A stretch of 4,318 nucleotides of DNA from a virus (taxonomy: Duplodnaviria > Heunggongvirae > Uroviricota > Caudoviricetes). The notes under the pieces are model-generated. The model was not told the DNA's origin, made no database searches, and was given only the letters and a program-made list of their open reading frames with translations. The position numbers were made by a program, and so were the translations under genes. Positions 1 to 4,318 of this stretch are shown here, one piece after another. Positions within the stretch are counted from its first letter, which is position 1. Each line of letters starts with the position of its first letter. The DNA lies in IMG/VR virus record IMGVR_UViG_2671180906_000008, one strand, 5' to 3'.

Positions 1-46
1 TGTTCTGAGGTGAGCATATCACCTCTGTTCAGGTGGCCAAATTCAG

Positions 47-69
47 TGTGCCACTTCACTATAGGGACC
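47..69 (+). promoter_or_regulatory. T7-group single-subunit RNA polymerase promoter-like sequence, predicted +1 at G64
   Basis: tgtgccacttCACTATAGGGAcc: positions 56-67 match the T7 promoter -8..+4 core TCACTATAGGGA 12/12; upstream -17..-9 differs from T7. Same orientation as all downstream genes. Only occurrence in the window. Confidence 0.4.
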
Positions 70-120
70 ATATCTCGCCTCTGACCTCCTGAGAGACGGC
101 AAGCGAGAAACCGTGGTCCA
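64..120 (+). other. Predicted 5' leader stem-loop at the putative transcript start
   Basis: GGACCA (65-70) pairs with TGGTCC (114-119); TCTCGC (73-78) pairs with GCGAGA (103-108); CTCT (79-82) pairs with AGAG (92-95). Nested helices begin right after the predicted +1. Confidence 0.3.
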
Positions 121-383
121 CGCTAGCAAGCTAGCCACCAGCCTAAGGCAAGACAGCCTCTGGTCAGCCTGTGTGTTCTTTGGTCTCGTGACTTAAGTCT
201 ATCACCACACACGCTCGGACATGCTGTCGAACCTTCATCTCTATGGTCATCGCAGACCACTAACCCCAATTACCTCAAGTCATTCTGTTTGCGTCCTGTT
301 GCCTGCTGGTCTCCCTTTACGTGGGGGCTTGAGTAGGTCAGTGGGGTGCGACTTCAGGGTGCAAACAAAAGGAGTACACGTAA

Positions 384-1130
384 ATGTCCCAACAAGAAAT
401 CAGCATCATTAACCTCGACCAGCTTGTGTCCATGACCTCAGTTGAAATTGCTGAGCTGACAGGAAAAGAACATAAACACGTTTTACGAGATATTCGTAAT
501 ATGGTCGAAGAGCTTAACGGGGCCAAAACTGAGCACTGCTCAACTTTGAGCAGCGAGCTTAACGGGTCCAAATTTGGGCTCGTTGGCGAGGAAGTATACA
601 AGGACGCGAAAGGTGAGAGCCGAACAATGTATCGTCTCGACCGTAAGCATACTTTCATTCTGGTCGCTGGCTATTCCGTTCACCTCCGCGCCAAGTGTTA
701 CGACCATATTCAGACGTTAGAGCGTCGAGTCCTTCAACTGGAAGACCAGAAGAAGCGAGCAGCCATTCAGTCCGCTAACCGCCGAGGCGTGACTTGGGGC
801 GACTACTGCAAAACCTATGGTCTGCCCGCTCAGAAGCTAATGACCGCACTTCTCCAGCATCGTGGCCTCTTTCGTAAGAACCCAATCAGTAACGAGTGGT
901 CTGTAAATCCGAAGTATTCCGACTGCTTTCGTATCATTAAGCCGTCAGACCAGAAGTTCTCAGCAGGTGGGTATAACTTCCGGTTCAACGCTAAGGGGCT
1001 GGAGGTCTTCGGTAAGCCTGAGATGGTTGACAAGATGCGAGGCATCCTTATTGCATTCACTGGCACCGACCAGCAGAAGCAAGAGCACCTCCTGAAGCTG
1101 GCACAATCCGGTAAGGTGGAGGGAATCTAA
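384..1130 (+). CDS. Rha-family phage regulatory protein (pRha/ORF6N-like N-terminal domain), 248 aa
   Basis: ATG 384 preceded by AAGGAG (369-374) at 9-nt spacing. N-terminal ...TSVEIAELTGKEHKHVLRDIRNM... then ...MYRLDRKHTFILVAGYSVHLRAKCYDHI... matches the Rha/antirepressor N-domain pattern as I recall it. Long uninterrupted ORF. Family call not searched. Confidence 0.65.
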   Translation: MSQQEISIINLDQLVSMTSVEIAELTGKEHKHVLRDIRNMVEELNGAKTEHCSTLSSELNGSKFGLVGEEVYKDAKGESRTMYRLDRKHTFILVAGYSVHLRAKCYDHIQTLERRVLQLEDQKKRAAIQSANRRGVTWGDYCKTYGLPAQKLMTALLQHRGLFRKNPISNEWSVNPKYSDCFRIIKPSDQKFSAGGYNFRFNAKGLEVFGKPEMVDKMRGILIAFTGTDQQKQEHLLKLAQSGKVEGI

Positions 1131-1131
1131 G

Positions 1132-1308
1132 ATGATGATTGACCCGCGCACACCTGAGGGGCGCATGACTCTCCGTTACCGTGGCTACCGGACTGAAGTC
1201 CTCCTCAGAGAGCTTGGTCTAGACCCGGAAGATGAGACCCGCCAGCACCAATCCCGAGACGAGCTAATAGCCCAACTGGTCGCTATGAAACTGCCGCTTA
1301 ACCGTTAG
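1132..1308 (+). CDS. Hypothetical small protein, 58 aa, translationally coupled to upstream gene; not in supplied ORF track
   Basis: ATG 1132 lies 1 nt after the TAA (1128-1130) of the upstream ORF. GGAGG at 1118-1122 gives 9-nt spacing. Reads MMIDPRTPEGRMTLRYRGYRTEVLLRELGLDPEDETRQHQSRDELIAQLVAMKLPLNR to TAG 1306-1308. Codon usage like neighbours. Confidence 0.5.
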   Translation: MMIDPRTPEGRMTLRYRGYRTEVLLRELGLDPEDETRQHQSRDELIAQLVAMKLPLNR

Positions 1309-1427
1309 TAGCTCACCTACTCAATACCTAATTTAAACACCTTTTGAGATGACCGATGCGGGGAGACCCGTAGGCCTTACTGTGCCTGCGATACCGATAG
1401 TCTCAACTCTCAAGAGGAGAATTACCT

Positions 1428-1978
1428 ATGATGTTCAACAACAACNNNNNNNNNNNNNNNNNNNNNNNNNNNNNNNNNNNNNNNNNNNNNNNNNNNNNNN
1501 NNNNNNNNNNNNNNNNNNNNNNNNNNNNNNNNNNNNNNNNNNNNNNNNNNNNNNNNNNNNNNNNNNNTCCTATCCGTTGTCGCTCGCTATCAAGACCCTC
1601 ATTCCGGGCTACCTGTCAGGCTTACCGTCCACCAGCCGCGAGGCGATGGAGTTACTGGAAGCTCTGGCTGAAGCTGGCGTGACCATTGGTAACTTCTTCA
1701 GTAATGACCTGATGACCGCCTACCAACGCCGCCAGATGAACAAACGAGCTGAAGCTGAGCGTATCGCTAAAGAGCTAGCGTCTCAGAAAGAGCGTACCCG
1801 CGAAATGTTCATGACCGAAGACGAATGGCAAAAAGAGCTACAGCGCCGCGAACAGGTCAAAGCTGAACGCCGGACCTATGGTGAAAACCTCCGCAGCGCT
1901 ACTCATTCCGCTGGTCGCTCACGTGCCGCTATCGTCGCTGACCTTGAGTCAGGCGGTAACTGGATGGACAGCTTGTAA
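1428..1978 (+). CDS. Hypothetical protein with charged, coiled-coil-like C-terminal half; interrupted by assembly gap, reading frame across gap unknown
   Basis: GAGGAG (1414-1419) 8 nt before ATG 1428 (MMFNNN...). After the gap an open frame runs to TAA 1976-1978 (…AEAERIAKELASQKERTREMFMTEDEWQKELQRREQVKAERR…). The 1349 start in the ORF track has no ribosome-binding site and is probably an artefact of the gap. Confidence 0.5.
1446..1567. other. Assembly gap (122 N)
   Basis: Run of N characters. Length is not a multiple of 3, so it is probably a placeholder size. Confidence 0.99.
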
Positions 1979-2061
1979 GCAAGCGTCCCTCATCTGAGAA
2001 CACACGGTCCCTGACTGCCTGTTAGGGACTTCAAGTATTTGACTCAAGGAGATTAATTATA

Positions 2062-3051
2062 ATGAATATGACTAAAAACGCTTTCCAGTTTGGCATTGAG
2101 CCAGTACGCATCACCGATACCGACAACATTCAGGTCAATGAAGGTCTGCCGACTAACGCCGACCCTCAGGTCTATGCCCTCCAGTTAGCTAAGACTGTTA
2201 AGGCTATGCTGAACGGTGTACTTAAAGACGCTCAAGATAACATCCCGTTCCCTGTAGAAGTCCTGCCGACCCGTAACAGCTTACCGACTCCAATCATTGC
2301 TCACACTCTGGCTGACCGCTCTGTGCTGGTCCCTGTCCGTGGTGGTAAGCGACCTGAAGTTGTGACCGCTCCGTCTGGCACTGAAATCACCGTTGAGCCG
2401 ATTGAACAGGCGATCCTCGTGTCTCACCAAACAAAGCTTTGGGACCAGAAGTCGACCACTGGTTTCACTCAGGGGACGCTCCAGCAGGACGCACTGAACA
2501 TCTGCGATAACGTGATTCGTACCATTAACTCTAAGATGGTTGACGTGCTGGAGTCCTCAAAGCTGCTGAAGACCGTAGAACTTCCGGCCCTGACTGGTAG
2601 CCTGACCGCTAAGGCTGACGCTATCATGGATGCCCTGTACGAGAACACGGAGTCTTCTTTCGGTTCTGAGGTTTCTGACTACGGCATTATCGCCCATGAG
2701 TCACACCTCAAGGCTCTCTCCCGTCTGGCTGCTAAGCAGGGCTTCGGTGGTGAAGACGCTATCGTCGATATGCTGGGGACTGACGTCGCCTATTACAACG
2801 GTGAAGACCGTGGCGTGTTCATGATGGCTAAGCGTTTTACGGCTCTGAGCTTCGGTTGCTTCCGTCACGATGGCGAGAGCATTACTGTGGTCCTTTCACG
2901 TGATGGAGACTCCCAGTCTCACGACCTTGAGATTCTCGGCAAGGTGTTTGTTGTAGCTGAAGCTGCTACGACCATCAAGATGGGTACTGGCTCGGCTACT
3001 GCTGTCCTGCCTGTAGTCAAACGCCTGAGCTTCACTAAAGAAGCTAACTAA
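2062..3051 (+). CDS. Hypothetical protein, 329 aa, likely highly expressed; possible virion structural protein by context only
   Basis: AAGGAGA (2046-2052) 10 nt before ATG 2062. Strong major-codon bias (cgt, ggt, gct, ctg, ccg, aac, ttc, tac). Hairpin plus T-tract terminator immediately downstream. No family recognised by eye. Confidence 0.8.
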   Translation: MNMTKNAFQFGIEPVRITDTDNIQVNEGLPTNADPQVYALQLAKTVKAMLNGVLKDAQDNIPFPVEVLPTRNSLPTPIIAHTLADRSVLVPVRGGKRPEVVTAPSGTEITVEPIEQAILVSHQTKLWDQKSTTGFTQGTLQQDALNICDNVIRTINSKMVDVLESSKLLKTVELPALTGSLTAKADAIMDALYENTESSFGSEVSDYGIIAHESHLKALSRLAAKQGFGGEDAIVDMLGTDVAYYNGEDRGVFMMAKRFTALSFGCFRHDGESITVVLSRDGDSQSHDLEILGKVFVVAEAATTIKMGTGSATAVLPVVKRLSFTKEAN

Positions 3052-3065
3052 CAATAACGACTATT

Positions 3066-3102
3066 GGTCAGACTTCCGAACTGGATGTCTGGCCTTTATT
3101 TT
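3066..3102 (+). terminator. Intrinsic (factor-independent) terminator downstream of the 329-aa ORF
   Basis: GGTCAGAC (3066-3073) pairs with GTCTGGCC (3087-3094) with one G.U pair; inner TCC/GGA pairs extend the stem; 5-nt loop gaact; followed by TTTATTTT (3095-3102). Starts 15 nt after the stop codon. Confidence 0.6.
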
Positions 3103-3146
3103 GTACTAGTAATCTAGTTTGTGAATACAGAAAGTAGGAGGGCCAA

Positions 3147-3221
3147 ATGGACCTACACAAAGTCTATCTCGTGGTCTTCCTGCTAAAGCTGGGACTGGTG
3201 GTCTGGCTATGGGCTATTAGA
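3147..3221 (+). CDS. Very short ORF (24 codons) behind a consensus ribosome-binding site; possibly a truncated gene start or leader peptide
   Basis: AGGAGG (3136-3141) 5 nt before ATG 3147. Reads MDLHKVYLVVFPAKAGTGGLAMGY then TAG 3219-3221. Too short to call a protein confidently. Confidence 0.2.
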
Positions 3222-3724
3222 CGATGAGTTTTGACTGAAAAATGTGAGACCTCATCTAATATAAAGAGCGAGCCAAAAGCCCCCATAGCCTGACCTGAGC
3301 CAGACCAAAAGGGCCGGGTAGTCAGACCGTGAGTTCTATTCCTTTAGAGGGAATATTACGTGCTTCAAGTCTTGACCTTCTATCTCTAAATGTGTGACTA
3401 TCACTACAACCAACTGGATTCACCTGTCTTTAAGAAACAATAGGTTAGCTGGTTGTCTTCGATTTGTCGTAGGCTCCCTTCGCCCGCTCCAATTTATCTT
3501 CACCTGATCAATCTGCCATTTTTGCTGTATCTGATTTTCTATATTATCTTAATTCAATCACTTCAGGCTTTTCGCAATCGCTGTAACACTTCCCCATTTT
3601 TTTGTAAATAAAAAGCGTTTACGCAATGCAATCCTTTTGTAACAACTCAGGTAAAATACCTTATTTTCAAGTTGTTGAATAAGTGGTTATCTACGCTTTT
3701 AACAAACGATTGATGGATTATTTT

Positions 3725-4276
3725 ATGAAAGGGAAATCTGCATTAACTCTTCTGCTCGCTGGTATATTTTCGTGCGGCACATGCCAGGCGACAGAGGCAG
3801 AAGTGACAAGCGAATCTGTATTTAACATTCTTAATTCCAGGGGGGCAGCAACAGATAAAAGTTATTTATCGTTAAATCCAGATAAGTATCCTAATTATCG
3901 TCTTCTGATTCACTCAGCCAAATTAAAAAATGAAATAAAGAGTCACTATACCAAAGACGAAACTCAAGGATTGCTAACATTAACAGAAAACACACGAAAG
4001 TTAACGTTGACGGAGAAACCCTGGGGAACGTTTATTCTTGCTTCTACTTTCGAAGATGACAAAACAGCGGCAGAAACCCACTATGATGCTGTCTGGCTGA
4101 GGGATAGTTTATGGGGCTATATGGCATTAGTATCAGACCAAGGAAATAGTGTAGCCGCAAAAAAGGTTCTGCTCACCCTGTGGGGTTATATGTCTACGCC
4201 CGACCAGATTAAGCGGATGCAGGACATCATTAGCAACCCAAAACGACTGGATGGAATTCTGATCCTACCCACGTAA
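3725..4276 (+). CDS. Secreted protein with N-terminal signal peptide and a GH15-like (glucoamylase/trehalase-type) WxRDS motif; ends at an in-frame TAA, possibly truncated or a pseudogene
   Basis: ATG 3725 gives MKGKSALTLLLAGIFSCGTCQA|TEAE, a classic n-h-c signal peptide. In-frame alternative starts at GTG 3683 and ATG 3713. AVWLRDSLWGYMAL at 4088-4129 resembles the GH15 WTRDS region. Visibly AT-richer with different codon usage than 384-3051. Frame stays open after the stop to the window end. Confidence 0.55.
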   Translation: MKGKSALTLLLAGIFSCGTCQATEAEVTSESVFNILNSRGAATDKSYLSLNPDKYPNYRLLIHSAKLKNEIKSHYTKDETQGLLTLTENTRKLTLTEKPWGTFILASTFEDDKTAAETHYDAVWLRDSLWGYMALVSDQGNSVAAKKVLLTLWGYMSTPDQIKRMQDIISNPKRLDGILILPT

Positions 4277-4318
4277 TATGGACACAGGCCTAAGCGAGGT
4301 TCTGGTTTTCAAATTGTT

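Follow-up and report, generated by a model that had tools for sequence, protein, structure and literature searches.

A K1F-group phage promoter cut by IS911 in a tRNA-associated island with a predicted HK97-fold capsid gene

Layout of the locus

The window, meaning the whole 4,318-nt stretch analysed here, is a 4.3-kb contig with IS911 on its left and IS3 on its right (Table 1). The IS911 transposase is encoded on the minus strand and extends past the window start. The window is 100% identical to sequence in E. coli ECMA0423 (locus L039) and S. flexneri SFBU1023 (locus L044), and L044 serves below for the context in the window's own genome. Coordinates in L001 refer to a sister island in which the promoter is uninterrupted. 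At the right, positions 3683-4259 hold ygeQ, a host gene of the ETT2 region whose product is annotated as a member of a glycoside-hydrolase family; the gene is truncated by IS3, and the end of IS3 itself (4260-4318) closes the contig.

Table 1. Features of the window, by position. A dot marks features without strand.
Feature	Positions	Strand	Evidence or remark
IS911 terminal 58 nt, orfA-adjacent end	1..58	-	100% identical to annotated IS911 of Shigella phage Sf6
Remnant of promoter P3	56..69	+	native bases 59-69 (-5..+6); predicted +1 G64; -17..-9 lost
CTA, 3-bp target-site duplication of IS911, promoter -5..-3	59..61	.	comparison of L044 with L001
Untranslated leader, 320 nt, promoter to first gene	64..383	+	no credible ORF
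Rha/Ant-like regulatory protein, 248 aa	384..1130	+	Pfam Phage_pRha 1.5e-18; PHROG 10324 anti-repressor 2.6e-62
ORF, 58 aa	1132..1308	+	no Pfam, PHROG or PADLOC match
ORF, 163 aa, charged, just 5' of capsid gene	1428..1978	+	no significant family
Predicted HK97-fold major capsid protein, 329 aa	2062..3051	+	predicted structure
Intrinsic terminator, hairpin and U run, right after capsid gene	3066..3103	+	-19.7 kcal/mol, z = -4.5
Hydrophobic micro-ORF, 26 aa (MDLHKVYLVVFLLKLGLVVWLWAIRR), strong Shine-Dalgarno, 3' of terminator	3147..3227	+	kept, ribosome-binding site included, in 5 of the 7 islands compared
attR, 17-bp direct repeat of tRNA-Gly 3' end (TCCCTTCGCCCGCTCCA), right island end	3475..3491	.	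same 17-mer as the L001 repeats

The 320-nt leader matches no Rfam family, and its fold is not more stable than that of shuffled sequences (z = -0.76); an Rfam scan of the window and the intact locus returned tRNA only. The first gene encodes the Rha/Ant-like protein, which has an additional weak KilAC match and is the most variable module among the related islands.

The 163-aa protein is a candidate scaffold, judged from its position next to the capsid gene. A run of 122 N (1446-1567) stands in the window for 63 real bases (L044 7444-7506), so the frame is artificially broken there and the window ORFs listed in this part are chimeric. The ORF is intact at L044 7426-7917, and its DNA is 83-94% identical from island to island.

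The last gene of the cluster encodes a capsid protein with the HK97 fold, according to a structure model built on a deeper alignment; a model from a shallow alignment had a pLDDT of 41 and was unusable. By sequence the protein has no match in Pfam, PHROG, PADLOC or the PDB sequences. Viral contigs that match the gene are 18-73 kb long, neither island-sized nor the ~40 kb of T7-like genomes, and are taken for provirus calls from isolate genomes. The stability of the terminator hairpin was equalled in none of 200 shuffles, and its placement after the capsid gene is that of T-phi after gene 10 in T7. The micro-ORF beyond it could encode a small membrane peptide or a toxin.

A T7-type promoter core at the left end

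The segment TGTGCCACTTCACTATAGGGACC (47-69) would span promoter positions -17 to +6. Within it, TCACTATAGGGA at 56-67 on the plus strand matches the -8 to +4 core of T7-group promoters at all 12 positions and places +1 at G64. The window has no other exact copy, and looser searches found no second one there either. The 12-mer lies upstream of all four plus-strand ORFs of the window and is co-directional with them. These observations bear out the preliminary description, which had reported the core, its orientation toward the gene cluster and the improbability of a chance match.

A fortuitous 12-mer would have in its favour that three of the 12 bases (TCA) are indeed coincidental and come from IS911. 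The 12-mer is nevertheless absent from all 200 dinucleotide-preserving shuffles (the expectation is 0.34 if two mismatches are allowed), and the other nine bases belong to a 23-nt consensus promoter of the T7 group in the uninterrupted alleles. Chance is thus a vanishingly improbable source of the match.

IS911 lies inside the promoter

The core in the window consists of three nucleotides of IS911 and nine native ones. The last three bases of IS911, TCA, fall on -8 to -6 of the apparent core and are the same as the native bases at those positions. The nine bases further upstream (TGTGCCACT, -17 to -9) are also the last bases of IS911, and only one of them agrees with the native allele. E. coli genomes without the IS911 match the window only from position 53 or 56 on.

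A full IS911 is found at L044 4804-6056, between the promoter halves ...ACTAAACTATCACTA and CTATAGGGACC, with CTA on both sides. With slashes at the junctions, L044 reads ...ACTATCACTA / TGAAGTGG...CCACTTCA / CTATAGGGACC, and the uninterrupted L001 reads ...ACTATCACTATAGGGACC. With other flank lengths the readings are ...GACTAAACTATCACTA / TGAAGTGG...IS911...CCACTTCA / CTATAGGGACC and, for the L001 allele, GACTAAACTATCACTATAGGGACC. The terminal inverted repeats starting with TGAAGTGG and the 3-bp duplication are those of an IS911 (IS3 family) insertion. Since IS911 sits between the two halves and CTA (-5 to -3) is duplicated, the insertion took place inside the promoter. Positions 56-69 of the window are therefore the downstream stump of a K1F-group phage promoter, P3, that was cut by IS911. 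The same junction is absent from the RefSeq complete E. coli genomes and is present in the GTDB genome set.

The other junction (L044 4789-4811) keeps promoter positions -17 to -2 (ACTAAACTATCACTAT followed by GAAGTGG). This half-promoter is directed into IS911, antisense to the transposase, and a phage polymerase might still bind it.

Specificity of the native promoter

The uninterrupted P3 allele reads ACTAAACTATCACTATAGGGAC. In L001 the intact promoter occupies 5996-6018 (ACTAAACTATCACTATAGGGACC, +1 at 6013), and it agrees base for base with the annotated EcoDS1 promoters phi10 (-17 to +4) and phi6.5 (-17 to +5) (Kayfunavirus, K1F group). With T7 phi10 it has the -8 to +4 core in common. 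About 29 nt of the native promoter were found by BLAST in 209 phage records, and the records listed are of the K1F type (K1F, EcoDS1, PE3-1, ST31, Citrobacter SH3 and others). In EcoDS1 and PE3-1 the match falls under features annotated "promoter". P3 is thus a predicted promoter whose native specificity is that of Kayfunavirus (K1F/EcoDS1). It differs from the Kayfunavirus late promoters in lying in a bacterial chromosome that has no cognate polymerase gene, and the window copy differs further in having lost -17 to -9.

A weight matrix was made from 11 EcoDS1 promoters as annotated by the depositors, which are not mapped starts. These training sites score 30.5-37.1 bits and native P3 (L001) scores 35.9 bits, and the maximum over about 100,000 positions of host background is 10.5 bits. 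The window copy scores -4.0 bits (upstream half -24.5, core +20.4). The hybrid at the left IS911 junction scores 16.1 bits.

In promoters of T7 RNA polymerase, -17 to -5 form the binding domain and -12 to -8 set the specificity. The window copy retains the initiation core with its +1 G and lacks the consensus of the cognate phage in the specificity region (-17 to -9). With the recognition half lost, it is expected to be inactive, and P3 in the window's genome is, to judge from its sequence, most probably inactive. A score of -4.0 bits against 30.5-37.1 for real promoters means that a transcript start at G64 is not expected.

The upstream bases had been described as differing from T7, T3, SP6 and K11, which they do, and had been taken to imply a distinct polymerase specificity. 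An intact promoter of new specificity would accord with the perfect core and its correct placement 5' of the operon. The proposal fails on the origin of these bases, which are the terminus of IS911, at positions that belong to the polymerase binding domain, and on the native specificity, which is that of a known phage group. The score on the cognate matrix also speaks against it. The 14-mer over the IS junction (CACTTCACTATAGG) occurs only as scattered singletons in viral contigs of all sizes, and no phage was seen that uses it repeatedly, whereas the native 17-mer recurs in ~40-kb viral contigs. A functional promoter of new specificity is accordingly very improbable. What the window itself holds is a broken promoter copy whose unusual upstream bases are an artefact of the insertion sequence.

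Anatomy of the island

The intact island in L001 is inserted at tRNA-Gly and is 6.4 kb in length. Its 17-bp att repeats lie at 2976-2992 and 9350-9366, 6374 bp apart. From the left, tRNA-Gly is followed by genes for an integrase (543 aa) and a DUF4145 protein. Next come the tandem pair of phage-type promoters (+1 at 5424 and 5454) and, after some 540 nt without genes, P3. The 320-nt leader, the Rha/Ant gene, the 58-aa, 163-aa and 329-aa ORFs, the hairpin terminator, the 26-aa micro-ORF and attR follow. The promoters are spaced by 30 and 559 nt, and there are four to five downstream ORFs.

Further promoter copies, which the preliminary description proposed to look for, are thus absent from the window and present in uninterrupted alleles, where P3 is accompanied by the tandem pair ~560 nt upstream. 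The copies in L001 lie at 5437 (32.0 bits) and at 5407, the latter of a different type. The uninterrupted allele therefore combines a full 23-nt match to a known phage group with several copies per element.

A gene for a single-subunit RNA polymerase had also been proposed as a check. The largest ORF of the island is the integrase (536-543 aa), and none is long enough for a phage RNA polymerase of ~880 aa. With no polymerase gene in the element, the polymerase of a helper phage is implied, and the promoters are identical to annotated Kayfunavirus promoters. No sigma-70-like promoter was found on the plus strand of the island.

No replication or packaging gene was recognised in the island with Pfam and PHROG. 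No helper-like pac or terminal-repeat sequence was found, and in a BLAST search with the complete island the promoters were the sole matches to phage DNA. The T7-type pause site ATCTGTT is absent from the island. The 8-mer at the EcoDS1 junction occurs once, inside the integrase gene, and is taken as a chance occurrence. Among Logan contigs there was no circular or episomal form of the island; the island-sized contigs seen are chromosomal.

Two smaller observations concern the left part of the island. About 370 nt of the noncoding DNA between the tandem promoters and P3 (L001 5505-5873) are 55-81% conserved, more than the Rha gene; the region has no Rfam match and might be an origin, a packaging site or an RNA. 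Beside the island in the window's genome, the tRNA-Gly (L044 1735-1810) has indels and is called tRNA-??? by ARAGORN, which reflects either an assembly error or a degenerate gene.

Related islands and their promoters

In islands of Buttiauxella, Leclercia, Enterobacter and Citrobacter, and in a second copy in Shigella, the same two positions hold two to four promoters. The flanking noncoding DNA and the Rha module diverge across these islands, and the 163-aa and capsid genes are 80-90% identical. At least six genera share the conserved integrase and have intact att sites. For the capsid gene, dS across islands is 0.3-1.3 and dN/dS is 0.05-0.20; the gene is under strong purifying selection.

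Many of the promoter pairs mix two specificities, the Kayfunavirus type and a type reading TATACCCTCACTATAGGGA. The second type matches several sites per genome in the podophages Cronobacter GW1 and Shigella SFP21B and in Enterobacter podophages. The two specificities suggest that each island responds to T7-like phages of two groups. Tandem promoters of two specificities are seen at L043 5471-5519 and 6023-6072, in L047 and L041, and at L044 4200-4250, and the partner of the Kayfunavirus-type promoter is of either the TATACCCTCACTATAGGGA type or a T7-ish type. The second promoter type in the window's own genome (ATAATACACCTCACTATAGAGGA) has partial matches only, to T7 and Ebrios.

A distant island, L050, has the same architecture, with a capsid protein that is 33% identical and an integrase of 429 aa. 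Its promoter-like 20-mer TAAACCCCGACTATAGAGAG is present in three copies (5751-5806 and 9463-9482), one of them after the capsid gene, and is matched by only three viral contigs.

Defence genes carried by the islands

A variable cargo gene lies between the integrase and the tandem promoters. In the sister island, outside the window, this gene (L001 4751-5410) encodes the DUF4145 protein, which PADLOC identifies as PD-T7-4 (E 1e-102). PD-T7-4, an anti-T7 defence gene, has been renamed RAZR and is described as an abortive-infection HEPN RNase that the T3 and T7 portal proteins activate (PMC13017515). In an earlier paper, the RAZR genes were noted to "often overlap an integrase gene" (PMC9519451). 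RAZR thus travels on islands with T7-type promoters, beside an HK97 capsid gene, and this promoter and capsid-gene context goes unmentioned in the available text of both papers (PMC13017515, PMC9519451).

The cargo slot of the window's own genome (L044 3588-4007) holds a 139-aa ORF with a sub-threshold match to HEPN_RiboL-PSP (E 0.019), possibly a further defence gene of the HEPN type.

Possible role of the islands

The gene cluster would stay unexpressed until infection by a T7-like phage of matching specificity, whose own RNA polymerase would then transcribe it. Its products might build or remodel capsids for the spread of the island, as in a satellite, or interfere with the phage as a defence, or both. 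In the window's genome, expression would come from the tandem promoters at L044 4200-4250, which are intact and lie 1.8 kb upstream, and perhaps also from the half-promoter kept at the left IS911 junction. This would need read-through across the 1.25 kb of IS911, which is assumed here and is plausible for processive phage polymerases. The identity of P3, its disruption by IS911, the island anatomy, the capsid fold and the phage-polymerase-dependent expression of the intact allele make up, as a whole, a reading that is highly probable. Activity with the phage polymerase, read-through of IS911 and a role as satellite or defence element are what we infer from this arrangement. The most plausible role of the island is that of a satellite of T7-like phages or of a defence against them.

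In a tentative reading, the 6-7 kb islands would be genuine satellites whose helpers are virulent T7-like phages (Autographiviridae), and they would be silent until the helper polymerase fires the copies of the helper's late promoters. Promoter pairs of two specificities would then widen the range of helpers, the island capsid protein would build or resize capsids for the spread of the island, and RAZR or similar cargo would contribute defence. A single capsid protein is not sufficient alone for a transducing particle, and this counts against the satellite reading.

Alternatively, the islands may act in defence only. The phage promoters would then be a sensor of infection, and a decoy or poisoning capsid protein together with Rha/Ant, turned on by the phage polymerase, would abort or spoil phage assembly, the island itself not being packaged. 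The integrase and att sites kept intact in so many genera point instead to active mobility, and strong purifying selection acts on the capsid gene and on the scaffold-like gene beside it. Nor do defence and a satellite life style exclude each other. A purely defensive role is considered rather unlikely.

A decaying remnant of an integrated T7-like prophage, with the promoters and capsid gene as functionless leftovers, would account for the T7-like promoters and for the scaffold-like gene, capsid gene and terminator, which mimic genes 9 and 10 and T-phi of T7. The compact 6-7 kb architecture, however, recurs in many genera and in the relative with 33% capsid identity. Decay also fits poorly with the dN/dS values of the capsid gene and with promoters that are consensus-perfect while their flanks diverge. 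The DNA similarity to phages is confined to the promoters, and no relation of the capsid protein to known phage families is detectable by sequence. The prophage remnant is an improbable origin.

Relation to known elements

Tandem T7-like-promoter islands of enterobacteria were reportedly predicted from sequence by Chen and Schneider in 2006 (Nucleic Acids Res). They are said to be 4-13 kb long and tRNA-associated, with an integrase, two to three promoters spread over no more than a few hundred bases, a few downstream phage-related genes of unknown function and no polymerase gene. Their hosts are said to include Shigella and E. coli, and a dependence on T7-like phages was reportedly suggested. 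They have in common with the present one an integrase by a tRNA gene, close T7-like promoters and the lack of a polymerase gene. The present island, with 6374 bp between its att repeats at tRNA-Gly, an integrase, promoters 30 and 559 nt apart, four to five downstream ORFs and no polymerase gene, belongs to the class already described in 2006, the window's copy differing in that one promoter is split by IS911. The preliminary description was thus partly right in its interpretation, the site being a real phage-type promoter that is truncated, of known specificity and part of a known class of island. The exact Kayfunavirus promoter identity, the predicted HK97 capsid fold, the RAZR cargo and the promoter pairs of two specificities are results of the present analysis. 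No experimental follow-up on the 2006 class was found in the literature.

Satellites of the cf-PICI type carry a full head and packaging module (portal, protease, small terminase, connectors), and their helpers are temperate phages. Compared with a cf-PICI such as EcCI2, the island has only the capsid protein and a possible scaffold, and thus lacks a head-morphogenesis module of its own with capsid, portal, protease and terminase small subunit. Its presumed helper would be a virulent T7-like phage, with control exerted through copies of the helper's promoters.

The island resembles P4/P2, PLE and PICMI as a small element whose satellite genes would be switched on by the transcription apparatus of the helper. 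PICMI are described as a family of small satellites that have a reduced gene set and depend on virulent phages. P4 relies on helper activator proteins that act on the host polymerase, whereas the island, as read from its sequence, would recruit the helper's own polymerase directly.

In the primary origin of T7 (phi1.1A/B), transcription by T7 polymerase primes replication. Plasmids with a T7 origin were reportedly replicated as concatemers and packaged (Chung and Hinkle, 1990). Like phi1.1A/B, the island has two close phage promoters followed by noncoding DNA; no AT-rich origin-like stretch is marked after its tandem promoters. An origin function of the tandem-promoter region, drawn from this analogy, is speculation.

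The Kayfunavirus-perfect promoters, the selected capsid gene of predicted HK97 fold and the neighbouring RAZR make this class of islands readily testable. If the proposed role is true, the islands would be satellite or defence elements for virulent T7-like phages. No satellite of T7-like coliphages shown experimentally was found in the literature searched, nor a characterised E. coli satellite for such a helper. The islands may also bear on phage therapy, for which K1F-type phages are candidates.

The chromosome of S. flexneri SFBU1023 contains two related islands, L042 and L044, at different sites. Their capsid proteins are 92% and 100% identical, respectively, to that of the window.

Follow-up and report, generated by a model that had tools for sequence, protein, structure and literature searches.

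A Rha-headed capsid operon behind K1F-type phage promoters in an integrative element at glyU, a candidate satellite of virulent T7-like phages

Results

The window, the whole 4,318-nt stretch of DNA analyzed here, carries on its plus strand an operon whose first gene, rha (384–1130), is an uninterrupted ORF of 248 aa with an ATG start. As an earlier note on this DNA had proposed, the gene encodes a Rha-family regulator. The translated product matches Pfam Phage_pRha (PF09669) with an E value of 1.5e-18 and a score of 67.5 bits, above the gathering cutoff of 29.9 bits, with residues 17–113 covering positions 1–90 of the 91 in the profile, and it matches PHROG 10324, "anti-repressor Ant," over residues 15–238 (E 2.6e-62). 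An orthologue with 89% identity is labeled "Rha family transcriptional regulator" in RefSeq. The match to NCBIfam TIGR02681, phage_pRha (E 4e-7, 30.1 bits), does not reach the curated cutoff of 45.95. Judged by these profiles, the protein is a divergent member of the Phage_pRha domain family that stands outside the TIGR02681 subfamily. Bro-N (PF02498) and KilA-N (PF04383), which the note had also suggested searching for, gave no Pfam match in the protein. For ANT/KilAC (PF03374), the sole match, in the C-terminal half, was subthreshold (E 0.03, 15.1 bits against a cutoff of 25.3).

The Rha protein shares its N-terminal domain and overall length with the Rha/Ant-type regulators of temperate phages (PF09669; PHROG 10324), but its nearest phage relatives, none of which is T7-like, are 27–41% identical to it. 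It also differs from those regulators in heading an operon behind phage-polymerase promoters (see below) and in belonging to an element without a recognizable repressor. Among related loci the first operon gene is swapped, with at least four types, and in the distant relative L089 a Bro-N protein occupies the position of rha. The remark of the note that Rha proteins are typical of temperate phages is beside the point, as Rha is one of these interchangeable first genes. The possibility that the alternative first genes encode KilA-N proteins found no support in Pfam.

Three genes follow rha on the same strand. The first, orf58 (1132–1308, 58 aa), is syntenic in all relatives, where it occurs as two sequence types and is always downstream of the variable first gene. 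The second, orf163 (1428–1978), encodes a charged, helix-rich protein of 163 aa, which we infer to be a scaffold candidate; it always lies directly upstream of the capsid gene. Its frame is masked in the window, where an N run at 1446–1567 stands for 63 real bases, and the full sequence was taken from the related loci L090 and L093. The third gene (2062–3051) encodes a protein of 329 aa with a predicted HK97-fold capsid (shell) structure. Searches of Pfam, PHROG, PADLOC, NCBIfam, and PDB sequences gave no match to any of the three proteins, nor did 50,697 phage genomes yield a sequence relative, and comparison at the profile level revealed no relationship to K1F gp10 or gp9. The capsid structure was modeled from 34 distant homologues found by exhaustive search, the 15 close homologues alone having given a pLDDT of 34.6. 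The resulting model is confident and displays the spine helix, E-loop, and P and A domains expected of the HK97 fold.

The operon is followed by a terminator hairpin, GGTCAGAC...GTCTGGCC and then TTTATTTTG (3065–3102, plus strand), which a simple scanner missed because of its loop size. The stem is retained in the Buttiauxella and Enterobacter copies despite changes in loop and stem sequence. Downstream lies an ORF for a hydrophobic 26-aa peptide, MDLHKVYLVVFLLKLGLVVWLWAIRR (3147–3227, plus strand), which is preceded by a strong Shine-Dalgarno sequence, is 86–100% conserved in the Escherichia coli and Citrobacter copies and was detected in most other relatives. The following right arm (3228–3475) is noncoding and conserved: from the capsid-gene stop to attR, the mean column identity among six genera-level relatives is 82%. 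It includes a promoter-like half-site, GACTATCACTACAACC, at ~3404–3419. The attR core, CCCTTCGCCCGCTCCA (3476–3491), repeats the 3′ end of the tRNA-Gly gene glyU in direct orientation; L001 and L090 have the other copy at the end of the tRNA, at positions 8977 and 1796, respectively. Outside the element, the window contains a truncated host gene, ygeQ (3725–4259, plus strand), assigned from the RefSeq annotation of the homologous region at the edge of the ETT2 island, and the left end of an IS3 (4260–4318), the continuation of which in L090 is 99.8% identical to an "IS3-like element IS3 family transposase."

Genome comparison places these features in a larger unit. The window is 100% identical, on either side of the N run, to sequences in E. 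coli ECMA0423 and Shigella flexneri SFBU1023, where it lies within an integrase-bearing element of ~6.4 kb (plus an IS911) at glyU, with a 16-bp direct repeat at its borders. The window covers the right two thirds of that integrative element. As deduced by comparison, the order in the element is a tyrosine integrase gene, one variable cargo gene, two to four T7-group promoters, a structured RNA of ~350 nt, a further phage promoter, a leader hairpin, the rha-orf58-orf163-HK97 capsid operon, the terminator, the 26-aa membrane peptide, and attR. This synteny is kept in Escherichia, Shigella, Citrobacter, Buttiauxella, Enterobacter, Kluyvera, and Shimwellia and in 58 metagenome loci, with capsid genes 81–100% identical across at least seven genera. 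The compact gene set and a size of 6.2–6.8 kb recur, with intact ORFs, in dozens of independent loci from several genera, and the relatives use at least two integrase lineages and att sites. The element was found in 168 of 5,426 complete E. coli genomes (~3%), including O26, O103, and O111 EHEC, and also in Shigella. The length of many metagenome contigs is that of a single element, with both ends lying just beyond the att repeats. A circular form of these contigs was considered and rejected, as they have no terminal overlaps and their ends consist of the att direct repeats and short flanks.

The earlier note had placed rha behind a putative T7-type promoter. In the window, the corresponding site, ccacttCACTATAGGGACC (~47–69, plus strand, +1 at 64), is a chimera. 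An IS911 has inserted into the element, and its right end (IRR) makes up bases 1–58, which are 100% identical to the IS911 annotated in Shigella phage Sf6; because IS911 runs to base 58, only promoter positions −5 onward are native. Thus, positions −17 to −6 are IS911 DNA, which agrees with the promoter consensus at −8 to −6 by chance, whereas positions −5 to +6 (bases 59–69) are a remnant of the K1F-type promoter P3. The full IS911 (1.25 kb; IRL, TGAAGTGGTCAACAAAAACTGGCC) occupies 4806–6056 of L090; its other end adjoins ...gactaaactatcacta in the source genomes, with a 3-bp target duplication, CTA (59–61 in the window). Even when up to three mismatches are allowed, the K1F-type 16-mer AACTATCACTATAGGG matches nothing in the window; the intact P3 site in L001 reads tgACTAAACTATCACTATAGGGACCatatctcg. 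T7-group promoters span ~23 bp and combine the CACTATAGG core, an initiating GGG, and a phage-specific region at −17 to −8 that matches the promoters of a known phage, a combination present in the intact element and absent from the window site. The promoter claim of the note holds for intact relatives, in which the uninterrupted site is far beyond chance, and only in part for the window itself.

Where the copy is uninterrupted, promoters upstream of the rha operon match the K1F/Kayfunavirus consensus ACTAAACTATCACTATAGGG without a difference over 20–22 nt. P2 and P3 each have 22 nt in complete agreement with K1F promoters, phi10 among them, and outside these promoters the element and the K1F phage share no DNA similarity. 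In Kayfunavirus contigs of ~40 kb, this motif is found many times in each genome. At least one sense-strand CACTATAGG is present in the 2.1-kb slot upstream of orf58 in 46 of 48 related loci; altogether these slots (100 kb) contain 98 sense and no antisense occurrences, compared with 2 sense and no antisense occurrences in the other 480 kb. The upstream specificity region differs between relatives while the CACTATAGG core is kept. Other T7-group promoter types are found in relatives, one of them resembling the promoter of SRT7-like phages, and the distant relatives L088 and L089 contain GATTAAACCCTGACTATAGG and CTGCTCACTATAGG, each three times. A promoter scan found no sigma-70-like promoter on the plus strand. 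The capsid operon lies behind putative promoters of a kind that only the polymerase of K1F-type (T7-like) lytic phages would use.

The operon leader (59–383, plus strand) contained neither a sigma-70-like promoter nor a terminator in the scan. Just upstream of the ribosome-binding site it folds into a long, irregular hairpin (279–362; MFE −37.4 kcal/mol, z −3.0), and its final ~105 nt remain conserved in loci that have a different first gene. The ~350-nt RNA located between the promoters has a structure supported by covariation. Rfam gave no match in the window and only the tRNA in the element. A 42-aa Cys-rich ORF in the interpromoter region was rejected as coding, its frame and length not being conserved. 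The cargo gene is RAZR/PD-T7-4, a proven anti-T7 defense gene, in many copies (PADLOC E 1.3e-102), and this gene is the commonest cargo; in the genome from which the window derives, a 139-aa protein takes its place.

Discussion

The earlier note had suggested a mosaic element or a satellite exploiting a helper polymerase, and had advised looking for integrase, polymerase, and packaging genes. The integrase is present and an RNA polymerase, a terminase, and a portal are not recognized; a capsid protein of predicted HK97 fold is encoded by the element itself. Having integrase and att sites together with an incomplete set of virion genes, the element has the general makeup of a satellite, and its location at glyU, its K1F-identical promoters, and the lack of its own RNA polymerase lend support to that suggestion. 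It is likely an undescribed parasite of, or trap for, K1F-type phages, and we consider it probable, with moderate confidence, that it is a helper-polymerase-dependent satellite of virulent T7-like phages.

In such a satellite, the operon, which has no recognizable host promoter, would be silent until infection by a virulent T7-like phage (a K1F-like Kayfunavirus) whose polymerase reads ACTAAACTATCACTATAGGG and would then transcribe the structured RNA and the operon. Rha, as the first product, may act as the early DNA-binding regulator of the element; most likely it would turn on excision or disturb the helper, although this is the least-supported step. The orf163 product and the capsid protein would then form small shells that use the portal, terminase, and tail of the helper and carry the 6.4-kb element DNA at the expense of the helper. 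We infer transfer and replication, as well as the part played by Rha. In the copy present in the window, IS911 splits the proximal promoter, and operon expression would either depend on read-through from the upstream promoters across IS911 or be lost.

Several observations count against the satellite reading. No RNA polymerase, terminase, portal, head–tail, tail, replication, or excisionase gene was recognized with Pfam, PHROG, or NCBIfam. The matches in IMG/VR are only prophage-style predictions from isolate genomes, with no virome-derived contig, and there is no similarity to the K1F genome ends or to a pac region. (Nor does the sense strand of the element contain a sequence resembling ATCTGTT, the pause site at the T7 concatemer junction.) The T7-consensus-like promoter type in this genome (TAATACACCTCACTATAG; TACACCTCACTATAG) has no multicopy phage match in IMG/VR. 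The modeled capsid protein is equally close to encapsulins and to phage capsid proteins. IS insertions are frequent (IS911 here; IS66, IS21, and IS2 in other copies), suggesting decay in some lineages. Finally, RAZR is an RNase that, as reported in Nature 2026, responds to T7/T3 portal rings and aborts infection, which fits poorly with reliance on a T7-like helper.

The same cargo gene is an argument for a second, unlikely though not negligible, reading, that the element is a phage-triggered defense island. Its promoters would be infection sensors that switch on Rha, the RNA, and a decoy capsid and scaffold to poison or sequester assembly components of the helper (the portal, for instance). 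With RAZR, this response would abort the infection; the island would move only rarely, by other means. Strictly infection-dependent expression is what the promoters would provide, searches of Pfam, PHROG, and NCBIfam revealed no replication or packaging genes, and no virome-derived contig that would point to packaging was found in IMG/VR. However, the element has its own integrase, precise att repeats, at least two att sites, and capsid genes 81–100% identical across at least seven genera, and an integrase with several att sites and multigenus spread argues for efficient horizontal transfer. In addition, a complete, conserved capsid protein with a scaffold-like partner exceeds the needs of a decoy. 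The two readings are compatible, because satellites usually interfere with their helpers.

A decayed temperate T7-like prophage that retains its integrase, some promoters, and a capsid gene would explain why these three occur together at a tRNA site and why some copies contain IS insertions and are decaying. This explanation is very improbable and largely refuted, since the same compact gene set of 6.2–6.8 kb with intact ORFs recurs in dozens of loci across genera, there are no traces of RNA polymerase, DNA polymerase, portal, or tail genes, the capsid, orf163, and orf58 proteins show no sequence relationship to 50,697 phage genomes or to K1F gp10 and gp9, and DNA similarity to Kayfunavirus does not extend beyond the promoters. 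Lastly, that the promoter-like strings are chance, nonfunctional matches in a host-transcribed prophage-remnant operon, with Rha a conventional antirepressor, suits the chimeric window site, in which the consensus match is lost upstream of −8, but is scarcely credible given that each element has several sites in exact agreement with the phage consensus over 22 nt, and given the absolute strand and position bias among 48 loci (98 sense sites in the slots against 2 in ~5 times more flanking DNA), the variation of the specificity region around a constant CACTATAGG core, and the absence of a sigma-70-like promoter from the sense strand in the scan.

If the element is a satellite of T7-like phages, it departs from the established kinds. 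T7-like phages are textbook lytic phages and common therapy candidates, and we know of no satellite that exploits them. P4-like satellites are ~11 kb in size, carry an integrase, and reside at a tRNA gene; their morphogenesis genes are silent until a helper function is supplied, as when the P2 Ogr protein activates the P4 late promoters, and they interfere with capsid assembly by the helper. PLE is larger, at 18 kb, and has its own replication and capsid-remodelling genes. To our knowledge, phage-polymerase promoters have been reported in neither PICMI nor PLE. With P4-like satellites the element shares its small size, tRNA site, integrase, morphogenesis genes that would be silent until the helper acts, and variable slot for defense cargo, the last corresponding to the variable defense hotspot next to the P4-like integrase (for the hotspot concept, PMC9122126). 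Unlike them, it encodes its own capsid protein, is 6.4 rather than ~11 kb long, and would rely on the single-subunit RNA polymerase of a virulent T7-like helper acting at copied phage promoters instead of on an activator of the host polymerase. Of the P4-like core (alpha primase, sid, psu, delta, epsilon, and cos), nothing was matched in any ORF by Pfam, PHROG, or NCBIfam.

The cf-PICIs, such as EcCI2, are ~14 kb long and encode a full head module (portal, protease, connectors, and small terminase), with temperate helpers supplying the tails (PMC10803314), whereas the present element has only a capsid protein and a possible scaffold. PICMI and PLE resemble it in being chromosomal islands activated by virulent phages, an activation that for our element is proposed, and PICMI is also similar in its minimal size and defense cargo (PMC10803314). 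PICMI carries genes for AlpA, a primase, and IOLG and none for a capsid, and helper capsids take up its DNA as concatemers (PMC10803314); the present element has a capsid gene, whereas neither AlpA nor a primase was detected in it. In gene content the element resembles the "twilight-zone" mini HK97 contigs, which are 5–11.6 kb long and combine an HK97-fold protein near encapsulins with an integrase, without portal, terminase, or tail (bioRxiv 10.1101/2025.06.18.659913). That survey is environmental, describes RepA or helicase genes, and mentions neither Escherichia, T7-type promoters, nor a helper (bioRxiv 10.1101/2025.06.18.659913). RAZR/PD-T7-4 was studied as a gene alone in the portions of Vassallo 2022 and Nature 2026 considered here, whereas in the element it neighbors the promoters, the RNA, and the capsid operon; those portions make no mention of this neighborhood, and the word "integrase" does not occur in the main text of the Nature 2026 paper.

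No description matching satellites of T7-like phages or islands with phage promoters was found in the searchable literature. We tentatively propose that the element belongs to a satellite family, the first for virulent T7-like (Autographiviridae) coliphages, and is a 6.4-kb unit that has copied helper promoters as its induction switch, with a specificity that differs by copy, and makes a new RNA of ~350 nt and its own mini HK97 capsid, which would be the smallest DNA-carrying one characterized. If this is correct, a new kind of phage–host–parasite interaction would exist in the best-studied system, in ~3% of complete E. coli genomes, and copied helper promoters would be a simple answer to how virulent helpers activate satellites. 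The RAZR defense gene would be set in a natural mobile context, and the "twilight-zone" mini HK97 capsids would have a culturable example. The structured RNA of ~350 nt, previously undescribed, is an addition to these.

Layout of the Window and Identity of the Rha Protein

The 4,318-base window is a chromosomal fragment lying between two insertion sequences, the right end of IS911 (1–58; a 100% match to the sequence that bears the IS911 annotation in phage Sf6) and the left end of IS3 (4260–4318). On the plus strand, a 325-nt leader precedes the Rha ORF (384–1130), which is followed by a 58-aa ORF (orf58; 1132–1308), a 163-aa ORF (orf163; 1428–1978) partly masked by a run of N, and a 329-aa ORF (2062–3051), the four together being termed the operon. 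A terminator hairpin (3065–3102) and a 26-aa hydrophobic ORF (3147–3227) come next on the same strand, and a conserved noncoding arm then extends to a 16-bp repeat, CCCTTCGCCCGCTCCA (attR; 3476–3491), beyond which comes the host gene ygeQ. On either side of the N run (1446–1567), the window matches E. coli ECMA0423 (CP178302) and Shigella flexneri SFBU1023 (CP182556) at 100% identity. Judged from identical genomes, the run puts 122 N in place of 63 real bases, so that downstream window coordinates are shifted by 59 and the orf163 frame seems broken; orf163 is intact, at 163 aa, in the source genome of the window (L090) and in a second identical genome (L093).

The product of 384–1130 is a genuine Rha-family protein, as the earlier note had proposed. 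Pfam Phage_pRha matches well over threshold (E 1.5e-18) with the whole 91-position model covered, and PHROG 10324, "anti-repressor Ant," matches over nearly the full length (E 2.6e-62). An NCBIfam subfamily model scored under its cutoff, and the C-terminal half gave only a KilAC/ANT signal, which was subthreshold. The nearest relatives among 50,697 phage genomes, at 27–41% identity, come from temperate Pseudomonas, Aeromonas, and Stx phages, plus siphoviruses, and no T7-like phage is among the closest. Rha would be the early DNA-binding regulator of the element described below, and it is this surrounding element, not the presence of Rha, on which the interest of the locus rests.

Promoters Upstream of the Operon Match Those of Kayfunavirus

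A T7-type promoter had also been read ahead of rha; the reading holds for intact K1F-type sites in related copies of the element and fails for the site in the window. That site, at ~47–69 and outside 384–1130, is a chimera: the insertion of IS911 split the promoter and duplicated 3 bp of the target (...gactaaactatcaCTA/IS911/CTAtagggacc), and hence the native sequence in the window begins at position −5. The 16-mer AACTATCACTATAGGG finds no match in the window with up to three mismatches. Positions −9 to −12 set specificity in T7-group promoters, and since these have been replaced, the proximal promoter of this copy can almost certainly not be used by a K1F-type enzyme. The upstream promoters are still present in L090, 1.8 kb off across IS911, and the promoter region is uninterrupted in 39 complete E. 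coli genomes. In the uninterrupted element of E. coli CFSAN064035 (L001), three sites lie upstream of rha, P1 (aaacccaCACTATAGGGG), P2 (gACTAAACTATCACTATAGGGGAGAG), and P3 (gACTAAACTATCACTATAGGGACC), the last 325 nt ahead of the rha start.

The 15-mer ACTATCACTATAGGG occurs in many copies per genome in ~39–40-kb IMG/VR contigs. Contigs rich in it are Kayfunavirus, comprising K1F-, CR44b-, and ST31-like T7-type phages, and the hosts are E. coli, Salmonella, Citrobacter, and Enterobacter. The K1F genome contains ten such sites with the consensus ACTAAACTATCACTATAGGRA, and P2 and P3 are 100% identical to K1F promoters across 22 nt. Between the element and K1F, the longest match spans 29 nt (93% identity) and involves the promoter ahead of the K1F capsid gene; outside these promoters, the element has no DNA similarity to Kayfunavirus genomes. 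At the level of sequence, identity of these promoters with those of one defined phage genus is shown. A simple scan of the sense strand from the promoter to the end of the capsid gene found neither a sigma-70-type promoter nor a terminator.

The K1F-type site is paired in tandem with a second type, which is TAATACACCTCACTATAGAGG in L090 (4190–4250), ACCCACACTATAGGGG in L001, and CCCCTCACTATAGGGG in the Citrobacter and Buttiauxella copies. The T7-like variant TAATACACCTCACTATAGAGG has two mismatches to the T7 consensus over −17 to −5 and no multicopy phage match in IMG/VR. A promoter-like half-site, tgtgtGACTATCACTACAACC (AACCATCACTGTAACC in relatives), which is without the TATAGGG start, is present in the right arm near attR (3399–3419).

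A Leader Hairpin and a Candidate Structured RNA

A long irregular hairpin (279–362; minimum free energy −37.4 kcal/mol, z −3.0) lies just 5′ of the rha ribosome-binding site. It is formed by the final ~105 nt of the leader and is kept even where unrelated genes replace rha. Its form is reminiscent of the RNase III sites of T7 mRNAs. Its role may be in RNase III-type processing or in the control of translation.

Outside the window and upstream of IS911, a conserved region of ~350 nt (L001 11454–11813, corresponding to L090 4245–4604) begins at +1 of P2. Its small ORF was rejected as coding because it is not conserved, and the region is thus considered noncoding. Strong covariation was found for a 14-helix structure, with 93% of cells paired, compared with 33–44% when partners were slid by 1–3 columns, and 24 pairs changed on both sides, compared with 2–6 in the slid controls; these values were reached in 0 of 500 shuffles. 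Conserved motifs include the loop GATTGGAAACC and the repeated GACRGGCGGRRA, and Rfam contains no match. As only about three independent lineages contribute to the covariation, we regard the region as a strong candidate for a structured RNA. In T7, an origin consists of a promoter with transcribed DNA behind it, and on this basis the tandem promoters and RNA region could constitute a helper-dependent replication origin.

An Integrase-Bearing Element at glyU

In L001 the element occupies 6.4 kb, with the 3′ end of tRNA-Gly (glyU) as its left limit and the repeat found at window 3476 as its right limit. Its left part consists of a 543-aa tyrosine integrase gene, a DUF4145 gene, P1 and P2, ~530 nt of noncoding DNA, and P3; its right part consists of rha, orf58, orf163, the 329-aa gene, the terminator, the 26-aa ORF, and attR. 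Beside the element in L090 (1720–1812), ARAGORN did not recognize a glyU tRNA and the sequence differs from the intact L001 tRNA-Gly, which could reflect tRNA decay or an assembly error.

The DUF4145 gene (L001 10751–11410) is PD-T7-4 (PADLOC E 1.3e-102), since renamed RAZR, a HEPN RNase that is reported to abort infection on assembling around T7/T3 portal rings. On the setting of the gene, the original PD-T7-4 screen recorded just "often overlaps an integrase gene," and neither phage-polymerase promoters nor a capsid operon beside RAZR is mentioned in the accessible portions of the two papers describing it. The cargo slot of L090 holds instead a 139-aa gene unrelated to RAZR.

The 329-aa protein is confidently predicted to have the HK97 fold. 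It has no match in Pfam, PHROG, PADLOC, NCBIfam, or PDB sequences, nor by tblastn in phage genomes, and its close homologs are confined to Enterobacterales. An exhaustive profile search retrieved 64 distant cluster representatives, one bearing a C-terminal Big_2 Ig domain; such domains are common on virion proteins. The terminator stem is kept in other genera with different sequences. The 26-aa ORF after it (MDLHKVYLVVFLLKLGLVVWLWAIRR) has a strong Shine-Dalgarno sequence and is kept in the E. coli, Citrobacter, and Buttiauxella copies; possible roles for this hydrophobic peptide are those of a small membrane toxin and of a holin-like peptide.

The Family and Its Proposed Dependence on a Helper Phage

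The architecture is shared by ten species genomes and 58 metagenome contigs, and the element is found in Escherichia, Shigella, Citrobacter, Buttiauxella, Enterobacter, Kluyvera, and Shimwellia. While orf58-orf163-capsid is its constant module, the first gene varies (Rha or a Rha variant at 16 loci, an unrelated 161-aa protein at 14, a 188-aa protein at 8, and unknown at 12), as does the cargo gene (RAZR at 11 loci, a 122-aa gene at 6, the 139-aa gene at 4, and other or none at 9). The integrases form two lineages of ~31% identity, each with different att repeats. Two distant relatives, with capsid proteins 25–29% identical, have the same layout, with a first gene that is weakly Rha-like in one and Bro-N in the other, and their own repeated T7-group motifs (GATTAAACCCTGACTATAGG and CTGCTCACTATAGG, three copies of each).

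The earlier suggestion of a mosaic or a satellite using a helper polymerase is supported by the K1F-identical promoters, the integrase and att sites, and the promoter pattern across the family. We propose that the operon would be transcribed solely by the polymerase of an infecting K1F-like phage, that orf163 would serve as a scaffold, and that the capsid protein would assemble into small shells carrying the 6.4-kb DNA with the aid of the helper's portal, terminase, and tail. Head capacities are ~4–4.5 kb for the T=3-like RcGTA and 11–15 kb for T=4 satellite heads (quoted from bioRxiv 10.1101/2025.06.18.659913), and the element falls between them; alternatively, six copies (38 kb) might fill a helper-sized head.

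Such a satellite would resemble P4, where a helper function turns on the late genes and a defense hotspot is present; cf-PICIs, where the capsid is self-encoded; and PICMI and PLE, where the helpers are virulent. The element was tested for the gene sets that define P4-like satellites, cf-PICI, and PICMI, and these are absent from it; VEIMEs and PICMIs differ in being without capsid genes. Metagenomic HK97 "twilight-zone" genomes of 5–11.6 kb have integrases and no portal or terminase (bioRxiv 10.1101/2025.06.18.659913), but neither Escherichia nor a helper nor phage promoters come up in that preprint. In the openly searchable full-text literature, no paper was found on satellites of T7-like phages or on chromosomal elements with T7-group promoters.

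The diversity of integrases and att sites, together with the occurrence in several genera, speaks for real mobility and against the main rival, a nontransferring defense island with the phage polymerase as trigger and the capsid protein as decoy. In favor of this rival are RAZR as cargo and the missing evidence of packaging, and there is overlap between the two readings. That the element is a decayed T7-like prophage is unlikely, as its gene set is compact and constant and other phage homology is absent. Chance occurrence of the promoter motifs is excluded, as the 2.1-kb slot upstream of orf58 contains 98 sense and 0 antisense CACTATAGG sites over 48 loci (at least one in 46 of them), whereas the remaining 480 kb of those loci contain two. 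Many classes of the −17 to −8 region are present, the K1F type being commonest, and one class, ACCCACACTATAGGGAGA, is close to a promoter repeated many times per genome in SRT7-like coliphages. A fixed core with a varying specificity region is the pattern expected of promoters that track different helper polymerases.

A dozen independent metagenome contigs (among L117–L174) consist of exactly one element (6.2–6.8 kb) and end 20–200 nt beyond the att repeats, of which there are at least two sequences among the metagenome contigs (TCCCTTCGCCCGCTCCA and GTAGTTCCAGATG). These one-element contigs fit polymorphic occupancy, or excised forms breaking the assembly graph at att. In EHEC O26/O103/O111 genomes, such as E. 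coli E2865 (L104), an IS66-family insertion lies between orf58 and orf163, and IS21 or IS2 is present in other copies; in several lineages the element is either a frequent IS target or decaying.

Follow-up and report, generated by a model that had tools for sequence, protein, structure and literature searches.

A predicted HK97-fold capsid gene closes a small chromosomal island with T7-type promoters in enterobacteria

Introduction

What is encoded by an abundant-looking open reading frame (ORF) whose product resembles no described protein family, and in what kind of element does it reside? The question is raised by a 4,318-nucleotide stretch of DNA catalogued as virus record IMGVR_UViG_2671180906_000008, which we analysed at its full length and refer to as the window. 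A sequence-only reading of the window had singled out an ORF of 329 amino acids (aa), likened its surroundings to those of the major capsid gene of T7-like phages, and allowed that it might specify a divergent or undescribed abundant protein. Few virulent phages have been studied as thoroughly as T7 and its relatives, which are also in common use in phage therapy. Here we present evidence that the ORF belongs to a chromosomal island bearing T7-type promoters, and that its product is predicted to adopt the fold of a major capsid protein.

Results

The 329-aa ORF is a selected gene with its own expression signals

The ORF listing of the window places the 329-aa ORF on the positive strand, from the ATG at 2062 to the stop at 3051. 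We refer to it as the capsid gene, after the predicted fold described below. The following features surround it:

2006–2030, positive strand: conserved RNA hairpin (GGTCCCTGAC-loop-GTTAGGGACT, centroid structure) within the intergenic leader that precedes the capsid gene
2046–2052, positive strand: AAGGAGA ribosome-binding site, 9 nt 5′ of the ATG at 2062, kept in related islands
2062–3051, positive strand: predicted HK97-fold major capsid protein, 329 aa, 35.5 kDa, pI 5.1
3066–3103, positive strand: hairpin and T-run terminator, from folding against shuffles and from relatives

The ribosome-binding site that had been claimed for this ORF is borne out, and the block AGGAGATT[A/G]ATTAT[A/T/C]ATG is almost unchanged across eight related islands. 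The stem of the leader hairpin is likewise kept in the eight islands compared, with a varying loop, and we infer that the hairpin serves in mRNA processing or stabilisation. The hairpin and T-tract proposed to follow the gene are also upheld: a stem of 8 pairs, an internal mismatch and 3 further pairs (3066–3094) precedes TTTATTTTG, and the 61-nt terminator segment folds at −19.7 kcal/mol compared with −9.3 ± 2.3 kcal/mol in shuffled sequences (z = −4.5), with none of 200 shuffles folding as well. A simple consensus scan overlooked this hairpin because of the mismatch in its stem. In most related islands the homologous gene also ends in a hairpin and T-run, with stem sequences that differ.

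The codon bias of the gene is the highest in the element but is moderate. With Sharp-Li weights, the CAI of the capsid gene is 0.46, as against 0.22–0.40 for the other island genes and 0.11–0.19 for off-frames; the capsid gene of phage ST31, introduced below, has a CAI of 0.62, and because 0.46 lies far under this value the earlier description of the bias as strong was an overstatement. Within the island CAI falls from the capsid gene through the 163-aa gene upstream of it to the remaining genes, and the phage shows a like gradient. A promoter scan identified no sigma-70-like promoter on the positive strand across the whole window, and no promoter lies immediately 5′ of the capsid gene, which is the distal member of a co-directional operon of ~3 kb. 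Against eight homologues the capsid gene has a dN/dS of 0.08–0.20, indicative of purifying selection. Taken together, these analyses show that the 329-aa ORF is a genuine gene that is under selection and has expression signals.

The capsid gene is the last gene of a chromosomal island at tRNA-Gly

The capsid gene is not phage-borne but is the last gene of a chromosomal island inserted at tRNA-Gly. The element comprises six ORFs, with a tyrosine integrase and a variable cargo gene followed, after tandem T7-type promoters, by a Rha regulator, a 58-aa ORF, a 163-aa ORF (here the partner gene) and the capsid gene. An intact copy in E. coli CFSAN064035 (NZ_CP031134, island at 2679374–2685764; locus L001) starts with tRNA-Gly (8919–8992), a 543-aa tyrosine integrase and, overlapping the integrase gene, a 219-aa DUF4145 gene, and continues with ~900 bp of non-coding DNA, a Rha-family regulator, the 58-aa ORF, the 163-aa ORF, the 329-aa gene, the terminator and a 440-bp non-coding tail. 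The integrase (536–543 aa; Pfam Phage_integrase, E = 3.1e-19) is located 5′ of the promoters and outside the window. A 17-nt direct repeat, TCCCTTCGCCCGCTCCA, which is the 3′ end of tRNA-Gly, flanks 6374 bp in L001, and intact islands of 6374, 6327 and 6132 bp define a narrow size range of 6.1–6.4 kb. An Rfam search returned tRNA only. The window contains the following further parts of the element:

384–1130, positive strand: Rha-family regulator or antirepressor, 248 aa (Phage_pRha, E = 1.5e-18; PHROG 10324 'anti-repressor Ant', E = 2.6e-62)
1132–1308, positive strand: 58-aa ORF, no family match, present in L001 too
1428–1978, positive strand: partner gene of 163 aa (candidate for a scaffolding or assembly role), broken in the window by an N run at 1446–1567
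3104–3474, no strand assigned: conserved non-coding island tail, ~85% identity between island subtypes
3475–3491, no strand assigned: right attachment-site repeat TCCCTTCGCCCGCTCCA, a duplicate of the tRNA-Gly 3′ end and the 17-nt direct repeat of L001

The Rha gene is the first gene of the operon driven by the phage-type promoters, and its slot is variable, with KilA-N-like proteins in other islands. The tail is as similar as stated between island subtypes although the adjacent capsid gene has a dS of 0.39–0.53; this degree of conservation suggests that the tail is likely an integrase-binding arm of the attachment site and possibly holds other cis-acting sites too. The narrow size of the islands and their conserved tail fit a packaged element with cis-acting sites. 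Among the island ORFs and their Pfam and PHROG matches there is no gene for an RNA polymerase, a portal, a terminase or a tail protein, and an island that lacks these essential virion and packaging genes would depend on a helper.

We considered contigs of 6.4–6.8 kb as candidate excised circles, but the contigs with homologues that we checked proved to be integrated or chromosomal. One (L088) is a chromosomal contig that begins just 5′ of the capsid gene, a second (L089) is an integrated copy with the tRNA-Gly end and both attachment repeats, and a third (L090) is an integrated copy with a 16-nt repeat close to both ends. No circular or virion-derived copy of the island was present among the contigs examined.

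The island promoters match those of several T7-like phages

All related loci carry two to five tandem T7-type promoters, and the island has no gene for a cognate RNA polymerase. In L001 three promoters, at 11406, 11436 and 11995, lie within a non-coding stretch; the three copies read AAACCCACACTATAGGGG, GACTAAACTATCACTATAGGGG and GACTAAACTATCACTATAGGGA. Across 243 kb of loci fetched via the capsid protein, the gene's own strand has 34 copies of the motif CACT[AG]TAG[GA][GA] and the opposite strand a single copy, where by our own arithmetic ~2 occurrences per strand are expected by chance, and in oriented loci with a known gene position the promoter sites are found 5′ of the capsid gene.

The sequences of these promoters point to candidate helper phages. 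The exact 16-mer AACTATCACTATAGGG recurs in viral contigs of 39–40 kb, one of which is Escherichia phage ST31 (Kayfunavirus); ST31 has ten such promoters, and the promoter of its own capsid gene is GGACTAAACTATCACTATAGGGAGACCA. Over 21–22 nt, island promoters are identical to promoters of this Kayfunavirus (K1F-like) phage. A second promoter type, AACCCACACTATAGGG, is that of Escherichia phage SRT7, which has at least 11 copies in its genome, and a third, ACCCTCACTATAGGGA, is that of Cronobacter phage GW1, Shigella phage SFP21B and Citrobacter phages SH4 and SH5. Because the promoter types match different T7-like phages, a single island carries two specificities in tandem. Beyond the promoters, island and candidate helper share no DNA by blastn and no excess of exact 13-mers above chance, and we found no packaging-site similarity between the two.

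Distant islands, whose capsid proteins are 25–42% identical, have the same build, namely an integrase, one to three small ORFs, a 127–165-aa ORF and a capsid homologue, and carry T7-type promoters of other sequences. These promoters include TAAACCCCGACTATAGAGAG in L085, TTCCTACCACTATAGGGAGA in L004, and AAAAACCC[CT]CACTCTAAGG in L087, which has a GC content of 59%.

An element class called 'T7 islands' was described in 2006 by Chen and Schneider (Nucleic Acids Res 34:1133, doi 10.1093/nar/gkj511). Its members are reportedly 4–13 kb in length, lie in enterobacterial genomes between direct repeats of 17–24 bp, and have two or three tandem T7-like promoters, no RNA polymerase gene, a tyrosine integrase upstream and two to five genes downstream to which no function was given; a role as satellites of T7-like phages was reportedly proposed for them as well. 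By these criteria the island described here matches that class.

Structure prediction assigns the HK97 capsid fold to the 329-aa protein

Sequence searches place the 329-aa protein in no family. It has no match among Pfam, PHROG, NCBIfam or PADLOC families, a PDB sequence search with it gave no match, and the core of 38 family members likewise matches no curated capsid family in Pfam, PHROG or NCBIfam. A word-indexed search yielded only 32 relatives, all of them at least 70% identical and, where an organism is named, from Escherichia, Shigella, Citrobacter and Rouxiella. Distant relatives were obtained only because we used an exhaustive profile HMM search of 1.84 billion representatives, which found 64 proteins, ~30 of them full-length at 20–42% identity. 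Comparison of the capsid family with 50,697 phage records by tblastn gave no match, and alignment of the family profile with the ST31 capsid protein by hhalign gave a probability of 0.2%.

Using the 38-sequence alignment, AlphaFold2 produced a model with a pLDDT of 79.8 and a pTM of 0.73. The quality of the model hinges on this alignment, as the pLDDT was 34.6 with 15 close homologues only. The model consists of an N-terminal helix, a long beta-hairpin (residues 108–127), a 28-residue helix (137–164), a mixed alpha/beta part and long strands, and as modelled these elements follow one another as in an HK97-type capsid protein, with an N-arm, an E-loop hairpin, a spine helix, and P and A domains all present in the prediction. 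A Foldseek search of the PDB with the model gave 231 matches at E ≤ 1e-3; the best 50 of these 231 are all HK97-fold shells (phage capsid or encapsulin), with the LME-1 capsid first (2.6e-9). Against BFVD, the best 50 matches are HK97-fold head proteins wherever they are named (14 are unnamed and 3 are 'uncharacterized protein'). The consistency of these predictions indicates that the 329-aa protein very probably has the HK97 capsid fold. The sequence-only reading had named an HK97-like fold as the thing to look for by structure prediction and structure search, and its suggestion of a capsid role is supported by the model, albeit for a protein that no curated capsid family recognises by sequence.

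One member of the family bears a C-terminal Big_2 Ig-like domain. Ig-like domains of the Big_2 type are frequent in decorated phage capsid proteins. Many PHROG tail and Ig matches in the family were traced to this single member, and a weak PHROG 'head decoration' match (E = 0.021) was dropped since it was not reproduced across the family.

A conserved partner gene precedes the capsid gene

Homologues of the partner protein, 127–165 aa in length, are encoded immediately 5′ of the capsid gene in all the islands that we inspected. The gene is intact at 163 aa in L010, L005 and L001; its product is conserved end to end, down to 22–30% identity in distant islands, and the gene has a dN/dS of 0.05–0.28 and the second-highest CAI in the element. 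A small domain makes up the N-terminal part of the protein, and the long charged region after it is probably helical. A profile of the partner matches PDB entry 5eur_A, an 'uncharacterized protein', with an E value of 3.3e-19, and gives a weak match to Pfam DUF6971; it has no homology to the scaffold of ST31, and no enzyme or ferritin-like domain was found in it. Position and co-conservation are the basis on which we infer that the partner may be a scaffolding or assembly protein.

The cargo slot often holds the defence gene RAZR/PD-T7-4

The DUF4145 gene of L001 is a full-length match to PD-T7-4 in PADLOC (E = 1.3e-102). PADLOC also finds PD-T7-4 in the cargo slot of L007 and L011, and L013 and L089 carry it as judged by sequence or Pfam annotation. 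The slot is variable, often holding RAZR/PD-T7-4; in the window's own genome it contains an unrelated 139-aa ORF. PD-T7-4 has recently been renamed RAZR. It is an abortive-infection RNase for which the portal rings of T7 and T3 serve both as the core of its assembly and as the activating signal (PMC13017515). The matches in the cargo slot mean that some RAZR genes, at least, are T7-island cargo; the word 'satellite' is absent from the paper on RAZR (PMC13017515). We note that a portal-sensing suicide RNase here sits in an element that would itself need the portal of its helper. One possibility is that RAZR may act only against T7-like phages other than the helper.

The window's own copy is interrupted by an insertion sequence

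Three features of the window concern the edges of the element:

1–58, no strand assigned: end of an IS911-family insertion sequence, outside the element, which interrupts the island
59–70, positive strand: remnant of the third T7-type promoter, ~−5 to +7, CTATAGGGACCA
3725–4259, positive strand: 5′ part of the host gene ygeQ, outside the element, annotated 'ygeQ / glycoside hydrolase family protein'

From position ~53 onward the window resembles the intact island. At the junction, CCACTTCA of IS911 is joined directly to CTATAGGGACCA, where the intact sequence (L001:11995–12018) is GACTAAACTATCACTATAGGGACCA, so that the upstream specificity region of the third promoter (−17 to −6) is replaced by IS911. 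The homologous stretch L010:5760–7050 is a 96.8% match to 'IS3-like element IS911 family transposase'. On the far side of IS911 are the other two promoters, shifted 1.25 kb away. Because IS911 has destroyed the third promoter and displaced the other two, the window's copy may be impaired. The N run at 1446–1567 (122 bases) replaces 63 real bases of the 163-aa gene, and at the other end ygeQ is cut by an IS3 element from position 4260 (IS3 identity 99.5%).

At 95.6% identity the window matches a region that lies beside ygeQ and the ETT2 cluster in 39 complete E. coli genomes, and a 100% identical 329-aa protein is encoded by S. flexneri SFBU1023 and E. coli ECMA0423. The capsid gene is present in 309 of 5426 complete E. 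coli genomes, where it is always chromosomal and always annotated 'hypothetical protein'. In the literature, we found no described satellite of the T7 group, no follow-up of the T7 islands and no island capsid gene beyond the 2006 citation. As far as we have found, the capsid identity, the conserved partner, the assignment to living helper genera and the link to RAZR, which is more recent than the 2006 paper, are apparently undescribed.

Discussion

Because its promoters are copied from T7-like phages, the island looks like a parasite of such phages that has its own capsid protein. We favour, with a probability of roughly 0.55, the interpretation that the product of the 329-aa ORF is the major capsid protein of a T7 island, itself most likely a parasite of T7-like phages. 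According to this model, the operon of the island would be transcribed only upon infection of the cell by a matching T7-like phage, and by the RNA polymerase of that phage. The capsid protein, with the 163-aa protein as its putative assembly or scaffolding partner, would form small shells around the portal of the helper; as the island has no portal gene, its foreign capsid protein would need to co-assemble with a T7-like portal. The terminase and tail of the helper would then package and deliver the ~6.1–6.4-kb island, at the helper's cost, and the island integrase would insert the delivered element at tRNA-Gly. The tandem promoters may have a second role. Two phage promoters make up the primary origin of replication in T7, and a plasmid that carries an origin of this kind is amplified during infection. 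Because the T7 origin is a promoter pair, the tandem island promoters may double as a T7-type replication origin and could thus also drive replication of the island. We suggest more tentatively, as a possibility that we rate somewhat below the interpretation just given, that the islands are the first satellites of virulent phages of the T7 group, a minimal capsid-forming kind with a capsid protein and a single assembly partner. Such satellites would borrow the polymerase of the helper, through tandem promoters that fit two or more helper lineages, and its portal, terminase and tail, so as to package a genome of ~6 kb into small heads.

The strongest competing explanation, which we nevertheless consider unlikely, is that the island interferes with phage without ever being packaged. 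The capsid homologue and its partner would act as decoys that poison or misdirect phage head assembly, through sequestration of portal or scaffold or through dead-end shells, and would so protect the host population. The proposed triggering of expression by infection and a defence gene as cargo are compatible with such a role, but an integrase and attachment sites of its own, together with the size of 6.1–6.4 kb, fit a transmissible element better than they fit a fixed defence locus. Moreover, the capsid-remodelling proteins of satellites serve interference and packaging together, and a decoy function may therefore coexist with packaging.

It is far less probable that the gene is an inert capsid gene left by a degraded prophage. 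Insertion sequences do flank and interrupt the window's copy, and every database copy is annotated 'hypothetical protein', as would suit such a remnant. Arguing against it are the low dN/dS values (0.08–0.20 for the capsid gene, 0.05–0.28 for the partner), the conserved ribosome-binding site, leader hairpin and terminator, the frequency of the gene among complete E. coli genomes (309 of 5426), and a minimal build that recurs unchanged in distant hosts (25–42% protein identity) with promoters that fit different phages. Least probable of all is an encapsulin-like nanocompartment that encloses the 163-aa protein as cargo and has no role in DNA packaging, a notion at odds with the absence of an encapsulin or any other Pfam family match for either protein, with an upstream protein that has no enzyme or ferritin-like domain, with the setting in an integrase-bearing island that has phage-polymerase promoters and no host promoter, and with the Big_2 Ig-like domain borne by one capsid homologue.

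If these islands do build small capsids of their own with the polymerase, portal, terminase and tail of a T7-like helper, a new and very small design would be added to the known types of satellite, and the presence of T7-type promoters in ~6% of complete E. coli genomes would be explained. The RAZR/PD-T7-4 defence gene would gain a genomic home and a possible biological rationale, and as island cargo it would connect an immune mechanism worked out only recently with the biology of phage parasites. The island would also provide a two-gene system for studies of the engagement between a T7-type portal and a foreign HK97-fold protein. In addition, a widespread family of 'hypothetical proteins' gains a predicted function as capsid.

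In its promoters, integrase, repeats and size, the element agrees with the T7 islands as reportedly described by Chen and Schneider (2006). Its capsid gene resembles gene 10 of the Kayfunavirus ST31 in several respects: the products are of 329 and 347 aa, with similar pI and the same predicted fold class; both genes have AGGAGA, an AT-rich spacer and an ATG in the leader and a hairpin-T terminator after the gene; and in both cases a known or putative assembly gene precedes a capsid gene that has the highest CAI in its genome, an order that is also that of T7 genes 9 and 10. The likeness to the layout of the T7 capsid gene that had been claimed for the window thus holds in part. The T7-type promoters of the island do link it to T7, whereas the context is not that of a T7-like phage, no promoter lies directly upstream of the gene, unlike T7 gene 10, and there is no detectable sequence homology to gp10 or to gene 10 of T7-like phages. 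The island partner, moreover, has roughly half the length of the scaffold protein of the phage and shows no relationship to it in sequence.

Unlike encapsulins, the island protein belongs to no recognised sequence family, has no recognisable cargo enzyme, and is encoded in a mobile element with phage promoters. Capsid-forming satellites of the cf-PICI type (e.g. EcCI2, PDB 9gyi) are larger, possess a full head module with portal, head-tail connectors and a terminase subunit, and take only tails from temperate helpers. The island has a capsid gene and one partner only, and because it has no full head module it is not a cf-PICI; it differs further in its use of promoters for phage RNA polymerase and in its candidate helpers, which are virulent T7-like phages. 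Finally, Sid of P4, CpmAB and Ccm of SaPIs, and TcaP of PLE remodel shells that are made of the helper's capsid protein. Unlike these proteins, which redirect capsid size, the island protein is a full-length protein with a predicted stand-alone major capsid fold and a partner of its own.

Promoters and integrity of the T7 island

Within each of the islands at L001 (the intact E. coli locus in NZ_CP031134), L009 and L013 (two further loci with capsid homologues), T7-type promoters of two different T7-like specificities stand in tandem, a Kayfunavirus-type promoter adjoining one of the SRT7 type or the GW1 type:

L001:11406-11456, tandem promoter pair of mixed specificity
L009:6469-7075, tandem promoter pair of mixed specificity
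L013:6480-7104, tandem promoter pair of mixed specificity

These paired specificities suggest a response of the island to helpers of more than one lineage. In the window, the third T7-type promoter is split by an IS911 insertion (window 1-70) that takes away its -17 to -6 region, and the two upstream promoters are displaced ~1.25 kb by IS911, so that the window's island copy is probably impaired. In the 163-aa gene, which lies directly upstream of the capsid gene, the reading frame is broken in the window by a run of 122 N bases (window 1446-1567) that stands for just 63 real bases according to L010, a locus of S. flexneri SFBU1023; the gene is unbroken in identical genomes. The host gene ygeQ, immediately right of the island, is disrupted by an IS3 element (window 4260-4318).

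Cargo and variant islands

The content of the cargo slot between the integrase gene and the promoters differs among islands:

L001:10751-11410, DUF4145 gene, RAZR/PD-T7-4 (PADLOC E 1.3e-102), outside the window
L010:4588-5007, cargo-slot ORF
L090:2097-2465, cargo-slot ORF
L008:6300-6668, cargo-slot ORF
L009:5879-6325, cargo-slot ORF

RAZR/PD-T7-4 is an abortive-infection RNase directed against T7 and is activated by the portal rings of T7 and T3 (PMC13017515), a paper in which the word 'satellite' is absent. Its gene in L001 overlaps the integrase gene, an overlap remarked for this family in the discovery preprint. The four other ORFs (122-148 aa) are unrelated, are without a match in Pfam or PADLOC, and could be undescribed defence genes.

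Two members of this island family occupy separate sites in the genome of S. flexneri SFBU1023 (L008 and L010), and their capsid proteins are 92 % and 100 % identical, respectively, to that of the window. The integrase region of L008 reads as disrupted, with transposase-like ORFs coming after an integrase-type ORF; the same integrase type is whole in L002, where it adjoins dmsC. A larger relative of at least 10 kb (L004:1193-11749) has four T7-type promoters, a capsid homologue of 527 aa and additional genes that include Phage_T7_GP04, HNH_3 and ParE-like domains. In some islands the place of the terminator after the capsid gene is taken by another small, glycine-rich ORF (~80 aa, MGKSISKGF...):

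L008:9990 onward, glycine-rich ORF
L009:9990 onward, glycine-rich ORF
L090:5844-6086, glycine-rich ORF

Partner family and non-coding elements

The conserved partner family (127-165 aa; alignment A3) matches a solved, uncharacterised structure, PDB 5eur_A (5EUR), with a profile E of 3.3e-19, and matches Pfam DUF6971 weakly. Two non-coding elements lie near the capsid gene:

window 2006-2030, hairpin GGTCCCTGAC-loop-GTTAGGGACT, intergenic, after the 163-aa gene and before the capsid gene
window 3104-3474, non-coding tail of 370 bp, preceding the right attachment repeat

The tail is ~85 % conserved between island subtypes, exceeding the synonymous sites of the adjoining gene; an inverted repeat of 14 nt lies within it (L001:15075-15088 and 15157-15170). 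Across islands, the loop of the hairpin is variable and its stem is kept. This leader hairpin may act as an RNA processing or stabilising element, in the manner of the RNase III sites of T7.

Follow-up and report, generated by a model that had tools for sequence, protein, structure and literature searches.

A conserved 26-codon reading frame for a predicted membrane peptide at the end of a putative T7-like phage satellite in enterobacteria

A short open reading frame of 26 codons, placed behind a strong ribosome-binding site at the end of an enterobacterial chromosomal island, is very probably a real gene that is translated into a 26-residue membrane peptide, judging from its sequence and from that of its relatives. 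It lies in a 4,318-nt stretch of DNA recorded as a Caudoviricetes virus (IMG/VR record IMGVR_UViG_2671180906_000008; the whole stretch is hereafter the window), and we call it the micro-ORF. Its anatomy, its conservation, its coding-type substitutions and its hydrophobic helix are direct observations, as are the phage-like promoters and the phage-like junction of the island. The fuller reading, in which this last gene of a parasite of T7-group (Kayfunavirus-like) phages is translated into a single-pass inner-membrane peptide, likely with a late role in lysis, seems to us evenly balanced between right and wrong. A specific lysis-timing or holin-like role for the peptide is a tentative idea drawn by analogy, and one that we would rather bet against than on.

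The micro-ORF and its conservation among relatives

The elements around the translation start are the following.

2062-3051, + strand: island capsid gene (329 aa, predicted HK97 fold), the last large gene before the micro-ORF
3066-3102, + strand: hairpin and T-run terminator, intrinsic or T-phi-like (hairpin at 3066-3094)
3136-3141, + strand: Shine-Dalgarno (SD) sequence AGGAGG, followed by the 5-nt spacer GCCAA and the ATG at 3147-3149
3147-3227, + strand: micro-ORF, 26 sense codons and a TGA stop (3225-3227), peptide MDLHKVYLVVFLLKLGLVVWLWAIRR
3133-3184, + strand: possible mRNA helix of uncertain status, in which the SD region (3133-3145) is predicted to pair with codons 9-13 (3172-3184)

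The first-pass annotation of this DNA had pointed to a consensus AGGAGG well spaced from an ATG, just downstream of a terminator, and both elements are present. The terminator hairpin is followed by TTTATTTT and folds at -19 kcal/mol (z = -5.4 relative to shuffled sequences); a simple terminator scan missed it because of its long loop. In four relatives (L003, L004, L006, and L017) the stems differ in sequence at this place and still fold. The same annotation gave the frame 24 codons and an end at 3221, a count that used an out-of-frame TAG.

The ribosome-binding site is not beyond chance when taken alone. The motif AGGAGG-N4-9-ATG occurs once in the window, against an expectation of 0.17, but at least one occurrence was found in 31 of 200 shuffles, and 26-codon open frames are common because the window has 69 ORFs of at least 20 aa. 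What is beyond chance is the conservation of the site and of the frame among relatives, together with the hydrophobicity of the peptide. Its best 19-residue Kyte-Doolittle mean is 2.39, a value reached by 0.008% of random open 25-codon stretches. A single transmembrane helix is predicted at residues 6-24, with an internal lysine conserved at mid-helix, and the C-terminus is basic. The small hydrophobic peptide that had been offered as the alternative explanation of the site is thus supported by a conserved one-helix ORF of high hydrophobicity.

The region is found in 195 of 5,426 complete E. coli genomes, and none of these 195 has the micro-ORF annotated in RefSeq. The exact 26-aa peptide has one annotation in GenBank, as a ‘hypothetical protein’ (AOM43997.1). 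We found no homologue of the peptide in Pfam, NCBIfam, PHROG, PADLOC, or the phage collection, and its tblastn search against phages came back empty. An Rfam scan of the whole window (E ≤ 1) gave no match, and a simple sigma-70 promoter scan of positions 2900-3750 found neither a promoter for the micro-ORF nor an antisense one over 3147-3227. The mRNA helix that would sequester the SD pairs in 94% of the cells across versions, with zero compensatory changes and with pairing no better than in column shuffles.

We gathered relatives through the 329-aa capsid protein and by DNA search. This gave about 30 related loci from metagenomes and from at least seven genera (Escherichia, Shigella, Citrobacter, Enterobacter, Buttiauxella, Leclercia, and Rouxiella). 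All of them have a hydrophobic one-helix ORF in the slot of the micro-ORF, nearly always preceded by an SD. The ORF has 25-29 codons in most loci and 51 codons in one lineage. Every close short-form relative has a purine-rich SD at 4-8 nt from the start codon, with differing flanking bases. The short-form peptides include the following.

E. coli DETEC-P829: MDLHKVYLVVFLLKLALIVVLMVWPKVR
Metagenome: MSLHQVYLVVFLLKLVLVVVLMVWPKVR
Source not given: MDLHKVYLVVLLIKMALVVMLVVLRR
Citrobacter: MDLHKVYLGVFLLKLALVVWLMAIRR
Enterobacter: MDLHKVYLVVLLLKLGLVVVLMSAR
Rouxiella: MDFMSLHDAYLLSVFLMALVRLLGGQ

The Rouxiella version is strongly diverged and still has 26 codons, a hydrophobic product, and AGGAGG before its start. 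Among the 13 distinct homologous DNA versions, 13, 10, and 19 sites are variable at the first, second, and third codon positions, respectively, when Rouxiella is left out of the count. Synonymous changes are many (e.g., CTG to TTA), and the pooled pN/pS is 0.51, which indicates only moderate constraint. The 19-residue Kyte-Doolittle means stay between 1.56 and 3.0 across all versions. Changes of length within the ORF are of +3 or +6 nt, whereas the flanking non-coding DNA has indels of 1 nt; where insertions break the register (L008 and L019), a new stop follows directly. In E. coli 165 (L037), the stop of the 26-codon ORF lies 20 nt ahead of the junction motif that follows, showing that the ORF is kept independently of this motif. 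Part of the conservation is nevertheless at the DNA level: the first eight codons are almost invariant, synonymous sites included, and include a GACCTA..AAAGT motif of the kind found at the genome ends of the T7 group, and the last eight codons and the stop overlap the junction motif.

The 51-codon ORF (MSMTSADLKSLLTLVYKLVFLSVGLYMVLSGRL...), also with one helix, occupies the same slot in Leclercia, in a second Shigella copy, in Citrobacter, and in islands whose capsid is 42% identical. It is mostly found behind its own SD, even if none is evident in L017. The 26- and 51-codon forms show no significant similarity on alignment, and the longer type reads the shared GACCTA..AAGTCT motif in a different frame. 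In L032, an island further removed (34% capsid identity), the slot is filled by a 124-aa gene for a non-membrane protein. After this gene, at 8440-8500, L032 has a different phage-type promoter-like site (GACTAAACCCCGACTATAGAGAGG), which suggests that island lineages may be matched to other T7-group helpers.

The island and its links to T7-group phages

The window is the right end of a chromosomal island of about 6.4 kb. In E. coli CFSAN064035 (L001), the 6.4-kb island lies between a tRNA-Gly gene and the ETT2 secretion cluster, with a 17-nt direct repeat at its borders. Positions 2900-3700 of the window are matched in full by 155 complete E. coli genomes; some 5,000 other, island-free genomes of the species match only from 3475 on, and tRNA-Gly is found there. 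The island in L001 is laid out as follows, with window positions where available.

Gene for a tyrosine integrase of 543 aa
DUF4145 (RAZR) gene, which shares 8 nt with the end of the integrase gene by overlap
About 900 nt of non-coding DNA
384-1130: gene for a Rha/Ant-type regulator
58-aa ORF
163-aa ORF
2062-3051, + strand: the 329-aa capsid gene
3475-3491, + strand: attR core TCCCTTCGCCCGCTCCA, the 17-nt direct repeat of the tRNA-Gly 3' end and right border of the island

With its place after the last large gene and before attR, the micro-ORF is the last gene of the island. Of the earlier suggestion that the site marks a module boundary, the boundary itself stands, as this is the last gene of an integrated element near a predicted genome end and attR; its explanation by a severed gene does not.

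The copy in the window is base-for-base identical to those of Shigella flexneri SFBU1023 and E. coli ECMA0423, in which IS911 stands in place of the DUF4145 gene and of most of the non-coding DNA. The end of IS911 makes up positions 1-58 of the window. Two promoters and RAZR were removed and a third promoter was cut, leaving this remnant.

57-66, + strand: what is left of the core of a T7-group promoter (CACTATAGGG), truncated by the end of IS911 (1-58)

Because of the loss of RAZR and of the promoters, this copy of the island is degraded and probably silent. At the other extremity, positions 4260-4318 match the end of an insertion sequence, which cuts at 4260 a ygeQ-like gene flanking ETT2 (3725-4318; signal-peptide-like start MKGKSALTLLLAGIFSCG); in the related locus L002, ygeQ is likewise interrupted, by an element of the IS3 family. 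The 122 N at 1446-1567 stand for only 63 real bases in the otherwise identical L013 and L018, so that the seemingly broken frame of the 163-aa gene (1428-1978) is an artefact of the mask or gap. The S. flexneri SFBU1023 genome has two islands (L016 and L018) at different sites, with integrases 43% identical, one ending with a 26-codon ORF and the other with a 51-codon ORF. Among the island contigs of 6.4-7.8 kb we found no excised or packaged forms: they are chromosomal fragments.

The 329-aa protein has no match in Pfam, in PHROG, or in a tblastn search of phages, and the profile of its family retrieved nothing from the PDB sequences and Pfam. We modelled it with AlphaFold2, using an alignment of 36 sequences whose distant members came from a profile search, and obtained a pLDDT of 81.5 (11 close sequences gave 36). 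Foldseek comparisons of this model with the PDB retrieved the capsid proteins of phi29, T5, and HK97, together with encapsulins, with probability 1.0 and E-values of about 5e-9. Structure comparison of a predicted model, and nothing else, thus reveals an HK97-fold capsid protein. The family has 66 representatives in a library of 1.8 billion proteins, and one relative carries a Big_2 Ig-like domain.

Several other elements link the island to T7-group phages. The non-coding region of the intact island has three promoter-like sites, GACTAAACTATCACTATAGGG(G)A (L001 10632-10690 and 11221-11245), to be compared with GGACTTAACTATCACTATAGGGAAGA, the annotated promoter of Citrobacter phage CR44b. In a search with a 38-nt query, the intact promoter GACTAAACTATCACTATAGGGA matches 7-10 sites in each of 217 phage records, all of them T7-like and of about 39-40 kb. 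The DUF4145 protein (L001 9977-10636) matches the PADLOC model PD-T7-4 over its full length (E = 1.3e-102). PD-T7-4 came out of a selection for protection against T7, and the paper on that screen remarks that it ‘often overlaps an integrase gene’ (10.1101/2022.05.12.491691). It is now named RAZR, an RNase activated by rings of phage portal or recombinase proteins, in a paper that mentions neither satellites nor integrases (PMC13017515). Variant islands encode a 79-aa protein, rich in Gly, that belongs to the family of T7 gp6.7 (phrog_1320, E = 1.8e-11). This gene and one for a 52-aa ORF are the two extra genes found after the capsid gene in L016, L017 (7996-8390), and L023; E. coli 165 has only a 20-codon remnant of the former (L037 1346-1408).

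In summary, the island appears to be an undescribed satellite of T7-like phages, designed to be expressed and probably packaged with their help. It has the tyrosine integrase and the 17-nt tRNA-Gly repeat of an integrative satellite and, by sequence, promoters of the Kayfunavirus type and a mimic of the genome-end junction. The link to T7-like phages comes from the promoters, RAZR, the gp6.7 homologue, the HK97-type capsid, and the junction taken together. A full-text literature search found no description of a satellite of T7-group phages. An artificial parallel is the T7 concatemer junction: Chung and Hinkle are said to have reported in 1990 that plasmids with a T7 origin and a concatemer junction are packaged. 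The island similarly has a single copy of the junction and a repeat-like stretch downstream of promoters for a phage polymerase, but it is natural and integrative, has its own capsid gene, and is known here from sequence. Among natural satellites, it resembles the capsid-forming PICIs (cf-PICIs), which are likewise small islands with an integrase and an HK97-fold capsid gene of their own, and the PICMIs, which are minimal satellites of virulent phages (PMC10803314). It differs from both in its size of about 6.4 kb without a terminase or portal gene, and in having T7-type promoters and a T7-type genome end.

The genome-end junction and the comparison with gene 19.5

The DNA between the end of the micro-ORF and attR contains the following elements.

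3204-3257, + strand: phage-type genome-end junction motif of 54 nt, which overlaps the last eight codons and the stop of the micro-ORF
3255-3385, + strand: terminal-repeat-like stretch, its right limit approximate and inferred

Local alignment of window 3204-3257 (TGGCTATGGGCT..ATTAGACGATGAGTTTTGACTGAAAAATGTGAGACCTCATCT) with positions 38972-39029 of CR44b (TGGCTGTGGCCTACAGTAGTGACGATGAGTTTTGGACTAAAAGTTTGAGACCACATCT) has a score of 52, against 18.7 ± 2.1 for shuffles. The phage segment sits directly before the annotated terminal repeat of CR44b, which is a T7-like Kayfunavirus. A DNA search with 3052-3480 against 50,697 phage records gave weak matches only (E = 0.4), at the start of the terminal repeat of CR44b. 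Such an E-value is not significant alone; what supports the junction is its position, together with the independent links to the T7 group. The junction segment of the phages is conserved in 260 T7-like records. Two of these phages, YZ1 and ECG4, have records of which one starts and the other ends at the equivalent of window 3254|3255, and together with the CR44b alignment they place the predicted terminus of the packaged genome at 3254|3255 (TCTAATAT...).

The 26-mer GATGAGTTTTGACTGAAAAATGTGAG at 3223-3248, which includes the stop of the micro-ORF, is identical in 15 loci. It is more tightly conserved than any gene of the island and is a signal at the DNA level. Downstream of the aligned part, the window and CR44b have in common the blocks CCCCATAGSC and CAGACCAA, and the terminal-repeat-like stretch shows strong similarity from satellite to satellite (z about 20). 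The stop of the micro-ORF is 27 nt from the predicted terminus and 247 nt from the attR core. The conservation across genera of the roughly 250 nt in between (3228-3474) exceeds that of the island proteins, and this DNA probably holds the repeat-like region and integrase arm sites. It also contains an inverted repeat, TATTCCTTTAGAGGGAATA, at 3337-3355, and a promoter-like fragment, GACTATCACTACAACC, at about 3405-3420.

Gene 19.5 (CDM21585.1) closes the gene order of CR44b ahead of the terminal repeat; it has a strong SD and encodes 52 aa with a single predicted transmembrane helix. T7 can do without its gene 19.5, whose product is a short protein that spans the membrane, and the gene is repeatedly mutated when holin or lysozyme function is removed. 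Authors have considered for it either an additional holin-like activity or an action on the M-hairpin close by, which serves concatemer processing, and its role is still tentative in that literature (PMC2680503, PMC8365609). The micro-ORF and gp19.5 (phrog_2193) have much in common: both are the last ORF before the terminal repeat, with a strong SD, one predicted transmembrane helix, and the same junction next to them. Gene 19.5 products have about 49-52 aa and one helix, against 26 aa and one helix for the micro-ORF and 51 aa in the sister lineage. The micro-ORF is half as long as gene 19.5, lacks the C-terminal tail, has no detectable sequence similarity with it, lies 27 nt from the repeat instead of about 235 nt, and is carried by an integrated element rather than by a phage. 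The phrog_2193 profile matches gp19.5 of CR44b at 6e-25 and matches neither the 26/28-aa nor the 51-aa forms, and BLASTP of the satellite peptides against gp19.5 gave no alignment. A likeness at the DNA level between the 5' part of the ORF and gene 19.5 of CR44b was discarded as chance (z = 2.7, 20 of 1,000 shuffles, in a different frame). Position and physicochemistry fit while sequence tests fail, which places the micro-ORF in the slot of gene 19.5 without making it a member of the family. By this analogy it is the positional and physicochemical counterpart of gene 19.5, and it probably works like gp19.5. The more specific proposal of a miniature factor of the gene 19.5 type in undescribed capsid-encoding satellites, coupled to a genome-end signal and acting in lysis timing or in the processing of satellite DNA, is one that we regard as doubtful.

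Alternative explanations and proposed role

The main interpretation of the first-pass annotation was that a longer phage gene had been severed here, leaving its 5' end, or else that a sequencing indel had shifted the frame, and we now give it almost no credence. Its appeal is understandable: T7 is laid out as gene 10, T-phi, and gene 11, which resembles the succession of capsid gene, terminator, SD, and ATG seen here, and a 51-codon ORF fills the slot in one lineage. Yet the homologous elements keep the same short ORF intact, at 25-29 codons in all close relatives, which contradicts the severed gene. The only longer ORF in close relatives is the 51-codon one-helix form, which is not significantly alignable to the micro-ORF, and there is no continuing frame, the next 250 nt being conserved non-coding junction and attachment DNA. 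Nothing points to a sequencing indel in the GGGACTGGTGGTCTGGC tract: independent complete genomes (L001, L013, L018, and L026) have an identical sequence in this region. The original observation was thus largely right and its leading interpretation wrong. A different objection is that the frame is incidental to cis-acting DNA (GACCTAAAG-type repeats, a processing hairpin region, and a terminase junction) and makes no functional peptide. The 3' third of the ORF does align with phage DNA that is non-coding and immediately precedes the terminal repeat, the 26-nt motif over the stop is identical in 15 loci and tighter than coding genes, the first eight codons hardly vary even synonymously, and the 51-codon type uses another frame across the shared motif. 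However, a packaging signal needs no SD at 4-8 nt from a start codon, and yet almost all variants have one, in differing flanking sequence; no variant has a broken frame; the excess of third-position changes, the in-frame indels, and the extreme hydrophobicity persist, even in the strongly diverged copy of Rouxiella; L037 separates the ORF from the motif; and the homologous phage stretch has no such ORF. We find this explanation unlikely.

Two further alternatives accept translation and differ on what it is for. The peptide could be a membrane depolariser akin to type I toxins (TisB, ShoB, or ZorO), silenced by mRNA structure or antisense RNA and serving abortive infection or maintenance. It falls in the class of small hydrophobic peptides of fewer than 60 aa, and its size is that of known E. 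coli toxins (TisB 29 aa, ShoB 26 aa, ZorO 29 aa, Ibs 19 aa), which it also resembles in its hydrophobic helix with an internal charge, here the conserved mid-helix lysine, and in a possible SD-occluding fold; the C-terminus is basic, 94% of the cells retain the pairing of the predicted SD-sequestering helix, and the island already has one defence gene, RAZR. Set against these traits, it differs from type I toxins in that simple scans found no antisense RNA or antisense promoter-like site over the ORF, no Rfam family and no toxin family of Pfam, NCBIfam, or PADLOC matches it, and the SD helix is without covariation support, so a toxin seems improbable. Alternatively, translation itself might matter rather than the peptide, with ribosomes affecting the polymerase at the junction, or membrane insertion tethering the genome end, in aid of concatemer processing. 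In its favour, most variants have 27 nt between the stop and the predicted cut site, and a role at the nearby M-hairpin has been proposed for gene 19.5 of T7 (cited in PMC2680503). This idea is purely inferential, the distance between ORF and junction varies (L037, L008, and L019), and the conserved hydrophobicity would not be needed for pure ribosome traffic; we consider it very unlikely. Holins and pinholins offer another comparison. Like T7 gp17.5 (67 aa), the micro-ORF product is a small membrane protein associated with phages, its C-terminus is charged, and its expression is plausibly late, but with 26 aa and one helix it is shorter than characterised holins. The island itself has no endolysin or spanin gene (its genes are int, RAZR, Rha/Ant, the 58-aa and 163-aa ORFs, and capsid).

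The reading that we prefer, a translated membrane peptide made late from the last gene of the island, would work as follows. Upon infection, the RNA polymerase of the helper would fire the T7-type promoters of the island and transcribe the regulator, scaffold-like, and capsid genes. T-phi of T7 lets part of the polymerase read through, and partial read-through of the hairpin terminator would similarly bring the helper polymerase to the micro-ORF, whose strong SD would ensure efficient translation. Transcription would then enter the phage-like genome-end junction, which begins inside the last codons. The peptide would insert in the membrane with its N-terminus out and its C-terminus in, as expected from the positive-inside rule, and would most plausibly act late in infection on the inner membrane, in the timing of lysis or in the manner of a holin.

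If translated, the micro-ORF adds a conserved 26-residue membrane peptide to the small proteins related to phages, one left unannotated in RefSeq even though 195 of 5,426 complete E. coli genomes and several other enterobacterial genera carry the region. Its position led to the recognition of a T7-type genome end, T7-type promoters, a capsid gene, and RAZR on one tRNA-Gly island. Virulent T7-like phages are a class of helpers for which we found no described satellite, and RAZR, so far studied as a stand-alone defence gene, is here placed inside such an element. If the parallel with gene 19.5 is true, the peptide would provide a minimal 26-residue handle on the function of this gene, and comparing the satellite peptide with the gp19.5 of phages could make that function testable.

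Follow-up and report, generated by a model that had tools for sequence, protein, structure and literature searches.

The gene-free, AT-rich stretch next to ygeQ in Escherichia and Shigella as the probable right attachment scar of a small island at the tRNA gene glyU

Gene content of the glyU locus

The window, which comprises the whole 4,318-nt stretch of DNA analysed here, represents Escherichia/Shigella chromosome and shares 100% identity with the genomes of E. coli ECMA0423 (CP178302.1) and S. flexneri SFBU1023 (CP182556.1). In annotated relatives the locus is ordered actS, the tRNA-Gly gene glyU, a genomic island, ygeQ and the ETT2 type III secretion genes. The island in turn consists of an integrase gene, a DUF4145 gene, a non-coding gap of ~900 bp, rha, a small ORF and two further ORFs of ~163 and 329 aa, in this order. 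The window opens inside the non-coding gap and closes inside an IS3 copy (Table 1); the integrase gene and attL are both located outside it, and no tRNA was called within it by ARAGORN. Where the two otherwise 100% identical genomes contain 63 nt, the window contains a run of 122 Ns (1446-1567), and either the length of the mask was not preserved or the source differs from these genomes at that place.

Table 1. Features of the window, with positions counted from its first nucleotide
Feature	Position	Strand	Remarks
Right end of an IS911 copy	1-58		IS of 1,250 bp with a 3-bp target duplication (CTA), inside the third phage-type promoter
Downstream half of a Kayfunavirus-type promoter	59-69	+	CTATAGGGACC; upstream specificity half displaced by IS911
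Rha/Ant-type regulator gene	384-1130	+	Pfam Phage_pRha, E 1.5e-18; PHROG 10324 anti-repressor, E 2.6e-62
58-aa ORF	1132-1308	+	No family match in Pfam or PHROGs; a 63-66-aa ORF at this position in relatives
~163-aa ORF	1428-1978	+	Directly upstream of the capsid-like gene; partly N-masked (1446-1567)
Gene for predicted HK97-fold capsid-like protein, 329 aa	2062-3051	+	AlphaFold pLDDT 82, pTM 0.76
Hairpin and T-run terminator	3066-3102	+	GGTCAGAC / loop / GTCTGGCC / TTTATTTT; read from the sequence, after the capsid-like gene
26-aa hydrophobic peptide ORF with Shine-Dalgarno	3147-3227	+	MDLHKVYLVVFLLKLGLVVWLWAIRR; in eight variant islands, including Rouxiella and ynfE-site islands
Right arm of the island (attP-derived arm of attR)	3228-3474		Missing from empty-site genomes
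Inverted repeat TATTCC-N7-GGAATA	3337-3355		Stem kept and loop variable in five variants
Two tandem ~12-nt units	3389-3414	+	AATGTGTGACTA / TCACTACAACCAAC; candidate arm-type integrase sites
attR core	3475-3491	+	17-nt exact copy of the 3' end of tRNA-Gly(CCC) glyU, TCCCTTCGCCCGCTCCA
Native spacer downstream of glyU	3492-3633		Directly after glyU in island-free genomes; also in strains without ETT2
Left edge of ETT2 and 5' region of ygeQ	3634-3724	+	Includes TAAAAT at 3652-3657; GC 0.286; homology with the ETT2-less strain 4/1-1 stops at 3633
5' part of ygeQ, truncated	3725-4259	+	Glycoside hydrolase family 15 protein with signal peptide (RefSeq annotation of matching loci)
End of the IS3 copy interrupting ygeQ	4260-4318		Annotated as IS3-like element IS3 family transposase; same site in H2 and P829

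When all island ORFs were scanned against Pfam, PHROGs and PADLOC, only the integrase, PD-T7-4 and the Rha/Ant-type regulator were recognised, and comparison of the island DNA with phage genomes returned a single 61-bp match, inside rha. The ~163-aa ORF, which matches no Pfam or PHROGs family, is the partner of the capsid-like gene in every relative, the distant ones included, and its position makes it a candidate scaffold protein. The 329-aa product is annotated as a "hypothetical protein" and was not recognised by sequence in Pfam, PHROGs, tblastn against phages or a profile search of the PDB. A structural model built from 14 close homologues reached a pLDDT of only 35 and became confident only after distant homologues from an exhaustive HMMER search had been added. 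Foldseek comparison of this model with the PDB yielded 218 matches at E<=1e-3, of which the 50 listed all belong to phage capsids or encapsulin shells of the HK97 fold, and the top match in BFVD is the capsid protein of the T7-like phage phiIBB-PF7A (E 3.6e-10). As judged from its predicted structure, the protein is an HK97-fold capsid-like protein. Its family is narrow, the first search yielding 32 clusters at E<=1e-3 and the exhaustive HMMER search ~30 distant full-length relatives. At the place of the terminator that follows the gene, the variant islands L012-L014 contain a different self-complementary stem, GGTCAGGACC-TTCG-GGTCCTGGCC. The 26-aa peptide ORF further downstream falls below a 60-codon cutoff, and its changes among variant islands are synonymous and conservative.

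Two or three plus-strand copies of ACTAAACTATCACTATAGGGA are localised in the non-coding gap of the island (5430-5490 and 6019-6048 in the relative L003; 59-69 in the window). The intact copies in relatives read GACTAAACTATCACTATAGGGACC and are identical to annotated promoters of phage CR44b. Their 18-mer core was found in 35 stretches of viral contigs of ~39-40 kb, often more than once per contig, and the one contig checked (L017) is 100% identical to Citrobacter phage CR44b (Kayfunavirus) and ~94-95% identical to other coliphages, such as Kayfunavirus CLBP1. The exact matches in CR44b are the annotated promoters preceding genes 6.5 and 10 (phi6.5 and phi10). Perfect promoters of the Kayfunavirus (K1F-like) type are present upstream of the Rha-capsid genes of the island. 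In distant islands, whose capsid proteins are 34-42% identical, the genes are again arranged as integrase, regulator, ~160-aa ORF and capsid gene, and the promoters in the same relative position are of other T7-supergroup flavours.

The third promoter is the one interrupted in the window. Positions 1-55 are multi-copy, occurring at up to 24 places per genome and also on plasmids, and the insert in SFBU1023 has the inverted ends TGAAGTGG...CCACTTCA and separates ...AACTATCACTA from CTATAGGG. The apparent CACTATAGGG at 57-66 is a hybrid of the IS end and its target, with the specificity half lost. The hybrid was considered as a second promoter specificity and rejected as an IS911 artefact, the 62 matches of the 16-mer CCACTTCACTATAGGG in viral contigs being scattered, single and at background level.

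The DUF4145 gene, which overlaps the integrase gene in relatives (L003 4777-5436, outside the window), matches the PD-T7-4 model over its full length (PADLOC E 1.3e-102), and the island is thus the natural carrier of that anti-T7 defence system. PD-T7-4, since renamed RAZR, is described as a HEPN RNase that aborts infection on assembling on the portal rings of T7, T3 and other phages (Nature 2026, PMC13017515), and in a 2022 screen it was found often to overlap an integrase gene (Vassallo et al., PMC9519451). Text searches of these two papers retrieved no passage describing a carrier island, a capsid-like gene or phage promoters. Unlike its relatives, the window's own lineage (L116) does not carry the gene, and the slot holds an unrelated 139-aa ORF in place of RAZR, which suggests that the position next to the integrase is a variable cargo slot.

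The attR core and the segments that adjoin it

The original prediction described 3222-3682 as an AT-rich stretch lacking ORFs of at least 60 codons. This holds, with the longest ORFs reaching 52, 40, 37 and 33 aa, none of them found to be conserved within the region, and the true gene-free interval extends from the stop of the 26-aa ORF to the ygeQ ATG at 3725 (3228-3724). At 40% GC, 460 nt devoid of a 60-codon ORF are nothing unusual. The reported shift in composition is likewise real, the GC content being 0.525 in the capsid-like gene, 0.437 in 3228-3474, 0.331 in 3492-3633, 0.286 in 3634-3724 and 0.419 in ygeQ.

The proposal that the stretch could be a junction between acquired and resident DNA can be specified to the base, at 3475-3491, with the amendment that the break lies inside the region and not at 3222 and that only 3492-3633 is resident. 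The only long direct repeat flanking the island consists of the last 17 nt of glyU and a copy 6,392 bp downstream that corresponds to this core; by calculation ~0.002 repeated 17-mers are expected by chance in 7.4 kb. Among 5,426 complete E. coli genomes searched with positions 3100-3760 as the query, 5,245 gave a match, and the left part of the query was covered in only 150. Nearly all the remaining matches (~5,100 genomes) begin at 3475 and overlap an annotated tRNA-Gly, as an empty site does. The comparison with genomes lacking the module that had been proposed as a check thus defines the insertion boundary: in ~97% of E. coli genomes all the sequence left of 3475 is missing and glyU leads straight into 3475. 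In an alignment of attB (strain a15), attL and attR, attR follows attB to the right of the core and attL follows it to the left, and the partners switch exactly at the core. This three-way switch and the empty sites together are characteristic of an element that has integrated site-specifically at the 3' end of a tRNA gene. Given the repeat, the empty sites, the boundaries and an arm that tracks the integrase module (see below), the gene-free stretch is very probably the attR scar of a ~6.4-kb island at glyU, followed by the old spacer and then by the edge of an older island. As an att site at a tRNA gene, the junction itself is ordinary.

To the right of the core, the ETT2-less strains (4/1-1 and eight others) match only 3475-3633 and then continue toward yqeG. 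As their homology ends after 3633, 3492-3633 represents the original spacer and ETT2 starts at ~3634. K-12-type genomes (e.g. ET12567) lack 77 bp of the spacer (3501-3577), a deletion flanked by TC microhomology, and this part of the spacer is therefore dispensable. ETT2 is reported to adjoin glyU and to have a GC content of 36.9% (PMC3977695), and its extension rightward from ~3634 explains the low GC of the right part of the stretch, which fits the reported value; ygeQ and the type III secretion genes follow to the right of the window, as in ETT2. ETT2 differs from the phage-like module to which the original prediction referred. Its left boundary, placed here at ~3633/3634, has no tRNA-end repeat. 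In genomes that lack the IS the match with the window extends to 4259, and in the window ygeQ is an IS3-truncated pseudogene.

The integrase gene, which in L003 starts 134 bp after glyU, codes for 543 aa (Pfam Phage_integrase, E 3e-19), and in SFBU1023, whose genome is 100% identical to the window, it is intact (536 aa). The ~6.4-kb island has very probably entered the 3' end of tRNA-Gly(CCC) glyU by site-specific recombination of the tyrosine-recombinase type. Since attP would hold a copy of the last 17 tRNA nucleotides, integration would rebuild an intact glyU at attL and leave a 17-nt fragment on the right, the core at 3475-3491, which together with the right arm would constitute attR. The island carries, in order, the integrase, the RAZR/PD-T7-4 slot, the phage-type promoters, Rha, the small ORF, the ~163-aa ORF, the HK97-fold capsid gene, the terminator and the 26-aa peptide. 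Beyond the core lie 142 bp of original glyU spacer and then the older, AT-rich ETT2 edge with ygeQ; attR adjoins only 142 bp of native DNA because the island was inserted between the tRNA gene and the older island. Recombination of both 17-nt cores by the integrase may excise the island again, in which case window 3440-3491 would be joined to TGACACTTCTTAAAGTC... at the attP junction and glyU to ATTTATCTTCACC... at the restored attB. The tandem 12-nt units and the palindrome of the right arm would serve as protein-binding sites for the recombination.

Neither an excised circle nor an empty site within one strain was observed. A 6,413-bp Logan contig (L011) with the order right arm-core-left arm was considered as an excised circle and rejected, as it ends in a ~130-bp flanking repeat of the Rouxiella chromosome. 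In Rouxiella (L010 10557-10690) the first ~113 bp of the left arm recur after attR and, with the tRNA end, form this ~130-bp flanking direct repeat, which is probably the remnant of an earlier tandem copy. The same island occupies tRNA-Gly(CCC) in that genus, the core being the genus's own variant.

Several further deviations were observed at the att sites. In SFBU1023 the attL-side glyU (L116 7045-7120) contains ~10 substitutions/indels and is not called as tRNA-Gly by ARAGORN, and the island arm beside it is 100% identical to those of relatives. The changes represent either an assembly error or a decayed tRNA gene. SFBU1023 being one of only two genomes with 100% identity to the window, the core pair may be damaged in the lineage of the window. 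In E. coli P829, CAAT is duplicated directly after the 17-nt core at attR (L004 8374-8395), and the right arm lacks 11 nt (ATTTGTCGTAG) beside the core. In a single genome a second integrase gene (650 aa, DUF6538) directly follows the island attR (L012 9502-11454), which indicates that a further element is stacked at the same tRNA gene.

The right arm and other readings of the gene-free stretch

Rather than a recombination scar, the stretch could be mainly promoter or regulatory DNA of ygeQ, in which the TTGTAA-like boxes would function as operators or as -35 elements and TAAAAT would be the -10 hexamer, a reading that appears doubtful. The segment 3634-3724 immediately precedes the ygeQ start codon and is also conserved in genomes that carry ETT2, and the TAAAAT noted at 3652-3657 is indeed there and plausible as a -10 hexamer. 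It has no -35 partner at a workable spacing, however, as TTGTAA at 3637-3642 is only 9 nt away and promoters are recognised by a spacing of 16-18 nt. The suggested sigma-70 prediction, run together with a terminator scan, left the plus strand of the region empty, with no plus-strand sigma-70 site in 2950-3800. Among the three boxes cited, TTGTAAAT (3602-3609) and TTGTAACA (3637-3644) are present as described, and no match exists at 3574-3581, the nearest being CTGTAACA at 3581-3588. Nor are the boxes repeated beyond expectation: TTGTAAMA, with one mismatch allowed, occurs 9 times in the window, where 6.7 +/- 2.7 occurrences are expected, and 9 or more were counted in 50 of 200 shuffles, so these short motifs are at chance level. 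Furthermore, at most 91 of the 461 nt of the region belong to the ygeQ side of the ETT2 boundary, and the gene that they would serve is cut by IS3 and a pseudogene in this lineage.

The attR reading accounts for the left half of the stretch as an arm of the integration module. Between L003 and L013 the right arm is 95% identical, similar to the left arm (98.5%) and the integrase gene (93%) and unlike the adjacent capsid-like gene (76%) and small-ORF segment (77%), which indicates that the right arm travels with the integration module. Blocks of the arm are kept as far as Rouxiella, and related capsid modules with a different integrase, which sit in ynfE, have an unrelated right arm. Two elements of the arm may be involved in recombination. 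The palindrome at 3337-3355 is a candidate protein-binding site, while the tandem ~12-nt units are found again, similarly oriented, in the part of the left arm next to int (TCACTGTAACCAAC ACTGTGACTAAC) and are conserved in all variants, making these short motifs (shuffle P ~0.025) candidate integrase arm sites. The near-repeats (GAGCCAAAAG) originally placed at ~3269-3315 are found slightly shifted, at 3270-3279 and 3297-3311, and have only the 7-mer CCAAAAG in common; chance alone should give ~2 repeated 7-mers in 247 nt, and the first copy is missing from the P829 and Rouxiella variants.

The 10 nt at 3395-3404 (ACTATCACTA) match -12 to -3 of the Kayfunavirus promoter consensus exactly and overlap the candidate arm-type repeat; they could be a decayed promoter, a polymerase-binding site or a coincidence. 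It is improbable that the right arm additionally carries a cis signal for infection by T7-family phages, either a polymerase site or a satellite replication or packaging signal. An estimated ~0.004 matches of 10 nt to the 18-nt promoter are expected in 247 nt, and a full phage-type promoter is localised downstream of the capsid gene in the distant relative L119. The higher conservation of the arm relative to the adjacent genes would fit such a signal, and in an island without a recognisable replication or packaging gene these functions would have to be cis-acting. Against this, the initiation half TATAGGG is missing at 3395-3404, the match is weaker in other variants (AACCATCACTG, AACCTACACCG), the same bases are accounted for by the arm-repeat motif common to the left arm, and no similarity to the genome ends of Kayfunavirus was detected.

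An unannotated small RNA or small protein is highly improbable: the minus strand of 3228-3474 has a folding z-score of -1.92 (7 of 200 shuffles fold as well) and a weak terminator-like site at 3282-3270, and a small conserved ORF does occur just left of the region (3147-3227), but a covariance-model search of the whole window returned no Rfam match at E<=1, plus-strand folding is ordinary relative to shuffles (z +0.82 and -0.47), RNAalifold of five variants gave no well-supported covarying helix except the 5-6-bp palindrome, and the internal ORFs (33-52 aa) cross either the recombination junction or the K-12 deletion, or else are disrupted by indels in variants.

Nature of the island and comparison with known systems

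With the stretch read as an attR scar, the question of what kind of element it terminates can be addressed from the gene content. Of the features by which phage satellites (P4-like, PICI, cfPICI, PLE and PICMI) are recognised, an integrase and att sites are present in the island, and no satellite core gene (primase/replicase, terminase small subunit or packaging redirection, Sid/Psu/Delta, AlpA) was found among its ORFs with Pfam, PHROGs and PADLOC; helper-dependent induction and transfer in phage particles would be suggested only indirectly, by the perfect Kayfunavirus promoters ahead of the Rha-capsid genes. The island fits no described satellite family. Literature searches for a satellite of T7-family phages or for a described island at glyU returned nothing relevant, and to our knowledge no satellite of T7-family phages has been described. 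On the evidence of its sequence, the island may be an undescribed satellite-like element of these phages.

A wider scheme can be put forward tentatively. The junction may terminate a member of a new family of islands in Enterobacterales, minimal in size (~5-6.5 kb), that encode a capsid protein and are wired to virulent phages of the T7 family. In such islands the phage RNA polymerase would fire perfect copies of its own late promoters (here Kayfunavirus phi6.5 and phi10), leading to production of Rha and of scaffold-like and HK97-fold capsid proteins, beside the portal-sensing abortive RNase RAZR. The products could form small capsids of the island's own and, once it is excised at the 17-nt cores, let it spread as a satellite, or they could poison assembly of the phage capsid; the right arm (3228-3474) could add cis signals. 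Should the promoters function as their sequence suggests, the island would be an element of the chromosome that responds directly to the RNA polymerase of a virulent phage and, if the scheme is true, either a new type of satellite of T7-family phages or a new way of interfering with phages by means of a capsid protein. With phage-polymerase promoters, a capsid gene of its own and a defence gene that senses the portal, the island is a good candidate for follow-up, and the exact att coordinates provide a basis for excision and transfer tests. For the locus itself, an unexplained AT-rich gap is now resolved into four precisely bounded segments, and glyU is seen to have been struck by incoming DNA at least twice, which will aid annotation of Shigella and E. 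coli genomes and of the ETT2 locus.

tRNA genes are the targets of satellite P4, which integrates at leuX, and of many genomic islands with tyrosine integrases. Like these elements, the island at glyU has the 3' end of the tRNA gene directly repeated on its two sides, a tRNA gene restored at the end nearest the integrase, and the integrase gene itself beside attL; its non-coding arms contain repeated motifs, and precise empty sites are found in other strains. Unlike them, it has a long integrase (533-543 aa) whose gene overlaps a defence gene, and no excisionase gene was recognised in it.

Capsid-forming PICIs (cfPICI) and minimal satellites such as PICMI are the closest systems for comparison at the level of gene content. 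The island resembles these in being small and in encoding an integrase, a phage-type regulator and an HK97-fold capsid protein of its own, and its variable defence slot is a feature common to P4-like and PICI satellites. In contrast to cfPICI and PICMI, the ~6.4-kb island is without a portal, protease, terminase small subunit, head-tail connector, primase or replicase gene. It further differs from them in its predicted expression signals, which are promoters for the single-subunit RNA polymerases of the T7 family and which point to virulent Autographiviridae as the partner phages.

Follow-up and report, generated by a model that had tools for sequence, protein, structure and literature searches.

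The stretch of DNA analysed here, called the window, is 4,318 nucleotides long and comes from IMG/VR virus record IMGVR_UViG_2671180906_000008 (Caudoviricetes). It is bracketed by two IS3-family elements, IS911 on the left and IS3 on the right; between them lie part of an island integrated in the tRNA gene glyU and a fragment of the gene ygeQ, denoted ygeQ'. In a scan of species-representative genomes, two chromosomes, CP182556 ('Shigella flexneri SFBU1023', locus L003) and CP178302 ('E. coli ECMA0423', locus L004), agree with the window at every base (100% identity) of 1-1445 and 1568-4318. The features on which the argument depends are the following:

1-52: terminus of IS911 (IS3 family), whose copy in L003 lies at about 5140-6396 and interrupts the island
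3475-3491, plus strand: attR, a 17-bp copy of the glyU 3' end (TCCCTTCGCCCGCTCCA), exact match, 0 expected by chance
3492-3724, plus strand: native glyU-ygeQ intergenic region, AT-rich (31% GC), collinear with the glyU-ygeQ DNA of BL21(DE3)
3683-4276, plus strand: ORF of 197 amino acids counted from GTG
3725-4259, plus strand: ygeQ', 5' fragment of a GH15-family gene, codons 1-178 and the first base of codon 179
3725-3790, plus strand: predicted signal peptide, residues 1-22 (MKGKSALTLLLAGIFSCGTCQA), read from the sequence
4094-4117, plus strand: WLRDSLWG motif, residues 124-131, containing the family-invariant W-x-R-D-S
4260-4318, minus strand: terminal 59 bp (right end) of IS3, with the transposase on the minus strand; the window ends within the element
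4274-4276, plus strand: TAA ending the chimeric ORF, located 15 bp into the terminal inverted repeat of IS3, from translation and alignment

A sequence-only reading of this region had described a secreted GH15-like protein cut short by an in-frame stop, and the ORF, the WLRDSLWG motif, the TAA at 4274-4276 and the frame that stays open to the window end all lie where it placed them. It gave the product from the ATG at 3725 as 184 residues; both codons lie where stated; the length includes the stop codon, translation yielding 183 amino acids. A second in-frame ATG, at 3713, is the RefSeq start for the ygeQ pseudogene, and either codon may be the true start of ygeQ'. The leader shows a basic n-region, then a hydrophobic core and C-Q-A. 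Its lipobox, IFSC, is atypical; it may be a lipoprotein signal with Cys17. The K-12 gene is annotated as 'putative lipoprotein YgeQ'. The lipobox is not conserved across the family: some homologues possess one, some have a plain signal peptide, and the Gram-positive members have neither. The region 3492-3724 presumably holds the ygeQ promoter and leader; a simple promoter scan detects no sigma-70 consensus on the plus strand upstream of ygeQ, and the window has no Rfam match at the gathering threshold. The GC content is 42% in the stub, 31% upstream of it, and 51% in the neighbouring island.

Megablast of window 3300-4318 against 5,426 complete E. coli genomes assigns 3725-4259 to E. coli genes named ygeQ or 'glycoside hydrolase family 15 protein', with 97.2-97.7% identity. 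The last base homologous to the intact gene (L002:6425-8035, 536 amino acids) is 4259. The intact gene of strain GCEC19 has 1611 bp and encodes a 536-residue protein (WP_000676929; EC042_3075 in EAEC 042). Residues 1-178 of this orthologue are 96% identical to the window product and include the same signal peptide and WLRDSLWG, but the orthologue comprises a full (alpha/alpha)6 barrel as well as the WEE and LPES motifs, while the window encodes the first third of it. The view that the product is too short for a barrel and stems from a truncated pseudogene was thus well founded, as intact alleles have 536 codons and the window has codons 1-178. A database search returns 252 homologues of about 490-608 amino acids, shorter entries being partial, and none ends naturally at the position of the window's stop. 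Their hosts include Escherichia albertii, Yersinia, Commensalibacter, Elusimicrobiota, Clostridiales, and Bifidobacterium, among others.

The guess of a GH15-type family, made from WLRDSLWG, was correct, and the motif is no chance resemblance: W124, R126, and D127 are invariant in an alignment of 39 of the 252 homologues, extending down to 37% identity. Also invariant in these 39 sequences are W208, H210, Q212-A215, W267-E268-E269, and E491 (in LPES). The WTRDS of GH15 region 1 is a substrate-binding segment to which WLRDSLWG corresponds, and WLRDSLWG aligns with 'AWVRDNVY' of the GH15-like domain of phosphorylase kinase alpha. Residues 208-217 of the intact proteins, W-(N/T)-H-K-Q-N-D-A-L-G, align with QWGHLQLDAT of the same protein. 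Profile searches, which the sequence-only reading had proposed, give a borderline match for the intact protein and none for the stub. The former reaches 22.6 bits against PF00723, a borderline score for a cutoff of 22 (E = 5.9e-5, residues 94-401), and among NCBIfam models gives only a sub-threshold match, to the oligosaccharide amylase TIGR01577. The 183-residue stub does not match any model of Pfam (even at E <= 1), NCBIfam, or PHROGs.

An AF2 model of the intact orthologue, built from the family alignment, has a mean pLDDT of 89.9 and a pTM of 0.90 and displays the (alpha/alpha)6 barrel. Its top Foldseek hits in the PDB are the D1 glucoamylase-like domains of phosphorylase kinase beta and alpha, followed by the GH15 isomaltose glucohydrolase (5z3a, 7c24), glucoamylases (1ayx, 1gah, 3eqa), and a GH15 dextran dextrinase; the top list, which also includes 9ju0, covers E values from 8e-10 to 5e-5, with moderate TM-scores of about 0.5 on the query and 0.7 on the target. 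The GH15 enzymes and the phosphorylase kinase D1 domains resemble intact YgeQ in fold and in the three motif regions, yet share only 11-18% identity with it. Because PF00723 is just passed, the confident model resembles GH15 folds, and the WxRDS, WEE, and LPES motifs are invariant, the intact alleles belong to a GH15 (glucoamylase-like) family. Searches of PDB sequences with the single protein or the 39-sequence profile retrieve only phosphorylase kinase alpha and beta and no classical GH15 enzyme; of the solved structures, these kinase subunits come nearest in sequence as well as in fold. Intact YgeQ might represent a presumably exported bacterial GH15 subfamily closer to the regulatory alpha/beta subunits of animal phosphorylase kinase than to any characterised glucoamylase. 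The relation of the family to phosphorylase kinase had already been raised, according to the passage of PMC2808357 that cites Pallen 2003.

In GH15 enzymes, the general acid is the glutamate of a W-E-E motif and the general base lies near the C-terminus. By this layout, E268 and E491 would form the catalytic pair of intact YgeQ, E491 being the putative general base from its motif position only. E268 aligns, in the profile alignment, with Glu185 of phosphorylase kinase alpha, one of 'the two Glu that participate in catalysis' (PMC10978961). Our literature search found no biochemical data on YgeQ or EC042_3075. The stub ends at residue 178, past roughly the first three to four barrel helices (H112-176 in the model), and both glutamates lie beyond the truncation. 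Since it lacks both of them and retains few barrel helices, it cannot be an active glycosidase.

The truncation coincides with the start of an insertion sequence. IS3 is a 1258-bp element with terminal inverted repeats beginning TG… and with orfA and orfB joined by a programmed -1 frameshift. All 59 bases of window 4260-4318 agree with the termini of full-length, 1258-bp IS3 elements from L001 (strain H2), L003, and BL21, and E. coli genomes contain more than 13,000 instances of this 59-bp terminal sequence. The copies of H2 and BL21(DE3) are annotated as 'IS3-like element IS3 family transposase, programmed frameshift'; that of L003 is 1258 bp long, 99.9% identical to the annotated H2 element, and carries ORFs of 102 and 288 amino acids on the minus strand between imperfect terminal repeats (28/40 positions). 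After 4259, the intact gene reads CCGGGCAAATGAATG (…DGV-PGQMNVVHIRF…) while the window reads TGATCCTACCCACGTAATATGGACACAGG. Codon 179 is accordingly a hybrid, its C coming from ygeQ and its TG from IS3, and is followed by four IS3 codons; the last five residues of the ORF, LILPT, are the product of the junction codon and of IS3.

These data bear directly on the cause of the interruption. The sequence-only reading had rightly considered a pseudogene, along with either a nonsense point mutation or a miscalled base at 4274 in an otherwise continuous GH15 gene. The frame is indeed open from 4277 to the window end, reading YGHRPKRGSGFQIV up to base 4318, and this segment is loosely reminiscent of the GH15 GRPQRDG motif. 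However, it is IS3 DNA from 4260 onward, unrelated to the CCGGGCAAATGAATG (PGQMN…) of the intact gene; the TAA is part of the element, and any likeness to GRPQRDG is fortuitous. The genuine counterpart of that motif in the family, WNHKQNDALG, stands at residues 208-217, a part of the protein absent from the window, and the junction recurs in 318 complete genomes. A nonsense mutation or base-calling error can therefore be given practically no credence, and simple decay is not the cause either.

Extending the sequence past 4318, as had been suggested, leads in L003 and L004 through a complete IS3 to yqeG, yqeF, and kduI, with the ygeQ remainder absent. A tblastn search with the 536-residue protein recovers only residues 1-178 in the 20-kb loci (10 kb on each side) of L003, L004, H2, and BL21. 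A simple IS3 insertion is flanked by a 3-bp target-site duplication. The bases flanking IS3 are TTC…TAG in H2 and BL21 and TTC…AAA in L003, hence no duplication in any of the three. This absence is no argument against the identity of the element; it indicates that IS3 adjoins a deletion or rearrangement and is not a simple insertion. Were the insertion simple, TTC and CCGGGCAAATG would follow IS3, the ygeQ remainder and the ETT2 type III secretion cluster would lie intact some 1.26 kb further on, and precise excision could restore the gene. IS3-family insertions that leave both halves of ygeQ in place do exist elsewhere in the gene, in strains 1585m1 and HS, and the window, ending inside IS3, does not itself display the sequence beyond. 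Against this, IS3 is followed by yqeG-side DNA in the two window-identical genomes, in H2, and in BL21, where neither a target-site duplication nor the 3' part of ygeQ is found, which makes a simple insertion very unlikely. The presence of yqeG-side DNA immediately after IS3 in the window-identical genomes indicates that the remainder of ygeQ and ETT2 were deleted. The deletion is observed in L003 and L004, the two genomes in which 63 real bases take the place of the window's 122 N, and it would apply to the window itself; IS3 presumably mediated it.

The same ygeQ::IS3 junction is found in 318 of the 5,426 complete E. coli genomes (about 6%), as determined with an 89-bp probe for which at least 80% coverage was demanded, a value attainable only across the junction. 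About 2,969 genomes contain at least 80% of ygeQ. The carriers of the junction include REL606, BL21(DE3), C41/C43, and strain C, and RefSeq labels the site as a ygeQ pseudogene, 'incomplete; missing C-terminus', beside IS3. This distribution, together with the lengths of the homologues, is relevant to two further ideas: that the ORF encodes a naturally short secreted protein of 183 residues, or that the window is an assembly chimera formed at a repeat. The window is bounded by IS ends (IS911 at 1-52, IS3 at 4260-4318), as is typical of short-read assemblies broken at repeats, and it does look like a contig broken in this way. The homologues, though, are about 490-608 residues long and the stub is not recognised by Pfam or NCBIfam, while a junction present in hundreds of closed genomes is no assembly artefact; both ideas are vanishingly improbable.

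The E. coli B strains BL21(DE3) and REL606 provide the closest parallel to the IS3-truncated stub, with the order glyU, ygeQ', IS3, a hypothetical gene, and yqeG. Their pseudogene has the identical breakpoint (…GGA(G/A)TTC|TGATCCTACCC…) and the same IS3 orientation, the 3' part of ygeQ is lost, and ETT2 is missing, as it is from the window-identical genomes. Differences are nevertheless visible: 17 of the 178 codons differ between the window and BL21 stubs, with 7 amino-acid changes; the far-side endpoint of the deletion is about 440 bp further on in L003/L004 than in BL21; and the window lineage harbours between glyU and ygeQ an island of about 7.6 kb, interrupted by IS911, that BL21 does not have. 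In K-12 MG1655 (ygeQ, b2863; ygeP, b2862; IS2H), the same gene at the same locus beside glyU is likewise degraded, but by another lesion: a 264-residue ORF is followed by a ygeP fragment and then by IS2, instead of IS3 at codon 179.

Where the locus is more complete, the native surroundings of ygeQ are apparent. In GCEC19, 1585m1, and HS, it is directly followed by the genes of SpaN/EivJ (a fragment in GCEC19), YscQ, EscR, EscS, SctT, and EscU, and in strains without the island tRNA-Gly(CCC) glyU is immediately upstream. Low in G+C and contiguous with the eiv/epa secretion genes, ygeQ is thus the outermost, glyU-proximal member of ETT2, whose location adjoining glyU has been described (PMC11068852; PMC2808357). 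The 17-mer TCCCTTCGCCCGCTCCA ends the glyU gene in BL21, K-12, HS, and L005-L007. In L004 it occurs twice, as attL and attR, 7.6 kb apart, while in BL21 the whole glyU tRNA precedes the same downstream sequence. The copy at 3475-3491 is the boundary between the upstream island and the native ygeQ-flanking DNA, and window 53-3474 is part of an integrative island in glyU. As ygeQ neighbours this island solely by virtue of the integration into glyU, it is not one of its accessory genes, and the proposal of a polysaccharide-degrading accessory of a phage-like module falls: that module is the independent glyU island, set off by attR.

The island itself exhibits several features of its own. T7-type single-subunit RNA polymerase promoter motifs, AACTATCACTATAGGG(G)A, lie on its gene strand between an integrase/defence gene and a Rha gene, at window 53-75, L001:2208-2223, 2238-2253, and 2797-2812, and L003:4570-4584; we take this motif to be the K1F-type promoter used in orthogonal T7 RNA polymerase work. 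Strain H2 has three copies, a number reached in 0 of 200 shuffles. In the window copy, at 53-75, the upstream part has been removed by IS911 and one nucleotide is deleted. A 41-nt probe across one copy finds matches in 221 T7-like phages (Kayfunavirus, EcoDS1, CR44b, and others), whose genomes measure about 39-40 kb and have about 7 such sites each, some of them annotated 'promoter'. The motifs suggest that the polymerase of an infecting Kayfunavirus may switch on the island genes, with the island acting as a satellite or a defence trigger; no description of a phage-polymerase-triggered glyU island was found in the literature.

In H2, outside the window, a DUF4145 gene (L001:1545-2207) overlaps the island integrase. 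It is the anti-T7 defence gene PD-T7-4 (PADLOC PDLC04109, E = 3e-101), homologues of which 'often overlap an integrase gene' (discovery preprint). The corresponding slot in the window lineage, L003:3925-4344, is occupied by unrelated DNA with a 139-residue ORF, and the position looks like a variable cargo slot.

Further downstream, window 2062-3051 encodes a protein of 329 amino acids, preceded at 1428-1978 by one of 163, the charged C-terminal half of which is possibly a coiled coil. Neither matches Pfam, PHROG, or PADLOC entries, and tblastn of the 329-residue protein against 50,697 phage records gives no match; its homologues, at identities of at least 70%, are confined to Enterobacterales (E. 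coli, Shigella, Citrobacter koseri, and Rouxiella), and its AF2 model, with a pLDDT of 34.6, is too poor to use. Homologues of the two genes also occur as a pair elsewhere: at least one further locus has them at another position in the chromosome, close to ynfA-like genes. Contigs of 6.4-7.3 kb with homologues of the 329-residue protein were considered as excised elements and rejected: they are ordinary chromosomal fragments carrying the island at another site.

The run of N at 1446-1567 stands in place of the sequence …AACAACAAC AACTGGAAGCTG…GGTCAG TCCTAT… of L003/L004. Being of another length, the run puts the frame out: with the real bases in place, a single 163-residue ORF extends from the ATG at 1428 to 1978, so that the two ORFs listed at 1349-1978 and 1428-1682 are one. 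Just past the stop of the 329-residue gene, window 3066-3105 contains a hairpin with a T-run behind it (GGTCAGAC…GTCTGGCC TTTATTTTG), read by eye and not listed by the consensus scan; it looks like a putative intrinsic terminator closing the block from Rha to the 329-residue gene.

At the left end of the island, the glyU copy of L003 (2072-2147) is degenerate relative to that of BL21: its anticodon loop has 8 nt (ARAGORN 'tRNA-???', anticodon cctg), the D-loop carries an insertion, and the acceptor stem contains mismatches. L004 has no tRNA call at this place, although the 17-bp att core is present. The yqeG gene of L003 is also fragmented (92.8% identity, 29 gaps). This degeneracy of glyU and yqeG could be real decay or assembly error.

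The window diverges by 2.4-8% from most E. coli sequences. Sequencing error was rejected as the source of this divergence: third codon positions account for 60 of the 88 changes in the neighbouring 329-residue gene, and the window is matched exactly by two assemblies made independently. The 11 transitions against 3 transversions within the stub likewise speak for real divergence. The stub differs from an intact allele at 14 codons, 7 of them with amino-acid changes; its changes are spread evenly over codon positions, a pattern expected under relaxed constraint. Stubs sharing the junction differ from one another by about 3%, with 10 synonymous against 6-7 non-synonymous changes, small numbers in either case. 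This synonymous excess is not what a long-dead pseudogene alone would show; recombination is its probable cause.

Taken together, ygeQ' is almost certainly the 5' stub of ygeQ, a pseudogene cut by IS3, the end of which supplies its stop codon. IS3 is joined to ygeQ after nucleotide 535; reading enters the terminal inverted repeat at codon 179 and meets the TAA of the element five codons on. In the history proposed here, a deletion associated with IS3 would have taken codons 179-536 together with the ETT2 cluster. What the 183-residue product retains is the signal peptide, a beta-rich N-terminal segment, a few barrel helices at the start of the domain, and WxRDS, and it is probably functionless. 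Because of its leader, of the identical junction in about 6% of genomes, and of the predominance of synonymous over non-synonymous changes between carriers, there is a slim chance that the stub is alive, being expressed as a small exported protein that still binds carbohydrate or has some other role, in which case the mature part after the predicted signal or lipoprotein leader would comprise 156-161 residues.

Where a contig ends in a frame that stays open beyond an in-frame stop, comparison with IS termini should come first. The mutational attrition of ETT2 is well documented, and ygeQ' is one of its many forms. The ygeQ::IS3 pseudogene is already known, widespread, and ordinary; as one of many IS lesions of ETT2 that are already annotated, for example in BL21(DE3), it matters little.
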